Assembly (NCBI GenBank): GCA_902593475.1
Contig: CACJIM010000004.1
Span: 340 to 64,339 of the forward strand
Direction of reading: 5' to 3'
DNA: 64,000 nt
Source: an uncultured Candidatus Actinomarina sp.
GTDB lineage: Bacteria; Actinomycetota; Acidimicrobiia; Actinomarinales; Actinomarinaceae
Both the position numbers and the translations under genes were made by a program. Positions 1 to 64,000 of the stretch are shown one piece after another. Position 1 is the stretch's first letter. Every line of letters begins with the position of its first letter. The notes below the pieces were generated by a model. It worked only from the letters and a program-made list of their open reading frames with translations. It had not been told where the DNA came from and ran no database searches.

Positions 1-580
1 TTACAAGCTCAATTGTGGCTCCTACAAGTCCAGCACCTTCTGTAATATTCTTTTCAGTGGTTGTACCAGCATTTGTACATACTCTTAGTCCATCAATGTC
101 AGCAAGAGTTGAAGATGAAGAAAGTCCATCAGAAACTCTACCCATTAATTGTTGACCGTCAAAGTAAGTTGTTGGTCCAAAATCATTACCAAGCTCAGTG
201 TCTCGGCTTTGAGTCCATGTTGTGTTTCTTATTAACACGTCGATTTCACCAGCGCTAAGTGCTGTGAATCTTTCAGCAGCAGTAAGTTGCTTAAATTCAA
301 CTTTACTGTAATCGCCGAAAACAGCAGCAGCAACTGCATAACAGTAGTCAACGTCAAATCCTGAATAAGAACCGTCGTCCCCTACTTCAGTGAATCCAGT
401 TGCACCGGTGCTAACACCGCACTTAAGGAATCCTCTTTCTTGAACTTGTTCAAGAGTTGATTCCCCTTCGTGGTCATGTTCTTCTTCAGTAGCTTCAACA
501 GCAGCTTCTTCGGTTGTGTCTCCACAAGCGACGATTACCATTGCAAATACTAAAAGAAAAACAATTGCTTTTTTATTCAA
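1..580 (-). CDS. Amino-acid ABC transporter substrate-binding lipoprotein (AapJ/BztA-like); 3' end lies outside the window
   Basis: Not in the ORF track because it runs off the window. The reverse-strand frame starts at TTG 580, 7 nt after GGAG. It reads MNKKAIVFLLVFAMVIVAC (lipobox), then GFLKCGVSTGATGF, GFDVDYCYAVAAAVFGD and LTAAERFTALSAGEIDVLIRNTTWTQSRD. These motifs are typical of general L-amino-acid binding proteins. Confidence 0.8.
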   Translation of the reverse strand, partial: MNKKAIVFLLVFAMVIVACGDTTEEAAVEATEEEHDHEGESTLEQVQERGFLKCGVSTGATGFTEVGDDGSYSGFDVDYCYAVAAAVFGDYSKVEFKQLTAAERFTALSAGEIDVLIRNTTWTQSRDTELGNDFGPTTYFDGQQLMGRVSDGLSSSSTLADIDGLRVCTNAGTTTEKNITEGAGLVGATIELV

Positions 581-780
581 TGTTTATCTCCTTTTAATTA
601 AAAGTAGACAGCTTCATTAGAAGCCGTATGTTATTAATTTAATATAGTTAGATTTTTGTATCAATGAAAAATTATGTAAATAAACAAACTGTTTGCAATT
701 TAATTTAAATTCGCTAAGAAACCCCTACTGTTTATAAGAAAACTGCATTATTATTTTATGTTGTATCTAAGGAGAAAAAA

Positions 781-2052
781 TTGTCCACTACCGTAGTTCT
801 CGGCGCCCAGTGGGGAGATGAAGGTAAGGGTAAAGTCACAGATTTTTTTGCTTCTACAGCCGATTTTGTTGTCAGATTTCAAGGTGGAAACAATGCTGGT
901 CATACAATTGTAGTTGGAGAAGACAAAATTGCTTTGTCTTTAACACCTTCTGGAGTTCTATATCCTGACTGTGTTCCAGTAATCGGTTCAGGGTGTGTAA
1001 TTGACTTGGGCTTTTTAAAACAAGAGCTCAAAATGTTAAAAGAAAAAAATATTAATATTGAGAAGTTAGCTATTTCACCCAACGCTCATTTAATTATGCC
1101 CTATCACAAATTACTTGATGAGTTAATCGAAGAAAGTTTAGGAGAAAACAAAATAGGAACGACAAAAAAAGGAATTGGCCCTTGTTATGCTGACAAAATA
1201 CAGAGGCGTGGCATAAGATTACAAGACTTGTTAGACCAAGAAGTATTTGAAAAAAAAGTAAACTCAAATATTGAAGAAACTAATCTCACGCTTACAAAAA
1301 TCTACGAACGACCTCCATTGGTAGCTGAGGAAATAATTGAAGAATTTAATGGTTATAGAGATATTGTCACTAACCATATAAAAGACACCTCACTTTTAAT
1401 TGAAAATGCTATTAAAGAGAGTAAAACAATTTTATTTGAAGGGGCCCAAGGTACACTGCTCGACATAGATCATGGAACTTATCCATTTGTAACTAGCTCA
1501 AATACATCTGCAGGAAATGCTGCTATTGGATCCGGAGTTGGTCCAAAAAATATAGACCGAATTGTTGGAGTAACAAAAGCCTATATATCTCGAGTTGGAA
1601 GTGGACCATTTATTACAGAACAAAAAAATGAGATTGGTGACTACCTAATCGAAAAAGGTGCAGAGTTTGGTGTAGTTACGGGTCGTAGAAGAAGATGTGG
1701 TTGGCTTGATTTAATTTCTTTGAAGTATTCAGTAAGAGTTAATTCATTAACTGAGCTATTTATAACTAAACTTGATGTTCTCTCTGGATTAGAAGAAATA
1801 AATTTATGCATTGGATATAAGTATGAAAATAAGCTTTTTACAGATTATCCATATAAAGAAAGTATTCATTATAAAGCTGAGCCTGTTTATAAAGCTTTTG
1901 ATGGATGGACAGAAGATATTTCCTCTGTAAAGAATTATGAAGACTTACCAAAAAACGCACAAACTTACATAAAAGCAATTGAAGACTTTATTGAAGTACC
2001 CATTACGTTCATCTCCGTTGGGCCTGAGAGAACAGAAAATATAATAATTTAA
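781..2052 (+). CDS. purA: Adenylosuccinate synthetase
   Basis: 423 aa, full length. Motifs GAQWGDEGKGK, GGNNAGHT and TTKKGIGP are present. TTG start follows AAGGAG. Confidence 0.97.
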   Translation: MSTTVVLGAQWGDEGKGKVTDFFASTADFVVRFQGGNNAGHTIVVGEDKIALSLTPSGVLYPDCVPVIGSGCVIDLGFLKQELKMLKEKNINIEKLAISPNAHLIMPYHKLLDELIEESLGENKIGTTKKGIGPCYADKIQRRGIRLQDLLDQEVFEKKVNSNIEETNLTLTKIYERPPLVAEEIIEEFNGYRDIVTNHIKDTSLLIENAIKESKTILFEGAQGTLLDIDHGTYPFVTSSNTSAGNAAIGSGVGPKNIDRIVGVTKAYISRVGSGPFITEQKNEIGDYLIEKGAEFGVVTGRRRRCGWLDLISLKYSVRVNSLTELFITKLDVLSGLEEINLCIGYKYENKLFTDYPYKESIHYKAEPVYKAFDGWTEDISSVKNYEDLPKNAQTYIKAIEDFIEVPITFISVGPERTENIII

Positions 2053-2053
2053 A

Positions 2054-3316
2054 ATGATTGAGAGATATTTAAATCCAGAAATTAATTCTATTTGGGACGA
2101 TCAAAACAAATTCGATACATGGAAATTGGTTCAAGAAAAATATGTTGAGACACTAGAAGAGTTAAATGTAGCTGAAAATGGAATCGCTAAAAAAATAAAT
2201 CAATCAGTTGTTCAAAAGAATGAAGTGTATAAACAAGAGAAGATTACAAACCATGATTTAGCTTCATTTGTTGACATATTGCAAAAAAAAGTTGGTGAAG
2301 GTTCTAATTGGATACATTACGGATTAACAAGCTCCGACATAGTTGATACTGCAAATAGCGTTTTAATTATGCAGTCACTTGATTATGTTAGAGATTTAAT
2401 AAACGATTTGCTTTCAACTTTACAGGAGAAAGCTGTGCAAGAAAAAGATACTTCGATCATTGGAAGAACTCATGGTGTTTACGCAGAAGAAACTTTTTTA
2501 GGAAATATCTTTGGCAACTGGCACCTAGAAGTTGCCCGAGGATTGAATCGACTTGAGAATTCTAAAAATAATATTTCTTTTGGTAAATTAAGTGGCCCAG
2601 TTGGAAACCACTCAGTAGTTACTTCTGAAATGGAGAAGCTTACACTTGAGAAATTAAATTTAAAGCCTGAGCAGTTTGCAAATCAGATTGTAAGTAGAGA
2701 CCGATATGCAGAGGTTGTTAGCTCACTTGGTATACTCGCATCTACTTATGAGAGGATTGCTACAAACATACGTAGCTATCAGCGTTCTGAGATATCTGAA
2801 ATATTCGAGTCATTTAAAGATGGGCAAAAAGGTTCTTCGGCAATGCCCCATAAAAAGAATCCTATTGGTAGTGAAAGAATAACCGGATTAGCAAGAATAA
2901 TGAGATCTTATGTAAGCACTAGCTTAGAGAATATGGTTTTATGGAACGAAAGAGACATTTCTAATTCCTCAGTAGAAAGGATCATGCTCCCAGATGCTTT
3001 TCACCTTATTAGTTTTATGAGTATCGAGTTGAATTCAATACTAAAACACTTAGTTATAAATTATGAACAAATAAATGTAAACCTTGAAGATGCAAAAAAT
3101 AAATCTGTAAGTCAAAAATTTCTTTCATATCTCGTGAACAACGGGGTTGATAGAGATACAGCATATAGAAAAATTCAAGAAGAAATTTTTAACAATTTAT
3201 CTGCTGAAGAATTAAAAAAAGAGCTTGAAAAAGAATTTAAATTAGAATTTCCAGATTTAGAAAATCAAGTTAATAAAAACGTCGACGAAAAAACGTTTAA
3301 AGATAAATTTCAATAA
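2054..3316 (+). CDS. purB: Adenylosuccinate lyase
   Basis: 420 aa with the fumarate-lyase signature GSSAMPHKKNP. It begins 1 nt after the purA stop. Confidence 0.95.
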   Translation: MIERYLNPEINSIWDDQNKFDTWKLVQEKYVETLEELNVAENGIAKKINQSVVQKNEVYKQEKITNHDLASFVDILQKKVGEGSNWIHYGLTSSDIVDTANSVLIMQSLDYVRDLINDLLSTLQEKAVQEKDTSIIGRTHGVYAEETFLGNIFGNWHLEVARGLNRLENSKNNISFGKLSGPVGNHSVVTSEMEKLTLEKLNLKPEQFANQIVSRDRYAEVVSSLGILASTYERIATNIRSYQRSEISEIFESFKDGQKGSSAMPHKKNPIGSERITGLARIMRSYVSTSLENMVLWNERDISNSSVERIMLPDAFHLISFMSIELNSILKHLVINYEQINVNLEDAKNKSVSQKFLSYLVNNGVDRDTAYRKIQEEIFNNLSAEELKKELEKEFKLEFPDLENQVNKNVDEKTFKDKFQ

Positions 3317-3317
3317 A

Positions 3318-3998
3318 TTGGATAAATTTAAATCAAAATTTCTTGAAATAAGAGAAGAAGTTAAAGATTTACTTCCAAACAATGAAGGTGTAATTGATGC
3401 CGTAATTGCTCCAGTGTTTTTTGTTGTGTTGGCTAACTTTGTTGATTTAAATACAGCGATCTTTAGTACAGGTGGATTACTTATTGTTTTTCTAATTTAC
3501 AGAAGACTAAGAAAACAAGATTTAAAGTTTGTTTTTTACGGATTTGTTGGATCTGCTATTGCACTACTTCTAGCAAGACTTCAAGGAAGTGCTTCTGGGT
3601 TTTTCATTCCTGGAATTGTAAGAGATGCAACAATTGCAATCTTTGGATTAATTTCGATACTAATAAGAAAGCCATTTACCATATATAGTTCAAAAGCATT
3701 TAGGAATTGGCCTAAAGGATGGTATTTTCACCCCAGAGTACGCCCTGCTTATACAAAAGTTGCTATTATTTGGACCATATATTTGTCTCTAAAGGCTGGG
3801 TTACAAATTTACTTCTTTAACAATCCTGAAATACTGGTTGTAATCAAACTTGCAACATCTAATCAAAGCACTTTGATTCTTTTAGTAATTTCATATATTG
3901 TTGGTCAAAGAAGTTTACAAAATTTAAATGGTCCAAGTGTTGACGAATTCTTAAATAATTCACCTGAACCTTGGATAAGCCAACAAAAAGGATTTTAA
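3318..3998 (+). CDS. Integral membrane protein, possibly DUF3159-like
   Basis: 226 aa with several hydrophobic helices and a TTG start. The resemblance to actinobacterial DUF3159 proteins is from memory only. Confidence 0.5.
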   Translation: MDKFKSKFLEIREEVKDLLPNNEGVIDAVIAPVFFVVLANFVDLNTAIFSTGGLLIVFLIYRRLRKQDLKFVFYGFVGSAIALLLARLQGSASGFFIPGIVRDATIAIFGLISILIRKPFTIYSSKAFRNWPKGWYFHPRVRPAYTKVAIIWTIYLSLKAGLQIYFFNNPEILVVIKLATSNQSTLILLVISYIVGQRSLQNLNGPSVDEFLNNSPEPWISQQKGF

Positions 3999-4012
3999 GG
4001 TAAAATTTAATT

Positions 4013-5233
4013 ATGAATAATTTATCAACCTCTGAACTCTCGTCTCTTGCAATAATTTTTGGGATTTTAATCATTACATATTTTGTATTGAGAAGCATAC
4101 TCTTTCCTGCTTTAAAAAAAATAGCAAAAAGAACATCAACGTTTATTGATGATTTATTTCTGGAAAAAAAATTTCTGAATCGACTTTCATATGTTCTAGT
4201 AATTATAGTTTTTACCTTTTTGACTTCATCTCCTAGATTTAATCTTGAAATATTTTCAAATCCAATAATTTCTAGACTTCTTGATTCATTACTGACTCTG
4301 TTTGTCGGTCTTACCATACTTGAAATGCTCACTGTGTTTAATAAGGTTTCTGAAAATATAGATGTATTAAAAAATAAACCTATCAAAGGATATATTCAAA
4401 TAATAAAAATAATTATCGCATCATTCATCGCGATAATTATTTTTGCAATAATAACTGGTCAATCAGTGGCTTACTACATAAGTGGTCTTGGAGCTTTGAC
4501 TGCAGTATTGTTGTTAGTCTTTCAAGATACAATTCTTTCATTTGTAGCATCAGTCCAAATTGGTCAAAATGACATAATTAAAATTGGTGACTGGATAGAG
4601 GTTCCCGAGTTTGGTGCAGATGGAGATGTTGTAGATATAGCCCTTCACACTGTAAAAGTACAAAATTGGGACAAAACAATTACAACAATACCTACATCAA
4701 AAATTGTTAATACTTCTGTGAAAAACTGGAGGGCAATGTCTGAGTATGGAGGGAGGAGAATAAAAAGATCAATATTAATAGATATTTCTAGTATAAAGTT
4801 TTTAACTGCAGAAGAAACAGTCGAACTTCAAAAGCTTTCACCAATTAAGAGCTATATTTCAGAAAAAAACGAGGAGTTAGAAGAGTTTAATAAATTAAAC
4901 AGTGAGTCTTCTAACCAATTAGAAACTAGGAGATTAACAAATATCGGAACTTATAGAGCGTATGTTGAGAACTATTTGAAACAAAGTCAAAATTTAAACA
5001 CTGACACCATGACTTTTTTAGTTCGTCAATTACCCTCTTCTCCTGAAGGAGTGCCTATAGAAATATATACATTTACGAATACAACAGAGTGGGTTGCTTA
5101 TGAAAAAATACAATCAGACATTTTTGATCACTTATTTGCAATTCTTCCAAAATTTGGATTACGAGTTTTCCAAAGTGGTGTAATAGAGGCTGTGGCTATG
5201 AAAAACTTACCATTTAACCAACTGGACGAATAA
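4013..5233 (+). CDS. Mechanosensitive ion channel, MscS family
   Basis: 406 aa. N-terminal TM helices are followed by an MscS-like core: IGDWIEVPEFGADGDVVDIALHTVKVQNWDKTITTIPTSKI. Confidence 0.85.
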   Translation: MNNLSTSELSSLAIIFGILIITYFVLRSILFPALKKIAKRTSTFIDDLFLEKKFLNRLSYVLVIIVFTFLTSSPRFNLEIFSNPIISRLLDSLLTLFVGLTILEMLTVFNKVSENIDVLKNKPIKGYIQIIKIIIASFIAIIIFAIITGQSVAYYISGLGALTAVLLLVFQDTILSFVASVQIGQNDIIKIGDWIEVPEFGADGDVVDIALHTVKVQNWDKTITTIPTSKIVNTSVKNWRAMSEYGGRRIKRSILIDISSIKFLTAEETVELQKLSPIKSYISEKNEELEEFNKLNSESSNQLETRRLTNIGTYRAYVENYLKQSQNLNTDTMTFLVRQLPSSPEGVPIEIYTFTNTTEWVAYEKIQSDIFDHLFAILPKFGLRVFQSGVIEAVAMKNLPFNQLDE

Positions 5234-6701
5234 ATCTTCTGACAAGCGTAAGAGCTCCAAATATTATAAAAATATAATTTAAATAATTTCCATATTTGCT
5301 GTATGGAGTATCTGTTTGTCTTACTTCAAGTTTTTCATTTAATGTTGTTGTTTCAAATAATTCAGTTTTAGAAATAACTTTTCCATTGTGATCTATGAAC
5401 GCTGATTTACCTGTAATTGCAGCATGTACAATTGGTCTATCATTTGAAATAGCATTTGCCCTGGACATTAATATAAATTGGTCCGACATCCCACTTTCTC
5501 CATAGCTTGCTTGGTTAGTAAGGATTACAACTAACTCTGCACCGTCCATGACACTGTTTCTAATGTATCTTTGGAAAGACCCTTCAAATGAGATAACAGT
5601 TGATATTTTTGTATCATTAACCATAAATATTTTTTGACCATCTCCCCTAATCATGTCACGAGGAACTAGTGCTAGTGATGGAATCCAATCTAAATATTTT
5701 CTAAATGGAATATACTCTCCAAAAGGAACGGGGTGCTGTTTTAAATATTGATCTACAACCTCTCCCTCTCTGTTAATAAAGATTCCATAATTTTCGAAAT
5801 ATTCTTTTTGTACAGGTCTGTCTCCCCCAATTAAAAAATATGAATCTAATCTTAGAGCTTGGGTAGAAACGTCATTTTGAACTCTACTATGTACTCCCGG
5901 ATCATTGTTAAATCCAGTTGAGCTCTCAGGCCAAACAACTAAATCAAAATTGCCTTCGAGGGATTGGGTTTGAGCTAAATGGCTATCATAAATTTTTTGC
6001 CTTTCATTGCTGCATCTGTTTTTTGCACCAGGACAAGGACTGTTTCCTTGAACGATTGTAATGTTGAGTTCTGATGTTTCTAACTGAGTGTACTGATAGT
6101 CATTAAAAACATAATTTGAAATGAATATTGTGAAAATTATTAATAAAAATATGCTGTAATCCTTTAAGTAATTTTTTGGTTTGCTTTTTGAAAAAACACC
6201 TAGTGCAATTACTAAAGGAAGAGATTGTAGTAAAAGTGAAGATCCCGTTGGTCCAAAGTTTCTGAATGTCCAAGGTACTACAAAAAATAATGGGCTATCT
6301 ATAGGGCCTGTCAGTAAAACTGTTGATGGAAAACCCCAAGGAAATCCTCCAAAAGGAAAATATGCTCTGATCAAATCGAAGACTGCTAAAGCTGCCAACA
6401 ATACATAGAAATTATTTCCAGATTTTGTATTTAGATAAGAAAATAATTTTGAGAATACTCCATACATCAACCCCATTAAAAATGTCAACGGTATCCAGGC
6501 TTCAAGTCCTATTGATTGAATTCCTAATAGAATCACGCCGTAAGCGACGCACCCAAAGATAAATCCTGACAGAAAAGATTTTTTACTTGAAAGCAATGAA
6601 TAATACAAAAGATAAAGTGCAGGAAATATTAAATACCAAAAATCATAAGGAGGAAAACTTAAGGAGTAGAGCAAGCCGGCAATAATGGCATTCATAAACA
6701 T
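5214..6701 (-). CDS. lnt: Apolipoprotein N-acyltransferase homologue
   Basis: 495 aa with a multi-TM N-terminus and a CN-hydrolase domain. It has VVWPE (Glu) and YLKQHPVPFGEYIP (Lys) motifs. The expected nucleophile motif ICYE reads ISFE (see findings). Confidence 0.85.
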   Translation of the reverse strand: MFMNAIIAGLLYSLSFPPYDFWYLIFPALYLLYYSLLSSKKSFLSGFIFGCVAYGVILLGIQSIGLEAWIPLTFLMGLMYGVFSKLFSYLNTKSGNNFYVLLAALAVFDLIRAYFPFGGFPWGFPSTVLLTGPIDSPLFFVVPWTFRNFGPTGSSLLLQSLPLVIALGVFSKSKPKNYLKDYSIFLLIIFTIFISNYVFNDYQYTQLETSELNITIVQGNSPCPGAKNRCSNERQKIYDSHLAQTQSLEGNFDLVVWPESSTGFNNDPGVHSRVQNDVSTQALRLDSYFLIGGDRPVQKEYFENYGIFINREGEVVDQYLKQHPVPFGEYIPFRKYLDWIPSLALVPRDMIRGDGQKIFMVNDTKISTVISFEGSFQRYIRNSVMDGAELVVILTNQASYGESGMSDQFILMSRANAISNDRPIVHAAITGKSAFIDHNGKVISKTELFETTTLNEKLEVRQTDTPYSKYGNYLNYIFIIFGALTLVRRFIRPVG

Positions 6702-6738
6702 ATGCTTATATGTTAATAATCCCCCTAGTTGAAATAAA

Positions 6739-7473
6739 CTAATTTATGTTTCTCAAAATAACATAAAGCCCAGAAATAATGGAAAAATAAGTTACTGACT
6801 GGGCAATAAAACTGTCTGAGACTTTTGAGAAAAGCGAGCTAGAAACTCTAATGCCTACCAAAACAACTGGAAGAAATAACATAAATAAAAGTAGGTGGTC
6901 AACATAAAGATTGCCACTAAGAATTAAAAGAGACAATGTAATCAAAATTCCTATGCTAAATACACTATTGAGAGATGGCCTAAATTCCTGAGATTTAGTA
7001 TTCCTATAAAGTAAAGCTACAGGAGGACCACCAATGGCTGCGATCATCCCAAAAATACCTGAAAAAGTACCTGCAAAAAAGGAATTCAAAGTATTTCTGT
7101 TAATTTCCCACCCAAAAAAAGAGCCTGCACCTGCTATAAAAACTATAAGCCCTACAGAGATTGATAAATATTTTTCGGATAAGTTTAATAATAACAAGAG
7201 TCCAATTGGTCCTCCTATTAATCGGCCTAAAATAAGTGGCTTGACTTTAGATAAATCAACTTCGTCTTTTTCTCGGTAAAAAACTCTTAAAGCTAGTGGC
7301 AAACCAAGTAAAGCGAGCAATTGCGGCACCAGACTAGGCTCAATTTGAACAATTATTGGTGAAGCAATAACAGCAAAACCAAAACCCAAAACGCCTTGAA
7401 CAGCAGAGCCAATAAAAAGTAGTAATGCAATAAAAATTACTTCAAATAGCGTTAAGTCAAACGGTAAATTCAA
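6739..7473 (-). CDS. TauE/SafE (DUF81) family membrane anion exporter
   Basis: 244 aa, polytopic, with Gly-rich helices. Its TTG start overlaps the stop of the upstream SelW-like frame (TTGA). Confidence 0.75.
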   Translation of the reverse strand: MNLPFDLTLFEVIFIALLLFIGSAVQGVLGFGFAVIASPIIVQIEPSLVPQLLALLGLPLALRVFYREKDEVDLSKVKPLILGRLIGGPIGLLLLLNLSEKYLSISVGLIVFIAGAGSFFGWEINRNTLNSFFAGTFSGIFGMIAAIGGPPVALLYRNTKSQEFRPSLNSVFSIGILITLSLLILSGNLYVDHLLLFMLFLPVVLVGIRVSSSLFSKVSDSFIAQSVTYFSIISGLYVILRNIN

Positions 7474-7706
7474 CCAAGATCTTCTTCAATTAATTTAAGA
7501 ATTTCTCCATCTTCTGAGTGTCTTCCAAGTTCTTTTTTTGAAAATAATAATTTTTCATCTAAATGAAATTCAAATACTCCACCACCGCTTGGAATTAATT
7601 GAATGTTTGTAACTTTGTTACCGTAAACTTCTAAGATATCTTCAATCGTGCTAACTGCACGAGGTGTGTAGTTTCAAACTACACAAAATTCAAGTTTGAT
7701 TTCCAT
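7470..7706 (-). CDS. SelW/Rdx-family thioredoxin-like protein with in-frame TGA (candidate selenocysteine)
   Basis: Not in the ORF track. The frame runs ATG 7706 to TGA 7470 and reads MEIKLEFCVV-TGA-NYTPRAVSTIEDILEVYGNKVTNIQLIPSGGGVFEFHLDEKLLFSKKELGRHSEDGEILKLIEEDLG. The TGA (7674-7676) sits at the U position of a CxxU redox motif. Two hairpins lie at and just after the TGA. Confidence 0.65.
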
Positions 7707-7743
7707 AACTAAATACTATCATATAAAAAGTTAAAGGAGTTGA

Positions 7744-9642
7744 GTGTACAACTATTCAGACATATCTTTAGGAAAATTAGAAGAAGACTTAAATAATACA
7801 ATCGAAGAATGTAAAGATTTGGTTAGTAATATTAAATCTTCTGAAAATATCGATTTATCGAATTTTAATGAGCTGGAGAGTGCAATTTATGATCTTTCTG
7901 GACGCATTGCGTTTATGGGAGATGTACATCCAGATGAAAAAATAAGAAATTTTGGAAATGAAGCAGATTCAAAAATACAAAATCTTGCACTTGAAATATT
8001 TAAAGATCAAGATCTATACAAAAAGTTTAAAGAAATAGAAACCAAAAATTTAGATGAAGAATCGAAAACATTTTATAGAGATTTAGAAATTGACTTCAAA
8101 GATGCAGGACATGGTCTATCAGATGAAAAAAAGGGTAGACTCACAGAAATCGAAAAAAAGCTTATAGATCTGAGCATTTCTTTTTCAGAAAATATTGCAA
8201 AAGACAAAACTGAAGTTATGTTTTTGGAAGATGAACTAAAAGGTCTGAGTCAAAATGAACTTAAAAACTTGAAGAAAAATAAAGATAGTTTTGTTATAAC
8301 AATGGCATATCCGGACATCAATGCTGTTATGGAAAACTGCAGTGTGAGAAAGACTAGAGAAATTGTTTGGAAAGCTTTTAACAATCGAGCTGTAAAAGAA
8401 AATAGTCCAATTCTTGAAGAAGCTGTTCAGCTTAGAAATGAAAAGGCTTTGTTGTTTGGATTTAAAACTTGGGCTGAATATAGATTGCAGAATAGGATGG
8501 CAAAGTCACCAAAAAATGTAGCTTCAATGTATGAGAGCTTGATTCCAAAATTACAAAAAGCAGCTGAAGTAGAAAAAATTGAACTTGCAATAGATAACAT
8601 CGAAATTTCTGATATAACACCTTGGGATATACGCTATTTTATTTCAAAAGAAAGAAGCAAAGTAAGCAGCATTGAGAATAGTGAATTAAAAAAATTCTTT
8701 TACATACATGATGTGAAAACTGAAATGTTTAAAGTTTGTGAAGAAGTGTTTGATTTGCATATAAAACCTGAATCGAATGAAACTGCATGGCATGAAGATG
8801 TTGAGCTTTGGTCTTTATGGGAAAAAAATGGTCAACAATTAGCCTACTTTTATTTAGACCTTTATCCAAGAGAAGGAAAATTTACACACGCTGCAGTATT
8901 CGATATATCTTCTGGTGGATCTAGCAGACAAGAGTTGCCAATATGCTCAATGGTTGCAAATTTCCCAAACCCGAACACAGGAGATGGTTTAATGACTTTC
9001 GATGAAGTTGAAACTCTTTTTCATGAATTTGGCCATGTTCTACACAACGGAGTTGGAAAATCAAAATATACGAGATTTGTTGGTGCAAACTGTGAATGGG
9101 ACTTCGTCGAAGCACCAAGTCAAATTATGGAGCATTGGGTATGGAAAGTAGAATGTATGAAAAGAATTTCAATGCATATTGAATCTGGTGAATCATTGTC
9201 TGAAGAAATATGTGAAAAATTAAATAAATCAAAAAATATTGGAGTTAGTTTACTTACACTCAGGCAGGTTTCATTTGGTCTTGCAGACCAACATTTACAT
9301 GGTGAAAACTTTAAAGACAGCCTTTTAGAAATAGAACATGCAGCACAAAAAGTTACATCAATAACATATCCGAAAGATATCAATCATCTAGCAGCTTTTG
9401 GACATTTACTTGGTGGGTATGATGCAGCTTATTATGGTTATTTGTGGGCTGAAATAATCGGTGATGACTTATTTAGTAGATTTGAAAATGAAGGAGTATT
9501 GTCTAATTCTGTTGGTGTTGACTATAAAAATAAAATTCTAAAGCCTGGAGGAACTGTACCTGCTGAAAACATGGTTCAGGACTTTTTAGGTAGAAAATGG
9601 AATGATGAGGCCTTTTTATCCCAAAAAAACTTGTCAAAATAA
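7744..9642 (+). CDS. M3-family zinc metallopeptidase (oligopeptidase A / dipeptidyl carboxypeptidase-like)
   Basis: 632 aa with the HEFGH zinc motif in the context LFHEFGHVLH. GTG start follows AAAGGAG. Confidence 0.9.
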   Translation: MYNYSDISLGKLEEDLNNTIEECKDLVSNIKSSENIDLSNFNELESAIYDLSGRIAFMGDVHPDEKIRNFGNEADSKIQNLALEIFKDQDLYKKFKEIETKNLDEESKTFYRDLEIDFKDAGHGLSDEKKGRLTEIEKKLIDLSISFSENIAKDKTEVMFLEDELKGLSQNELKNLKKNKDSFVITMAYPDINAVMENCSVRKTREIVWKAFNNRAVKENSPILEEAVQLRNEKALLFGFKTWAEYRLQNRMAKSPKNVASMYESLIPKLQKAAEVEKIELAIDNIEISDITPWDIRYFISKERSKVSSIENSELKKFFYIHDVKTEMFKVCEEVFDLHIKPESNETAWHEDVELWSLWEKNGQQLAYFYLDLYPREGKFTHAAVFDISSGGSSRQELPICSMVANFPNPNTGDGLMTFDEVETLFHEFGHVLHNGVGKSKYTRFVGANCEWDFVEAPSQIMEHWVWKVECMKRISMHIESGESLSEEICEKLNKSKNIGVSLLTLRQVSFGLADQHLHGENFKDSLLEIEHAAQKVTSITYPKDINHLAAFGHLLGGYDAAYYGYLWAEIIGDDLFSRFENEGVLSNSVGVDYKNKILKPGGTVPAENMVQDFLGRKWNDEAFLSQKNLSK

Positions 9643-9671
9643 AGTTGCCATCTAAAATAAAAGTGTTAAGC

Positions 9672-9689
9672 TTGTGAATATATTCACAA
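9672..9689. promoter_or_regulatory. Perfect 18-bp palindrome TTGTGAATATATTCACAA (CRP/FNR-type TGTGA-N6-TCACA site)
   Basis: The sequence is its own reverse complement. It lies 19 nt upstream of the ATG at 9708, next to a TATATA box at 9692-9697. Confidence 0.45.
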
Positions 9690-9707
9690 AGTATATAAAG
9701 GAATAAA

Positions 9708-9902
9708 ATGACAGACGGATTAAAAGCTAGTCAAATTAAGGGCGGAATAAGGCCATCAAAAAGTTTTGACCAGGGCAGAGTATGTAAAGATGATTCTTGC
9801 AGTACTCAACTAAGTATATATAACAAAAGAGATCATTGCTTCAATCACGCTCCAGTGAAATATCCTAGAGTTAGAGGCAGAATTCTCCAAGAAACTGCTT
9901 AA
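9708..9902 (+). CDS. Small putative zinc-ribbon protein
   Basis: 64 aa with C-x4-C-x12-C-x2-H spacing (CKDDSC...CFNH). AAGGA precedes the ATG, and terminator hairpins follow the gene. Confidence 0.55.
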   Translation: MTDGLKASQIKGGIRPSKSFDQGRVCKDDSCSTQLSIYNKRDHCFNHAPVKYPRVRGRILQETA

Positions 9903-9922
9903 GTTTTAAACTCCCCCCTAAT

Positions 9923-9978
9923 GAAATCTCCCCCATGAGATTTCCGATAAGCCCCTATGAGAATAGGGGCTTATTTTA
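9923..9978 (+). terminator. Tandem hairpins forming a rho-independent terminator
   Basis: First hairpin is GAAATCTC-CCCCAT-GAGATTTC (9923-9944). Second is AAGCCCCTA-TGAGAA-TAGGGGCTT (9949-9972), followed by ATTTTAT. Confidence 0.6.
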
Positions 9979-10005
9979 TAAATACATCATTATTATTATT
10001 TAGTT

Positions 10006-10215
10006 ATGGAAACAAAATTTACTGTACCTGAAATTAGTTGTGGACACTGTAAAGAAACAATTGAGTCAACTATAAATAGTCTCGAAAATGTTGAAGCTGT
10101 CAATGTTGATATTGATCAAAAATCAGTAGAAGTTAAGTCTTCCTCAGATCTAGATTTGTCTCTGGTTTCTAACATGCTCGATGAACAAGGCTATACAGTT
10201 GTCGAATCAAGTTAA
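10006..10215 (+). CDS. copZ: Copper chaperone, heavy-metal-associated domain
   Basis: 69 aa with an HMA fold and the CGHC metal-binding motif (EISCGHCKETIE). Confidence 0.85.
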   Translation: METKFTVPEISCGHCKETIESTINSLENVEAVNVDIDQKSVEVKSSSDLDLSLVSNMLDEQGYTVVESS

Positions 10216-12277
10216 ATCTGTCAATTTAGATATTGATGGTATGACTTGTGCGGCTTGTGCTGCAAGAGTTGAGCGTGTACTAACAAAAAACGAACACGTA
10301 TTAGACGCATCAGTGAGCTTTCCCTTAAAATCTGCAATTGTAGATATCGCAGATGATGAAAGTTTTGATTTTGATGAAATTATTAAATCAGTAAATAAGA
10401 TTGGCTATAAAGCAAAAGAAGCTTCTGAAGATAACACTAAAAAAAATATCAAATTTAAAATCTTTACCCCAATAGCTTCATTATTAATGACTGTTTCTCT
10501 TAGGTATTTTTTTGAAGCAGGTCTGGATTTAATATCCTACCTTATAGGTTTTTTTGTTATTTTAGTTCTTGGAAGAAATTTCCATATATCTGCGTTTAAA
10601 AAAATTAAAAATCTTGATTTCAATATGGACACTTTAATCTCACTTGGAAGTTTGAGCTCTTTGTTAATTTCTTTATTGCCGGCTGAGCTAGTTTCTTCAA
10701 TGAGTTCTGCATCGAGTGAAAATAAAATGTTTCTTGATACTGGAGCTTTTATCGTGTCTTTTTTACTTATTGGTAAGGCAGTAGAAGATAGGGTAATAGA
10801 AGAGTCTGTGAAAACTTCAGAGTCAATAAAAAGTCGAATGCCAAAAACTTTGTTAGTAAATAGAGATAAAGACAGAATTGAAATACCTACAAAAGATGTT
10901 AAAGAAAAAGATCGTTTCAATGTAATGGTCGGTGAAATTATTCCCGTTGATGGTGAGATTGTTGAAGGTGAAACTACTGTTGATGAAAGCCTTCTTACTG
11001 GAGAGTCTATACCTTTAACAAAAGAAGAAGGAGATCAGGTTGTTGGAGGAAGTATTAATTTACAAGGAAATATAGAGATTGAAGTAAAAGAATCTTACCA
11101 AAAATCAACTTATAACATTATCGAAGACTTAATCAGAAATGCTCAGGGAACTAAGCCAGATATTCAAAAATCACTCGACACAATCACACAGTATTTTGTA
11201 CCGGTTGTTTTATTTACTAGTTTTAGCACTTTTGTATTCAAGTATCTAATTCAAGATGTTGCCTTGATAGACGCCCTAAAAAATGCAATAGCTGTATTAG
11301 TTATTGCATGTCCATGTGCACTGGGGCTAGCAACCCCAATAGTTTTATTTAAAACTGCAACAGTCAGCAAACTAAAAGGCTTTCTTTTTAAGAATTTTGA
11401 TATTCTTCAAAAGTTTGGAGACATAAATACAATGGTTTTCGACAAAACGGGTACTCTTTCCTCCGGTATCTTTAAAATCAGGGAGATTCAGATGCCTAAT
11501 GAAACTATTCCAAGAAATACTGTTTTGCAGTTGATTGCAAGTCTTGAAAACTATTCTCAACACCCAATTGCAAAAAGTATTGTTTATCAAGCAGAGTTAG
11601 AGGATTTAACACTTCTTCCTGCTTCAAATATAAAAGAAAAACCCGGCGTTGGAATTGAGGGCATTGTTGAAGAGCAACTTATTAAAATTGAAAAAAACAA
11701 AGAGAAAAATGACTCTTCACTTAAAGTTTCAATAAATGATCTATATTATTTTTTATACCTAGAAGAAGAAGCATCCGTGTCTAACAATTTTTTAAAAGAG
11801 CTTAAAGAAGAGAAGAATATCGTAATTCTCTCTGGTGATAAAAAAGTTAATGTAGAAAAATTTGCTGAAGAACAAAACATAAAAGAATTTTATTCTGATA
11901 AAAGTCCTGAGGAAAAACTTGATTTTGTAAAAGATATCCAAAAAGATGAGAGGGTAATTTTTGTTGGTGATGGAGTTAATGATTCACCGTCAATTAAACA
12001 AGCTGATGTTGGAGTAACTACCTCTTCTAGTAGCCAGATTGCACAAGTTTCTGGAGATATATTAATCCACAAAGGAGGTTTAGAAACTCTGAGTGAAGTA
12101 TTTAGTCTTTCAAAAAAATCAAAGTATAGAATATATCAAAATCTTTTTCTCGCCTTTATTTACAACACACTAATGATACCTATTGCAGTTGTTGGCCTAA
12201 TTACACCGAATTTGGCAGCACTAGCAATGGCCCTTTCTAGTATTTCGGTAGTAATAAACTCTTCAAGAAAACTCTAA
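10181..12277 (+). CDS. copA: Copper-translocating P1B-type ATPase
   Basis: It has an N-terminal GMTCAAC HMA domain, CPC in a TM helix, DKTGT, SQHPIAKSI (HP motif) and GDGVNDSP. The ATG at 10181 overlaps copZ by 35 nt, so TTG 10199 is a possible alternative start. Confidence 0.92.
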   Translation: MNKAIQLSNQVKSVNLDIDGMTCAACAARVERVLTKNEHVLDASVSFPLKSAIVDIADDESFDFDEIIKSVNKIGYKAKEASEDNTKKNIKFKIFTPIASLLMTVSLRYFFEAGLDLISYLIGFFVILVLGRNFHISAFKKIKNLDFNMDTLISLGSLSSLLISLLPAELVSSMSSASSENKMFLDTGAFIVSFLLIGKAVEDRVIEESVKTSESIKSRMPKTLLVNRDKDRIEIPTKDVKEKDRFNVMVGEIIPVDGEIVEGETTVDESLLTGESIPLTKEEGDQVVGGSINLQGNIEIEVKESYQKSTYNIIEDLIRNAQGTKPDIQKSLDTITQYFVPVVLFTSFSTFVFKYLIQDVALIDALKNAIAVLVIACPCALGLATPIVLFKTATVSKLKGFLFKNFDILQKFGDINTMVFDKTGTLSSGIFKIREIQMPNETIPRNTVLQLIASLENYSQHPIAKSIVYQAELEDLTLLPASNIKEKPGVGIEGIVEEQLIKIEKNKEKNDSSLKVSINDLYYFLYLEEEASVSNNFLKELKEEKNIVILSGDKKVNVEKFAEEQNIKEFYSDKSPEEKLDFVKDIQKDERVIFVGDGVNDSPSIKQADVGVTTSSSSQIAQVSGDILIHKGGLETLSEVFSLSKKSKYRIYQNLFLAFIYNTLMIPIAVVGLITPNLAALAMALSSISVVINSSRKL

Positions 12278-12320
12278 AAATTAATCTTAAATAAATCTAT
12301 CACAACATTATTCTTCAAAT

Positions 12321-13169
12321 ATGGAAGATGTAGTTTGGTATAGAAAGCCACTTTTATCAGAACCTGTTGCAATACTTGCATTCGAAGGCTGGAGTGATGC
12401 TGGCAACACTGCCACCGGTTGTGTTGAGAACTTAAGCAGTACGTATGATGTTGAACCGTTTGCAGAATTAAATTCGGATTCATATTATAACTACCAAATG
12501 AGAAGGCCAATTGTTGAAGTTAAAGACTTTGGAGAAAGAAACTTTCACTGGCCCCAAACATCTTTTTACTCAATTGAAGACTACAAGTTGAAAAGTGATT
12601 TAATATTAGTTTTTGGTGAAGAGCCATCAATGAAGTGGAAAGATTACTCAAGAAACATTTCGGATACGCTGCTTGAGCTTGGAGTTAAAAAAGCGGTAAC
12701 TTTAGGTGCTTTTTTTGGACAAGTTGCGCACACGCTTCCTGTACCAATATTTGGTGTTAGTGGAGATCCAACATTTCATTCAAGATACAATGTCTTAAAT
12801 CCAAATTATTCTGGACCTACAGGTATCACTAGTGTTGTTGGGCAAACACTCAGAGATAATGGTATCGAGACTGCAGGACTTTGGGCAGCTGTTCCTCATT
12901 ACCTAAGTAGTGGTGGTTATCCTAAAGGAATGAGTGCACTGTTAAATAAAACTTCCGATATCTTAAAAATTGATATTGATGATTCTGGAATTCAAAGTGA
13001 AGGACAACAGTTTGAACTAAAAATTAACAAGGCTATGGAAAACTCTCAAGATTTAGCAGAGTACGTTTCTAAATTAGAAGAAGCTGATGTTAGTATCGAA
13101 GATAATTTTTCAGAAGATAATCTTGTTCAACAAATCGAAGATTTCTTAAATGAAGAGAGAGAAATTTAA
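12321..13169 (+). CDS. PAC2 (proteasome assembly chaperone 2-like) family protein
   Basis: 282 aa. The N-terminal LAFEGWSDAGN motif and an acidic C-terminus are typical of actinobacterial PAC2 proteins. Confidence 0.75.
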   Translation: MEDVVWYRKPLLSEPVAILAFEGWSDAGNTATGCVENLSSTYDVEPFAELNSDSYYNYQMRRPIVEVKDFGERNFHWPQTSFYSIEDYKLKSDLILVFGEEPSMKWKDYSRNISDTLLELGVKKAVTLGAFFGQVAHTLPVPIFGVSGDPTFHSRYNVLNPNYSGPTGITSVVGQTLRDNGIETAGLWAAVPHYLSSGGYPKGMSALLNKTSDILKIDIDDSGIQSEGQQFELKINKAMENSQDLAEYVSKLEEADVSIEDNFSEDNLVQQIEDFLNEEREI

Positions 13170-13265
13170 CTAAACGGTTTTCTTCTTATGTCTATTTGAT
13201 TTACGACGTTTACGGTATTTATGTTTTGACATTTTTTTACGTCTTTTTTTTATCAAAGATCCCAT
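13170..13265 (-). CDS. Ribosomal protein bS22 (actinobacterial small basic protein)
   Basis: Not in the ORF track because it is only 31 aa: MGSLIKKRRKKMSKHKYRKRRKSNRHKKKTV. The MGS-IKKRRK-MSK-KHRK pattern matches bS22. Confidence 0.8.
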   Translation of the reverse strand: MGSLIKKRRKKMSKHKYRKRRKSNRHKKKTV

Positions 13266-13336
13266 AAATTAAATTTTTATCCTTTTTTCCTAACTGCGAA
13301 AGTCTAACGGATTTTCATGATTATTTGAAAATCTTT

Positions 13337-14194
13337 TTAAAGTTTTTTATCAGTACCGCGATTTATTGCTTTTAATAAAGCATTTTTTCCATCATTGTCC
13401 TCTGGAGAACGTTTTAATGCCCATAATCCCCAAGTAATCATTGATAGTATTTCAAAATATTCAAACTTTTCGATTTCATCTTTTTTTTGAATATTAATTT
13501 CATTGAGTACCTGTTGACGCATATTCTTATCTAAGTCGAACTCATTTTGCCAAAATAAGTCTGCGTAATCAAAATACTTGTCTCCCATCGATGAATATTC
13601 CCAGTCAATTAGGTATGTTTGGTCATCATATACTACAAAATTACCTGAATAAAGATCTTGGTGACAAGGTTCATTATTAATACCAATTTCTTTAATTTTT
13701 TTTATAATCTCAAAACCAACTTCTTTTGCATCTCTCTCGATTGAGTTAGAAATATCAGCAATTTCGCTAAATACATTGAGTGGTGAAAAATTATTTTCAA
13801 AAACTAAATCTGAATTGTGTAAATCAAACAGCTTTTTGAAAGCTTCCTTTCTCATATTTTCGTTTTTAAAATCAGAAGATTTATATGTGTATATATCAAA
13901 ATATTTGGAAATTTTAACACCTGTATTTTCATCAAAAATTATATAAGGTAAAGTCAATCCATATTCCTGTGCCTTTAATGTATTTTGTTTTTCAGATTTT
14001 CTATTAATTACATCTGGGTTATCACCAGGTATTCTTAAAACGTACTTTTCATTATCCAGATCTACTACATAGCTTGTATTTGTAATGCCATCTAGTTTTG
14101 AAATTTCATATTTACTTTCATCTTTTGAATTTGAAATGCCATACTTTAAAAATATTTCAATCACTTCACTAGCTTTGATCATATTCATTATCAT
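13337..14194 (-). CDS. Choline/ethanolamine kinase-like phosphotransferase (APH fold)
   Basis: Contains CHQDLYSGNFV (catalytic loop) and LIDWEYSSMGDKYFDYADLF. The track start at 14302 adds an implausible extension that overlaps the divergent small ORF. Starts at 14194, 14188 or 14182 (MIMNMIKAS) are more likely. Confidence 0.75.
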   Translation of the reverse strand: MIMNMIKASEVIEIFLKYGISNSKDESKYEISKLDGITNTSYVVDLDNEKYVLRIPGDNPDVINRKSEKQNTLKAQEYGLTLPYIIFDENTGVKISKYFDIYTYKSSDFKNENMRKEAFKKLFDLHNSDLVFENNFSPLNVFSEIADISNSIERDAKEVGFEIIKKIKEIGINNEPCHQDLYSGNFVVYDDQTYLIDWEYSSMGDKYFDYADLFWQNEFDLDKNMRQQVLNEINIQKKDEIEKFEYFEILSMITWGLWALKRSPEDNDGKNALLKAINRGTDKKL

Positions 14195-14204
14195 AATATA
14201 AGTT

Positions 14205-14405
14205 ATGAATGATCCATTTGCACTTGATTTAACAATTATTCTTCTTTTGCTAGGTGTTGGAGCAGCTATGGTTGCAGGAAACCTCGCAGCTTTTTTTAAC
14301 AAGAATCATAAAAGAGAAAATATGTATTTAAGAAGAACTGTTTTTTTAACTGGTGTTGGTCTTTTAATAACTATCTGGTCTATTGCATCTTTAATAAACA
14401 GATAA
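14205..14405 (+). CDS. Small two-TM membrane protein
   Basis: 66 aa with two clear hydrophobic helices separated by KNHKRENMYLRR. No obvious SD. Confidence 0.4.
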   Translation: MNDPFALDLTIILLLLGVGAAMVAGNLAAFFNKNHKRENMYLRRTVFLTGVGLLITIWSIASLINR

Positions 14406-14448
14406 TTTTTAATAAAACGATTATTATATTCAAAGAGTAAGGGGAAAA

Positions 14449-15012
14449 ATGTTATCAGATATAGACATAAAAAACTCAATTAAAAATAATGATATTGAAA
14501 TATCTCCATTGATTGAGGATTATATCCAACCTTCAAGTGTAGATCTAAGAGTAGGAGATGATTTTAGAGTCTTTGAAAACCACAAATATTCACATATTGA
14601 CCCAAAAGCTCAACAAGATGATCTAACTTCGCTAGTAACTGCAACGATTGAAGAACCATTTGTACTTCATCCTGGTGAATTTGTACTTGGAACTACGTTT
14701 GAAAAAGTTTCTCTTTCAAATAAAGTTGTTGCCAGACTCGAAGGAAAAAGTTCACTTGGAAGAATTGGTTTATTAATTCACTCTACTGCAGGTTTTGTTG
14801 ATCCAGGATTTTCTGGATACTTAACACTTGAACTTTCAAACGTAGCAAATCTTCCGATAAAAATTTACCCTGAGATGAAGATTGGTCAAATTTCTTTTTA
14901 TTATCTGAATTCGCCTTCAGAGTCTGAATATGGATCAGAAACTTATGGTAGTAAGTACCAAGGGCAAGAAGGACCCACTCCAAGTAGAAGTCATACTGAC
15001 TTTAAAAAATAA
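14449..15012 (+). CDS. dcd: dCTP deaminase (possibly the bifunctional dCTP deaminase/dUTPase type)
   Basis: 187 aa. Motifs [25 protein letters not shown] and [12 protein letters not shown] are present. SD is AAGGGG. Confidence 0.92.
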
Positions 15013-15695
15013 TGATTCCAGGAATAGGTACACTAATAAATTCCTTTGCTGTAATTGGTGTTGGAATTTTAACAAGGTTTTTCGTAAAAAAAGAAATTAA
15101 AAATTTCGAAAACAATTTATTACCACTTGGTCTTCTTGTTCTAACACTTGGAATAAGGGAGTCGCTAAAAAGTCCCGAGTTTTTACTGACATTAGTAGCA
15201 GTATTAATTGGTGCAATTATAGGTTCTTTCTTAAAAATAGAAGAAAGAATAAAAAGTTTTGGAGAGTATCTACATAATAAATTTGAAAAAGATAGTTCAG
15301 AAAAAAGTAAGTTTATTGAAAGCTATTTAACTGCATCTTTAATAGTAGTTACTGGGCCGCTTGCTATCGTTGGCCCCTTTCTCGATGTAGTCGAAGGGAA
15401 TATAGAGTTACTTTTAATTAAAACAGCACTCGATTGTTTTCTTGTGCTTTTTCTAACTTCAAGTGGTGGAAAAGGAGCCGGATACTCCGGAATTTCTATT
15501 CTAATCTATCAAGGATTTTTTACGTTGTGCGCATTAGGTCTTGGGGGTTCTATAGACCAAGTTGTAGCAGATTCAATTGCAGGTATTGGTGGAGTTTTGC
15601 TTGTAGGTGTTGGAATTAATCTATTAGGATTAAAGCAAATACCAGTTGGTAACTATATATTGAGTCTATTTGTTCCCTTCTTTATAACATTTTAA
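15012..15695 (+). CDS. DUF554-like membrane protein
   Basis: 227 aa, polytopic. The N-terminus [18 protein letters not shown] resembles the YdfK/YqgA family. Its ATG overlaps the dcd stop (TAATG). Confidence 0.6.
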   Translation: MIPGIGTLINSFAVIGVGILTRFFVKKEIKNFENNLLPLGLLVLTLGIRESLKSPEFLLTLVAVLIGAIIGSFLKIEERIKSFGEYLHNKFEKDSSEKSKFIESYLTASLIVVTGPLAIVGPFLDVVEGNIELLLIKTALDCFLVLFLTSSGGKGAGYSGISILIYQGFFTLCALGLGGSIDQVVADSIAGIGGVLLVGVGINLLGLKQIPVGNYILSLFVPFFITF

Positions 15696-16332
15696 AAGTT
15701 CTAGTTGCTCCTTCAACTCCACTAAATAAACTTGCTATTTTTTCTGATTCTTGTTCAAACGTTCCAGTTATATATTTAGGCTCTTGTATTGCAAAACACC
15801 TATTTTTAAAATCAATTTCAATTGGTACGTAAGGAATATTTAATCCTTTTGCTAAATAGTAAAAGCCACTTCTAAATTGCTTAACAGGTTCAACTCCCCC
15901 TTCTGGAGCTATAACTAAAATGTAGTTATTAATAGTTTTAAATTCTTCAACAGCTCCTCTAATTAGCCCTTTGGAGTTAACACGATAAACAGGTATACCA
16001 CCGAGCTTTAGCATCAAGTACTTTTGTAACCACCAGAATGGCCAGGGAATTCCCTGCCTATCTAAATTTTTAGATATAGTAAATAAACTTGGAAGCCTAG
16101 TAAATACCCAAGCTGCTCCAAAAAAATTTACTTTTAAATCTAATGCCCATACAGCGAGTAACGCATACCAGGCATCTCTCATAGCTGTATGGGGAATGCC
16201 TATAAGTATCATTTTTTCCAAATCAGGAATTTTTCCTTTAATTTCCCATCTAAAAACTTTTAGTAACAACCTTCCTAGAGGACCTAATATTTTTCTTTGT
16301 TTTTTTGCTAGTTTTTCATTCGTAGAAATCAT
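15682..16332 (-). CDS. Lysophospholipid (PlsC-type) acyltransferase
   Basis: 216 aa with an HxxxxD motif (PHTAMRD) and APEGG. It is a paralogue of 44292-44960, sharing the QGIPWPxxWLQ block. Its start overlaps the asd stop (ATGA). Confidence 0.7.
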   Translation of the reverse strand: MISTNEKLAKKQRKILGPLGRLLLKVFRWEIKGKIPDLEKMILIGIPHTAMRDAWYALLAVWALDLKVNFFGAAWVFTRLPSLFTISKNLDRQGIPWPFWWLQKYLMLKLGGIPVYRVNSKGLIRGAVEEFKTINNYILVIAPEGGVEPVKQFRSGFYYLAKGLNIPYVPIEIDFKNRCFAIQEPKYITGTFEQESEKIASLFSGVEGATRTFKML

Positions 16333-17315
16333 AATTTTTCCACAAACTTAGCTATCTGCACTGCATTTAAAGCAGCACCTTTTAAAAGGTTGTCAGAGAC
16401 TACCCAAAAGTTTAAAATATTTTTTGATGAAAGACCTTGTCTAAGTCTTGAAACTAAGACCTCGTCTTTGCCTTCTACATCTATTGGTGTTGGTAATGAA
16501 TCATTCCAGACTTCTACACCTTCAAAATTATTTAGTAAATCGTTGCATTCCTCCAGGTCAACTTCATTTTCAAACACTGCAGAGCAAAAAGTTCCATGAC
16601 CTGTTCTTACTCCAACCCTTGCATTAGATGGTTCAACAACTAAATCTGGAATCGATAGTATTTTTCTTGATTCGTGGACAAATTTCATTTCTTCATCAGA
16701 GTATCCGTTATCAGTTAAGCTTCCTGCAAGAGGAATAACGTTCCTAGCTATTGGATTTGAATAATAAGTCTGTTGATAATTTGCATCTAACTTATCACCT
16801 AATAAAGTCTCTTTTTCTAATGATTTTATAGCTTCAGATCCTGATCCAGATACTGCCTGATAAGCAACAGGGGTCATGGAAGATAAAGTGTACTTATCAT
16901 GTAGGGGCTTTAAAGCCATTACTAATCCCATTGTTGTACAGTTTGGATTAGATATCAACTTTGATTTTTTTGTGATTATGTTTTCATTAATTCCATACAC
17001 AACAAGAGGAACTTCATCGTTCATTCGAAAAACAGATGAGTTGTCTATTACAAATGAACCATTATCTATGAAAGTAGGTGCGTAATTTTCAGACCTTTCA
17101 CCACCAGCTGAAAATAGTGAAATGTTGTATTCTCCAATATTTTCTTTATTAAGTTCTTTAACGGTTATATCTTTGTCATTAACTCTAATCTTTTTTCCTT
17201 CTGAGGATTTTGAAGCAAATAGCGAGTATTCAACATCTACATCGAAATACTGCTCACATAAATTTATAATATTTGTGCCAACAAGGCCTGTTGCACCAAC
17301 AATTGCTATCTTCAT
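16329..17315 (-). CDS. asd: Aspartate-semialdehyde dehydrogenase
   Basis: 328 aa with the N-terminal GATGLVG Rossmann motif and active-site NPNCTT. Overlaps ask by ATGA. Confidence 0.95.
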   Translation of the reverse strand: MKIAIVGATGLVGTNIINLCEQYFDVDVEYSLFASKSSEGKKIRVNDKDITVKELNKENIGEYNISLFSAGGERSENYAPTFIDNGSFVIDNSSVFRMNDEVPLVVYGINENIITKKSKLISNPNCTTMGLVMALKPLHDKYTLSSMTPVAYQAVSGSGSEAIKSLEKETLLGDKLDANYQQTYYSNPIARNVIPLAGSLTDNGYSDEEMKFVHESRKILSIPDLVVEPSNARVGVRTGHGTFCSAVFENEVDLEECNDLLNNFEGVEVWNDSLPTPIDVEGKDEVLVSRLRQGLSSKNILNFWVVSDNLLKGAALNAVQIAKFVEKL

Positions 17316-18532
17316 TCTTTTTCTATGAATTCCTTATGTAAAGCTTCCAAAGCAGCGTTTATATCTTTACTGTCAATTACACAAGAAACTCTGATGGGGG
17401 ATGTTGAAATCATTGAAATATTTATTGAGTTTTCCCCTAGTATTTTAAACATTTTCGATGCAACCCCTGATTCTGATTTCATCCCAGCACCGATTATTGA
17501 AACTCTTCCGACATTTTCATCAACATCATAACCTTTGGCTTTAAGTTCTATAGCAATATTTTTTAACATATCCTCAACAGCATCCTTTTGTTCAGTAGGT
17601 GCGGTAAATGAAATATCAGTTATTGAGTCTTTGGACACATTTTGGACAATCATATCTACGTTGATGCCTATCTCGGATAATGAACCAAAAACTGTTCCTG
17701 CAATTCCAGGTTGATCTGGTACCTCAAAAAGAGTAAATTTAACTTCTTTAGTATTATGAGTAACTCCGCTAACTAATGCTTCTTCCATAACTTTCTCTTT
17801 TACTTCGGTACCTTCATTATTTGTAAACGTTGATTTTACAATTATTGGTACATTATACCTTCTGCCGAATTCTACAGACCTAGCCATTAAAACTCCAGCG
17901 CCTGAAGAAGCCATTTCCAACATTTCTTCATAAGTAATTTCTGTAATTAATTCAGCAGAGTTGACTACTCTCGGATCTGCAGTAAATACTCCTTCTACAT
18001 CAGTAAATATTTCGCACCTCTCTGCTCCAAGAGCAGCAGCAAGTGCAACTGCAGTCGCATCAGAACCTCCTCTGCCTAAAGTTGTTATTTCTTTAGTGTC
18101 TCTGTTAAACCCCTGAAACCCAGCAACAATTACAATGTCGCCGTTCTCTAAGCCTTCTTTTACTCTTTCTCCAGTTATTTCCTCTATTTCAGCTTGTCCG
18201 TGTCTAGATGTTGTAATTATTCCAGCTTGTGAACCAGTAAGAGAAAAAGAGCTATATCCAAGACTGTTTAGATGCATAGATAATAAAGACATTGTAATTC
18301 TCTCACCTGCTGACAGGAGCATATCCAGTTCCCTTGGTGTTGGGTTTTCTGAGAGATCGTTAGCAAGTTTAATTAATTCATCTGTGCTGGAACCCATTGC
18401 AGAAGGCACAACTACTACGTCATTACCATTTTTCTTGCAATCGATAATTCTCTCAGCAACAATTCTGAGTGAATCTGTATCTGCAACACTCGTGCCGCCA
18501 AATTTTTGTACTATTAAACTCATTGGAAACAT
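17312..18532 (-). CDS. ask: Aspartate kinase
   Basis: 406 aa. It has VQKFGGTS, GRGGSDATAVALAAAL and a C-terminal pair of ACT domains. A candidate in-frame internal start for a beta subunit lies at 17788. Confidence 0.95.
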   Translation of the reverse strand: MFPMSLIVQKFGGTSVADTDSLRIVAERIIDCKKNGNDVVVVPSAMGSSTDELIKLANDLSENPTPRELDMLLSAGERITMSLLSMHLNSLGYSSFSLTGSQAGIITTSRHGQAEIEEITGERVKEGLENGDIVIVAGFQGFNRDTKEITTLGRGGSDATAVALAAALGAERCEIFTDVEGVFTADPRVVNSAELITEITYEEMLEMASSGAGVLMARSVEFGRRYNVPIIVKSTFTNNEGTEVKEKVMEEALVSGVTHNTKEVKFTLFEVPDQPGIAGTVFGSLSEIGINVDMIVQNVSKDSITDISFTAPTEQKDAVEDMLKNIAIELKAKGYDVDENVGRVSIIGAGMKSESGVASKMFKILGENSINISMISTSPIRVSCVIDSKDINAALEALHKEFIEKE

Positions 18533-18578
18533 TCTAATTAATTTATTAAAGAATTAAAGACCCTAGTACTCTTGTTTT

Positions 18579-19457
18579 ATGAGTATAGATTTACATGTTC
18601 ACTCAGTAAATTCTGACGGAACCGATTCAACTGAAGCTATTATTGAATCTTCTGTAGAACTTCAATTAGAGGCTATTTGTATTTCAGACCATGAATACCT
18701 CACTAAGGTTCCTCAACAAAACAATATAGAGATAATCCAAGGTGTAGAAATAAGTGTAAGTTGGGATCTTCTTGATGATACTAATAAATTTGGTGGTACT
18801 CATTTGTTGGTATATTTTCTTAATGAAGAGTCTCCCTTAGATAAAAAACTCCATGAATTGAGGCAAAATAAAATTGAAAGAAATTATTCAATTATTGATA
18901 ATTTGGAAGAATTTGAAATTTATATCGATAAAAAAGATCTTGATAGTTTAGAGACAAAAGTACCTGGAAGGCCTCATATTGCAGAACTTATGGTTAAAAA
19001 AAATTATGTTTCAAACATTTCTGAGGCTTTTTCAAAATATCTTGGTAATGGAAAAATAGACGGGATTGATAATCACCAGTTGAGCATCAAAGAAATTATA
19101 AATTTAGCAAAACAATCAAAATCTTTAGTGTTTCTTGCTCATCCTCATACTCTTATGAGTAATAAGTTATATTCCAAGTCAGACAACTGGATAGATAATA
19201 AATTTCATAATTACATTCAGACACTAAAAGATATGGATATTGACGGAATTGAAGTTTATTATCCAGGATACTCTCATAACACCATCAATACATTGCTAGA
19301 AGTATGTGAAAATCAAAATCTTTTAGTATCAGGTGGTAGTGATTTCCATGGAAGTAGGAAACCAAACAATCTATTAGGTATAGGATACGAAAATTCTCCT
19401 ATAAAGGTTCCCTATGAATTACTATCTAAAATGAAAGAGTTGCATGCAAAATTATAA
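18579..19457 (+). CDS. PHP-domain metal-dependent phosphoesterase (TrpH/YciV-like)
   Basis: 292 aa with N-terminal DLHVHS, internal ISDHE and C-terminal GGSDFHG motifs. Confidence 0.8.
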   Translation: MSIDLHVHSVNSDGTDSTEAIIESSVELQLEAICISDHEYLTKVPQQNNIEIIQGVEISVSWDLLDDTNKFGGTHLLVYFLNEESPLDKKLHELRQNKIERNYSIIDNLEEFEIYIDKKDLDSLETKVPGRPHIAELMVKKNYVSNISEAFSKYLGNGKIDGIDNHQLSIKEIINLAKQSKSLVFLAHPHTLMSNKLYSKSDNWIDNKFHNYIQTLKDMDIDGIEVYYPGYSHNTINTLLEVCENQNLLVSGGSDFHGSRKPNNLLGIGYENSPIKVPYELLSKMKELHAKL

Positions 19458-20922
19458 AAAATTAATTGGATCTATCTCAGTAATAACTTTTTCTTATGCA
19501 GCAAGTAGAGTGCTTGGATTTTTTAGAGAAATACTCCTGGCTAATTGGGCAGGAGTATCTGAAGCTACAGATACATTGGACTTAGCATTTATAATTCCTG
19601 ACTTTCTTTTCTATCTTTCTGCTGGAGGCTATCTAGCAATCACATTGATACCAATAATGAGTAAGAAAGACAAAGAAGAGTTAGAAAAATATTTCCTTTC
19701 AATTCTTTACGGTCTTTCAATAGTTTTTGTACTTTTTTCACTAATTACGTATTCTTTTAGATTTCAATTTGCAGAGTTTTTAGAGATCGAGTCATTAGAT
19801 TTTTTTACAAAGGTATTTACTCCAATTATTTTTAGCCAAGTATTTTTCTTTATTGGAGCAATACTTATGTCATATCAATATTTTCATGACAGCTTTAAAT
19901 ATGCTGCACTTGCACCAATAATTTATAACTCAACAATTATTTTATTTGGGTGGGTAAATTCATCATCCCCCGAAGAAACTGTTGAAGGTTTTGCTTTTGG
20001 AACATTAATTGGTTCAATAATAGGTCATTTTATAATTCAGGTTTATGGTGCAAAAAAATCGGGATTAAACTTCTATTTTCTTATTCCAAAAATAAAACAC
20101 TTGAAAGAATACATTGTTATTTCATTCCCATTAATTATTGGTCAATCAATTGCAGTAATAGATGAGCAGCTATTTAGAATTTTTGGTACATTTCTTACCG
20201 CTGGAAGTGTTGCAACGTTTAGATACGCAAGAAGGATAGCCCTTCTTCCGGTTGGTATTATTGCTCAGGCGGTTGGGGTGGCAAGCTATCCGTTGCTTTC
20301 TAGGCTTTATCAAAAAAACGAAATTGATGAATTATCTAAACTAGTAAAAAAACAGCTATCTTATTTGTTTCTAATTGGTGGGTCATTGATGGTTGGTGCA
20401 ATTGTAAATGCAGATTACTTAATAAAAATAATTTATGAACGAGGAGCTTTTACAAGTTCAGATACAGCTCGAGTTAGCGGAGTATTTGTTATTATTTCTC
20501 TTGCAATAATTCCTTGGTCTATCAACCAGATTCTTACAAGATCGTATTATGTCCAGCAAAAATTTTGGTTTCCTGTAATAACGGGTAGCTTTATTACTCT
20601 TTTAACATCAATAATACTTTTTAATGCTGCAAGTAATTCTCAAACATATGCATGGATTATAATTTCCTCCTTATACATATACTGCATAGTGTTACTCGCA
20701 TCGATTAAATTTAATTCAGAAAAAATTTTTAATAAAAATTTAGTAGTTGAGTTTTCTAAAATTACCTTGATTCTTGTTTTAGTTTATTTTGTTTTTGGAA
20801 TCGCAGTTTCACTTTCTGGAATATTAAACTTAATTTTTAGCTTATTACTTATACCTGTAGTGATTTTTGTCTCATTAAGCTTGCTAAACTTTGAGTATAT
20901 TAATATAGCTAAAAGAAGATAA
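19444..20922 (+). CDS. murJ: Lipid II flippase MurJ/MviN
   Basis: 492 aa with about 14 TM segments. It carries the N-terminal SRVLGFFRE motif and an internal RYARRIALLPVGI segment. Confidence 0.85.
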   Translation: MQNYKKLIGSISVITFSYAASRVLGFFREILLANWAGVSEATDTLDLAFIIPDFLFYLSAGGYLAITLIPIMSKKDKEELEKYFLSILYGLSIVFVLFSLITYSFRFQFAEFLEIESLDFFTKVFTPIIFSQVFFFIGAILMSYQYFHDSFKYAALAPIIYNSTIILFGWVNSSSPEETVEGFAFGTLIGSIIGHFIIQVYGAKKSGLNFYFLIPKIKHLKEYIVISFPLIIGQSIAVIDEQLFRIFGTFLTAGSVATFRYARRIALLPVGIIAQAVGVASYPLLSRLYQKNEIDELSKLVKKQLSYLFLIGGSLMVGAIVNADYLIKIIYERGAFTSSDTARVSGVFVIISLAIIPWSINQILTRSYYVQQKFWFPVITGSFITLLTSIILFNAASNSQTYAWIIISSLYIYCIVLLASIKFNSEKIFNKNLVVEFSKITLILVLVYFVFGIAVSLSGILNLIFSLLLIPVVIFVSLSLLNFEYINIAKRR

Positions 20923-21263
20923 TGCAAAAATTTCCATTAAAAAAAGGTCTCTCTAGTGCCCAAGATTTGCACAATGAAATCAAAGAGTACATTGATGTTC
21001 TTATGGGACACATCAATCCACCAATAGCTGATGGGGTAGATACTTTATTCGAGGTTAGTAGTACTTACCTTGCCAGAGCAAAAGAGATAGAAATAAAACT
21101 TTTAGAAAGAGAAAGAAACACAAAAATCGAATCTGGTGATGAGTTAAAGAAATTTCGAACTGGTGAATTAAGAAGCTTTATTGAATTATGTAAAAGTGCT
21201 CAAAATCAAGGCTCAAGAAGAATAACAGTTGCATTAAGTGAACTAAATCTTAAAGAAAATTAA
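20922..21263 (+). CDS. Hypothetical protein
   Basis: 113 aa, helical and charged, with no family recognised. Its ATG overlaps the murJ stop, and its stop overlaps the convergent dnaX stop. Confidence 0.5.
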   Translation: MQKFPLKKGLSSAQDLHNEIKEYIDVLMGHINPPIADGVDTLFEVSSTYLARAKEIEIKLLERERNTKIESGDELKKFRTGELRSFIELCKSAQNQGSRRITVALSELNLKEN

Positions 21264-22801
21264 TCAATACTCTCAACATCAAAAATTTCACTGATGTTAC
21301 TTTGCACATCTTTACTTGTTTGATTATTATTTTGAAGCCCTTCATGCGGTTGAATCGCAACAGTTACTTCTACTCCCATTTTCTGGGTAACATTTGATTT
21401 AATTAACTCAATAATTTCATCCGACTTACGAAGTTCAGATATCAAATATTCGTTTTCACTATCTATATATAGAGTTAAATTATTTGAATCTATAACCTCA
21501 GGTTTTACAAGTGTTAAGTAAGAGTATTTTCTTGGTGAAAGAATCGCCTTAGCCTCCTCTAGGATTTTTGGCCAATATACATCGAAGTTCTCAATATCAT
21601 TTTTAACAATTGGTTTCTTAGTATTCTCTTTTGTTGGTTTATCTTTAGCTACTTTTTCATTACCTAGTTTTTTTTTATCTGAAGATGTTTGTTGCTTTTT
21701 AGAAATTTTTTCTGTTACACCATGCTCTTCTAGCATATCAACTCTTCTACTCACAGACTTAATATCCGTCGCTAATTGTGGTTTAATAAGTTTTACTAAA
21801 AATAGTTCTAATTTTAATTCTTGTGATGGTGAAGTTTTAATACTTTGATTAATCTCATCAAGCATATCTAAAATTCTTGATAAATCTTTTGCAGAAATAA
21901 TATCATTACAATTTTTAATTAACTCTTTTTCAGAATCACTTAATGAAGTGAAGTTTTCATCTTCAGGCAGATACTTAAAGTAAAATAAATTTCTAAAAAG
22001 ATCTGTTATTGAATTTAAGATATCAATTGCCTGTAATCCATTTTTATAATTAGCTCTTAGCACTTTGAGAACAGTTGCAGTGTCCTGAGTTCCCATAGCT
22101 TCTAATATTTGAAGTAAATCAGTTATCGTAACCTTTCCTAAAATACTATAAAGTTGTTCCATGGTGGCTTTATTGCCAAAGGTTGAAAAAGTCTGTTCAA
22201 AAAGATTAATGGCATCTCTTAGTGAACCATCACTTTGATTGGCAATGTACTCTAAAACATCTTTAGATAACTTAATCTTTTCAGCCTTACTGATCTTTTC
22301 AAGTGAAGTTGTAATGTCAGTATTTTTTATTCTTTTAAATGCTATCTGTGTTGTTCTGCTTCTAATTGTCTCAATAACTCTTTCTGGTTCAGTTGTTGCA
22401 AGTATAAAAATTACATGCTCAGGTGGCTCTTCAAGAGTTTTTAAAAATGCATTCGAAGCAGCATTGGAAAGCATATGCACTTCATCTAGGATGAATACTC
22501 TTTTCTTTCCTGGACTACTTGCAATAAAATTAACACTATCGTTAAGCTCTCGAACATCATCTACTTTATTGTGAGAAGCTGCATCTATTTCAGTAATATC
22601 AAATACTGGGTCACATCCAATTGTTGTTGCAATAATGCGTGCTAAAGAAGTTTTGCCAACCCCTCTTGGTCCTGAAAATAAGTACGCATGACTCAAATTA
22701 CTGTTTTTTATTTGTTCACTAATAAGTTGTACAGCATCAGATTGACCAACTAACTCCTCTAGAGAGCTGGGTCTATATTTTCTGTAAAGTGCTTCTTGCA
22801 T
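21260..22801 (-). CDS. dnaX: DNA polymerase III subunit tau (gamma/tau)
   Basis: 513 aa with Walker A GPRGVGKTS, DEVHMLS and the SRT sensor (IRSRTT). An A9 run lies at 21668-21676 (see findings). Confidence 0.95.
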   Translation of the reverse strand: MQEALYRKYRPSSLEELVGQSDAVQLISEQIKNSNLSHAYLFSGPRGVGKTSLARIIATTIGCDPVFDITEIDAASHNKVDDVRELNDSVNFIASSPGKKRVFILDEVHMLSNAASNAFLKTLEEPPEHVIFILATTEPERVIETIRSRTTQIAFKRIKNTDITTSLEKISKAEKIKLSKDVLEYIANQSDGSLRDAINLFEQTFSTFGNKATMEQLYSILGKVTITDLLQILEAMGTQDTATVLKVLRANYKNGLQAIDILNSITDLFRNLFYFKYLPEDENFTSLSDSEKELIKNCNDIISAKDLSRILDMLDEINQSIKTSPSQELKLELFLVKLIKPQLATDIKSVSRRVDMLEEHGVTEKISKKQQTSSDKKKLGNEKVAKDKPTKENTKKPIVKNDIENFDVYWPKILEEAKAILSPRKYSYLTLVKPEVIDSNNLTLYIDSENEYLISELRKSDEIIELIKSNVTQKMGVEVTVAIQPHEGLQNNNQTSKDVQSNISEIFDVESID

Positions 22802-22861
22802 ATAAATAAATGTTACTATCTTTTACTTTCCATAATGCATCATACAATTAGACTAAGTCAA

Positions 22862-23413
22862 ATGAGAATAGGTGTTGATTTAGATGGGGTTGTAGCAGAC
22901 TTTACTTACGGATGGACATCTCAATACAAAAAAGACTTCGGTAAAGATATTCTAGAAAAAGATATTACCGAATGGGGCTTATCAAAACCTCTCACTCACT
23001 TCGAGGAAGAAATTGATTTTTGGAATTGGGCAAAAGATTTTAATGGTTCTTCTATATTTAGAAATTTAAGAACATACGACAATGCAGTTGAGGTATTAGT
23101 TGAGTTGTCTATGGCAGGTCATGAAATTGTAATCTTGTCCTCTAAACCATGGTGGTCAATTCACGATACACTTATTTGGCTAGGAGAAAAAAAAGTTCCT
23201 TCTAAAGAAATTCATTTTATTGAAGATAAGTGGAATATAAACTGTGATGTATATATTGATGATGCCCCTCACCAGTTAGAAAACTTTGTTAAACATGTGC
23301 CTGAAAAATTAATTCTTAGATTTGTTCGCCCTTACAATAGACCAGTTTCTGGAACAAAAGATTTAAATGACTGGATGGAATTAAGCTCTTTACTAGAGAG
23401 CTACAACTTGTAA
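22862..23413 (+). CDS. 5'(3')-deoxyribonucleotidase (HAD family)
   Basis: Start is placed at MRIGVDLDGVVADF, the HAD DxDxV motif. The track start at 22796 adds 22 implausible residues that overlap the dnaX start. Confidence 0.75.
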   Translation: MRIGVDLDGVVADFTYGWTSQYKKDFGKDILEKDITEWGLSKPLTHFEEEIDFWNWAKDFNGSSIFRNLRTYDNAVEVLVELSMAGHEIVILSSKPWWSIHDTLIWLGEKKVPSKEIHFIEDKWNINCDVYIDDAPHQLENFVKHVPEKLILRFVRPYNRPVSGTKDLNDWMELSSLLESYNL

Positions 23414-23422
23414 AGTAATTGT

Positions 23423-24403
23423 ATGAACGATTCATTTATCCTTAGAGATAGGATATGGAGAGAGCAGAATGAACGTGTTACTCTATCCAGCAATGCTACT
23501 TTTGCTTCCAAGTCTTTAGGAAGATACTTGGATGAAGAACCAGATGCATTCAGAACATGTTTTGAGAGAGATCGAGATAGAATTATTCACTCAAAAACTT
23601 TCAGAAGATTAAAACATAAAACACAAGTTTTTATCAATCCTGATGGAGATCATTTTATAACAAGAATGACTCATACACTCAATGTAACCCAAATTGGTAG
23701 GTCTATTGCTAAGACATTAGGTTTAAATCCAGATTTGACTGAAGCAATTTGCTTAGGACATGATGTAGGTCACTCACCCTTCGGACATACTGGAGAAGAT
23801 GTATTAAATGAAATGCTAGACGGTGGCTGGAGCCACTCTGAAAACTCCGTAAGAATGCTGTCTGTAATTGAGCCTCTTAACCTAACAAAAGAAACTATAA
23901 ATGGTATTGAAAAACATCCTTGGAGATATAAAGAACCACCTTTTTCTCCCGAAGGATTAATCTGTAGATTTGCTGATAGAATTGCATATCTGTCTCACGA
24001 TGTAGAAGATGCAATTAGAGCTGGTGTTTTAAGAGAATCTGATATACCAAAAAGCATTACTTCTGTTTTAGGTTCACCAGGAAAAACATGGATAAATTCA
24101 TTAATCTCTGGTGTTTTTAAGGCTTCTTCAGGTGGTAGTTTACAAATGGACGATGAAATATTAAAAGTGATGCATGAATTAAGAGAGTTTATGTTTGACA
24201 AAGTCTATTTGAGAGAAGAAACCTTGGCTCAGAGGTCTGAAGCAAAAAATATTGTCGAAGCTTTAGTAATATATTACGAAAAAAATCCTGATAAACTTCC
24301 AGGAAATTATGTTCAAAATCAAAGCGACATTGCAAACTCGGTAGACTACGTTGCAGGAATGACCGATAGGTTTGCTATTTCAACCTATAATTCTATTCAT
24401 TAA
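23423..24403 (+). CDS. dgt: dGTP triphosphohydrolase-like HD-domain protein
   Basis: 326 aa with FERDRDRIIHSKTFRRLKHKTQVF and HD motif GHDVGHSPFGH. Confidence 0.88.
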   Translation: MNDSFILRDRIWREQNERVTLSSNATFASKSLGRYLDEEPDAFRTCFERDRDRIIHSKTFRRLKHKTQVFINPDGDHFITRMTHTLNVTQIGRSIAKTLGLNPDLTEAICLGHDVGHSPFGHTGEDVLNEMLDGGWSHSENSVRMLSVIEPLNLTKETINGIEKHPWRYKEPPFSPEGLICRFADRIAYLSHDVEDAIRAGVLRESDIPKSITSVLGSPGKTWINSLISGVFKASSGGSLQMDDEILKVMHELREFMFDKVYLREETLAQRSEAKNIVEALVIYYEKNPDKLPGNYVQNQSDIANSVDYVAGMTDRFAISTYNSIH

Positions 24404-25205
24404 ATTTAGGATCTCTTTTTTCAAGGAATGCCGTTACGCCTTCTCTAAGATCTTCTGAAACTAAGAATGAAGTACTCCAAAGCTTTGCATATTCAAGTCC
24501 TTGGTCAACTGTTAAATTAGCACTTTTTTCTAATGCTTGTTTGGTTGCCTGTACAATTCTTTTGGAGTTGGATGAAATTTCATTGGCAAGCTTCTCTCCT
24601 GCTTCAAATAACTCATCTGAGTTTTCATATGCCTTGCTAACAAATCTAATTCTTTCAGCGTGTTCACCATCAAAAATTCTTCCCGTAAGTGCAAGCTCAT
24701 TCATATCTCCACTTGATACAATTTTTGGCATCCTCTGAATAACTCCTACATCAGCAACTAAACCTAGTTTTGTTTCGCCTATAGAAAACTTTGTGTCTTT
24801 GGTGGCTAATCTAATATCGCAAGCGGATACTAAGCTTGTAGCACCACCTATACAAAACCCATGAGCAAGTGCAATTGTTGGTATTTTAGATTTAGCTATA
24901 GTTGTAAATGCATCTTGCATCCTTTCGACAAGTTCCATTAATTCACGCCTGTCCTGAGGTGTTGAAGATAAATTTTCATTCAAGCTCATATCAGACATAA
25001 ACATTGTTATGTCTATACCAGCGGAAAAGCTATCTCCTTTACCAGATATGACAATGCAGCTAGCTTCCTCTTTTTCGTTTATTTCTTCAATAATTTTTGG
25101 TAGCCCAAACCAAACATCAGAATCAAGGGCATTTTTTTTATCTGGTCTGTTTATCCAAATATACGCAACATTACCTTTAATTTCTTTAATTAATTTATCA
25201 TCCAT
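24393..25205 (-). CDS. Enoyl-CoA hydratase/isomerase (crotonase) family
   Basis: 270 aa with INRPDKKNAL and a GFCIGGATSL oxyanion-hole region. Confidence 0.85.
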   Translation of the reverse strand: MDDKLIKEIKGNVAYIWINRPDKKNALDSDVWFGLPKIIEEINEKEEASCIVISGKGDSFSAGIDITMFMSDMSLNENLSSTPQDRRELMELVERMQDAFTTIAKSKIPTIALAHGFCIGGATSLVSACDIRLATKDTKFSIGETKLGLVADVGVIQRMPKIVSSGDMNELALTGRIFDGEHAERIRFVSKAYENSDELFEAGEKLANEISSNSKRIVQATKQALEKSANLTVDQGLEYAKLWSTSFLVSEDLREGVTAFLEKRDPKFNE

Positions 25206-25228
25206 TTAATTAATTTTAGTATGATTGT

Positions 25229-25894
25229 TTGATGGATGTATTCGAAGCTTTATATACAACACGTGCAATGCGAAGAGTTAGTGAAGATCCAATTCCTGAT
25301 GATGTTTTAAAACAAATGGTTGATGCTGGTATTCGGGCACCTAGTGGTTCTAATCGTCAAGGTTGGAAATTTATTGTAGTAACTGATCCAGAAATAAAAA
25401 ATCAACTTGGAGATTCGTACAGAGAGGCTTGGGATTTTTATGTTAAAGAATTTTATGGAGGTACTTCAGACATGGGAGCATCTAATGTCCTTGATGATGA
25501 AAAGGCTCAGCAAGTAGTTCGAATTAGTAAATCAGCAGCATGGCTTTCTGAAAATTTTCACAAAGTGCCTGCAATGTTTGTCGTATTATCAAGAAATGAT
25601 CCAACTGGTTCTTCTATATATCCTGCAATTTGGAGCATAATGCTTGCTGGAAGAGCACATGGTGTAGGTACTTGCTTGACAACCGTTTTAGGAATGTTTA
25701 AGCCTGAAAAAGCCTTTGAAATTTTAAGTATTCCAAACGACAAAGGATGGAAGATAGATGCTGTCATAACTGCAGGTTATCCTTTAGGTAAATGGGGTGT
25801 CGCAAAAAGAAATCCTGTGGATGAAGTTACTTATTTAAACACATGGGGCAATGAAACTAATTGGAATTTAAAAGAGCCCCTCTGGAATTACTAA
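25229..25894 (+). CDS. Nitroreductase family protein
   Basis: 221 aa with N-terminal TTRAMRR and PSGSNRQGWKF motifs. The ATG at 25232 is an equally plausible start. Confidence 0.8.
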   Translation: MMDVFEALYTTRAMRRVSEDPIPDDVLKQMVDAGIRAPSGSNRQGWKFIVVTDPEIKNQLGDSYREAWDFYVKEFYGGTSDMGASNVLDDEKAQQVVRISKSAAWLSENFHKVPAMFVVLSRNDPTGSSIYPAIWSIMLAGRAHGVGTCLTTVLGMFKPEKAFEILSIPNDKGWKIDAVITAGYPLGKWGVAKRNPVDEVTYLNTWGNETNWNLKEPLWNY

Positions 25895-25910
25895 TTTAAT
25901 AAAAATAGAG

Positions 25911-25984
25911 CACGCCCGGAGGGAGTCGAACCCCCAACCTTCTGATCCGTAGTCAGATGCTCTATCCAGTTAAGCTACGGGCGC
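25911..25984 (-). tRNA. tRNA-Arg (anticodon ACG)
   Basis: Reverse complement is GCGCCCGTAGCTTAACTGGATAGAGCATCTGACTACGGATCAGAAGGTTGGGGGTTCGACTCCCTCCGGGCGTG. It forms a cloverleaf with anticodon loop CTACGGA and T-loop GGTTCGA. Confidence 0.93.
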
Positions 25985-25988
25985 ATTG

Positions 25989-26075
25989 CGGAGAGGGAGG
26001 GATTCGAACCCTCGAGGGAATTTCTTCCCCACTCGCTTAGCAGGCGAGCACTTTAGGCCACTCAGTCACCTCTCC
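25989..26075 (-). tRNA. tRNA-Ser (anticodon GCT)
   Basis: Reverse complement begins GGAGAGGTGACTGAGTGG. The anticodon stem-loop is CTCGC-CTGCTAA-GCGAG, with a long variable arm and T-loop GGTTCGAATCC. Confidence 0.92.
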
Positions 26076-26082
26076 AAGTCAG

Positions 26083-26168
26083 CGGAGGGAGTGGGATTCG
26101 AACCCACGGTATGGAATACATACAATAGTTTTCAAGACTATCGCCTTCGTCCGCTCGGCCATCCCTCC
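26083..26168 (-). tRNA. tRNA-Ser (anticodon TGA)
   Basis: Reverse complement begins GGAGGGATGGCCGAGCGG. The anticodon stem-loop is ATAGT-CTTGAAA-ACTAT, with a long variable arm and T-loop GGTTCGAATCC. Confidence 0.92.
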
Positions 26169-26188
26169 AGATGGTTTCTTTCTTTTTG

Positions 26189-26277
26189 CGGAGGGAGAGG
26201 GATTCGAACCCTCGAAGGGGATAAACCCTTACACGCTTTCCAAGCGTGCGCACTAGGCCAGACTATGCGATCCCTCC
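26189..26277 (-). tRNA. tRNA-Ser (anticodon GGA)
   Basis: Reverse complement begins GGAGGGATCGCATAGTCTGG. The anticodon stem-loop is CACGC-TTGGAAA-GCGTG, with a long variable arm and T-loop GGTTCGAATCC. Confidence 0.92.
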
Positions 26278-26304
26278 GAAAAAAAACCTGAGATTCTATT
26301 TTAG

Positions 26305-26763
26305 TTATCTCTTACTGTCAAAGAAAGAGGATAATATAGCTTCAGATTCATGGGAAAGAATATTATCTTTTATCTCGACATGATGGTTAAGTCGAGGGTC
26401 TTGTGGAATATTATATAATGAATATGCTGCTCCCGCTTTAAGGTTAGGTGCTCCATAAATAAGTTTGCTAATTCTAGCATTTAAAATTGCACCCGCACAC
26501 ATGGCGTCTGGTTCTAAAGTTACTACTATTGTTGCCTCTTCAAGTCTCCAAGTACCTAGGATTTGTGAGGCTTCTTCTAAAACTAGTATCTCCGCATGAG
26601 AGATTGGATTTTGGTCTATTTCTCTTCTGTTGTGATTTGCACAAATTAAATTATCTTCCTTATCAAATATTGCTGCACCCACAGGGACCTCATCAATATC
26701 ATACGCTTTCCTTGCTTCCCTAAGAGCTACCCTCATCTTGTCTTCGTCTGATTTATATTTCAT
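26305..26763 (-). CDS. tadA: tRNA adenosine(34) deaminase
   Basis: 152 aa that aligns end to end with TadA (VPVGA, SHAEIL, TLEP-AMCAGA, KLIYGA). The first Cys of the PCxxC zinc motif is Asp here (see findings). Confidence 0.88.
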   Translation of the reverse strand: MKYKSDEDKMRVALREARKAYDIDEVPVGAAIFDKEDNLICANHNRREIDQNPISHAEILVLEEASQILGTWRLEEATIVVTLEPDAMCAGAILNARISKLIYGAPNLKAGAAYSLYNIPQDPRLNHHVEIKDNILSHESEAILSSFFDSKR

Positions 26764-26803
26764 CTTATTTAATTATCTCAAGTGTTGATGTTAATATAAC
26801 CAA

Positions 26804-27358
26804 ATGTTTGAGTTTTTCATTTTTGCATTTGTAACTGCAATCACACCAGGGCCAAACAATTCCATGCTTATGGCCTCTGGAATAAAGTTCGGTAGAAAAG
26901 CGTCAATACCCCATTTTCTTGGTATCTGGTTAGGATTTACTTTCTTATTTTTTGTTGGTGGATTTTTACTTTCATATGTACCTGCTCAAATTTTTGATTA
27001 CCTTCAGTATGTTGGTTACGCAGTTATTACGTATATTGCCTATAGAATCGCCACAACTTCATTGGATACAAATAAAGAAAGTTCTTCAGTAGATAAGCCT
27101 TTTACTTTTGTACAAGCATGTCTTTTTCAGTGGATAAACCCAAAAGGGGTTGTCATGGCTGTATCAGGACTTACTGCGTTTAATATTACAAACAACCAAG
27201 GCGCTTTGATATATTTCTTAGTTCTACCTTTTTGTGTGGGAATATGGTTAATACTTGGAGAACAACTTCAAAATAGTTTAGAAAAAAATAAAACAGTTGC
27301 TCGTGCAACATACGTGGTGCTCGGCATAAGCATGATTGCTAGTTTGTTATTAGCCTAG
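26804..27358 (+). CDS. LysE/RhtB family amino-acid exporter
   Basis: 184 aa with about 5-6 TM segments. The N-terminal ITPGPNN motif is present. Confidence 0.8.
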   Translation: MFEFFIFAFVTAITPGPNNSMLMASGIKFGRKASIPHFLGIWLGFTFLFFVGGFLLSYVPAQIFDYLQYVGYAVITYIAYRIATTSLDTNKESSSVDKPFTFVQACLFQWINPKGVVMAVSGLTAFNITNNQGALIYFLVLPFCVGIWLILGEQLQNSLEKNKTVARATYVVLGISMIASLLLA

Positions 27359-28600
27359 GTTTTTAACTCCAATAATCTCAGCAACTTTATCAGAGAACTC
27401 AACTTTTCCATCTTCAGTTTGATTATTTTCAATTAAAGCAATTAAAATTCTTCCAACTGCAATGGCTGTTCCATTTAGAGTGTGTAATATACTAGTTTCT
27501 CCTTCTGACTTTGCTCTTATGTTTAACCTTCTTGCTTGAAAGCTTGTTGTGTTGGAGCAAGAAGTGACCTCTCTATACGTATTTTGACTTGGTATCCATG
27601 CTTCAATATCGTATTTTTTAGCAGCAGAAGCACCTAGATCTCCTGCGCAAACATCTACTACTCTATATGGAATTTCCAAAGACTGTAGCAGTTCTTCTTC
27701 TACTGATAGAATAAATTCATGTTCCTCTTCAGACTTTTCAGGATTACAGAAGGAGAACATCTCAACTTTATCAAACTGATGGACTCTAAATATTCCTGTT
27801 GTGTCTTTTCCGTAAGTTCCAGCTTCTCGTCTAAAACATGTTGAAAAACCAGCATATCTTATAGGCAATTCTTCTATATTGAGAATCTCATTGGTGTGCA
27901 GTGCAGCAAGGGGAACTTCAGAAGTACCCACTAGATATAAATCATCATTTGGAATTTCATAAACTTGCTCTGCATCATCTGGAAAGAAGCCTGTACCGTA
28001 CAAAGCATTTTCTCTTACCAAAACTGGTGGGACTGTAGGAGTAAATCCTTTTTCTGATAATTTATTTAATGCCCAAGAGACTAAATTAAACTCAATTTTT
28101 ACCAAATCTCCAAATAGATATGCAAACCTAGAGCCTGATACTTCAGAAGCTTTTTCGACATCTATTAAATTTAATTTAGAAGCAATTTCTAAGTGATCTT
28201 TTGGATTAGATATATCTTTTATATTTCCAACTTTTTTAATTTCTAAATTATCTTTGTCAGATGTACCATCTGGAGAAGTTTTTGAAATTAAATTAGGAAT
28301 TTTTACCCATAGATTTAAGAACTCTTCATCTTTTTTATCAACTTGTTCAAACAACAACTTGACCTCGTTACTTAATTCTGAAGCACTGTTTAATAATCTC
28401 TCTTTTTCACTTTCATCGGCATTTGCAATTTGCTTACCTAATTCCTTTTGTTGAGAACGTTTTTGTTCTGCATCGAATCGTAATGACTTTCTTTCTTCAT
28501 TTAAAGTAATTAAATGATTTACGTCTATTTCTAAATTTCTTCTGGAAATATTTGTTTCTAATATATCTAAATTATCTTTTAATATTGCGGGATCTAACAT
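27350..28600 (-). CDS. serS: Serine--tRNA ligase
   Basis: 416 aa with an N-terminal coiled-coil arm and class II motifs (FRREAG, TSEVPL, GTAIAVGR). Confidence 0.96.
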   Translation of the reverse strand: MLDPAILKDNLDILETNISRRNLEIDVNHLITLNEERKSLRFDAEQKRSQQKELGKQIANADESEKERLLNSASELSNEVKLLFEQVDKKDEEFLNLWVKIPNLISKTSPDGTSDKDNLEIKKVGNIKDISNPKDHLEIASKLNLIDVEKASEVSGSRFAYLFGDLVKIEFNLVSWALNKLSEKGFTPTVPPVLVRENALYGTGFFPDDAEQVYEIPNDDLYLVGTSEVPLAALHTNEILNIEELPIRYAGFSTCFRREAGTYGKDTTGIFRVHQFDKVEMFSFCNPEKSEEEHEFILSVEEELLQSLEIPYRVVDVCAGDLGASAAKKYDIEAWIPSQNTYREVTSCSNTTSFQARRLNIRAKSEGETSILHTLNGTAIAVGRILIALIENNQTEDGKVEFSDKVAEIIGVKNLG

Positions 28601-28603
28601 AAG

Positions 28604-29584
28604 TTATCCTTCTGGAGGAATGAAACCAAAGATACTATATAAATTGTCATTAAGGTCTTCCTCTTTTTCTACTTCTTCTAATTTAATAAACCATTCATGC
28701 AATACACCTGCTTCTATATTAATTGGGTCACTGTAAAATATTCTGCTTTCTTGTGGGCCTATAAAATCAATTTTAGATTGTTGTTCGTAAATAGTTTCTC
28801 CATATTCATCAGTTACTAAAAGTAAAATAACAACGTCGTAAGCATCGACGTTTCCTTCATTTGTAAGAACAATTTGAAGTTCTATTTTTTCATTAAGGAG
28901 AACTAAATAATCCTCCTCTGTTACCGCAATTGGATTTGGTTTAAACTCAGCACCTGAAATTGATAAATTTCTTCTTAAAAATAAACCTCCCGTGCTTGAT
29001 TTTGCTTTCTCAACAAGCAAATCTGCAAATCTAAATGAATTATCTTCAAGGCCAACATACTCTATTGGATAAAGTACTGGCAGAAATGTACCTTCTGTTG
29101 TTGAATTTTGCTTTAATAGAAATAAGAATTCGGAATAAGACCTGTCACCAATTGATAGATCAGATATGCTTTGAGCAATAGAATCTTGAATTTTTTCTGA
29201 ATTAGGATTATCAATCAGAGTAATTATAGAAACTTCAAACATCTCAAGGCCCTGAAGCCAATAAGATGTAGCTAAAGATAGAAGTTCTTTTTCTTTAAGA
29301 GTTAGCGATGTATCAGTGTTGTTCATTATTTCATATGCTTCTTTTGAGTTTGAAACTACTTTGCCAATCTTGTTTTCAAATTGCTCTCGACTAATTTCAG
29401 AAAAATCTAAAATATTTTTAAACTCTTCTGATGCTTCGAGGTGAAGCGAGGACACTAAAGCAGCGCTTTCTAAAAAATTATTAAATGATCTAGCCTCGTT
29501 ATAGTTTTGATAATATTGATATACCCCCAATGAAATGATTGAAGCTATAACTACTAACAAAATATTTTTTATACTATTTCTCAT
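28604..29584 (-). CDS. Membrane-anchored hypothetical protein
   Basis: 326 aa with a single N-terminal TM helix (ILLVVIASIISLGVY) and an extracytoplasmic domain. No family recognised. Confidence 0.55.
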   Translation of the reverse strand: MRNSIKNILLVVIASIISLGVYQYYQNYNEARSFNNFLESAALVSSLHLEASEEFKNILDFSEISREQFENKIGKVVSNSKEAYEIMNNTDTSLTLKEKELLSLATSYWLQGLEMFEVSIITLIDNPNSEKIQDSIAQSISDLSIGDRSYSEFLFLLKQNSTTEGTFLPVLYPIEYVGLEDNSFRFADLLVEKAKSSTGGLFLRRNLSISGAEFKPNPIAVTEEDYLVLLNEKIELQIVLTNEGNVDAYDVVILLLVTDEYGETIYEQQSKIDFIGPQESRIFYSDPINIEAGVLHEWFIKLEEVEKEEDLNDNLYSIFGFIPPEG

Positions 29585-29664
29585 TTAAAACTACTTTTTT
29601 GACATTCTACTTCTTTATTAAGTGTAAGAAAACAAATACATTACACAACTAAGATTGTTGATAA

Positions 29665-30318
29665 GTGGAAAAGATAAAAGTTGTTTGGTCTGTTAAAAGT
29701 GAATGTGGACCAGTGAGAAAAAAGAATGAAGATTCCGTGTTTCCAGATGCGTCTGGAAATGGTTTTGTGCCTTTCAAAGCAGGTGTGTTTGATGGTATGG
29801 GTGGTCATAAAAAAGGTGAGGTAGCTAGTGAGTTAGCTTCTTCAGTAATGAAAGAAAACTTGGAAGATCTTATTTCTTATGTAGAAAAAGCTAATAAAGC
29901 AATTTATAACTATCAGGAGACCAATAAAGACTCAGAGGGTATGGGAACAACAATGACAGCAATCGAGATTGATGAAAGTGGTGTTTTACATGTCGCGCAT
30001 GTAGGAGATTCTAGGTGCTATGTTCTCTCAAAAAGAAATTTAATTAAACTTACAGAGGATGAAAATGTTCCAGGTTTTCAAAACGTCTTACTCCAAGCCT
30101 TGGGTACGAAAAAGAAACTTTCTATCCAGACAAAAGATCTTAAGTTAGTTAGTGGGGATGTAGTTCTACTGTGTACAGACGGGCTTTACAATGAATTGGG
30201 TGAAGAATATCTTAAGAAAAAATTACAAGAAGGAATTAGTGCAGAAACACTAGTTAGCGAGGTTTTACTACAAGAACCTAAAGATAACATTACTGCCATA
30301 ATTATAAATATAATTTAA
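29665..30318 (+). CDS. pstP: PP2C-family Ser/Thr phosphatase
   Basis: 217 aa with FDGMGGH, VGDSR and CTDGL motifs. GTG start. It lacks the C-terminal TM segment seen in mycobacterial PstP. Confidence 0.85.
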   Translation: MEKIKVVWSVKSECGPVRKKNEDSVFPDASGNGFVPFKAGVFDGMGGHKKGEVASELASSVMKENLEDLISYVEKANKAIYNYQETNKDSEGMGTTMTAIEIDESGVLHVAHVGDSRCYVLSKRNLIKLTEDENVPGFQNVLLQALGTKKKLSIQTKDLKLVSGDVVLLCTDGLYNELGEEYLKKKLQEGISAETLVSEVLLQEPKDNITAIIINII

Positions 30319-30320
30319 TT

Positions 30321-32090
30321 ATGAAAATTGGACAGATAGTAAAAGAAAGGTACGAAATCCTCGAAATTTTAGGAGAGGGTGGAATGGCATTTGTTTATAA
30401 AGCTCGTGATATGCAGCTTGAGAGATTTGTTGCAATCAAAACATTAAAACCAAATTATGTAAATCAAGAAACTTTTGTAGATCGTTTTAAAAGAGAAGCG
30501 AAAACAGCAGCTAACTTAAATCATCCAAATATTGTACAAATTTTTGATTGGGGAATTGAAGGTGAACCATACTTTGTAATGGAATACATAGAGGGAAAGA
30601 CATTAACCTCAATTATTGCTAAAAATAGAACTATTAGCTTAAGTGATGTTTTATTTATTGGTGCTCAGGTTTCTAGTGGTTTGCATGCTGCTCATCAAAA
30701 AGGTCTTGTTCACAGAGATATCAAGCCAGGAAATATAATGATTACTCCAAATGGAAAAGTTAAAGTTACAGATTTTGGTATTGTTTCACTTCAAAATGAA
30801 GAAAGTGATATTACAAAAACTGGCTCTATCCTCGGTACTGCAAGTTATATTTCACCAGAACAAGCACAAGGAAAACCAGTTTCCATTGAGTCAGATCTTT
30901 ACTCTTTAGGTACAGTTCTTTACGAACTAATTACTGGAAAAGCTCCTTTTAGTGGTGATTCTCCAATTTCAACAGCAACAAAGCACCTAACAGAAAAACC
31001 AGAAAAGCCATCATTGTATAGGCGAGATCTACCAAAGGGTATTGAAAATGCAATTTTAAAGCTTCTTGAAAAAGCTACCTATGATAGGTTTAAATCTGCT
31101 GAAGACCTAAGAGCAATGCTTCTTCAGCAAAGAAAATTGCTTCAGTCTGAACAAACAAGGGAAAATTTAGTTGACCTTACTAATCCAAAGGTCAAACTAA
31201 GATTTACGTTACCAGCTCTAATTATGTCTATTGGAGTTGTCTTAGGAACAATTTGGACTTTAACACAAGTTTTTGACGGACTTCCAGTTGATGGAGGCTC
31301 TACGACTCTTATTGAAATACCTGACTTAACTGGTAGTGACCAGGCGCAAGCATTAGAAGACCTGCAAAATCTTGGATTTAAGGTAGGAATTGAAAATTCT
31401 GCTGATGCTTCTGTGCCGGCTGGTTCTGTAATTCGAACCCAGCCTCCATCAAATACAATTATTAATCCTGATTCTCTAGTTACGATTATTGTGTCTGTTG
31501 GTCCTGAAGCATTTCCAATTCCATATGTGTTAGATATTGAAACTGAAAGAGCAATTTATGTTATTGAAGAAAGTGGTTTCACATTAGGTCAGCTTCTTGA
31601 AGTAAATGACGAAAACGTACCAAGAGGGTTTGTTATATCTCAAAATCCTGTAGCTGGAACAAAAATGAGTCCTGGTATTACTGTTGATCTAGTTGTCTCT
31701 AAAGGTCCTAGTCTTATAGAAATAAGCGACCTTTCAAGAAAATCACCCGAGGATGCAATTCAAATTTTAGAGACTTTAGGGTTTGAATATGAGTTAATTG
31801 AAGAATATTCAGAGGATATAGAAATTGGATTAGTTTCAGGTACATTGCCTGAAGCTGGAGAAATCGTAACTCCAGATCAGTTAATTCAAGTAATTGTATC
31901 CCTTGGAATAAGAATTGAAGTTCCTGAAGTCGAGGGGTTGAACTACGAAGATGCAATAATTATTCTCGAAGAACTTGGCCTAGTAGTAACGGTGAGCGGT
32001 GATACTAACGGTTTAGTTAGAAAGCAAATACCTAGAAAAGGTGAATTCTTAGAACCAGAAGGTATTGTAGAGTTGACTTTTGGAAGCTAA
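30321..32090 (+). CDS. pknB: Ser/Thr protein kinase with four PASTA domains
   Basis: 589 aa. The kinase domain has GEGGMAFVYKA, HRDIKPGN, DFG and SPEQ. A TM helix and four PASTA-like repeats follow. Confidence 0.93.
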   Translation: MKIGQIVKERYEILEILGEGGMAFVYKARDMQLERFVAIKTLKPNYVNQETFVDRFKREAKTAANLNHPNIVQIFDWGIEGEPYFVMEYIEGKTLTSIIAKNRTISLSDVLFIGAQVSSGLHAAHQKGLVHRDIKPGNIMITPNGKVKVTDFGIVSLQNEESDITKTGSILGTASYISPEQAQGKPVSIESDLYSLGTVLYELITGKAPFSGDSPISTATKHLTEKPEKPSLYRRDLPKGIENAILKLLEKATYDRFKSAEDLRAMLLQQRKLLQSEQTRENLVDLTNPKVKLRFTLPALIMSIGVVLGTIWTLTQVFDGLPVDGGSTTLIEIPDLTGSDQAQALEDLQNLGFKVGIENSADASVPAGSVIRTQPPSNTIINPDSLVTIIVSVGPEAFPIPYVLDIETERAIYVIEESGFTLGQLLEVNDENVPRGFVISQNPVAGTKMSPGITVDLVVSKGPSLIEISDLSRKSPEDAIQILETLGFEYELIEEYSEDIEIGLVSGTLPEAGEIVTPDQLIQVIVSLGIRIEVPEVEGLNYEDAIIILEELGLVVTVSGDTNGLVRKQIPRKGEFLEPEGIVELTFGS

Positions 32091-32913
32091 GGCTGAAAAA
32101 TTAAAAATTGATTTAATTAATTGGTATCAAAAAAATAAACGAGATTTTCCATGGAGAAATACTTCTAACCCTTGGAAAATATTATTAATCGAAATATTGT
32201 CTCAGCAAACACAGTTAGAAAGAGCTAATAAGTATTATAAAAATTTTATAAAAGAATTTCCATCACCGAAAGCTATGTCTAATTCTTCATTTGAGAAAAT
32301 TTTAAAGATGTGGACCGGGTTAGGCTACAATAATCGAGCTAAAAGACTTCATCAAGCCTCTAAAATAATTGAAAAAAATGGATTTAAAAAAATCTACCCA
32401 AATTTTGAAGTTTTACCTGGAGTTGGTCCTTATACAAAAAATGCGCTTCTTTCATTTGCTTATGGGGAAAAAGTTCTTGCAGTGGATACAAACCTGGAAA
32501 GAATAATTAAGAGATATTTTGGTATAGATAGTACAACCGATTTTTTAAAAGTAAATTCTAAATATTTACTAAAGCAAGTAGATTCGAGAGATGTTAATCA
32601 AGCATTTATGGACTTTGGTAGCTCTATCTGTAGAAATTCAAACCCAAAATGTAGTATTTGCCCAATAGAAAAAAACTGTCAAAAATATTTTTCTAAACTA
32701 AAAAATCATAATGAAAAATTTAAAGGTTCAAATAGAGAGGTTAGAGGAAAAATAATAAAGGCACTTGTAAAAAATAATCATATTAAATATCAGAAGTTGC
32801 TTGAAGAAATTGAATATGACAAAACCAAGGTCAAAAAAGCATTAATTGGCTTAGAAAAAGATAAATTAATAAATATTAAGAAAAAGAATATTATTGAAAT
32901 AAATTCGAATTAA
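32080..32913 (+). CDS. mutY: Adenine DNA glycosylase (MutY-like HhH-GPD enzyme with a 4Fe-4S cluster)
   Basis: 277 aa with FPWR, EILSQQTQ, GLGYNNRAKRL, VDTN and the cluster loop C-x6-C-x2-C-x5-C. It is short, so the C-terminal NUDIX-like domain is reduced or absent. Confidence 0.75.
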   Translation: MEAKAEKLKIDLINWYQKNKRDFPWRNTSNPWKILLIEILSQQTQLERANKYYKNFIKEFPSPKAMSNSSFEKILKMWTGLGYNNRAKRLHQASKIIEKNGFKKIYPNFEVLPGVGPYTKNALLSFAYGEKVLAVDTNLERIIKRYFGIDSTTDFLKVNSKYLLKQVDSRDVNQAFMDFGSSICRNSNPKCSICPIEKNCQKYFSKLKNHNEKFKGSNREVRGKIIKALVKNNHIKYQKLLEEIEYDKTKVKKALIGLEKDKLINIKKKNIIEINSN

Positions 32914-32929
32914 TACTATTTTGTAAACT

Positions 32930-33184
32930 ATGCCAGTTTCAAAAAAGAGAAAGCAAAATAATAGGCCTACTAAATCTAAAAATATATCAAGCCAAATGTC
33001 ATCAAACAATGCTCCTTCTCCTAGATGGTATATTGTTTTAATGTCATCTTTAATGATTGTTGGTGTCTTACTAATTGTTTTAAATTATTTAACTTTATTA
33101 CCAGGTTCTGTTTCAAGATGGTACCTCTGGAGTGGCCTAGGGTTAATTGGTGTGGGTTTCTTGATGACCACAAATTATAACTAA
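32930..33184 (+). CDS. crgA: Cell division protein CrgA
   Basis: 84 aa with a basic N-terminus, SPRWY and two TM helices. This is the characteristic actinobacterial CrgA layout. Confidence 0.85.
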   Translation: MPVSKKRKQNNRPTKSKNISSQMSSNNAPSPRWYIVLMSSLMIVGVLLIVLNYLTLLPGSVSRWYLWSGLGLIGVGFLMTTNYN

Positions 33185-33198
33185 TTTTAGAGTAGTAG

Positions 33199-34221
33199 AT
33201 GCAAGACTGGATAAAAACGATACCAAAAGCAGTTCTTCACGATCATTTAGACGGTGGATTAAGAATTGAGACTTTGATTGAACTTGCAAATGACCAGGGA
33301 TATCAAAACCTACCTTCAAACAATCACAATGAATTAAAAAAATGGATTCAACCAAAACCTGACAAATCTCTAGCAATAAATTTAGAAGCGTGGGATCACA
33401 CTATTGGTGTCATGCAAGATCAAGATTCAATTTATAGAGTCACTATGGAAGCCCTAGAGGATTTATCTAATGATGGAGTAGTTTATGCAGAACTTAGGTT
33501 TGCACCTTTGGTACACACTTTTAAAGGTTTAAGTACTGCAGAGATAATTAATTCGGTAGTAAACGGAATAAAAGATGGCATGGAAAAGTTTGATATTGTT
33601 GCTGGAGTTATTTTATGCGCAATGAGGCAAGAACAAAATTCTTTAGAGGTAGTTAATTTATGTATTGAGCATAAAGATGTTGTTGGTTTTGATCTTGCTG
33701 GCCCTGAGGTAGGATTTTCGGTACTCAACCATAAAGAAGCATGTGCTTTAGCAGTTGAAAACAATATTAATGTAACTCTCCATGCTGACTGGGAAGTACC
33801 TGAGGGGATTAAGGAAGTAGTTTTGGACTCAAAAGCAAAAAGAGTTGGGCATGGTTCTCAAATTATTAATGATATATCTTTTGATAACGGAGCTATTACT
33901 TTCAATACTGATGCTGCAAAATATGTTTTTGATAACAGAATTGCTCTTGAGATTTGTCCAACTTCGAACGTACAGTGTGGTGCATATTCTAGTGTTTCAG
34001 AACACTCTTTTGGTGAGCTATACAATATAGGCTTTAATGTAACAATCAATACAGATAATCGACTCATGAGTGATATAACTATGTCAGAAGAAGTAAGTAA
34101 TGTAGTTGAATCATTTGGTTTGGGTGAAAAAGATATTCTCAGTATCACTAAAAATACTATTGAAGCTGGTTTTGTAGAGCCAAAGTTAAGATCAGGATTG
34201 TTAGAAAAATTAGATAATTAA
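33199..34221 (+). CDS. add: Adenosine deaminase
   Basis: 340 aa with the N-terminal LHDHLDGG metal motif, VYAELRFAP and a C-terminal TINTDN motif. Confidence 0.92.
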   Translation: MQDWIKTIPKAVLHDHLDGGLRIETLIELANDQGYQNLPSNNHNELKKWIQPKPDKSLAINLEAWDHTIGVMQDQDSIYRVTMEALEDLSNDGVVYAELRFAPLVHTFKGLSTAEIINSVVNGIKDGMEKFDIVAGVILCAMRQEQNSLEVVNLCIEHKDVVGFDLAGPEVGFSVLNHKEACALAVENNINVTLHADWEVPEGIKEVVLDSKAKRVGHGSQIINDISFDNGAITFNTDAAKYVFDNRIALEICPTSNVQCGAYSSVSEHSFGELYNIGFNVTINTDNRLMSDITMSEEVSNVVESFGLGEKDILSITKNTIEAGFVEPKLRSGLLEKLDN

Positions 34222-34316
34222 TTCTTTTTAAGTAATTGCCAAATAATAATAGGAATGATAATGAGCAAGATCTCCCATGTATCCCAGTACTTTTCTAACG
34301 TTTCTATCACATTCAT
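34218..34316 (-). CDS. Tiny hydrophobic ORF (32 aa)
   Basis: MNVIETLEKYWDTWEILLIIIPIIIWQLLKKN. Its ATG overlaps the stop of the preceding small ORF (ATGA). Below the track length cutoff. Confidence 0.25.
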   Translation of the reverse strand: MNVIETLEKYWDTWEILLIIIPIIIWQLLKKN

Positions 34317-34486
34317 TTTTTTCTATTAAGAATTCTCTTTCCAAACAATATCCAAATAAAGAAGATAATCCAAAACACTAAAAATAAATAAGATTCGGTG
34401 ATGTTTAGGTAATCTAAAACCTGCTCTAACAGAAGTACTCCTAGAACTAGTGCCCCGATACCAAGTAAATATTGCTTATTCTTCAT
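34313..34486 (-). CDS. Small two-TM membrane ORF (57 aa)
   Basis: MKNKQYLLGIGALVLGVLLLEQVLDYLNITESYLFLVFWIIFFIWILFGKRILNRKK. ATGA overlaps occur at both ends. Below the track length cutoff. Confidence 0.35.
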   Translation of the reverse strand: MKNKQYLLGIGALVLGVLLLEQVLDYLNITESYLFLVFWIIFFIWILFGKRILNRKK

Positions 34487-34668
34487 TTCTTAAGTAGTGA
34501 GATAAACCCAAGTACAGATGAGGAAACAAAAACAATTAAAAAGAGATAGTTTATAAATAAATTTGAATTTTCAAATATGTACATGAGAGGGTAAGAAACA
34601 TAAGCAGAGAAAAAATATATAAAAGTTTTGTTTTTTAACCGATACATGTCAAGCAATGGACCATCCAC
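34483..34668 (-). CDS. Small membrane ORF (61 aa)
   Basis: Two hydrophobic segments. Its stop overlaps the next ATG. Confidence 0.3.
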   Translation of the reverse strand: MDGPLLDMYRLKNKTFIYFFSAYVSYPLMYIFENSNLFINYLFLIVFVSSSVLGFISLLKK

Positions 34669-34859
34669 TTTTCATTTATATCATTTTCTATATTCAAAAG
34701 AGCGATAAAGCCAAGAATGGCTGTTATCAATAAAAAAGAAATGTTTTTAATGGACATATTGAATAATAAACATATTCGACTTGTTTTTGTTCTCGAATAT
34801 GCATAGATTGTAAATAGAGCAATTATGTTAAGCGAAAAAGCTGAAAAAACTAAAAACAT
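34635..34859 (-). CDS. Small membrane ORF (74 aa)
   Basis: Two hydrophobic segments. It overlaps the next small ORF by 34 nt and the annotated start of the divergent esterase. Confidence 0.25.
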   Translation of the reverse strand: MFLVFSAFSLNIIALFTIYAYSRTKTSRICLLFNMSIKNISFLLITAILGFIALLNIENDINEKWMVHCLTCIG

Positions 34860-35790
34860 CTACAAAAGAATGAGCTTTTTGCTGTCTTTGGGTGTTGCTG
34901 AACCAGGTAATGTTTCAAAGTTCATGGCTGGTTTTGTTAGATATAACTTCAACAATATAGCAAAATTTTTTAGTCTTGCAAAAGGTGCAAAATACGAAGA
35001 GCTTGTTTTAGGTGGAGTACCAACATGGAAAGTAACAACACCAAACTCTGATCCAAAAAAAATCTTACTTTTCTTTCATGGTGGAGCGTATATGGTGGGA
35101 TCTCCAAAAGCGTACTATCCAATGATGTCTTATATGGCAGATATAACAGGGTTCACTATTTTTGTTCCAGATTACAGGCTTGCTCCAGAGAACCTATTTC
35201 CATCACAGTTGGAAGATGGTGTTGCCACTTATAAAGCATTAATTAATGACCATGGTTACTCAAGTGATGAAATCGCAATAGGTGGTGACTCTGCAGGTGG
35301 TAATCTATCTTTAGTTACTTTCTTAAAATTGAGAGAGCTTAATGAAGCCCTTCCTGCTGCGATAATTTGTATTTCCCCATGGGCAGATCCAGGCGCAACT
35401 GGAGAATCCTACAATGAGGAAATGGCTGATAAAGACCCCTTGATAGGACCTCTATTCAAAAAAATTTGGAACAAATTTAATATGAAAAGCGCAATTGGAT
35501 ACTATGTCAAAAAAGAAGATGTTGATCAATCCAACCCACTTATCTGTCCAATAAACGGTGATTTTTCTGGGTGTCCTCCTGTAATGATTCAGGTAGGTGC
35601 TGATGAACTTTTGCTCTCAGATTCTCGTTCAATGATCAAAGTATTCGAGAGAGATGGAGTTGTTCATGAATACAAAGAATGGGAGAATCTTTGGCATGTG
35701 TTCCAGCTTGATGGTGAAATGGAAGAATCTACAAAATCTTTTGAAATGTTTAGAGATTTCCTAAATTCGTATATTGGAACTAAAGTTTAA
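34825..35790 (+). CDS. Alpha/beta hydrolase, hormone-sensitive-lipase-type esterase
   Basis: Contains the HGGAY oxyanion motif and the nucleophile elbow GDSAGG. An alternative start at ATG 34870 would remove the overlap with the divergent small ORF. Confidence 0.85.
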   Translation: MLSEKAEKTKNIYKRMSFLLSLGVAEPGNVSKFMAGFVRYNFNNIAKFFSLAKGAKYEELVLGGVPTWKVTTPNSDPKKILLFFHGGAYMVGSPKAYYPMMSYMADITGFTIFVPDYRLAPENLFPSQLEDGVATYKALINDHGYSSDEIAIGGDSAGGNLSLVTFLKLRELNEALPAAIICISPWADPGATGESYNEEMADKDPLIGPLFKKIWNKFNMKSAIGYYVKKEDVDQSNPLICPINGDFSGCPPVMIQVGADELLLSDSRSMIKVFERDGVVHEYKEWENLWHVFQLDGEMEESTKSFEMFRDFLNSYIGTKV

Positions 35791-35796
35791 AACTAA

Positions 35797-36786
35797 ATGA
35801 GCCTCGCACTAATTACAGGTAGCTCAGGTCATGTTGGCTCAAATCTAATTAGAGAACTTACAAAACAAAATTACAAAATTAGATGTATCGATTTTGATGG
35901 AGACCACAGAGCATACGAGGGTTTTGATGTCGAGGTAATTAAAGGAGATATCACTGAAAAAGATTCTTTGGTGCCAATTTTTAAAGATGTCGAGATTGTA
36001 TTTCATACAGCAGCATTAATAAACCTGGACAGGCGATACAGAGACCAAATACGTCTTGTAAATGTTTCGGGTACAGAAAATGTATGTCAAGCATCCTTAA
36101 ATGCTGGAGTAAAAAAACTAATTCACTTTTCGTCTGTTGATGCTTTTTATAGATTCCCAATAGAGGAGCCTCTGCTTGAAGATCGTAAGCTGATCGATGA
36201 CCCAAATGCAGTTCCTTATGATTTGTCTAAAGCAGACGGACAAAAAATTGTTTTAGATTATTGTAAGCAAGGTTTAGATGTAAGCATTATTCATCCGACT
36301 TCAATAGTTGGACCAAATGACTTTAAGCCTGGACTTCCAATGCAAGAAATGGTCAACCTTGCAAATGGTAAGAGAAAAGTCCTTCCAAATTGGGGGTACA
36401 ACTTTGTAGATGTGAGAGATTTATGCATAACAGCTATATCTGCTGTAAGTAAAGGAAATACGGGGCAAAACTATATCGTTGGTGGTGAGTATCATATGTA
36501 TTCTTATATTGCCGAATTAATGGAAGAACAACTTGGAAGAACCGTTCTACTTGGAACTATTCCAAATTTTGTTTCTTACCTTGGGCTGCCTTACGAATAT
36601 ATAAAATCTCTTATTACTAAGAAACCACGGGTACTAACAGTAGACACTCTTCATACTGGTAAAACTGGAAATAAAGTCGTTCCAAGTACCCTTGCACGTT
36701 CAGAACTTGGTCACAACCCAAGGCCTCTAGAAGAAACTATTCATGACATGGTTTCTTTTTTTCAAAAAAGAGGTCTTATTAAGTAA
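35797..36786 (+). CDS. NAD(P)-dependent epimerase/dehydratase (extended SDR)
   Basis: 329 aa with GSSGHVGSNL (GxxGxxG) and YDLSK (YxxxK). Confidence 0.85.
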   Translation: MSLALITGSSGHVGSNLIRELTKQNYKIRCIDFDGDHRAYEGFDVEVIKGDITEKDSLVPIFKDVEIVFHTAALINLDRRYRDQIRLVNVSGTENVCQASLNAGVKKLIHFSSVDAFYRFPIEEPLLEDRKLIDDPNAVPYDLSKADGQKIVLDYCKQGLDVSIIHPTSIVGPNDFKPGLPMQEMVNLANGKRKVLPNWGYNFVDVRDLCITAISAVSKGNTGQNYIVGGEYHMYSYIAELMEEQLGRTVLLGTIPNFVSYLGLPYEYIKSLITKKPRVLTVDTLHTGKTGNKVVPSTLARSELGHNPRPLEETIHDMVSFFQKRGLIK

Positions 36787-36803
36787 GGTTTAAGATATAC
36801 AAT

Positions 36804-37640
36804 ATGGCTGTGAATAAAAACTCAGTAGTAAACATTGCTGGCTATAAGTTTGAGCCTTTGGTTGATCCGATTGACCTAGTATCTGTTTATCAACGAAAGT
36901 GTGATGAACTTGAGTTAAAAGGAACAATGCTAATTAGTAAAAACGGTATTAACTTTTCTCTTGCTGGTACTCAGCAAGCTACAGACACCATTGTTGCTTT
37001 TCTTGAAGAAGACAATAGATTTTTAAATATTCCACTTAAAGTTACTTATAGTGAGACCCAGCCATTTAGAAGAATGAAAGTTCGACTAAAAAAAGAGATT
37101 ATCTCACTCGGTCGTAAAGACATTAATCCAAGAGAGCTTACTGGTGAGAGAATATCACCACAAGACTTGAAAAATCTTTTAGACAACAAAGAAGATGTGC
37201 TTGTGCTCGATACTAGAAATGAGTACGAAACTAGAGTAGGTAAGTTTGAAAATGCTATTGATCTTAATCTTGATACTTTTAGAGATTTCCCTAAAGCAAT
37301 TGAGTCACTTCCTGAAGAGTACAAAGATAAACAAATCGTCATGTACTGTACAGGTGGAATTCGCTGTGAAAAAGCCTCTGCTGTAATGTTGAAAGCAGGG
37401 TTTGCAGATATAAAACAACTAGAGGGTGGTGTCCTAGATTATTTTAAAGAGACTGGTGGTGCATACTGGGAGGGTGATTGTTTTGTTTTTGATGAACGAG
37501 TTGCTCTAGACACAGAATTAAACGAGACAGATTACATTTATTGTTACATATGTAGAGAGCCGCTATCAGCTGAGGAAAAGGCTTCTCCAGATTTTAAAAT
37601 TAACGAGTACTGTCCGTACTGCGTAAAAAAGACGGTTTAG
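36804..37640 (+). CDS. trhO: Rhodanese-domain tRNA uridine(34) hydroxylase (UPF0176/YceA family)
   Basis: 278 aa with an N-terminal UPF0176 domain, a rhodanese active-site loop CTGGIRCEKAS and a C-terminal Cys cluster. Confidence 0.8.
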   Translation: MAVNKNSVVNIAGYKFEPLVDPIDLVSVYQRKCDELELKGTMLISKNGINFSLAGTQQATDTIVAFLEEDNRFLNIPLKVTYSETQPFRRMKVRLKKEIISLGRKDINPRELTGERISPQDLKNLLDNKEDVLVLDTRNEYETRVGKFENAIDLNLDTFRDFPKAIESLPEEYKDKQIVMYCTGGIRCEKASAVMLKAGFADIKQLEGGVLDYFKETGGAYWEGDCFVFDERVALDTELNETDYIYCYICREPLSAEEKASPDFKINEYCPYCVKKTV

Positions 37641-37822
37641 TCGTCACCGAAGAACATTTGATTTCCACCATATGGAATATGTTCATCTTTTTCATAAATT
37701 TCAACAAATCTAGCTTTTAACTCGATTACTTTATCGATTATGCCTTTTTCTTTTAAATAGTTATACGGAGCTCTAAAAACTCTGTCTTCTATCTCTAGAA
37801 ATTTATTTACTTTATCTTTCAT
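37637..37822 (-). CDS. Hypothetical protein
   Basis: 61 aa, charged, no family recognised. Convergent 4-nt overlap with trhO. Confidence 0.4.
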   Translation of the reverse strand: MKDKVNKFLEIEDRVFRAPYNYLKEKGIIDKVIELKARFVEIYEKDEHIPYGGNQMFFGDD

Positions 37823-37953
37823 AGTGTTATAAAAATACAGTGTTTAGAGATTTATCAGTAATTTTTAGTGTTAAATTTTCGTTAACAAAGGTTTAACAAC
37901 TAAATATGCAAGGTTTTTGGGGTTTTGATATCCTAAAAAAAAGGAGGTAAATA

Positions 37954-38307
37954 ATGGAAGCAATGACAGTATCAGTTAGCAAATTTAAGGAACATAGTGC
38001 TGAAAATTATGAAGCATGGAAAGAAATCTGGAGTGAATACTCCAAAGAGTTTGTTGAAGCAACAGATGTTAAATATTACTGGGGCTATCAAGAGCAAGAA
38101 GACGGTGTGTATTATTTCTCAATAAATATGTTCCCCTCAGTTGAAAAACGAGAGGCCTGGGGAGCTACATATGACTTAGAAGAAGGTCAAAAAGAGTTCA
38201 ACAGACTGTTTGAAGAAAAAACCGGTATTAGTGCTGAGGAAGCAGAAGAAGGTAAAGAAATGGAAATTAATCTTTATGGAATGGCTGTTTCTTTAACTAA
38301 TGAATAA
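37954..38307 (+). CDS. Hypothetical protein
   Basis: 117 aa, acidic. A strong AGGAGG SD lies 6 nt upstream. No family recognised. Confidence 0.6.
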   Translation: MEAMTVSVSKFKEHSAENYEAWKEIWSEYSKEFVEATDVKYYWGYQEQEDGVYYFSINMFPSVEKREAWGATYDLEEGQKEFNRLFEEKTGISAEEAEEGKEMEINLYGMAVSLTNE

Positions 38308-38310
38308 CTT

Positions 38311-38703
38311 ATGAAGCTATTTATACGAGTCAATGTAATTGGTATTTCAGTATTTGGATTTACTGTTGCAGTTGCATTGCTCGTATTTAATAATCAGTTT
38401 TTTGACTTTCTTGGCATCACTGTCTTCGAAAACTATATATTAAATCAAATTAAAGCAGATCTTGGTGGTCTTTGGCTAATAGTTGGTGTTGCACCACTTC
38501 TCTGGCTTAGAACAAAAGATAATTTCTGGATAAGAATTCTTTTTGTCACTTTAGGGTTTGTAATGTTTGCTAGAGTTATTAGCTTTCTGCAAGAAGGGTT
38601 TCATCCAATTTCTATTGTGTTACTGATTGGTGAAATGTGGCTATTTTTATTTTCTAGATATATCTTGAAAAAATACCCAGAGGGATTATTTTTTAAACTT
38701 TAG
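38311..38703 (+). CDS. Hypothetical four-TM membrane protein
   Basis: 130 aa with four hydrophobic helices. Confidence 0.55.
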   Translation: MKLFIRVNVIGISVFGFTVAVALLVFNNQFFDFLGITVFENYILNQIKADLGGLWLIVGVAPLLWLRTKDNFWIRILFVTLGFVMFARVISFLQEGFHPISIVLLIGEMWLFLFSRYILKKYPEGLFFKL

Positions 38704-39107
38704 CTCAAACTTAATAAGTAAAGTGTTCGGCTGTTTACCTCTGATATTTCTTCAAGAATATTTTCTATATCGTCAAACGAATTTGATTCATTTAGTTCTG
38801 CGACAAATCCAGATAACTGTGTTACTTGATTTTTAAAGTCATTGATCATATTTTTAGTCTCTTCTTTAGAAAAATAATTTTGTAAAGAATACGGACCCTC
38901 GCTGAACTTAAGCCTAGTATTTTGATTTCCTTGCCAAGACTCTACGAATTTGTCATTTAAATCTGTAAGACTTTCATAATACTCACCTAATGCTTGATGT
39001 TCAGCATAAGACTGTGTCTGCCAATGGAATACTTGAATGTTGTTCAAGAAACTCATTGTATAAGATACGAATTCATCAATTTTTGTATTTAATATTTTTA
39101 CATTCAT
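38700..39107 (-). CDS. Hypothetical protein, possibly a Dps/ferritin-like helical bundle
   Basis: 135 aa. VFHWQTQSYAEHQALGEYYESLTDLNDKFVESW resembles the first helices of Dps. This is a weak assignment. Confidence 0.4.
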   Translation of the reverse strand: MNVKILNTKIDEFVSYTMSFLNNIQVFHWQTQSYAEHQALGEYYESLTDLNDKFVESWQGNQNTRLKFSEGPYSLQNYFSKEETKNMINDFKNQVTQLSGFVAELNESNSFDDIENILEEISEVNSRTLYLLSLS

Positions 39108-39169
39108 GAGATTATTAAAACAAAAATGTGGTTTTATGAGAAATTTTTATCTTATAAATTTAGAACCAC

Positions 39170-40438
39170 TTAAAGGTCGTTAATAAACGTATCTTGAAAA
39201 CTCTGTCTATTAACTAACTCAACTACACCCCTACTAGTTACTGCAACTACTCCGGATTTAGGTACTCGGTTATAGTTACTTGCCATAGCAAAGGTGTAGG
39301 CACCAGTAGAAGTAGACATTAAAATATCTCCAGACACAGTGTCACTTGGTAACATGGCATCTTTCACTAATAAATCTCCACTTTCACAGTGTCTACCAGA
39401 GACTGCATGCACCACATCTTCTCCAGCTTTTCCACCAGAGATATTAAAGAGCTTATGTTCACTTCCATACAATGCTGGCCTTGGATTATCAGACATACCA
39501 CCATCCACCAAAATATATGGTTTCTCGCCTCGGTCATCTTTTATAGCTCCAGCAGTATATAAAATGACTCCTGGATTATTGACTAAGGCTCTTCCTGGTT
39601 CAATCATGACTTTATAGGATCCACTCCAGTGTTCTTTAATGCCTTCATGAATAGCATCAGCATACACTTTTAATTCATGGTCTACTTCATCACCAGCATA
39701 AGGTGAAAAGAATCCACCACCGGCATCAAAGACTATCTCTCTTTCTACACTTGCAGGATGAGCATTAAGAAAATCTGCACACTCACTCATTGCTTTTCTG
39801 TAGCGATCCGGGTCTTTAATCTGGCTTCCAATATGTACATGGACTCCAGAAAAGAGTAAATGTTTTGAGTTATAGATCTGTTGTAATGCCTCTTCAGCAA
39901 ACCCAATAGAGATTCCAAACTGTTGGTCATATCCAGAAGTCAACACCATTGGATGGGTCTCTGCTCCAACATCTAAATTTATACGCATAATCACTGGTTG
40001 TTTTCTGTCTAATTTTGCTGCAACCTCTTCTAACATTGGAATCTCAAAACGATTATCGACAGAGATGTGGCCTCCGTTATGTTGCATAAAGAACTCAATC
40101 TCATCTTTATGCTTAAAGGTTCCATTAAATAAAGAGTTTTCTAGGGTTCCAGTAACAGCTTGCACTGTTGCCATCTCCCCACCAGAGACAACATCTACTC
40201 CCCAGCCTTTCTTATCTAATTCTTTGACTAATGCTTTACAGATAAACGCTTTTGCTGCATATCTAAAGTACGTATCCTCACCAAACGCATTTGTAAAATG
40301 ATCAATATTATCTCTGAGATGTTCCCAGTCATAAACATACAGGGGAGTGCCGTACTCATTGGCAACATCAAGTAGTGACGTCTCTCCAATAAAAGCGACT
40401 CCATCCCTAAATTCGAGGTTGGATGGTAAGTAATTCAT
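39170..40438 (-). CDS. lysA: Diaminopimelate decarboxylase
   Basis: 422 aa, PLP-dependent, Orn/DAP/Arg decarboxylase group IV fold. Motifs YAAKA, HVHIGSQ, GGGF and CESGD are present. Confidence 0.9.
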   Translation of the reverse strand: MNYLPSNLEFRDGVAFIGETSLLDVANEYGTPLYVYDWEHLRDNIDHFTNAFGEDTYFRYAAKAFICKALVKELDKKGWGVDVVSGGEMATVQAVTGTLENSLFNGTFKHKDEIEFFMQHNGGHISVDNRFEIPMLEEVAAKLDRKQPVIMRINLDVGAETHPMVLTSGYDQQFGISIGFAEEALQQIYNSKHLLFSGVHVHIGSQIKDPDRYRKAMSECADFLNAHPASVEREIVFDAGGGFFSPYAGDEVDHELKVYADAIHEGIKEHWSGSYKVMIEPGRALVNNPGVILYTAGAIKDDRGEKPYILVDGGMSDNPRPALYGSEHKLFNISGGKAGEDVVHAVSGRHCESGDLLVKDAMLPSDTVSGDILMSTSTGAYTFAMASNYNRVPKSGVVAVTSRGVVELVNRQSFQDTFINDL

Positions 40439-41202
40439 TTCTTTAAACGACGCTTAATCCAGGCAATATCTTTCTTCTGCGCTTCAAGTCCTCCTGGTGT
40501 TTCTACAACAATATCAGATTTACAATTATTAATAACATATTCAAGTTCTGCTTTTGGAATATTTCCTTTTCCTAGGTTTTCATGACGATCTCTTGAGCTT
40601 TCAAATCCATCTTTAGAGTCATTAAAATGAACAAGGTCTATATTTTTTACCAATTTCTTAAAACCTTTTACTGCCTTTTCTGTTGGAATACCACCAGCCC
40701 ATGTGTGGCAAGTGTCTAAACATAATCCAACATTTAAGTGTCCAATAACTTCCCATAGTCTTTCAATGGAGTCCATATACCTTGCAACAGAGTTTTTTCC
40801 ACCAGCTGTATTTTCTACTAAAACTCTCATACCTGTATCTTCAACATGTTCTATAGCTTTTCTCCAGTTGTCATAACCTACTCCTATATCTCCGCCTTCA
40901 CCAACAGACCCTCCGTGTACAATGACTCCTTTAGCTCCGAAACTAGCTGCTACTTTACAAGTGTCTTTAAGCAGTTTCCTGCTTGGATGACGTACTTTAT
41001 TATTGGGTGTTGCAACGTTTATTAAATAAGGTGCATGAACATATATAGGACCACCATAATCTTGTAATTCTTCCAGATCTTCTCGTGGTTTTGGGCTCTT
41101 CCACATCTGCGGACTTGAGACAAAAATCTGAAAAGTATCGCCTTTTCTCATTTTTATCTCTTCAACCGCATTTTTTGAAGGTATGTGTGCGCCAATATTC
41201 AT
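40435..41202 (-). CDS. nfo: Endonuclease IV (AP endonuclease family 2)
   Basis: 255 aa with HAPYLIN, VHGG, ENTAGG, CLDTCH and HFNDS...RDRHENLG motifs. Confidence 0.9.
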   Translation of the reverse strand: MNIGAHIPSKNAVEEIKMRKGDTFQIFVSSPQMWKSPKPREDLEELQDYGGPIYVHAPYLINVATPNNKVRHPSRKLLKDTCKVAASFGAKGVIVHGGSVGEGGDIGVGYDNWRKAIEHVEDTGMRVLVENTAGGKNSVARYMDSIERLWEVIGHLNVGLCLDTCHTWAGGIPTEKAVKGFKKLVKNIDLVHFNDSKDGFESSRDRHENLGKGNIPKAELEYVINNCKSDIVVETPGGLEAQKKDIAWIKRRLKK

Positions 41203-41246
41203 GGGTTAAGTATAAATGAAAAAGAGATTATTTAGATTTATAAATT

Positions 41247-42530
41247 TTAGGGAAGAATTAATTCTGCAGTAAATAATTGATATATCCTATCTCCCATAGC
41301 ATTTGGGGCTCCACCCATGACTATTAAGTAAGATTTTTCATCTATTGGAATTCCTGTTGGGTCTAAGTAACTATAGTCTTTTGGAGTAATCCTCTCTTCG
41401 ATAAACTCCCAAGTTAAACCATCTTTGGAAGTTGCATAAAATAAACTCTGTGGAGTTGAAGGTAAATAATGTGGGGTATAAGACATTAATGCTTTCCAAT
41501 CGCCATCTTCAGCTTTCAGTACTTCAAAATCTACGTAACCGTTATCAACTCTATAACCAGGGTCGATTGTAAACTCTGTTCCTTTTTCAGTTTTTGAAGT
41601 TGCACTTACTATTTTTTCTGGGGAAGTTCTATCTTCTGTGTATACCCAGTAAACCCTAACGAGGCCATTTGGCATAACTACTGCATCAGGTACTCCCCAG
41701 GCAATTTCATCTTTTTGAGCGGTAATTCCTAATGGTGTCTTATTTGAATAAGATAGTCCATCCTCAGAAAAAGTAGCTGTAAAAATACCACTCTCTCTTG
41801 TGTTTGGGTTCAACTCAACAAAGTATCCCCTTCTCTCGCCAGCTTTAGTTTGAACTATCGTAAGGTCTGTGATGAATTGGATACTTCCCTGGGTTTCACA
41901 ATTTAAATCATTACTGCAAAGCAATACGGCAACTCCTCCTAAATCGTTATAAAATAATCTCACTGTTGAATCATTTACTCTCTCAAGGTGAGGACTTGTA
42001 CCAAAAAATTCTAAAGATGTTAAATTTTCAATTTTAGCAAGTGGTCCGATATTGCTTGTTGAATCAGAGCTGTTGTTTTTGTTAGATCTAGGTGCTTCTT
42101 TTATGCCAATCCCAGGTGGGGAGGGTATATTACAGTTAGTAAAATAATCCATTTGTTGTTGAAGAATTGCACCCTCTTGTATTAAGTTTTTTTCCATATC
42201 TTTTAGTGACTCTGTAGAAGAAATTTCAGCAATACATTCTTGTTCTTTTGTAGATAAGAAGGAAAGAGCACCTTCTGGAAACTCTTTAAGGACTTCATCA
42301 ATATTGGCCTTGTTTTTACTAGATTGTTCATCCTTCTCTTTTTCAGATTCTTTATTTGAATTAGTTAATGGCTCGTCTTGGGTTTTATTTTCTCCTTGAG
42401 GTGAAGGTTTGTTAATAGGTGTATTTTCTTGTATTAAATCACCAGAGGCCTGATTTTCAACATTTTCATTACCAGTACAAGATTGAAGCAGCAAAAATAG
42501 AATAATGCCTATTTTTATTGACTTATTCAT
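41247..42530 (-). CDS. Secreted lipoprotein of unknown function
   Basis: 427 aa with signal peptide and lipobox LLLQSC. A low-complexity acidic linker is followed by a beta-rich C-terminal domain. No family recognised. Confidence 0.6.
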   Translation of the reverse strand: MNKSIKIGIILFLLLQSCTGNENVENQASGDLIQENTPINKPSPQGENKTQDEPLTNSNKESEKEKDEQSSKNKANIDEVLKEFPEGALSFLSTKEQECIAEISSTESLKDMEKNLIQEGAILQQQMDYFTNCNIPSPPGIGIKEAPRSNKNNSSDSTSNIGPLAKIENLTSLEFFGTSPHLERVNDSTVRLFYNDLGGVAVLLCSNDLNCETQGSIQFITDLTIVQTKAGERRGYFVELNPNTRESGIFTATFSEDGLSYSNKTPLGITAQKDEIAWGVPDAVVMPNGLVRVYWVYTEDRTSPEKIVSATSKTEKGTEFTIDPGYRVDNGYVDFEVLKAEDGDWKALMSYTPHYLPSTPQSLFYATSKDGLTWEFIEERITPKDYSYLDPTGIPIDEKSYLIVMGGAPNAMGDRIYQLFTAELILP

Positions 42531-42694
42531 ACTCGTAAGTATATGAATTATTTCTTATTTTTAAAAGAAAATGGAAAAATTATTACAATTAAAGGTAAGA
42601 CTTCCTTTCGTGCTTTAAGCCACTTTTGAAGACGATAAAACAAAAATTTACAGCCACAGGGAGTCTTTTTGCTATTTTTAATAAAAAAGGGTCA

Positions 42695-42782
42695 TAAAAA
42701 GTGAAAATCCCGATTGATCTTGCGACCTTCCGGGATTTTCTTACTATCTTCTATTCGGTCTTGCGACTTCATTTCTTATAGT
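42695..42782 (-). ncRNA. Candidate small RNA, copy A (own promoter and intrinsic terminator)
   Basis: On the reverse strand, TTGTCA (42812-42817), a 17-nt spacer and TATTTT (42789-42794) form a promoter. An 85-90 nt unit follows, with two UCGCAAGA motifs. It ends in hairpin AAAATCCCG...CGGGATTTT (42704-42739) followed by CACTTTTT. Confidence 0.45.
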
Positions 42783-42907
42783 TATTTAAAAATAGTATGT
42801 TTTTGATACTTTGACAAGATTTTTTGTTTAGTTTTTTTCGCGAACTTTTATACATAAATTTTATAAATTGGAAGCTTTGGAAGTATAAAGATTATAAAAA
42901 CTTTCGT

Positions 42908-42997
42908 AAAAAGCAAAAATCCCGATTGATCTTGCGACCCTTCGGGATTTTCTATTCTATCTTCTTTTCTATCTTGCGATTTCTTTTCCGATAGTGT
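42908..42997 (-). ncRNA. Candidate small RNA, copy B (paralogue of copy A)
   Basis: On the reverse strand, TTGCAT (43027-43032), a 17-nt spacer and TATATT (43004-43009) form a promoter. The unit has two UCGCAAGA motifs and a hairpin at 42916-42951 followed by TGCTTTTT. The architecture is collinear with copy A, about 215 nt away. Confidence 0.45.
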
Positions 42998-43070
42998 TCT
43001 ATAAATATACGTTAGTTTCTGTTCTTATGCAAGAAAGTTACTAATGTATTTTTCGCGAGGTTTTTATGAG

Positions 43071-43601
43071 TTATTCCTCTTCATAAAAATTAAAGGAATT
43101 GAAAGCCTGTTGAATCTCTTTAATAGAGACGTCATCTACTTGGACATTATATATTTCTTCACCAAATGAAAACTGTAAGAAATTATCCTCAACAAGTTCC
43201 AAATTAGTAATGTCAAAAGTGTTTTTTATTACAGAAAGCGTTCTCTCTTTAGTTCGAAGAATAACTTTTGTATCAATTATCTCAATAACCGGTTGGAATG
43301 CACTTTGTAATGTTACAAGAAGTTGTAGAAGACCAAAAAACAAAAGCAAGTAATATAGATACTCTTCCCTTGCGTTAGATCCAAAATCTCCAAGTCTAAA
43401 ATATTTAATCATTAATTGTCTAAAGGGACCAGTAATAATATTGTCTATTCCAACATACGTAAGCACACTTCCTCTTAAGAATGGAAGAAACAAACTACTT
43501 CTATCACGATAAAATTTCATATATTTTTCTCTTAAGCTATCAGAATAACCTAATTTAGCTATTGTTTTTGTATGGAAATTGTATTGATTAGACATGGCCA
43601 A
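43071..43601 (-). CDS. Hypothetical membrane-associated protein
   Basis: 176 aa with two central hydrophobic helices. The start may be the internal ATG at 43520, because 43601 overlaps the divergent phosphatase start. Confidence 0.5.
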   Translation of the reverse strand: MAMSNQYNFHTKTIAKLGYSDSLREKYMKFYRDRSSLFLPFLRGSVLTYVGIDNIITGPFRQLMIKYFRLGDFGSNAREEYLYYLLLFFGLLQLLVTLQSAFQPVIEIIDTKVILRTKERTLSVIKNTFDITNLELVEDNFLQFSFGEEIYNVQVDDVSIKEIQQAFNSFNFYEEE

Positions 43602-44267
43602 CCTGAATGGATGCCAGGAGATGTATATACAAAAAACCCAGGTTTAACCTCACTTGGAAAACTACAATCTGAAAAGTCATCTTCAGAGTTTGAGGAAAAT
43701 AGTGTTGATGAAATATGGGTTTCCCCACTAAAGCGTGCGCAAGAAACCTTTACTCCCTTCAAGGAAAAAAGTATTGGAAAATCTATCCATGTTTATGACT
43801 GGCTACAGGAAATGCAAGACGACGAGGAAGAAGCCTTATACGGAAAAGGTACAGAAGAAGTAATGGCTTTTTTTGCTAAAAGAAACTCTCAATCATTTGA
43901 AGAGTGGAGTGAAGCTAGTCATGGCAAATATATGGAAGTATTTAGTAAAAACATTGTTTCGAATTTAGAGATAGAACTTGGCAACAGGGGAATTGTTGCT
44001 TTAGATGCAGAATACGATAGAAGGTTTGATTTAAGTGAATCAAGTATTGAAAAGCTTATGATAATTTCTCATGCAGGAACAATGTCAGTCTTGTTATCAT
44101 ATTTTTTAAATATGCCTCTTTATGCTTGGACTTGGAGAAAGTTTCTTCCAAGACACACTGGCCATACGACGTTAAAATCTACTCAGATTTCAGGTGGTCA
44201 CTTTTTTAGACTTAAAGAGTTTAATAATGTCTCTTTTACCGATAGTGACGAAGAACAAACATACTAA
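43572..44267 (+). CDS. Histidine phosphatase (phosphoglycerate mutase-like) family
   Basis: 231 aa with the N-terminal RHG motif (MEIVLIRHGQPEW) and a distal SHAGT. Confidence 0.8.
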   Translation: MEIVLIRHGQPEWMPGDVYTKNPGLTSLGKLQSEKSSSEFEENSVDEIWVSPLKRAQETFTPFKEKSIGKSIHVYDWLQEMQDDEEEALYGKGTEEVMAFFAKRNSQSFEEWSEASHGKYMEVFSKNIVSNLEIELGNRGIVALDAEYDRRFDLSESSIEKLMIISHAGTMSVLLSYFLNMPLYAWTWRKFLPRHTGHTTLKSTQISGGHFFRLKEFNNVSFTDSDEEQTY

Positions 44268-44291
44268 GATAATTTTAACTACAAAAAAATT

Positions 44292-44960
44292 ATGCCTTAT
44301 ACAAGAGTTTTACCTGAGGTAACGATAAGCGAGCTTACGCCAAGAAAAAGAAGGTTCTTTTTAAAATATCTCGCAAGATTTTTACTTTTGTTTGAGAGCG
44401 TAAAAGCAAAAGGGTCCTTCCTAGATAATAAAAGAGTTATTGTAACTGCTGCACCACATCAGTCCGGCAAAGATGAATATTTGATGATTCTGATGATCTT
44501 AGCTCTAGATATAGATGTCTGTTATCTCTCTGCAAAGTGGACAATGAGAAGAGTTCCCATTCCATTTATAAAACCAGAAGATATTGATAATCAAGGAATT
44601 CCCTGGCCTCTAGGTTGGCTGCAAGAAATAGTATTTAGAAAATTTGGTGCTATCCCTGTAGATAGAAAAGGGAACAGTGGGCAGTATGACTCTGTAGTTC
44701 ATGAGCTTATTAACAGAGATAGCTTTTTATTAATTATTACACCTGAAGGTAGGTTTGATGCAACGAGGTTTAGAAGTAGTTTTTTATATTTAGCCAAAGA
44801 ACTAGAAGCTGAAGTGATGCCAGTACAAATCGATTATGAACATGACACTCTGCAGTTTTTAGATAGTTTAAATCTTGATGGTTCTGAGGAGGAGGTAATA
44901 CAAAGGCTTCGTTCCTGTTTTGATGGAATTAAGGGAAGAAAAAGCAGGTTTAAGGCTTAA
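44292..44960 (+). CDS. Lysophospholipid (PlsC-type) acyltransferase, paralogue of 15682-16332
   Basis: 222 aa with HxxxxD (PHQSGKD) and TPEGR. It shares the QGIPWPLGWLQ and GAIPVDR blocks with the other copy. Confidence 0.7.
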   Translation: MPYTRVLPEVTISELTPRKRRFFLKYLARFLLLFESVKAKGSFLDNKRVIVTAAPHQSGKDEYLMILMILALDIDVCYLSAKWTMRRVPIPFIKPEDIDNQGIPWPLGWLQEIVFRKFGAIPVDRKGNSGQYDSVVHELINRDSFLLIITPEGRFDATRFRSSFLYLAKELEAEVMPVQIDYEHDTLQFLDSLNLDGSEEEVIQRLRSCFDGIKGRKSRFKA

Positions 44961-45811
44961 TGGAAGTAAAAATCTATCAACTCATAAAAGAAAGGAACCC
45001 GTGGTTGTTAAAAGACAGCTTCCTATCAAAAATATTTTATAATTTGTTGAAAAAATATCTTAGATATGATGAAACTATTTTTGTTGGAGATCATATCCAA
45101 AGTATGACTGGCGAAGAGGCTTTTAATTGGTTGGGCAGTGAATATACAAGCAACTCTTCTATTGAGGGTCTTGAAAATATACCAAAAGATGGAAAGTTTT
45201 TGATTGTATCGAATCATCCTATGGGAGCCGCAGATGCTATTGCTTTATATCATAAAATTTATCCAGTCCGTAATGATCTTTTCTTTTTTGCAAATGAACT
45301 TTTTGTATATCTTTTGGGTGCTTTCCATGATCTACTAGCACCTGTTGTTTGGAATAAAGAAAAAGAAACTCATTCAGCAAGCAAAGTAACACTTGAACGG
45401 CTTAGTGTTTTTTTTGGTGATGGTAGGCCTGGTATTATTTTCCCCTCTGGTCGTCTCTCTAGACTTACTTTTTTTGGTTTATGGGATAGGCCTTGGGAGA
45501 AAACTCCAATCGCACTCGCAAAAAAATATAATTTCCCGTTAATTCCTGTCTATGTAGAGGGAAGAAATTCTTGGTTCTTTTATTTTGCCTCATACGTAAA
45601 CAAACAACTCAGAGATGTTTCGCAATTAAACGAGCTATTTAATAAAAGAGATAAAAATATATCTATAAAGATTGGTAAACCAGTAAATATTAGTTCGTTA
45701 AGTGATAATAGCGATATTGCAATAAATCAGTTGCGATACAAATCAGAGAGTTTAAGAAAAAAGGCTTTATTGAAGTTAAATAGGTTTATTTACCTAAGAA
45801 ATTTGAGATAA
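44960..45811 (+). CDS. Acyltransferase of the glycerolipid acyltransferase superfamily
   Basis: 283 aa with SNHPMGAADA and FPSGRLSR motifs. Its ATG overlaps the preceding stop (TAATG). Confidence 0.6.
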   Translation: MEVKIYQLIKERNPWLLKDSFLSKIFYNLLKKYLRYDETIFVGDHIQSMTGEEAFNWLGSEYTSNSSIEGLENIPKDGKFLIVSNHPMGAADAIALYHKIYPVRNDLFFFANELFVYLLGAFHDLLAPVVWNKEKETHSASKVTLERLSVFFGDGRPGIIFPSGRLSRLTFFGLWDRPWEKTPIALAKKYNFPLIPVYVEGRNSWFFYFASYVNKQLRDVSQLNELFNKRDKNISIKIGKPVNISSLSDNSDIAINQLRYKSESLRKKALLKLNRFIYLRNLR

Positions 45812-45813
45812 GC

Positions 45814-46791
45814 TCACTCTACAACTTCACCGGTGCTTGGGCTAACACCTAAGTTTCCAACCATATATCCAAATAAAAGTGGTGTAGTAACTAAACCGCC
45901 AAGTCCATAAAATCTCCAAGTTAGCTCATAATCGCTCTGTGCTTGGTTTATAAGCAGGTATAAAACAAAAAATAATCCATATAGTGAAGCAATTGCAGCT
46001 GCACTTACTTGTATTTTTCTATCATGATCAGTGGTGTAATACCAGTTTGTTACTCTAAATACCCAGAAACTAAAAAGACTTCCTATACCAATAATCAACA
46101 TCATTAATCTTATGTTTCCCAAAGAAGCGTGTACCGATACATATAAGAACGAAAGGAAATAAAGTAAGAACATTTGCTTTGGTGACATTTTAAATCGTAT
46201 CGCATAAACATATACAACGCTTGCAAGCATAGACTGAAAAAATAAAGTTCCTGCCGCAAAAGCATCATCGTAGCCAAAAAACACTCCGTACTGTAAATAT
46301 GGATGAAGGAACTGCGTGATAAACATGACTAAAGCATAGATTGTTGATACCGCTACAACTGAAGCTGTATCTAATTCGTCTTTGCTAGGTCTTGTTGTAA
46401 AGACATAATCTAACATTAAAAATGCACCAAGAAATAACATTAGGTGTGATGGAGAAACTAGTGGCTCTACACCTGTTTCGATACCAAGTAAAGTATGCCA
46501 CACAGCATCTGATGCTCCACCAACTCCAAAAATAACTGCACCTAAAACTCCGACATCAAACTTGTAGTCTTTCATTTTATTTTTTACATACATTGCAACT
46601 AAAACTGAAAAAGCATAACCCGAATATAAAACACCGTGCCAAGGTGTGAAAAAAGTTTCTATATCATCGATTAAATATGTATGAGCGCTCGAATCTATCC
46701 ATGCGCCAATAAAAAACCAAAGCATTGCGACGATAAACAGTTTTCTATCTTTTTCATCTGTAATTACAACGGGCGATAATTTATTGAACAT
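45814..46791 (-). CDS. Polytopic membrane protein of unknown function
   Basis: 325 aa with about 9-10 TM helices. No family recognised. Confidence 0.6.
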   Translation of the reverse strand: MFNKLSPVVITDEKDRKLFIVAMLWFFIGAWIDSSAHTYLIDDIETFFTPWHGVLYSGYAFSVLVAMYVKNKMKDYKFDVGVLGAVIFGVGGASDAVWHTLLGIETGVEPLVSPSHLMLFLGAFLMLDYVFTTRPSKDELDTASVVAVSTIYALVMFITQFLHPYLQYGVFFGYDDAFAAGTLFFQSMLASVVYVYAIRFKMSPKQMFLLYFLSFLYVSVHASLGNIRLMMLIIGIGSLFSFWVFRVTNWYYTTDHDRKIQVSAAAIASLYGLFFVLYLLINQAQSDYELTWRFYGLGGLVTTPLLFGYMVGNLGVSPSTGEVVE

Positions 46792-46859
46792 ATAAATAGT
46801 ATAAACCCAAAGGTTTCTTGGTATTTACAAAATGAAGTCACACAAGATAAAATAATTCT

Positions 46860-48026
46860 GTGGAAAACAAAGAGTTCAACCGTACACTTACTTTAAAAAG
46901 TTCTATTTATTTGGGCTTAAGCTCAATGATCGGAGCTGGACTTTTTAATAATATTGCCCCTACAGCAAAAATAAGTTCTTACAGTACAGTCCTTGGATTA
47001 CTTTTAGCTTCAACATTAGCAATAGCAAACGCTTCTTCCTCTGCTCAACTCTCATCACTGTTTCCTAAGACTGGTGGTACATATCTGTATGCAAATGAAG
47101 TACTAGGAAAACCTTATGCAATTATCGCTGGCTCAGTGTTCATTATTGGTAAAACAATTAGCTGTGTTGCAATAGCGTTAACCGTAGGAAACTATCTCTC
47201 TCCTGTGTATGGAAAAGAGATTGGTGTTGTTTTATGTCTTTTAGTATTTTTGTTAAGTTTTACTGGAATTCACAAAACCGCAGAAATTGCTAAATGGTTT
47301 GTTTGGATAATTTTTGGACTACTTTTATTTTATGCTGTCTCTGTCCTCTCAACACCAAATGTTGATTTACGTATTCCAGTCTTTGAGGGGGTTTCAATTG
47401 ATAGTATATTGTTATCTGCAAGTATATGGTTTTTTGCTTTTACCGGATATTCCAGACTTGCGACATTTGGGGAGGAAATAAAAAACCCGAAAGAAATTAT
47501 ACCTACAGCAATTTTTACTGGTCTGGGGGTAACAATCTTATTGTATTTTGGAATTACTTGGTTAACGCTATCAATAATCCGTCCCGAACTAATTATGAAC
47601 TCTAATACACCTCTTCTTGTTGCCATGGACGTAAGTAGGTTTTCAGAATTTTCGTTTTTAATTGTTTTTGCTTCTTCTATTGCGATGGTTTCTGTATTTC
47701 TTGCACTGATGCCTGGGATTAGCAGAATATATGTTGCGCTTTCTAGAGACAGAGTGCTTCCAAAAGTTTTTTCAAAAATTCATAAAAAATTTAACTCTGC
47801 TTATTTCTCAGAAGGCTTTGTACTCATCTCTGTGATAGTAGGTATTTATAGTTTTGATGTTGTTGGATCTATAAAACTAAGTTCCTTTTTTATTTTGATA
47901 TATTATACGATTACGAACTTGTGTGTAATCAAGCTGAAAAAAGATGATCGACTTTATTCTGTCGCAATTGCTCTCTATGGAGTTTCAGCCTGTCTTGTTT
48001 TTGCACTTGCTTTATTAGTTCTTTAA
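46860..48026 (+). CDS. APC-superfamily amino acid/polyamine permease
   Basis: 388 aa, GTG start. The N-terminal SSMIGAGLF motif and about 11 TM helices are present. Confidence 0.8.
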   Translation: MENKEFNRTLTLKSSIYLGLSSMIGAGLFNNIAPTAKISSYSTVLGLLLASTLAIANASSSAQLSSLFPKTGGTYLYANEVLGKPYAIIAGSVFIIGKTISCVAIALTVGNYLSPVYGKEIGVVLCLLVFLLSFTGIHKTAEIAKWFVWIIFGLLLFYAVSVLSTPNVDLRIPVFEGVSIDSILLSASIWFFAFTGYSRLATFGEEIKNPKEIIPTAIFTGLGVTILLYFGITWLTLSIIRPELIMNSNTPLLVAMDVSRFSEFSFLIVFASSIAMVSVFLALMPGISRIYVALSRDRVLPKVFSKIHKKFNSAYFSEGFVLISVIVGIYSFDVVGSIKLSSFFILIYYTITNLCVIKLKKDDRLYSVAIALYGVSACLVFALALLVL

Positions 48027-48034
48027 CAAACAAA

Positions 48035-48050
48035 CCGGGATTGCTCCCGG
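48035..48050. terminator. GC-rich hairpin CCGGGA-TTGC-TCCCGG (possibly bidirectional)
   Basis: It lies 9 nt after the permease stop. The T-rich tract (TTTGTTTGTT) is on the reverse strand, while the forward side is followed by CTTGCTATC. Confidence 0.5.
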
Positions 48051-48350
48051 CTTGCTATCAGTGACCTGTGAAAATTTCCCCCAAAATGTTTCACGAAGTT
48101 CATGAGAAGTTTTATTTCTCCCTATTTCATTATATAAATAAGAGGGTGAGAAATCTTTAGAAGTGCTATTTTCACAAATAAATATGCTTTGTGAAATAAA
48201 TATCACAATCTTGCAGGGTTGTGAAATAAGAATTATAATGATTTTATTGGTCAATCACGTGTATGCGTTGAAAATCACTCAAACACACTTCCATAAGTGG
48301 TTGACCTATGCCTGATTTTATATATACCCTAAAATATTTATTCTTAATTT

Positions 48351-48842
48351 ATGCAAAGATTTAAAACCTCAAATAGTTTGACTTATGATTGCTCTGTGGA
48401 AAGCTTATGGGAAATTGTTTCATCCCCTAATTACTTAAACAATGTACACCCTTTTTGTAAAGATAACTCAATTATCCAATGGAACAACGAGCATCACGAA
48501 GACAAAATAATCTATTTAAATGAGAGAACTTATATTAGAAGATTTGTAAGTTGGAGAGATTTAGAGGGGTACGATCTCTGGATTGGTGATAATAATAAAA
48601 ATCAGTCTTTTGTTGAGTGGAAGTTAGAAAAGGTAGATACTGGATCAAAGCTTACAATTACGGTTTATCCATTTTTGTTAAGTTCTTGGCCAAAGGTGTT
48701 TTCTTTTTTACCTTATTTTTTATATATAAATATTAAATTGAAGTCTTACCTGTTCTCAGTGCTCAGTGGTATTGAATGGTATGTAAAAGAGAAAACTCCT
48801 GTTCCAAAAAATCAATTTGGTAGACACAGTTGGTTTTCTTAA
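48351..48842 (+). CDS. SRPBCC (START/polyketide cyclase-like) family protein
   Basis: 163 aa. The length and the N-terminal pattern (VESLWEIVSSPNYLNNVHPF) suggest the SRPBCC fold. Weak assignment. Confidence 0.5.
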   Translation: MQRFKTSNSLTYDCSVESLWEIVSSPNYLNNVHPFCKDNSIIQWNNEHHEDKIIYLNERTYIRRFVSWRDLEGYDLWIGDNNKNQSFVEWKLEKVDTGSKLTITVYPFLLSSWPKVFSFLPYFLYINIKLKSYLFSVLSGIEWYVKEKTPVPKNQFGRHSWFS

Positions 48843-48843
48843 A

Positions 48844-49344
48844 TTAATGTTCTCTTGATCTAGACGAGTTAGACATTGTCTTTTCTAGAGAGCCATTAGA
48901 AAATATATAAGATTCAACACTGTCTACTAAATGTTTTCCATTTTGTGATTTTTGCATAATTACGTCTACAGTCATGCCCTCATAAGGTGAGATTAGAGTT
49001 ATTGAATGTTGCCTAAATTTTTTTGAGGATTGATCTCTTCGGATTACATCACTAATCATATTGCTTGACTCCCAGGACCAATCCTCACCAACAGCAACAA
49101 ACTTACATATGTGTTTTGTCTGTGATTTGTCTATTCTTGCTCCAGGGCAAACCAGCATTGATCCCTCAACCCACGGGTTTAAACCTAGGCCGTCGATTTT
49201 TGGAAAAGCTATATTAAATGAATCGTCAACAATTGCCTCAATATCACCTTTTTTAAAATTTCGCTCTTTTATGATTTCAGAAATTGTGTTTTGAATCTGA
49301 AATAGTGATTCCTCGTCTAGGTTTTCAAGATTTTCTCTGTCCAT
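48844..49344 (-). CDS. Hypothetical protein
   Basis: 166 aa, soluble, no family recognised. Confidence 0.55.
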   Translation of the reverse strand: MDRENLENLDEESLFQIQNTISEIIKERNFKKGDIEAIVDDSFNIAFPKIDGLGLNPWVEGSMLVCPGARIDKSQTKHICKFVAVGEDWSWESSNMISDVIRRDQSSKKFRQHSITLISPYEGMTVDVIMQKSQNGKHLVDSVESYIFSNGSLEKTMSNSSRSREH

Positions 49345-49377
49345 AATTACATATAAACAGTCAAGTAAGACAAATTG

Positions 49378-49533
49378 CTACTCTTCTTCTAAAGCGAGCT
49401 TTTGACCAGCTGTTTGCTTTCCTCTTAAATCTCGAATGTCTACTCGAATTAGACCAATTACAAAGATAGTTAACGTTCCCACCGGAAAAAGTAGGATTAA
49501 AAATAATGGAGATGAAGTTAATGTCTCTATCAT
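49378..49533 (-). CDS. Small single-TM membrane ORF (51 aa)
   Basis: MIETLTSSPLFLILLFPVGTLTIFVIGLIRVDIRDLRGKQTAGQKLALEEE. Below the track cutoff. Confidence 0.4.
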   Translation of the reverse strand: MIETLTSSPLFLILLFPVGTLTIFVIGLIRVDIRDLRGKQTAGQKLALEEE

Positions 49534-49583
49534 GTTTTTATATTAACAAATTTATATACTATAATTAATCACAGAGGAGAAAT

Positions 49584-49739
49584 ATGGTAAAACTTGGTTT
49601 GTACGCAAGCATGGTGTCTGTAATAGCATCAGTGCTTATTTATATTGTTTTAGATGATTCTCAACTTGCGATTTATGTAGGTCTATGGGCACCAACGTTA
49701 ATTCTTTATAGCCAGGCTTACGAACAAGCAAATAAGTAA
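49584..49739 (+). CDS. Small two-TM membrane ORF (51 aa)
   Basis: MVKLGLYASMVSVIASVLIYIVLDDSQLAIYVGLWAPTLILYSQAYEQANK. A GGAGA SD lies 4 nt upstream. Below the track cutoff. Confidence 0.5.
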   Translation: MVKLGLYASMVSVIASVLIYIVLDDSQLAIYVGLWAPTLILYSQAYEQANK

Positions 49740-49865
49740 CTTGGTTTAGGTATAAATTTAAACCTTACTAGTATTTGATTGTGAATAAAGTTGAAAAGAA
49801 ATCATTTTTTGGATTCCTTGCTATTGCATTTGTCTTACATTTGTACTTAGTCATTTCCCTTCTCG

Positions 49866-50321
49866 GTGGTTAAAAAAACTTTACTTCTTTTTATATTCTT
49901 AATTTCTTGTACAGGTAGTGAATCTGCAATTGAGGAATCAAAATCTTTAAATTCTGAAGAAGTGCTTAATCAAATATTGGAAAGCTATAAAAACTTTTCA
50001 GACAACCCAGAAGAAGCTGTTGATCTAATTTGGGGCTTCGCACATGAAGATAATAAGGAAATCACGGGACCAAAAGAGAGGTTTGGTCAAATGTTGGTTA
50101 GCGAACCATACGACTCCATTATTGATCTTAAAGAGTACTCATATGAAGTAACGTATGAAAATGAAACAAATGTACATTATGAAGTTAAGGTACTTGCTAA
50201 AACTAATAATTATTTTGTAATTACATGGGTTTTTGAGAAAACGGATTGTCCGGAATTAGAACAGCAGTGTTGGCTAACAATTGCTGTGACTGCACCAGAA
50301 TATTTTCAATCAGGTATTTAA
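49866..50321 (+). CDS. Small lipoprotein of unknown function
   Basis: 151 aa with GTG start, signal peptide and lipobox FLISC. Confidence 0.6.
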   Translation: MVKKTLLLFIFLISCTGSESAIEESKSLNSEEVLNQILESYKNFSDNPEEAVDLIWGFAHEDNKEITGPKERFGQMLVSEPYDSIIDLKEYSYEVTYENETNVHYEVKVLAKTNNYFVITWVFEKTDCPELEQQCWLTIAVTAPEYFQSGI

Positions 50322-50839
50322 TCGTCTAAATTTTCTAAAGGATTTTCTGGCTGGCAAATTTCAAAAGCTTCTTGTACTGCCTCCGAGCTAAAATCTATAT
50401 CTGCATCTCTAAATGCAAAGAACCCAAACTCCCCGGGTTTTGGATCTGGAAAGTCAATTCCTTGGTCTCTCATACACTGCGAAAACTCTAAAGAAGCATC
50501 AACTAAAGCCGCTTCAACTTCTGGATCTAAATCAAATTGCTCTGGGAGAGCATTTCTCAAAATATCTTCACAATTTTCAAAAGCACTCTCAAACTCTTCT
50601 TCATTTTCAATTTCTAAATTATCGAACTGTGGATTTCCATCTATATCAAATTTTGGGTCAGGAAAATTAATACCTTCTTCTCGCATGCATTGAGCAAACT
50701 CGAGGACACCCTCTTCAAAAGTTGTCTCCTCATCAACAACTGTTGTAGCGGTGGTAGATTCAATAGTTACAACTCCTTGGGATTCTTCTCCGCCGATAGT
50801 GCATGCAGTAAATATAGCTACAAAGACTAGGATTTTTAT
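50318..50839 (-). CDS. Acidic two-module Cys-motif lipoprotein, paralogue P1 (start uncertain)
   Basis: Signal and lipobox read KIKILVFVAIFTAC. Two modules are present: EFAQCMREEGINFPDP...FENC and EFSQCMRDQGIDFPDP...FEIC. The only canonical start (ATG 50947) overlaps the permease gene by 112 nt. ATA 50839 and ATC 50833 are the only codons near the signal peptide. Confidence 0.6.
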   Translation of the reverse strand: MKILVFVAIFTACTIGGEESQGVVTIESTTATTVVDEETTFEEGVLEFAQCMREEGINFPDPKFDIDGNPQFDNLEIENEEEFESAFENCEDILRNALPEQFDLDPEVEAALVDASLEFSQCMRDQGIDFPDPKPGEFGFFAFRDADIDFSSEAVQEAFEICQPENPLENLDD

Positions 50840-52023
50840 TTTCGAACTGCCTCTGCTGGTTGAATTTTTGAAGCTTTTATAGCTGGATATACACCAGAAA
50901 TAGCTCCGATTAATAATGCTAAAAGTACTGCTCCAAATATTTGCCATACAGGTATTGAGAATACAATATTTGTGTAATTAGTATAACCCAGGGTAATAGC
51001 TGTTCCGAGAAGCACTCCAACTAAACCCCCTATTCCTGACAAAACAATACTTTCTAATAAAAATTGGTACCTAATTTCTCTTCTAGTAGCACCAATAGAT
51101 CTTCTAACTCCAATTTCCATTCTTCTCTCTAGCACAGACATCACCATGACATTTGCAATAGCGACACCACCAACAAGAAGTGCAACTGAACCAAGCCCTA
51201 AAAGTAGATTAGTAAATGCTTCTTCAGCTGCCTGTTGGGCTTCGAGTGCATCTGATGGACGGGTAACCTCAACTTGATCTGGGTTTTCAGGATTCATTGA
51301 GGGCGCCAGTACTTCGACAACGTCCTCGATAAATGTCGGGTTAGCTCGTAAATAAATTGTTGTTGGCTCTTCATCAATATCAAATAATGTTTTTGCTACA
51401 CCATATCCAATGAACACAGATCTGTCTAAGTCTGGATGAATTTTGAGCTCTTCTAGTATTCCAACTACACCAAACCATTCTTTTTCAATAAGTATCTTTG
51501 TGGGTGTTGATAAGTTGTTAATTCCTAATCGCTGTGCAGTTACGTTACCTAAGACTGTTACTGGAATATCAGAGAGCCCGTCCTCAATAAACCTACCATC
51601 AATTAAATTGCCTCCTATAACATCTAGCAGTTCAGCACTAGTAACAATTGTTGAAATACCACCGCCTTCAAATTCTGAAATAAAATTACTTCTCCTTACC
51701 AGAAGGTCTGTTTGGGTTGTAGAAGTAACTTCTTGAACTGGACCTATCCTTTCAACCATGCCTAAAACTCCTTTTGGGAGTTCTTCCTGGGTTCCAAAAA
51801 AACCAGCCTGGGGTGATGCTTTAACTAAGTTTGTACCTAAAGATTCTAGTGTTGAGAGAAGGTCTGCCCTTCCTGAAGCTGAAATTCCAGATACTGCAAC
51901 AATTGCAGCGATTCCAATACCAATACCAATTGAAGTAAGTGTTGCTCTACCTTTTCTTGCTCTAACACCGTATAAAGCTACAAAAAACAAGTCTTTGATT
52001 TTAAGTCTATTTCTTTTCATCAA
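50836..52023 (-). CDS. MacB/FtsX-type ABC transporter permease
   Basis: 395 aa. One N-terminal TM helix is followed by a large extracytoplasmic domain and three C-terminal TM helices (FtsX topology). Confidence 0.88.
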   Translation of the reverse strand: MMKRNRLKIKDLFFVALYGVRARKGRATLTSIGIGIGIAAIVAVSGISASGRADLLSTLESLGTNLVKASPQAGFFGTQEELPKGVLGMVERIGPVQEVTSTTQTDLLVRRSNFISEFEGGGISTIVTSAELLDVIGGNLIDGRFIEDGLSDIPVTVLGNVTAQRLGINNLSTPTKILIEKEWFGVVGILEELKIHPDLDRSVFIGYGVAKTLFDIDEEPTTIYLRANPTFIEDVVEVLAPSMNPENPDQVEVTRPSDALEAQQAAEEAFTNLLLGLGSVALLVGGVAIANVMVMSVLERRMEIGVRRSIGATRREIRYQFLLESIVLSGIGGLVGVLLGTAITLGYTNYTNIVFSIPVWQIFGAVLLALLIGAISGVYPAIKASKIQPAEAVRK

Positions 52024-52700
52024 TTCACTATTTTTCCATCAACTAGTTCTATAACTTTTTTGAACATACTTGCATGTTCCTGGTTGTGGGTAATCATTAT
52101 CACTGTTTTACCCTGATTGTTTAAGTCTTTCAGAATATTGAGTATGTTGATGCCGGATTCTTTATCTAAATTTCCTGTTGGTTCATCTGCTAGTACGAAT
52201 GCCGGATCTTGCACTAGAGCACGAGCAATTGCGACTCTCTGTTGTTGACCGCCGGACAATTCTTTGGGTAAATGGGTCAACCTGTCACCAAGGCCAACTT
52301 GTTCTAAAACTTCTTTCGCTTTTTCTAATCTCTCTGATCTTGAAATACCTTGGTATAAAAGACCTTCTGCAACATTTTCTTGAGCAGTTAATCCTGGAAG
52401 AAGGAAGAAGCTTTGAAATATGAATCCAATCTTTTCACCTCTAAACTTTGATAGCTCATTGTCTGAAAGTTCTGATACGTCTTTGCCCTCAATTTCTATA
52501 GAGCCATCGGTTATGCTGTCTAATAATCCAATCATATTTAAGAAAGTGGATTTACCACTTCCTGATTGACCGACTATTGAGACAAAATCTCCTTCTTTAA
52601 TTTCAAGTGAGACACCATCTAAAGCTCTTACTGGCGGAGGGCCTTCGTATACTTTGGAGATGTTATTTATAGAGATGACAGTTTTTGTACTGGTTTTCAT
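52020..52700 (-). CDS. ABC transporter ATP-binding protein (MacB/LolD-type)
   Basis: 226 aa with Walker A GQSGSGKST, signature LSGGQQQRVAIARAL and Walker B LADEPTGNLD. Confidence 0.93.
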   Translation of the reverse strand: MKTSTKTVISINNISKVYEGPPPVRALDGVSLEIKEGDFVSIVGQSGSGKSTFLNMIGLLDSITDGSIEIEGKDVSELSDNELSKFRGEKIGFIFQSFFLLPGLTAQENVAEGLLYQGISRSERLEKAKEVLEQVGLGDRLTHLPKELSGGQQQRVAIARALVQDPAFVLADEPTGNLDKESGINILNILKDLNNQGKTVIMITHNQEHASMFKKVIELVDGKIVN

Positions 52701-54283
52701 CTTGGTACAACTACTATTTGACCCTCTGAGATATTTCCTTTTACTTCCACAAAACCGTCAGTAAATACTCCTATTTCAACAGCAACGTAACTTGTGTCAA
52801 TGCCAGACTCTCCTTCAAATGTTCCAGTATCAAGCGCTCCGTCATAAACTTCTAAAGCATATCCTCCTTCTGCTAAAGCAAGGAGGGCGTTGACTGGAAC
52901 ATAAAGAACATTTTCAGAAATCTCTGTTGTAACAAATACTTTTACAGGAGCTTGGTCGTATGCTTCAATCTCTTCTGGGTTAAGAACTTCTAAAGTAACT
53001 TCTATAAATTCTCCAGCTTGAGTTTGTGTTACAACCTGGTCAATAAAGGTAATGACTGTTGGGACTCTTTCATCTGTAGGAAGTTCTATTTCAACACTAT
53101 CACCAAGTGAAACTGTTTCCTGGTCGGTAGCATCAACTTGAAAGACAACTTCAATTCCAATAGAAGAAATGTTGTACAGTGGTGAATTTAGTACAACAGC
53201 AGAACCAACGTCATTAACATAAGAGCCAACAATTATTGGTGTTTTAGATGCATACGCATTTGTTGGACTAAAAGTTTCTGACTTTGAGGCAAGCTCTAGC
53301 TCTTCAAGCTCTTCTTTGGCTTTTGCTAACTCAGCTACTTGATCAACACCTTCGTTATAGCTTTCTAGGGTATCGTCATATGCTTTTTGAGCTGTTTCAA
53401 TAGCCAAAGCTTCTGTTGCATCAATTCCTGACTCTTTGCCTTTTTCTAAATCTTTAATTCTTTTTTGTTTTTCAATTTCTTGCTCTAGGTCTTCAATTTC
53501 AGAGTCTCTGGTGCCATTTGCAATTTTGTCTTTTGTTTCAGGTATTGTATCGTCTTGAAGTAAGGTAATGCTTTGTTCAGCATTTTCAATAGCGGTGTCG
53601 GCTGCTTTCCAAGCTGCACTTTCTTCATTAGCAGCCTCTTTTGCATCATCTAGCTTTTTCTTTTTGTCGTTTACCTGTGCCAATGTGGTTCCGCCATCTG
53701 AAATTGTCTCTTCAATATTTTCGACTTCGGTCTTTTTTAAATTTATAGCAACCTGTTCTGCTGGTGTAATTTCAGATTTTGTATCAATTTTGTAATCAAC
53801 GTAAAGTGCATTAAGCATATTAGAAGTAGTCTCATCAAAGATTTCATCAGGTACAAAGTCTTCTGATGCGTAACCCAAGAACACAAGAGCTTCTTCAAGT
53901 TGTAAAACATCAGGACCAGCATCAGAGTTTAAATCTAAAGTTCTATAAAAGGGCGTCACTCCTTCAACTAAAATTACAGGTTTATTGTCCACGGCAAATA
54001 AGACTTCTCCAAAATTAATAATGGTTCCCTCTTTAGGAACAAAGGTAACAACCCCCGACATTGGTGAGTTGAGCACTTTACTGTCAGTCTGTCTTAAGGT
54101 TCCGTTATACTCTTCTTTCTTTGCTAAGTCACCTTTTTGTATAGCAACAGTGGTAAGTTCTAGGGTTTTGTTGTTTGTAGATGATTCTGTGTTCTGAGTA
54201 CCAAAATAATAACCACCATAACCTAGTGCAATGACTGCAATTAAAATGTACAGATTTTTTAATTTAAATATATTTTTCATCAT
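52697..54283 (-). CDS. Membrane-fusion (HlyD/MacA-like) adaptor with an inserted peptidoglycan-binding-like domain and a long coiled coil
   Basis: 528 aa with an N-terminal TM helix and a lipoyl-like hairpin (SPMSGVVTFVPKEG). A PG-binding-like segment follows (GPDVLQLEEALVFLGYASEDFVPDEIFDETT). Then comes an acidic coiled coil of roughly 170 aa and a C-terminal beta-barrel. Confidence 0.8.
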   Translation of the reverse strand: MMKNIFKLKNLYILIAVIALGYGGYYFGTQNTESSTNNKTLELTTVAIQKGDLAKKEEYNGTLRQTDSKVLNSPMSGVVTFVPKEGTIINFGEVLFAVDNKPVILVEGVTPFYRTLDLNSDAGPDVLQLEEALVFLGYASEDFVPDEIFDETTSNMLNALYVDYKIDTKSEITPAEQVAINLKKTEVENIEETISDGGTTLAQVNDKKKKLDDAKEAANEESAAWKAADTAIENAEQSITLLQDDTIPETKDKIANGTRDSEIEDLEQEIEKQKRIKDLEKGKESGIDATEALAIETAQKAYDDTLESYNEGVDQVAELAKAKEELEELELASKSETFSPTNAYASKTPIIVGSYVNDVGSAVVLNSPLYNISSIGIEVVFQVDATDQETVSLGDSVEIELPTDERVPTVITFIDQVVTQTQAGEFIEVTLEVLNPEEIEAYDQAPVKVFVTTEISENVLYVPVNALLALAEGGYALEVYDGALDTGTFEGESGIDTSYVAVEIGVFTDGFVEVKGNISEGQIVVVPR

Positions 54284-54346
54284 TGTTCCAATTAAAGTAT
54301 TTTATTAAACCTGTGTGTATTCTGAGAAATTTTTTTACTTAGTTTT

Positions 54347-54946
54347 TTATGCATCCCACTCCTCATCTTTTAGCTCTTCTGGTAACTTATCTTCACATGC
54401 CTGCCATGTCTTAACTAAAGGATCGTCTTCTCTAAGCTCCCAGTCTTCATCAATATAAGCGTCTAATCTAACTTCTCTATTGAAATAATCTGGATCTGGT
54501 ACTTTTGGATATCCACTTTCTCTAAAACACTTCGCCATAAACAGTGATCTATCAATTTCTTTCGATACTTGTGCTGGATCTTCAAATTGATTTTCGTCTG
54601 CTACACCCCATAAATTATATTTCAAAGCGCATTCTTCGATTATATCCCATAGTTCCTCGGCCTCTTGTTCAGTTATTGTTTCAAAATATGAAGCAATTGT
54701 GGTGTAGAGATCTAAAAAGTTTTTTGGTTCTTTAAATTTATAACCAGATTCATTAACACACTGAACAAGTACTAAAGGTGCGTCCTCATCTGAGATTTCT
54801 TCTCGTTCATCTGTAAGCTGTACACCAGAAGCAATTGCCTCTTTACCTTTGTCAGTATCCGCAACAGAGACAACAGCTTGCTCATCTTGTTGAAAAAAAG
54901 AGCATGCTGTTAAAAAAATGAGTATTACTGAAGCTTTTTTATACAT
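54347..54946 (-). CDS. Acidic two-module Cys-motif lipoprotein, paralogue P2
   Basis: Start placed at MYKKASVILIFLTAC (ATG 54946); the track start at 55108 overlaps the upstream gene. Modules are VLVQCVNESGYKFKEP...IEECALKYNLW and MAKCFRESGYPKVPDP...WQAC. Confidence 0.7.
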   Translation of the reverse strand: MYKKASVILIFLTACSFFQQDEQAVVSVADTDKGKEAIASGVQLTDEREEISDEDAPLVLVQCVNESGYKFKEPKNFLDLYTTIASYFETITEQEAEELWDIIEECALKYNLWGVADENQFEDPAQVSKEIDRSLFMAKCFRESGYPKVPDPDYFNREVRLDAYIDEDWELREDDPLVKTWQACEDKLPEELKDEEWDA

Positions 54947-54971
54947 AGAAAAATTATAAAGTAACCTAGTC

Positions 54972-55562
54972 TTATCCTCCACCTTGTTGTGGTGGTTCAA
55001 GTCCAAGGTCGTCAAAACACTCCCCAGCTGCTTCCCTAACTTGATCTTCAAGATACTGTCCAGACTGCACAAGGCTAATAAGAATAGATCTAAGAGGTCT
55101 TTCAGCATTCGGATCTTCCACTTCTATCCCTTTTTCCCGTAAGCATTGTGCAAATTCCAACTCAGTGTCCAATGTATCAGCAACTTCTTCAGGATTCTCA
55201 AAGTCTGCTGTGCCACCAAGTGGAATATCGTTTTCGTCAGCACATGTTTGAATTGTCTCAAAAAGTTCTTCTCTACCTTTTTGATCAGAAGCTAAAAATA
55301 CTGGACGTAAAACACTCTGTAAACTCTCATCGTTTTTAGGATCTGAAACATCATATCCATTCTCTCTTAAGCACTTAGCTAGTAAAAGTTGTGCATCTTC
55401 TATTGAAACTACTTCTTCAGCAACTTCCTCTGCAATTGTTGTAACTGTTGTATCACTTGATAAATCTTTTGTAGAAACAACTCCTTGTGATTCATCTGAT
55501 GATGAACAAGCCGAGAAAAGAACAAATAGAAGTAATAAGAAGATATTTAAATATTTTTTCAT
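54972..55562 (-). CDS. Acidic two-module Cys-motif lipoprotein, paralogue P3
   Basis: 196 aa with signal and lipobox LFVLFSAC. Modules are LLAKCLRENGYDVSDP...IQTC and EFAQCLREKGIEVEDP...AGEC. Confidence 0.75.
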   Translation of the reverse strand: MKKYLNIFLLLLFVLFSACSSSDESQGVVSTKDLSSDTTVTTIAEEVAEEVVSIEDAQLLLAKCLRENGYDVSDPKNDESLQSVLRPVFLASDQKGREELFETIQTCADENDIPLGGTADFENPEEVADTLDTELEFAQCLREKGIEVEDPNAERPLRSILISLVQSGQYLEDQVREAAGECFDDLGLEPPQQGGG

Positions 55563-55566
55563 AATT

Positions 55567-56007
55567 TTAATTGTTTACCCTTATTGAAATAAAAAAGAAA
55601 ATTAAAGTCACTAAACCTATTAAAGGGGTAAGTGCTCCTGGAGGAGCTGAGTCAATGATTAAAGACTTGTATTGACCGATTCCTGCTCTGAGTATGTTTT
55701 CTAAAGCAATAATTAGCAACATAAGCGGAATAAGTTCTCTAATTTTTAAAACAATAAGAAGCAAAATGCAAGCCAAAACTAGCTGTGAAAAACCCCACTG
55801 AGCAAATATTGAAACAATGTTGTTTGCAGCTTCCGGTGAATAGCTGCTTAGTGGAATGCCTGCAATAGTTTCGGCTCCACCATCTTCAGCAAATATGTGT
55901 TCAAGGCTTCTAAATAAATTGAACCCAATTAGTAACCAACAATAGTAATAGACAATTTTGTTGCTTGGTATTTTGTTTTCAATTGTTTGGGGTATTAATT
56001 TTTTCAT
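55567..56007 (-). CDS. Small four-TM membrane protein of unknown function
   Basis: 146 aa with four hydrophobic helices. It lies between lipoprotein paralogues P4 and P3. Confidence 0.6.
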   Translation of the reverse strand: MKKLIPQTIENKIPSNKIVYYYCWLLIGFNLFRSLEHIFAEDGGAETIAGIPLSSYSPEAANNIVSIFAQWGFSQLVLACILLLIVLKIRELIPLMLLIIALENILRAGIGQYKSLIIDSAPPGALTPLIGLVTLIFFFISIRVNN

Positions 56008-56061
56008 AAGATGTTTCTATGTTTTTAATTTCTTTATTTTTTTATTATACAAATCTAATAC

Positions 56062-56553
56062 TTATTTTTGCCAACCACATTCTTGTAATAACGGCATAAC
56101 GTCATCTTTGGATTCCTTGAGCCCACTTAAATCAACCTTAGGTTCTTGTTGGTTTGGATCAGGAACATTTAACCCTTTTTCTCTTAGGCATTTAGCTAAT
56201 TCAAGATTTTCATCATAAATTTTGGCAAGCTCTTCAGGATTCAATGAAGATGTTTCTGACCAGAGATTATATTTACTTATGCAGTAATCGACATCTTCTC
56301 TTAGTTGCAGCTGTTCATCTTTGCTATTGCTTAACTGACTAATTGTTGTTTTTAAATCTTCAATATCAAACGGTGTTGCTATGTTATATCCCATTTCTTC
56401 GTTTAAGCATTGTGTTAAAACAATTGGATAGTCCTCTTCCGCTATAACCGAAGTGGTGGTTGTGTCATTTGATAAAGAGGCTACTCCGTCATCGTTAGAA
56501 GTTGAACATAAATTAAAGAGAAGAGTAAAAATTATTAAATATATTTTTTTCAA
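56062..56553 (-). CDS. Acidic two-module Cys-motif lipoprotein, paralogue P4
   Basis: Start placed at TTG 56553, 9 nt after GAGGAA, giving MKKIYLIIFTLLFNLC. Modules are VLTQCLNEEMGYNIATP...DYCISKYNLW and ELAKCLREKGLNVPDP...LQEC. The track start at 56637 overlaps the upstream gene. Confidence 0.7.
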   Translation of the reverse strand: MKKIYLIIFTLLFNLCSTSNDDGVASLSNDTTTTSVIAEEDYPIVLTQCLNEEMGYNIATPFDIEDLKTTISQLSNSKDEQLQLREDVDYCISKYNLWSETSSLNPEELAKIYDENLELAKCLREKGLNVPDPNQQEPKVDLSGLKESKDDVMPLLQECGWQK

Positions 56554-56555
56554 TT

Positions 56556-57647
56556 TTATTTGTTCCTCAAACCAAACAAAGGCCTTAATGACTTGATGTT
56601 TTTTATGGCGTGATAAATCGTTAAAGAAAAAAAGCAAATCAAGAACAGAGCAATTGGGAATTTAATGATTGGATGGATATTTATACCAGCAAAAAAATAC
56701 ATTACTGCCATTTGTACTGGTAAGTGAACGATGTAAACAGGATATACAGCTGTTTTGTAATAGGTAAGCTGTGGTGAGTCTTTGTTTAAATACACTGCAG
56801 CAAGGCCTAACAGCGCAAAAATAAAATTAAAGGATTCAAAAGCTATGAGCCTATTGTCCAAGGCATAGTCTTCTATAAAATTGTTAAAAAGTCTATAAAA
56901 ATATGATGTCATACCTAAAGCTAGGTGTAATCGCCAGTTCTTTTTATTTGATTCCCAAAAGGCATCACCTTGAGAAGTAAGAATTATACCTATAGCAAAC
57001 CATATGAGGCCAAGAATAAAACCATGCTCCGTAAGAGCGTAAGTAGTGTAATAATCTCCGTATGTTTCTGTTTTAAACCTAATTGAATTAAGCAGATGTC
57101 CCTCAGCTATTATGGGTATTGCAAATATAAATATTCCTCCCGGTCTTTTGAGCAATAAAGAAATAAAATTTTCTTTTGATATAAAATTCAAAATCGGAAC
57201 AAAAAGCCAACAGTAGATAAAAATATTTATTAAAAACCACAAGTGTAATCCCTGATATTGGAAGGAAAATAAGGCTGCTTCATTTATCTCATCTAAGAAC
57301 CAGTAATCATAATATTTGCCCACAATAAAAACCGAGGAAGTTGAAAATACAAGAGTTCCAAACAACCACGGAAGGCCAAGAACTTTTGCTCTCTCTTTAA
57401 ATATTTGCATCTTAGTTCTTTTTCTAAATGAAAGTCTTAAAGCAACCCCCGCAATCAAGAAAACAAGCGGGATTCTCCAGCTATTCATAAGGTTTAGTAG
57501 TGGCCATATACCCTCTACTACTCTTTTGTTCTGAATGAAAAGGGTTTGTCTAGCAAGAGACGTGAATGAGACACCAAGATGATAAAAAATAAGAAGAAAC
57601 ATTGCTATAGATCGCAACGCGTCAATATCATATCTTCTTTGATTCAT
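56556..57647 (-). CDS. Acyltransferase family 3 (OafA/OpgC-like) membrane protein
   Basis: 363 aa with about 10 TM helices. The N-terminal YDIDALRSIAMFLLIFYHL motif is typical of acyltransferase_3. Confidence 0.8.
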   Translation of the reverse strand: MNQRRYDIDALRSIAMFLLIFYHLGVSFTSLARQTLFIQNKRVVEGIWPLLNLMNSWRIPLVFLIAGVALRLSFRKRTKMQIFKERAKVLGLPWLFGTLVFSTSSVFIVGKYYDYWFLDEINEAALFSFQYQGLHLWFLINIFIYCWLFVPILNFISKENFISLLLKRPGGIFIFAIPIIAEGHLLNSIRFKTETYGDYYTTYALTEHGFILGLIWFAIGIILTSQGDAFWESNKKNWRLHLALGMTSYFYRLFNNFIEDYALDNRLIAFESFNFIFALLGLAAVYLNKDSPQLTYYKTAVYPVYIVHLPVQMAVMYFFAGINIHPIIKFPIALFLICFFSLTIYHAIKNIKSLRPLFGLRNK

Positions 57648-57675
57648 ATGAATAATGTTAGTGCGTACGTTTTGA

Positions 57676-58110
57676 TTAATTAAACTGTAGCTTTTCTTTA
57701 AGATCTTCTGTGATTGGTGTGGGCTTCATTGTCGTTTGGTCTGTATATACGTGAACAGCCTCACAAGAACTCACTAATTCATCAGAATCTTTTAAGAACA
57801 TACCCATTACCCATGTGATGCTAGAGTTTCCTATTTCTTTAATTTTTGTTCCTATTTCTATTTCGTTACCGTACTGGAGAGGTTTGTTGTATTGAACTTT
57901 TACTTGAACTGTATGAAAATCTTTTCTTGTCTCTTCAATATCTGTCCAGTAGTCATAATTTACATATTTAAAATAACCAGTAATTGCCTCGTCAAAAAAC
58001 GATACGTAATTAGCATTGTGCACCACACCTTGTGGGTCAAGCTCATAGTATCTTATGCTCACAGACCAAAAAGCCTGAAAATCATTCCTTGATAAAGTGA
58101 TTTTTGACAT
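57676..58110 (-). CDS. Acyl-CoA thioesterase, hotdog fold (YbgC/4HBT-like)
   Basis: 144 aa. The early YYELDPQGVVHNANY motif (catalytic Asp region) is typical of the 4HBT class. Confidence 0.8.
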   Translation of the reverse strand: MSKITLSRNDFQAFWSVSIRYYELDPQGVVHNANYVSFFDEAITGYFKYVNYDYWTDIEETRKDFHTVQVKVQYNKPLQYGNEIEIGTKIKEIGNSSITWVMGMFLKDSDELVSSCEAVHVYTDQTTMKPTPITEDLKEKLQFN

Positions 58111-59313
58111 CTAGACAAATATTTGTGTTTTAGGTTCTATTCCACCAGTTAGTGGCATAGCGTATTCAAAGAATTCATTGGTAACATATGGTTTACTTTC
58201 ATTTAAAAATTCTTGTGGCATGTCTTTTGTGTGCTTAGCAACTTTCTTAAGCTCTACAACATCAACATCGCAACTATATGTTTCTGACAATTGTCTTTTA
58301 AGAATTACGGAACCGCTTTGAATTTCTTTTGACGCAACAACAGCATGTTGACCAACTCTCTCTGCTTCTTCTGCGTCTACCTCGGAGACGTCGGCTAGGA
58401 AAGACCTTTGCAAGTATCCAAATGTATCAGCTCTAACTCTTGCTCCGTCAATGTGTTCTGAAACAATATTTGTTAGCGTATCACCCAATGCCCCTGAGCC
58501 TGATAGTTGAATGTTTCCATGACTATCTTTTTTTCCAGCTAGGCCAGATCCTGTTTCGCTTGCATATGTTTGTAAAAAGTATTCTCCTTCTTCGTTATGA
58601 ATACCTTCCGAGACAGCAACTACACATCTTCCAAGTGAATCATAAACCTCTTTGACTTCCTTTAAAAATTCATCAATTTTGAATACTTTTTCAGGAACAT
58701 ATACTAAATGCGGTCCATCTTCTTCAGTAGATTTTCCTAAGGTGCTCGCAGCGGTAAGCCACCCAGCATGTCTTCCCATTAAAACATTTATCTTGATTCC
58801 TTTTAGACTTCTATTATCCGCATCATCTCCTTGAAAGGCGTGAGCCACAAAACGAGCAGCTGAACCATAACCTGGACAGTGGTCTGTTTCAAGTAGATCG
58901 TTATCAATAGTTTTTGGTATATGAAATGCTTTCATGTCATATCCGATAGATTTTGCTCCTTCAGAAACTAAGTTTGCTGTTTCAGCAGAATCGTTACCTC
59001 CTATATAAAAGAAGTTTCTAATATTTTGTTTTTCAAATATTGATACAAGCTGTTCTATGTCAGAGTCTGTTGGTTTTTTTCTTACTGAACCAAGCGCTGC
59101 AGCAGGCGTTTTACCAATTCCATAAAGCTGGGCTTCCGATAAGTTTGATAAATCAACAAAATCTTCATTGAGCATGCCCGCTAACCCATGTCTTGCACCA
59201 AGAATCTCATCGAAATCTGATTTAGTAGCCTCCTTAATAAACCCAACTAGTGATTTATTTATAACAGCTGTCGGACCTCCCGACTGTCCAATTACTGCTT
59301 TGCCTTGTGGCAT
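58111..59313 (-). CDS. pfp: 6-phosphofructokinase, PfkA family, with PPi-type specificity residues
   Basis: 400 aa with N-terminal GQSGGPTAVIN. It has GGNDS where ATP enzymes have GGDGS, and PKTIDND where they have PGTIDND. Confidence 0.8.
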   Translation of the reverse strand: MPQGKAVIGQSGGPTAVINKSLVGFIKEATKSDFDEILGARHGLAGMLNEDFVDLSNLSEAQLYGIGKTPAAALGSVRKKPTDSDIEQLVSIFEKQNIRNFFYIGGNDSAETANLVSEGAKSIGYDMKAFHIPKTIDNDLLETDHCPGYGSAARFVAHAFQGDDADNRSLKGIKINVLMGRHAGWLTAASTLGKSTEEDGPHLVYVPEKVFKIDEFLKEVKEVYDSLGRCVVAVSEGIHNEEGEYFLQTYASETGSGLAGKKDSHGNIQLSGSGALGDTLTNIVSEHIDGARVRADTFGYLQRSFLADVSEVDAEEAERVGQHAVVASKEIQSGSVILKRQLSETYSCDVDVVELKKVAKHTKDMPQEFLNESKPYVTNEFFEYAMPLTGGIEPKTQIFV

Positions 59314-59316
59314 TTT

Positions 59317-60225
59317 TTAACTCCCGTTTTGATATACAGATATAAAACTTAGATAAGAGTTTGCTATTTCTGAAACAGCCTCTTCTCGTGATTTCTCACC
59401 AGCATGCCATCCTTTAAGAGAATCCCAAAAGATAGATCTTCCAATAGCAAAACCTTTGTAGCCGTCAACTGATGATCCCGCTCTTAACCATTCATTCACT
59501 TTTTCATCATTGGCTCCTCTACCAAGAACGACTGCTATTACATCTTCTCTGCCTCCATCTTTGATTACCTTGGAAACATTTTCACAGTCATCAGTGGTGT
59601 CTAGTCCTTCAATCTTCCAAATATCTGGATCAGCTCCTCGCTCTCTCATTTCTTCAACTACCTGAACAGCAAGTTTTGGTCTAATTTCTGAATCATATCG
59701 AGCTTGATCACCGCCAACACTTTCTAACTGTTGTTCTGATGCAGGAACTAAAAATTCTAAAAGAAATTTTCTTTCGTTTTCATTAAGCCAATCAGACAGT
59801 GTTTTAATTCTTTCACCCTGAATTTGTCTTGTGTCTGCATCATCTTCAGGGTTCCAACGAACTAAAATTTTTACAAAGTCTGCATTGACCTCTTTTATTT
59901 TCTCACCAAAGTTATCACCGTATTCGAAGTCGAATACTTTTTGTCCAGACTTTTCTACAGGAGCAGCAAATTTAATTCCCATTTCTTTTGCTTTTTCTTG
60001 TACTTGTAATCCAAAAGCTTCATCAACTAATATTGCCGGATCTCCACCCTCGATGCCTTGATTTTTTGCCTCAAGAAAGCCATCAAAAATAATATCTTTC
60101 ATGGAGGATACTCTTGCAATCTCGTCACTATTAGGTGGTCTTCCCTCAACACCCAAAAGCCCTTTGGTTAAGGTACCTCTGTGGTCAAATGCAAGAATGT
60201 ATAAATCGCTTGAGTATCCTTTCAT
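59317..60225 (-). CDS. Class I aldolase-like (beta/alpha)8 protein (LacD/DUF2090-like)
   Basis: 302 aa. The N-terminal LAFDHRGT resembles the LacD/YihT LALDQRGS motif, and the length fits a TIM barrel. Assignment is by motif memory only. Confidence 0.5.
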   Translation of the reverse strand: MKGYSSDLYILAFDHRGTLTKGLLGVEGRPPNSDEIARVSSMKDIIFDGFLEAKNQGIEGGDPAILVDEAFGLQVQEKAKEMGIKFAAPVEKSGQKVFDFEYGDNFGEKIKEVNADFVKILVRWNPEDDADTRQIQGERIKTLSDWLNENERKFLLEFLVPASEQQLESVGGDQARYDSEIRPKLAVQVVEEMRERGADPDIWKIEGLDTTDDCENVSKVIKDGGREDVIAVVLGRGANDEKVNEWLRAGSSVDGYKGFAIGRSIFWDSLKGWHAGEKSREEAVSEIANSYLSFISVYQNGS

Positions 60226-60234
60226 AAATCTCCT

Positions 60235-61158
60235 TTAAATTTTTTCTTTTGTTGTTCTTCTAGTAAACACGAACAACATTATTACTAAAACCAATAATGA
60301 TAGTAATAGTAAATAATCTGAATAAACGTTGGTTTGAGCACTTTCTTCGAAGACATCAGTAAGCGAACTGACTAACTCAACAGTGGTGGTACCCCAGTTG
60401 CTAGCTAATGTGTCATCAAGAAAATAAACATTAGAATTTTGAACTGCAGTTAAATTACCCCAACCATCTCTTATAGACAAGTCTTTATTCAAGTAGTCAG
60501 AATGTCCGACAACTATAAAATCGGGGTTAGATTCAATTACAGCTTCTTCGCTAAGCGCAGGATAACCACTACCAAATGGGTCTTCTTCTTGACCAGCAAT
60601 GTTTTCAACTCCTATTAAGTTATAAATCTCTCCAATCAGTGAGTCATTGTTTACGCTGTAGATACCATATGTGTAACCGATTTCATGATAAACAGAAACG
60701 TTTCCAAAGTTTGAATTATCAAGTATTCGATTAATCTCAAGCTTCATGTCTCTGACCTTTGCGCTTGCTTCACTGCGTTTATTTATAATGTCACCAACTG
60801 TTTCTATTTGTGAATAAACGTCTTCAAGTGTTTTAGCAGGTGGTAAAAGAACATAGTTAAGTTCTTGACTTTCTAGGCCTTCAACTATTCCATTAAAATC
60901 AAAAGCTACGATTACTACATCTGGCATTAGTGGAGCCAATTCTTCAGCTGTGACAGTATATGCGTCAATTCTTTCAACTGGAAAATCAACTTCAGAGAAT
61001 GCGTCTATAGCTACTAAAGTGTCTTGTCCACCTAATGCTTTAATAACTTCGGTGTGGGTTGTTGATAATGAGATCACCCTAATCTCTTCATTGCTTTCTT
61101 GTGTTACATTCGTGCACATCGAAAATAACAAGGCAAGAAAAATTAGTTTATATTTCAT
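60235..61158 (-). CDS. BtuF-like (cluster A/class III) periplasmic binding protein, putative cobalamin-binding
   Basis: 307 aa with an N-terminal signal and Cys (LLFSMC). RVISLSTTHTEVIKALGG and PDFIVV are typical of BtuF/FhuD-type binding proteins. A cobalamin riboswitch lies upstream, and an extra C-terminal TM helix is present. Confidence 0.7.
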   Translation of the reverse strand: MKYKLIFLALLFSMCTNVTQESNEEIRVISLSTTHTEVIKALGGQDTLVAIDAFSEVDFPVERIDAYTVTAEELAPLMPDVVIVAFDFNGIVEGLESQELNYVLLPPAKTLEDVYSQIETVGDIINKRSEASAKVRDMKLEINRILDNSNFGNVSVYHEIGYTYGIYSVNNDSLIGEIYNLIGVENIAGQEEDPFGSGYPALSEEAVIESNPDFIVVGHSDYLNKDLSIRDGWGNLTAVQNSNVYFLDDTLASNWGTTTVELVSSLTDVFEESAQTNVYSDYLLLLSLLVLVIMLFVFTRRTTKEKI

Positions 61159-61204
61159 ATTTTCCTTTCTTACCTTGAGAAAATGTAAGAAATTTTAGAA
61201 ACTT

Positions 61205-61330
61205 CATTCCTTCTCTCGAGGATTGTTGTCTTATAAATATTGAAGGCGACCTGACTTATCTTTCGAATCACAGTTGCGGGACAGCGTTAGACTCTCACTA
61301 ACTTCGCTTCAGTATTCTTTTAAGATGTTA
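61205..61330 (-). ncRNA. Cobalamin riboswitch (compact form)
   Basis: The reverse strand reads GAAGCGAAGUUAGUGAGAGUCUAACGCUGUCCCGCAACUGUGA...AAGUCAGGUCGCCUUC. This matches the conserved core (GGGAA-stem-UGAnAAU loop-stem-GC-G-CCCGC-ACUGU) and a B12-box-like AGUCAGG..GCC. It sits in the 5' leader of the BtuF-like gene. Confidence 0.7.
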
Positions 61331-61335
61331 GCAGG

Positions 61336-61935
61336 TTAAAGTGAATCGTCTTCTTCGTTTTCTTCATTTTTTAAAACATCCATCAGTGTAGGCTCTTCGA
61401 TATCCCTTGGTACATCTGGTCTTGGAAGGTCTGATGTCGATGGTGTTTGTTCTGCTGTTCTATCTGCCCTTGCTTTTTTTATAGAGTTAACAAATGACAT
61501 CATGACAGTTTCTTTAGACTCATTGTTTGGAGCATTCTTAATTTTTTGTGGTTTTTCTGGAGTGTCCAAATGTGATTCTTCCAAGACAACAACCTCAATA
61601 CCTCCGACTAAATCTGAAACTAAATTGTAAAAGAACGCACCTACCGTGGCGATCGCGGTCTGGGTCAACATGTATACAACTGCAAGGGAAACTAAACCAG
61701 TAAATAGTGGCTCTATGTTTCCAACAAGAGAAGCGTTTTGATCTAATAGTGCAAGTCGTCTTGCAATATCCTCTAGTCCTTGTGGAACCCCGGCGTTTAC
61801 TAATAACACCCACATAATTGAGAAACCAAGAACAACAGTTAATCCGACGACAAAGTTAAGCACAAGAGTGACTTTTAAAACTGTCCACGGGTCAATTTTT
61901 CGAATTATTCTTCTAACTCTATTTACACGAACCAT
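61336..61935 (-). CDS. DUF3566-like transmembrane protein (conserved gyrA-downstream gene in Actinobacteria)
   Basis: 199 aa with N-terminal RRIIRKIDPWTVLKVTLVLNFV and two or three TM helices. It lies immediately downstream of gyrA. Confidence 0.7.
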   Translation of the reverse strand: MVRVNRVRRIIRKIDPWTVLKVTLVLNFVVGLTVVLGFSIMWVLLVNAGVPQGLEDIARRLALLDQNASLVGNIEPLFTGLVSLAVVYMLTQTAIATVGAFFYNLVSDLVGGIEVVVLEESHLDTPEKPQKIKNAPNNESKETVMMSFVNSIKKARADRTAEQTPSTSDLPRPDVPRDIEEPTLMDVLKNEENEEDDSL

Positions 61936-61937
61936 AA

Positions 61938-64000
61938 TTAACTTTTTATTGGTATGAAAGCTGATATTTCTTCTTCGGAAGAAAGCTTCATGATCCTAAC
62001 TCCTTGTGCTGCTCTACTCATTTGTTTAATTTGTTTCACTGCACATCTTATTGCAGTTCCACCTGTACTCATAAGCATAACCTCTGTATCTTCATCTACA
62101 GACCTTGCACCTACTAAATTTCCTTTAGTTTCTGTAACTTTTAGAGCTTTTACTCCCATGCCTCCTCTTCCGGCTCTTCTAAATTCATCTAACTTAGTAC
62201 GTTTTCCGTATCCTTTTGCAGTAATAAATAAAAGCGTTTCATCTCTTGAGGTTGCGGCACCAACTACTTTGTCTCCTTCTCGAAGTTTGATTCCTCTAAC
62301 TCCCATTGCTGATCTACCTTGAGCTTTAAGATTTGTTTCGTCAAACCTTATGGCCTGGCCCTTTTGCGAAACAAGTATCACATCTTCTTTACCTGAAGTT
62401 GTTTTAACGGAGACAACCTTGTCATCATCCTTAAGCTTTATAGCTTGTAGAGATTTGTAGTTAGAGTCGAAATCTTTAAACTTAGATTTTTTGACAGTGC
62501 CCTTTTCTGTCATGATTAATAAGAATTTTTCTGTCTCGTAATCTCTGGTGTCTATGATTGCCTGTACTTTTTCATCTTGACTCATTGACAATACGTTTTG
62601 AATTAGAGAACCTCTTGCGGTTCTGTTGGTTTTTGGAATCTCGTGAGCTTTAGCCCTATAGACTTTTCCTTGATCAGTAAAAAAGAGTAGGTAAGAGTGT
62701 ACTGAAGTAGAAAGAAGGTGTTCTATCACGTCTTCGTCTGATGAAGCAGCTTTCACTCCTTTTCCGCCCCTGCCTTGTTTCTTGTAAGAGGTGGAAGGTA
62801 CAGATTTAACATATCCATTTGATGAAACAGATACGATAATTTCTTCGTCTTCTATAAGGTCTTCTATAGAAACCTCTCCTACATCTGGAACAATTCTTGA
62901 TCTTCTCTCATCGCCGAATTTGTCAGTAATAGCTTCTAATTCTTCGATTAATATTGTGTTTTGCTTGGCTCTGCTTTTCAAAATCGCTGCTAATTCTTTA
63001 ATTGTTTCCTTTAACTCTTTCTTTTCCTCTTCGAGTTTTTCCATTTCCAGTGCTGTAAGTCTTCTGAGGGGCATATCCAAAATGTGTGAAGCCTGAACTT
63101 CTGATAATTTAAATTTTGTCATCAAAGATTTTCTCGCTGTATCGACATCTTTAGATGCTTTAATGACTTTAATAATTTGATCGATTTTGTTTAGTGCTAA
63201 AAGAAGACCTTCGACAATATGGAGTCTATTTTCAGCTTTGTCTAGTCTGTATTTTGTTCTTCTTTGTATTACATCAATTTGATGATCGATGTAGTAGTTT
63301 ATCAACTCAGGAACAGAGAGAACCTTAGGAACACCGTCCACAAGAGCAACTGAGTTAACAGAGAAGGTGTCTTGTAGTTGTGTTTGTTTGAAAAGTTGAT
63401 TTAGAACAACCTGTGGAACCGCATCTCTCTTAAGCTCAACAACCAACCTTGTACCATTTCTATCGCTGCTTTCATTTCTCAGATCAGATATTCCCTGTAG
63501 TTTTTTATCTTGCACAAGTGTGGCAATTTTCTCCATAATACGATCTGTAGAAGCTTGGTAAGGAAGTTCTTTTACGACAATCGCAGACCGACCTCTTCCG
63601 AGTTCTTCCACGTCTGCAACTGCTCTAATTTTTATAGAGCCTCTTCCTTTCAAAATTGCATCTTTGATAGTTGGAGTGTCGACGACCAAACCTCCTGTAG
63701 GGAAGTCCGGTCCTGTAATTATTTTCAAAAAGTCTCTTGGCTTTGCGTCCTTATTTGCGATTGCAAACTTAACAGCCTCTGTAACTTCACGTAAATTATA
63801 TGGTGGCATGTTAGTAGCCATTGCAACTGCGATGCCTTCTGCTCCATTAACTAAGAGGTTTGGAAACCTTGCTGGAAGAACTTTTGGTTCTGAAGTTTCT
63901 CCCGAATAGTTTGGTTCAAAATTTACAGTATCTTCATCAATGCCATCTAGAAGTTGGGATGAGAGTGAAGACATTCGAGACTCTGTGTACCTCATCGCTG
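61938..64000 (-). CDS. gyrA: DNA gyrase subunit A; 5' end lies outside the window
   Basis: The frame is open to the window edge. RYTE, PARFPNLLVNGAEGIAVAMATNMPP and the C-terminal beta-pinwheel repeats are present. The GyrA box QGRGGKG distinguishes it from ParC. Confidence 0.93.
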   Translation of the reverse strand, partial: AMRYTESRMSSLSSQLLDGIDEDTVNFEPNYSGETSEPKVLPARFPNLLVNGAEGIAVAMATNMPPYNLREVTEAVKFAIANKDAKPRDFLKIITGPDFPTGGLVVDTPTIKDAILKGRGSIKIRAVADVEELGRGRSAIVVKELPYQASTDRIMEKIATLVQDKKLQGISDLRNESSDRNGTRLVVELKRDAVPQVVLNQLFKQTQLQDTFSVNSVALVDGVPKVLSVPELINYYIDHQIDVIQRRTKYRLDKAENRLHIVEGLLLALNKIDQIIKVIKASKDVDTARKSLMTKFKLSEVQASHILDMPLRRLTALEMEKLEEEKKELKETIKELAAILKSRAKQNTILIEELEAITDKFGDERRSRIVPDVGEVSIEDLIEDEEIIVSVSSNGYVKSVPSTSYKKQGRGGKGVKAASSDEDVIEHLLSTSVHSYLLFFTDQGKVYRAKAHEIPKTNRTARGSLIQNVLSMSQDEKVQAIIDTRDYETEKFLLIMTEKGTVKKSKFKDFDSNYKSLQAIKLKDDDKVVSVKTTSGKEDVILVSQKGQAIRFDETNLKAQGRSAMGVRGIKLREGDKVVGAATSRDETLLFITAKGYGKRTKLDEFRRAGRGGMGVKALKVTETKGNLVGARSVDEDTEVMLMSTGGTAIRCAVKQIKQMSRAAQGVRIMKLSSEEEISAFIPIKS

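Follow-up and report, generated by a model that had tools for sequence, protein, structure and literature searches.

An unnamed family of predicted two-module Cys lipoproteins encoded with MacB-type pumps in Actinomycetota

Genes at the locus

The window, by which we mean the whole 64,000-nucleotide stretch of an uncultured Candidatus Actinomarina sp. contig analysed here, carries four genes for related small proteins, P1 to P4, grouped around the genes of a MacB-type pump (Table 1). Along their common strand P4 comes first; a gene whose product has four hydrophobic segments separates it from P3 and P2, which are followed by adaptor, ATPase, permease and finally P1. CysLP is the label used here for the unnamed family of P1–P4.

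Table 1. Genes of the locus in the window
Feature	Coordinates	Strand	Remarks
P1, two-module Cys lipoprotein	50318..50839	-	downstream of permease gene; modules 50555-50719 and 50339-50506
MacB-type ABC permease (MacB_PCD + FtsX)	50836..52023	-	Pfam FtsX 2.2e-21, MacB_PCD 1.9e-14; best NCBIfam MacB
ABC ATPase, MacB/LolD/FtsE type	52020..52700	-	Pfam ABC_tran 2.9e-35; best NCBIfam DarD, MacB, LolD
Predicted periplasmic adaptor (MacA/AcrA fold), peptidoglycan-binding-like domain	52697..54283	-	AF2 pLDDT 77 and Foldseek
P2, two-module Cys lipoprotein	54347..54946	-	directly upstream of adaptor; modules 54614-54790 and 54380-54559
P3, two-module Cys lipoprotein	54972..55562	-	modules 55227-55403 and 55002-55175
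146-aa protein, four hydrophobic segments	55567..56007	-	no family match; in locus of two congeners
P4, two-module Cys lipoprotein	56062..56553	-	TTG start, FNLC lipobox; modules 56266-56439 and 56065-56220

A preliminary description of this DNA had listed P1–P4 as four paralogous lipoprotein ORFs, each with a signal peptide, a lipobox Cys and two internal modules. All four were found on the minus strand where it had placed them, the three attributes were confirmed in each, and every motif string that it quoted could be located. Its span for the family, 54347–56553, leaves out P1 and takes in the unrelated gene of the 146-aa protein. Each of P1–P4 has five Cys, one in a lipobox-like sequence, the predicted site of lipidation (FTAC in P1, LTAC in P2, FSAC in P3 and FNLC in P4), and four in the mature part, with one pair in each module of ~55 residues. 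The P4 lipobox is atypical in having Leu at –1, and P1 offers no ATG, GTG or TTG at the signal peptide: where congeners start with GTG or ATG, its homologous codon is ATA. In the alignment of the eight modules C11, G16, P22 and C54 are invariant. The strongly acidic background of these proteins, also remarked on earlier, is reflected in mature pI values of 4.05–4.09, typical of the family.

Among the neighbours, the 528-aa protein is identified by its predicted structure as a true periplasmic adaptor. Pfam HlyD models did not match it; its AF2 model contains the lipoyl, beta-barrel and membrane-proximal domains and the alpha-hairpin, and Foldseek aligns it with AcrA (7.6e-15) and MacA (9qgy_G, 4dk0 and 5nik_D, ~1e-13), AcrA, MacA and MexA matches together ranging from 1e-13 to 1e-15. 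Over its length it shares ~30% identity with what canonical operons encode as a 'peptidoglycan-binding protein', and in the window's genus it bears an extra coiled-coil insertion of ~170 aa. The 146-aa four-segment gene is context, outside the canonical cassette. A promoter and terminator scan gave sites no more frequent than in shuffled sequence.

The family and its predicted fold

Among 1.84 billion proteins, a profile of the eight modules recovered 3041 cluster representatives at E≤1e-3, the best match at 2.6e-39, and it scored the window modules at 1.9e-19 to 8.1e-26; as judged from sequence, the resemblance among the modules lies far beyond chance. Nearly all 3041 representatives are ~170–230 aa long with two module matches, and close relatives of P3 number 2160 in marine metagenomes. 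With these relatives in hand, the likeness to uncharacterised actinobacterial secreted proteins, which had been suggested at the outset, proves to be real. Two features mark the module, a C-[ML]-R-[DE]-x-G-x-x-x-P-D-P loop and a pair of Cys separated by ~42 residues; both are present in P1–P4, the loop being degenerate in module 1 of P4 and in module 1 of P2, which has diverged (CVNE, KEP). The claim of four conserved Cys per mature protein withstood comparison across the family, since 326 of 336 relatives with two modules have all four, at median spacings of 42 and 43, and the ten exceptions resemble truncated or frame-shifted sequences.

A lipobox was found in 231 of 250 members, from which we infer that CysLP is lipidated; in at least one member, P0138, an apparent TM anchor replaces it. 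Some 8–12 residues past the lipid Cys lies a G-V-A-S-L-like tether motif, present in 161/235 members versus 4/250 in a control region. Most of the family is acidic (pI<5 in 93%, median net charge –28), unlike two Streptomyces plasmid members that look lysine-rich by sequence, and high-GC members carry a Met/His-rich C-M-R-E-H-G-V-D-M-P-D-P string. The apparent CysLP–adaptor fusion P0225, with the related ORF L079, was judged a frame-shifted or read-through gene call and not a genuine fusion.

The family has remained without a named domain, as the preliminary description had it. No Pfam or NCBIfam family model matched the CysLP proteins of the window, 10 high-GC members or 47 aligned family rows, the PDB sequence profile gave a chance match (E 0.5), and Foldseek of the P3 model against PDB and viral libraries returned no match below E 0.5. 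RefSeq labels CysLP members 'hypothetical protein', and searching the literature for the motif strings and for the actinobacterial operon brought up no publication about the family. Two candidate relatives were rejected. The lead to DUF732 (PF05305), a domain of mycobacterial secreted proteins and lipoproteins, arose from a viral match at E=2 and a motif resemblance. Like CysLP, DUF732 proteins are small exported proteins of actinobacteria in which a single pair of Cys is conserved, and they share a local helix-G-[IV]-x-x-x-D-P motif, but their first Cys lies in a different helix (the DUF732 pair being in helix 2 and at the C-terminus), hmmscan gave no match, and hhalign with an alignment built from genomes gave 6.9% probability over 18 columns; DUF732 itself was found in one family only (f82). 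Matches to CHCH, Cx9C and COX17 models stayed below threshold (14–16 bits against cut-offs of 25–27, over 10–17 residues), and the CysLP Cys are spaced by ~42 residues, not 9.

In the AF2 model of P3, core residues 54–186 form six helices, with mean pLDDT of 10-residue blocks mostly 85–98 and lower at the inter-module linker; the predicted fold is thus two three-helix modules. In both modules (Cys pairs C64–C107 and C140–C182 of P3) the Cys lie 3–4 residues before helix 1 and helix 3 end. A mature CysLP would then comprise a flexible tether of ~35–45 residues with the G-V-A-S-L-like motif, followed by the two modules, each probably closed by one disulfide linking its two Cys, one late in helix 1 and the other late in helix 3. 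Of the earlier alternatives for the four Cys, two disulfides or a metal site, the former is plausible from these helix positions and the latter finds no support, as no Met or His is invariant. A DsbB-family gene, found in three congeners, fits the disulfides; a search of four genomes from the genus gave no match to the VKOR and DsbA-type families of Pfam, which speaks against them.

Synteny, co-occurrence and paralogue history

The canonical cassette runs CysLP, peptidoglycan-binding adaptor, ABC ATPase and MacB/FtsX permease, usually with an OmpR-type two-component system alongside. Wherever flanks are long enough, this gene set recurs, with the response regulator and kinase (RR/HK) beside it, in ~80 named loci from Acidimicrobiia, Thermoleophilia, Amycolatopsis, Nonomuraea, Streptomyces plasmids and some Chloroflexota; most follow the canonical order exactly, and in a few overlapping ORF calls jumble it. 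The order is repeated on three database contigs with Pfam labels and on two RefSeq-annotated Streptomyces plasmids, linear plasmids of Streptomyces being among the carriers. On these three database contigs the CysLP stop and the adaptor start overlap by 1–4 nt, which suggests translational coupling. Adjacency of CysLP to the peptidoglycan-binding adaptor, the ATPase and the MacB permease holds in the window too. Of 401 Actinomycetota genomes taken as one sample, 45 have CysLP, 50 the adaptor and 38 both, and every adaptor match at E≤1e-55 has a CysLP, adjacent in each case compared; the cassette is present in ~10% of the sampled high-quality Actinomycetota genomes.

An OmpR-type response regulator and a HAMP kinase were not found at the window locus or elsewhere in this genome's assembly, which is 60% complete. 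Congeners G005, G141 and G089 keep the RR/HK pair inside the same locus, from which it has been lost in this genome.

The preliminary description had grouped P1 with P3 and P2 with P4 and suggested an old duplication of a pair. The tree retains the P2+P4 clade (98/86) and joins P3 to it (100/99), and P1 falls with the canonical high-GC family, as the paralogue nearest to it. Since P1 is not sister to P3, the motifs common to these two are retained ancestral ones, and as they form no clade, the topology contradicts duplication of a pair. All four copies are under purifying selection, with dN/dS of 0.03–0.26 (0.06–0.12 for P1, 0.03 for P2 and 0.22 for P4), higher for P3 and P4 than for the pump genes. 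There are four copies in the window's genus and three in tandem in genome G158, and further genomes have tandem copies. The window genome belongs to an abundant streamlined marine actinobacterium (~1 Mb, 33% GC) in which the fourfold gene is highly conserved, and that a genome of this size retains all four copies argues for its importance there.

Possible roles beside the pump

The large CysLP family most likely provides an extracytoplasmic accessory subunit of a wall-anchored MacB pump, a reading to which we give a probability of about one half and for which we infer both the pump contact and the substrate. The protein would sit lipid-tethered next to the pump and dock to the adaptor or the MacB periplasmic domain via the twice-repeated C-M-R-x-x-G-x-x-x-P-D-P loop, the tether motif or both; once docked, it may either capture and pass on a substrate or control adaptor assembly. 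It should be noted, however, that four fast-diverging copies, with tandem copies elsewhere, are unusual for a stoichiometric machine subunit and would suit a group of substrate-binding proteins or a cargo; P3 and P4 also diverge faster than the pump genes.

Fourth components of such pumps have precedents. YknW of the Bacillus YknWXYZ system and AS-48E of Enterococcus are enigmatic fourth components of Gram-positive adaptor–MacB pumps (PMC5985334, PMC4887032). Each, as CysLP would be, is an extra membrane-associated protein co-transcribed in an operon of adaptor, ATPase and MacB in a cell with no outer membrane. They are four-TM integral proteins, whereas CysLP would be soluble and helical, held by a lipid tether; we found no relation of sequence or fold; and the CysLP cassette, unlike their operons, includes a two-component system and an adaptor of the PG_binding_1 kind. 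Another small lipoprotein, YbjP, is a TolC-bound component recently discovered in both MacAB-TolC and AcrABZ-TolC (PDB 9qgy, 9tg4; PMC13082787) and so proved to be a structural partner of tripartite pumps including MacAB. In contrast to CysLP, which is encoded with its pump, YbjP is encoded apart from it and binds an outer-membrane duct in a diderm. The YbjP fold was rejected for CysLP, as Foldseek on a PDB library including 9qgy and 9tg4 gave nothing better than E 0.5.

A more specific, tentative and rather doubtful proposal is that CysLP is a dedicated substrate-capture protein of an ABC exporter, taking an envelope-acting compound from the membrane surface and feeding it to the MacB pump, which the peptidoglycan-binding adaptor would anchor in the wall; paralogues such as P1–P4 would widen the substrate range, like the multiple binding proteins of importers. 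A functional model for such capture is CusF, which hands its substrate to the adaptor and, like CysLP, is a small extracytoplasmic protein from a pump operon (E. coli cusRS/cusCFBA) with a two-component system beside it. CusF is, however, a beta-barrel with conserved Met/His ligands serving an RND pump, and a CusF-type metallochaperone was rejected for CysLP, whose model is all-helical, whose Met and His are not invariant and whose pump is of the MacB type. If the proposal is true, the pump would be an exporter that depends on a binding protein, which is not known to have been described for the MacB type.

Three further roles were weighed against that of an accessory subunit. CysLP might be the cargo, a cognate lipoprotein that the MacB machine extracts from the membrane (as LolCDE does) or a folded disulfide-bonded protein that it expels to the wall or medium, in parallel with MacAB exporting the enterotoxin STII and Aat exporting lipidated dispersin. 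Dedicated exporters are often encoded beside their cargo, and both the variable number of copies (four here, three in tandem in G158) and the dN/dS of P3 and P4 relative to the pump genes fit this idea, which we nevertheless consider unlikely. MacB-family pumps do handle small disulfide-bonded or lipidated proteins, and LolCDE lipoproteins, but the suggested upper size for folded MacB substrates is ~10 kDa, which the CysLP folded core of ~130 residues exceeds (PMC5985334). The seemingly TM-anchored P0138 lacks a lipobox, and a docking element is the likelier reading of the invariant surface loop, which occurs twice. Acidimicrobiia, moreover, we take to be monoderm, so that an extracted lipoprotein would have no second membrane to go to.

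More improbable still is that CysLP serves the neighbouring two-component system, sensing with it or modulating it in the manner of CseA or LpqB. Accessory lipoproteins are a known theme of actinobacterial two-component systems, and an RR/HK pair lies beside the gene in nearly all 80 loci. However, CysLP is co-directional with the pump genes, overlaps the adaptor gene and is usually divergent from the two-component system; in the window that system is gone from the locus, yet four copies are still under purifying selection, which ties CysLP to the pump and not to the regulator. We regard as equally improbable a cation- or metal-binding buffer or chaperone, CusF-like, for which one may cite the net charge, the Met/His-rich string of high-GC members, the layout of cusRS/cusCFBA as a pump operon with a two-component system beside it, which the locus parallels, and the best NCBIfam matches of the two-component system, which are heavy-metal sensor families. 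These matches fall below their cut-offs and are generic to the OmpR/EnvZ class, and no His, Met or Cys is conserved in the kinase's sensor loop. In CysLP itself P2–P4 have other residues for the Met and His of the string, the Cys are probably oxidised, and the two apparently lysine-rich plasmid members fit such binding poorly.

The role of the adaptor in MacB pumps of bacteria without an outer membrane is an open question (PMC5985334). What is new here is a cassette widespread in Actinomycetota and some Chloroflexota, with a near-constant fourth gene that no database names, and it gives researchers of efflux and of the cell envelope a concrete component for study.

Gene context of the lipoproteins

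Gene context is the main result of this analysis. P1 to P4 belong to an unnamed family (here CysLP), and in three database contigs an RR/HK two-component system (TCS) is followed by CysLP, a PG_binding_1 protein, ABC_tran and MacB_PCD/FtsX, with the CysLP stop overlapping the following start by 1–4 nt. The same set of CysLP, adaptor, ATPase, permease and TCS, mostly in the same order, recurs among 80 named genome loci wherever the flanks suffice, the TCS being divergent or co-directional relative to the cassette. The 80 loci come from Acidimicrobiia, Solirubrobacterales and other Thermoleophilia, some Chloroflexota, Amycolatopsis, Saccharothrix, Nonomuraea, Microtetraspora, Microbispora, Longispora, Frankiaceae, Micrococcales and Nitriliruptorales. 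The cassette is also found on two Streptomyces linear plasmids with RefSeq annotation, where it has an RR and an HK as neighbours and bears the labels 'hypothetical protein / peptidoglycan-binding protein / ABC transporter ATP-binding protein / ABC transporter permease'; database names for CysLP members are 'hypothetical protein' throughout. On the linear plasmid of Streptomyces sp. NBC_00376 (L145, 244–10758) its neighbours include a second TCS, annotated cseB, together with genes for a D-alanyl-D-alanine carboxypeptidase and a transposase, surroundings that hint at a mobile context of cell-wall stress.

Of 401 Actinomycetota genomes in one sample, 45 contained CysLP, 50 the adaptor and 38 both, counts that are descriptive because the genomes are interrelated and few candidates were scored per genome. 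Every adaptor match at E ≤ 1e-55 had CysLP in the same genome, adjacent in each compared case. The adaptor matches of adaptor-only genomes were all weak, probably to paralogues.

The window has a G+C content of 33%, and its genome bin measures 0.84 Mb at 60% completeness (congener genomes, 1.0–1.1 Mb). Marine metagenomes are the source of the close protein relatives, one source's copy being labelled Acidimicrobiaceae, and we infer a streamlined marine member of the Acidimicrobiia, probably of the Actinomarinales type. The genes tabulated below are separated by 0–63 nt, and the eight modules of P1 to P4 are the only CysLP modules in this 60% complete bin.

Genes of the window locus, in their order along the minus strand
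Gene	Position	Strand	Remark
acyltransferase_3		minus	first in row, before P4
P4	56062–56553	minus	two-module Cys lipoprotein
146-aa protein	55567–56007	minus	four hydrophobic segments; between P3 and P4
P3	54972–55562	minus	two-module Cys lipoprotein
P2	54347–54946	minus	two-module Cys lipoprotein
Adaptor, 528 aa	52697–54283	minus	
ABC ATPase	52020–52700	minus	
MacB_PCD/FtsX permease	50836–52023	minus	
P1	50318–50839	minus	two-module Cys lipoprotein

The 146-aa protein, kept in congeners G005 and G141, has no family match; it resembles YknW and AS-48E, fourth components of Gram-positive MacB pumps, in its count of four TM/hydrophobic segments. P1 has a signal peptide without a canonical start codon, the sole in-frame ATG lying 108 nt upstream within the permease gene; in the start region (50831–50947) the homologous codon is ATA in the window and apparently GTG in G005 and G141, and G089 has an ATG just before the signal peptide. 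Genes for a phosphofructokinase and a class-I aldolase-like protein are found at a distance of a few kb from the cassette, here (58111–60225) as well as in a distant high-GC relative (L033, 14006–16105; NCBI record GCA_963853535.1).

Sequence and predicted fold of the family

The preliminary description gave each of P1 to P4 a lipobox Cys. One Cys does occupy a lipobox-like position in each, but the lipobox of P4 is atypical (FNLC). Each protein has exactly five Cys, which leaves the four mature ones described; mature pI is 4.05–4.09, in keeping with the acidic background reported, and every quoted motif string was found. The two internal repeats per protein also stand: the eight halves align as a single module with invariant C11, G16, P22 and C54, and P1 to P4 are alignable end to end.

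A profile built from these eight modules and scored against 1.84 billion representatives matched 3041 proteins at E ≤ 1e-3 and 576 at E ≤ 1e-10, nearly all of 170–230 aa with two matched stretches. High-GC members read lipobox, VASL, then twice A-L-E-F-A-Q-C-M-R-E-H-G-V-D-M-P-D-P ... A-x-E-A-C. Conservation of the four Cys extends to relatives, 326 of 336 two-module sequences (representatives, database homologues and genome loci) keeping them at median spacings of 42 and 43 residues within modules; the other ten appear truncated or frame-shifted. A lipobox is present in 231/250 members, and the mature part has a median net charge of –28 and a median pI of 4.05 (below 5 in 93%); just 2.8% of long ORFs of the window's genome have a pI below 4.2. 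Two Streptomyces plasmid members appear lysine-rich by reading of the sequence. A G-V-A-S-L-like tether motif, new relative to the preliminary description, lies 8–12 residues past the lipid Cys in 161/235 proteins versus 4/250 in a control segment; the window copies are GVVTI, AVVSV, GVVST and GVASL.

As had been said, no named domain is recognised. Pfam and NCBIfam gave nothing significant for the window proteins, ten high-GC members or 47 aligned members, a PDB sequence profile search with CysLP gave no match, and Foldseek of the P3 model against PDB and viral structures returned nothing below E 0.5. Only sub-threshold Cx9C/CHCH/COX17 and PBP_GOBP fragments recurred. Remote kinship with DUF732 was rejected (6.9% probability over 18 columns in profile-profile alignment).

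The AlphaFold2 model of P3 (49-sequence alignment, mean pLDDT 79) has disordered residues 1–50 and a core, residues 54–186, of six helices, three per module; ten-residue block means in the core are mostly 85–98 and fall at the linker between the modules. In both modules Cys stand 3–4 residues ahead of the ends of helix 1 and helix 3 (C64 in 54–67, C107 in 94–110, C140 in 124–143, C182 in 172–186). Assuming an up-down-up topology, the two Cys of a module would lie side by side, so one intramodule disulfide per module is predicted. Among four genomes of the genus (the window's bin, G005, G057 and G089) a DsbB-family gene is present in all three congeners, the better-assembled ones, and Pfam matches to VKOR, DSBA and Thioredoxin_4 were found in none of the four. 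For an actinobacterium this repertoire for oxidative folding is unusual.

History and partners within the genus

Module matches occur in 59 of 63 other species of the genus, mostly eight each. The maximum-likelihood tree, midpoint-rooted, unites P2 and P4 as sisters (98/86), as proposed. It does not recover the proposed P1+P3 group, placing P3 with P2 and P4 (100/99) and P1 with the canonical high-GC family, so the likeness of P1 and P3 reflects retained ancestral motifs rather than a clade; the deep branching order is tentative because of the midpoint root and the unequal composition of groups. Values of dN/dS against congeners are 0.03–0.26 for P1 to P4, P3 and P4 being fastest, and 0.00–0.23 for the pump genes (0.00–0.09 against the two closer congeners): these values mark all of them as real, constrained genes.

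Across the genus the locus is variable and contains inserted genes for additional secreted proteins. In G089 the arrangement is canonical, except that a P1 copy follows the permease. An HK and an OmpR-type RR lie inside the locus in G005, G141 and G089. Neither lies within the window locus, and the 60% of the genome recovered yielded no orthologous kinase (compared: window 56553–57650; loci L116, 4085–6024; L117, 1996–3772; L118, 4857–6802). In two congeners the gene beside the regulator (L118, 7130–7795; L117, 4242–4859) codes for a secreted acidic protein in which a long internal repeat (…HEAMHEAKSTILEDGQITQEEIDALEDS…) is combined with a tail rich in His, Lys and Gly. This protein matched no family, and the window lacks it.

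Over its length, the 528-aa protein shares about 30% identity with the 'peptidoglycan-binding proteins' encoded in canonical operons. Its model (pLDDT 77) shows beta-rich lipoyl/barrel domains and a small helical domain, and Foldseek matches to AcrA, MacA, MexA, CusB and EmrA (E down to 7.6e-15) identify the modelled protein as a periplasmic adaptor. In this genus a ~170-residue insertion (residues about 175–345) follows the peptidoglycan-binding-like domain, absent from 34/34 aligned high-GC homologues; its predicted long helices (201–242 and 263–336) form a long coiled-coil hairpin, and the insertion looks like an alpha-hairpin, gained or retained, of the kind seen in MacA.

Proposed role

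Near-obligate adjacency, start-stop overlaps and co-occurrence tie CysLP to the adaptor-MacB pump. MacB pumps have their substrates in the extracytoplasmic space, the adaptors of Gram-positive MacB pumps are believed to provide channels across the wall zone, and such pumps are known to have enigmatic extra components, YknW and AS-48E (PMC5985334). With this background we favour, at a probability of about 0.5, a lipid-tethered accessory subunit. Docked by its twice-repeated invariant loop, its tether motif or both, it would present substrate or else regulate adaptor assembly.

That CysLP is itself cargo of the pump seems unlikely to us. We give still less credence to a co-sensor acting with the TCS, since four copies persist where the TCS is missing, which links CysLP with the pump and not with signalling. 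The idea of a cation or metal chaperone ranks equally low; the kinase and regulator belong to the OmpR/EnvZ class and score best in NCBIfam against heavy-metal sensor families, though below the cut-offs, and the sensor loop of the kinase lacks any conserved His, Met or Cys. No pump substrate is indicated by any analysis made. An inducible cassette for detoxification or resistance would be consistent with the patchy distribution, the presence of several copies in one genome, the location on plasmids and the control by a TCS.
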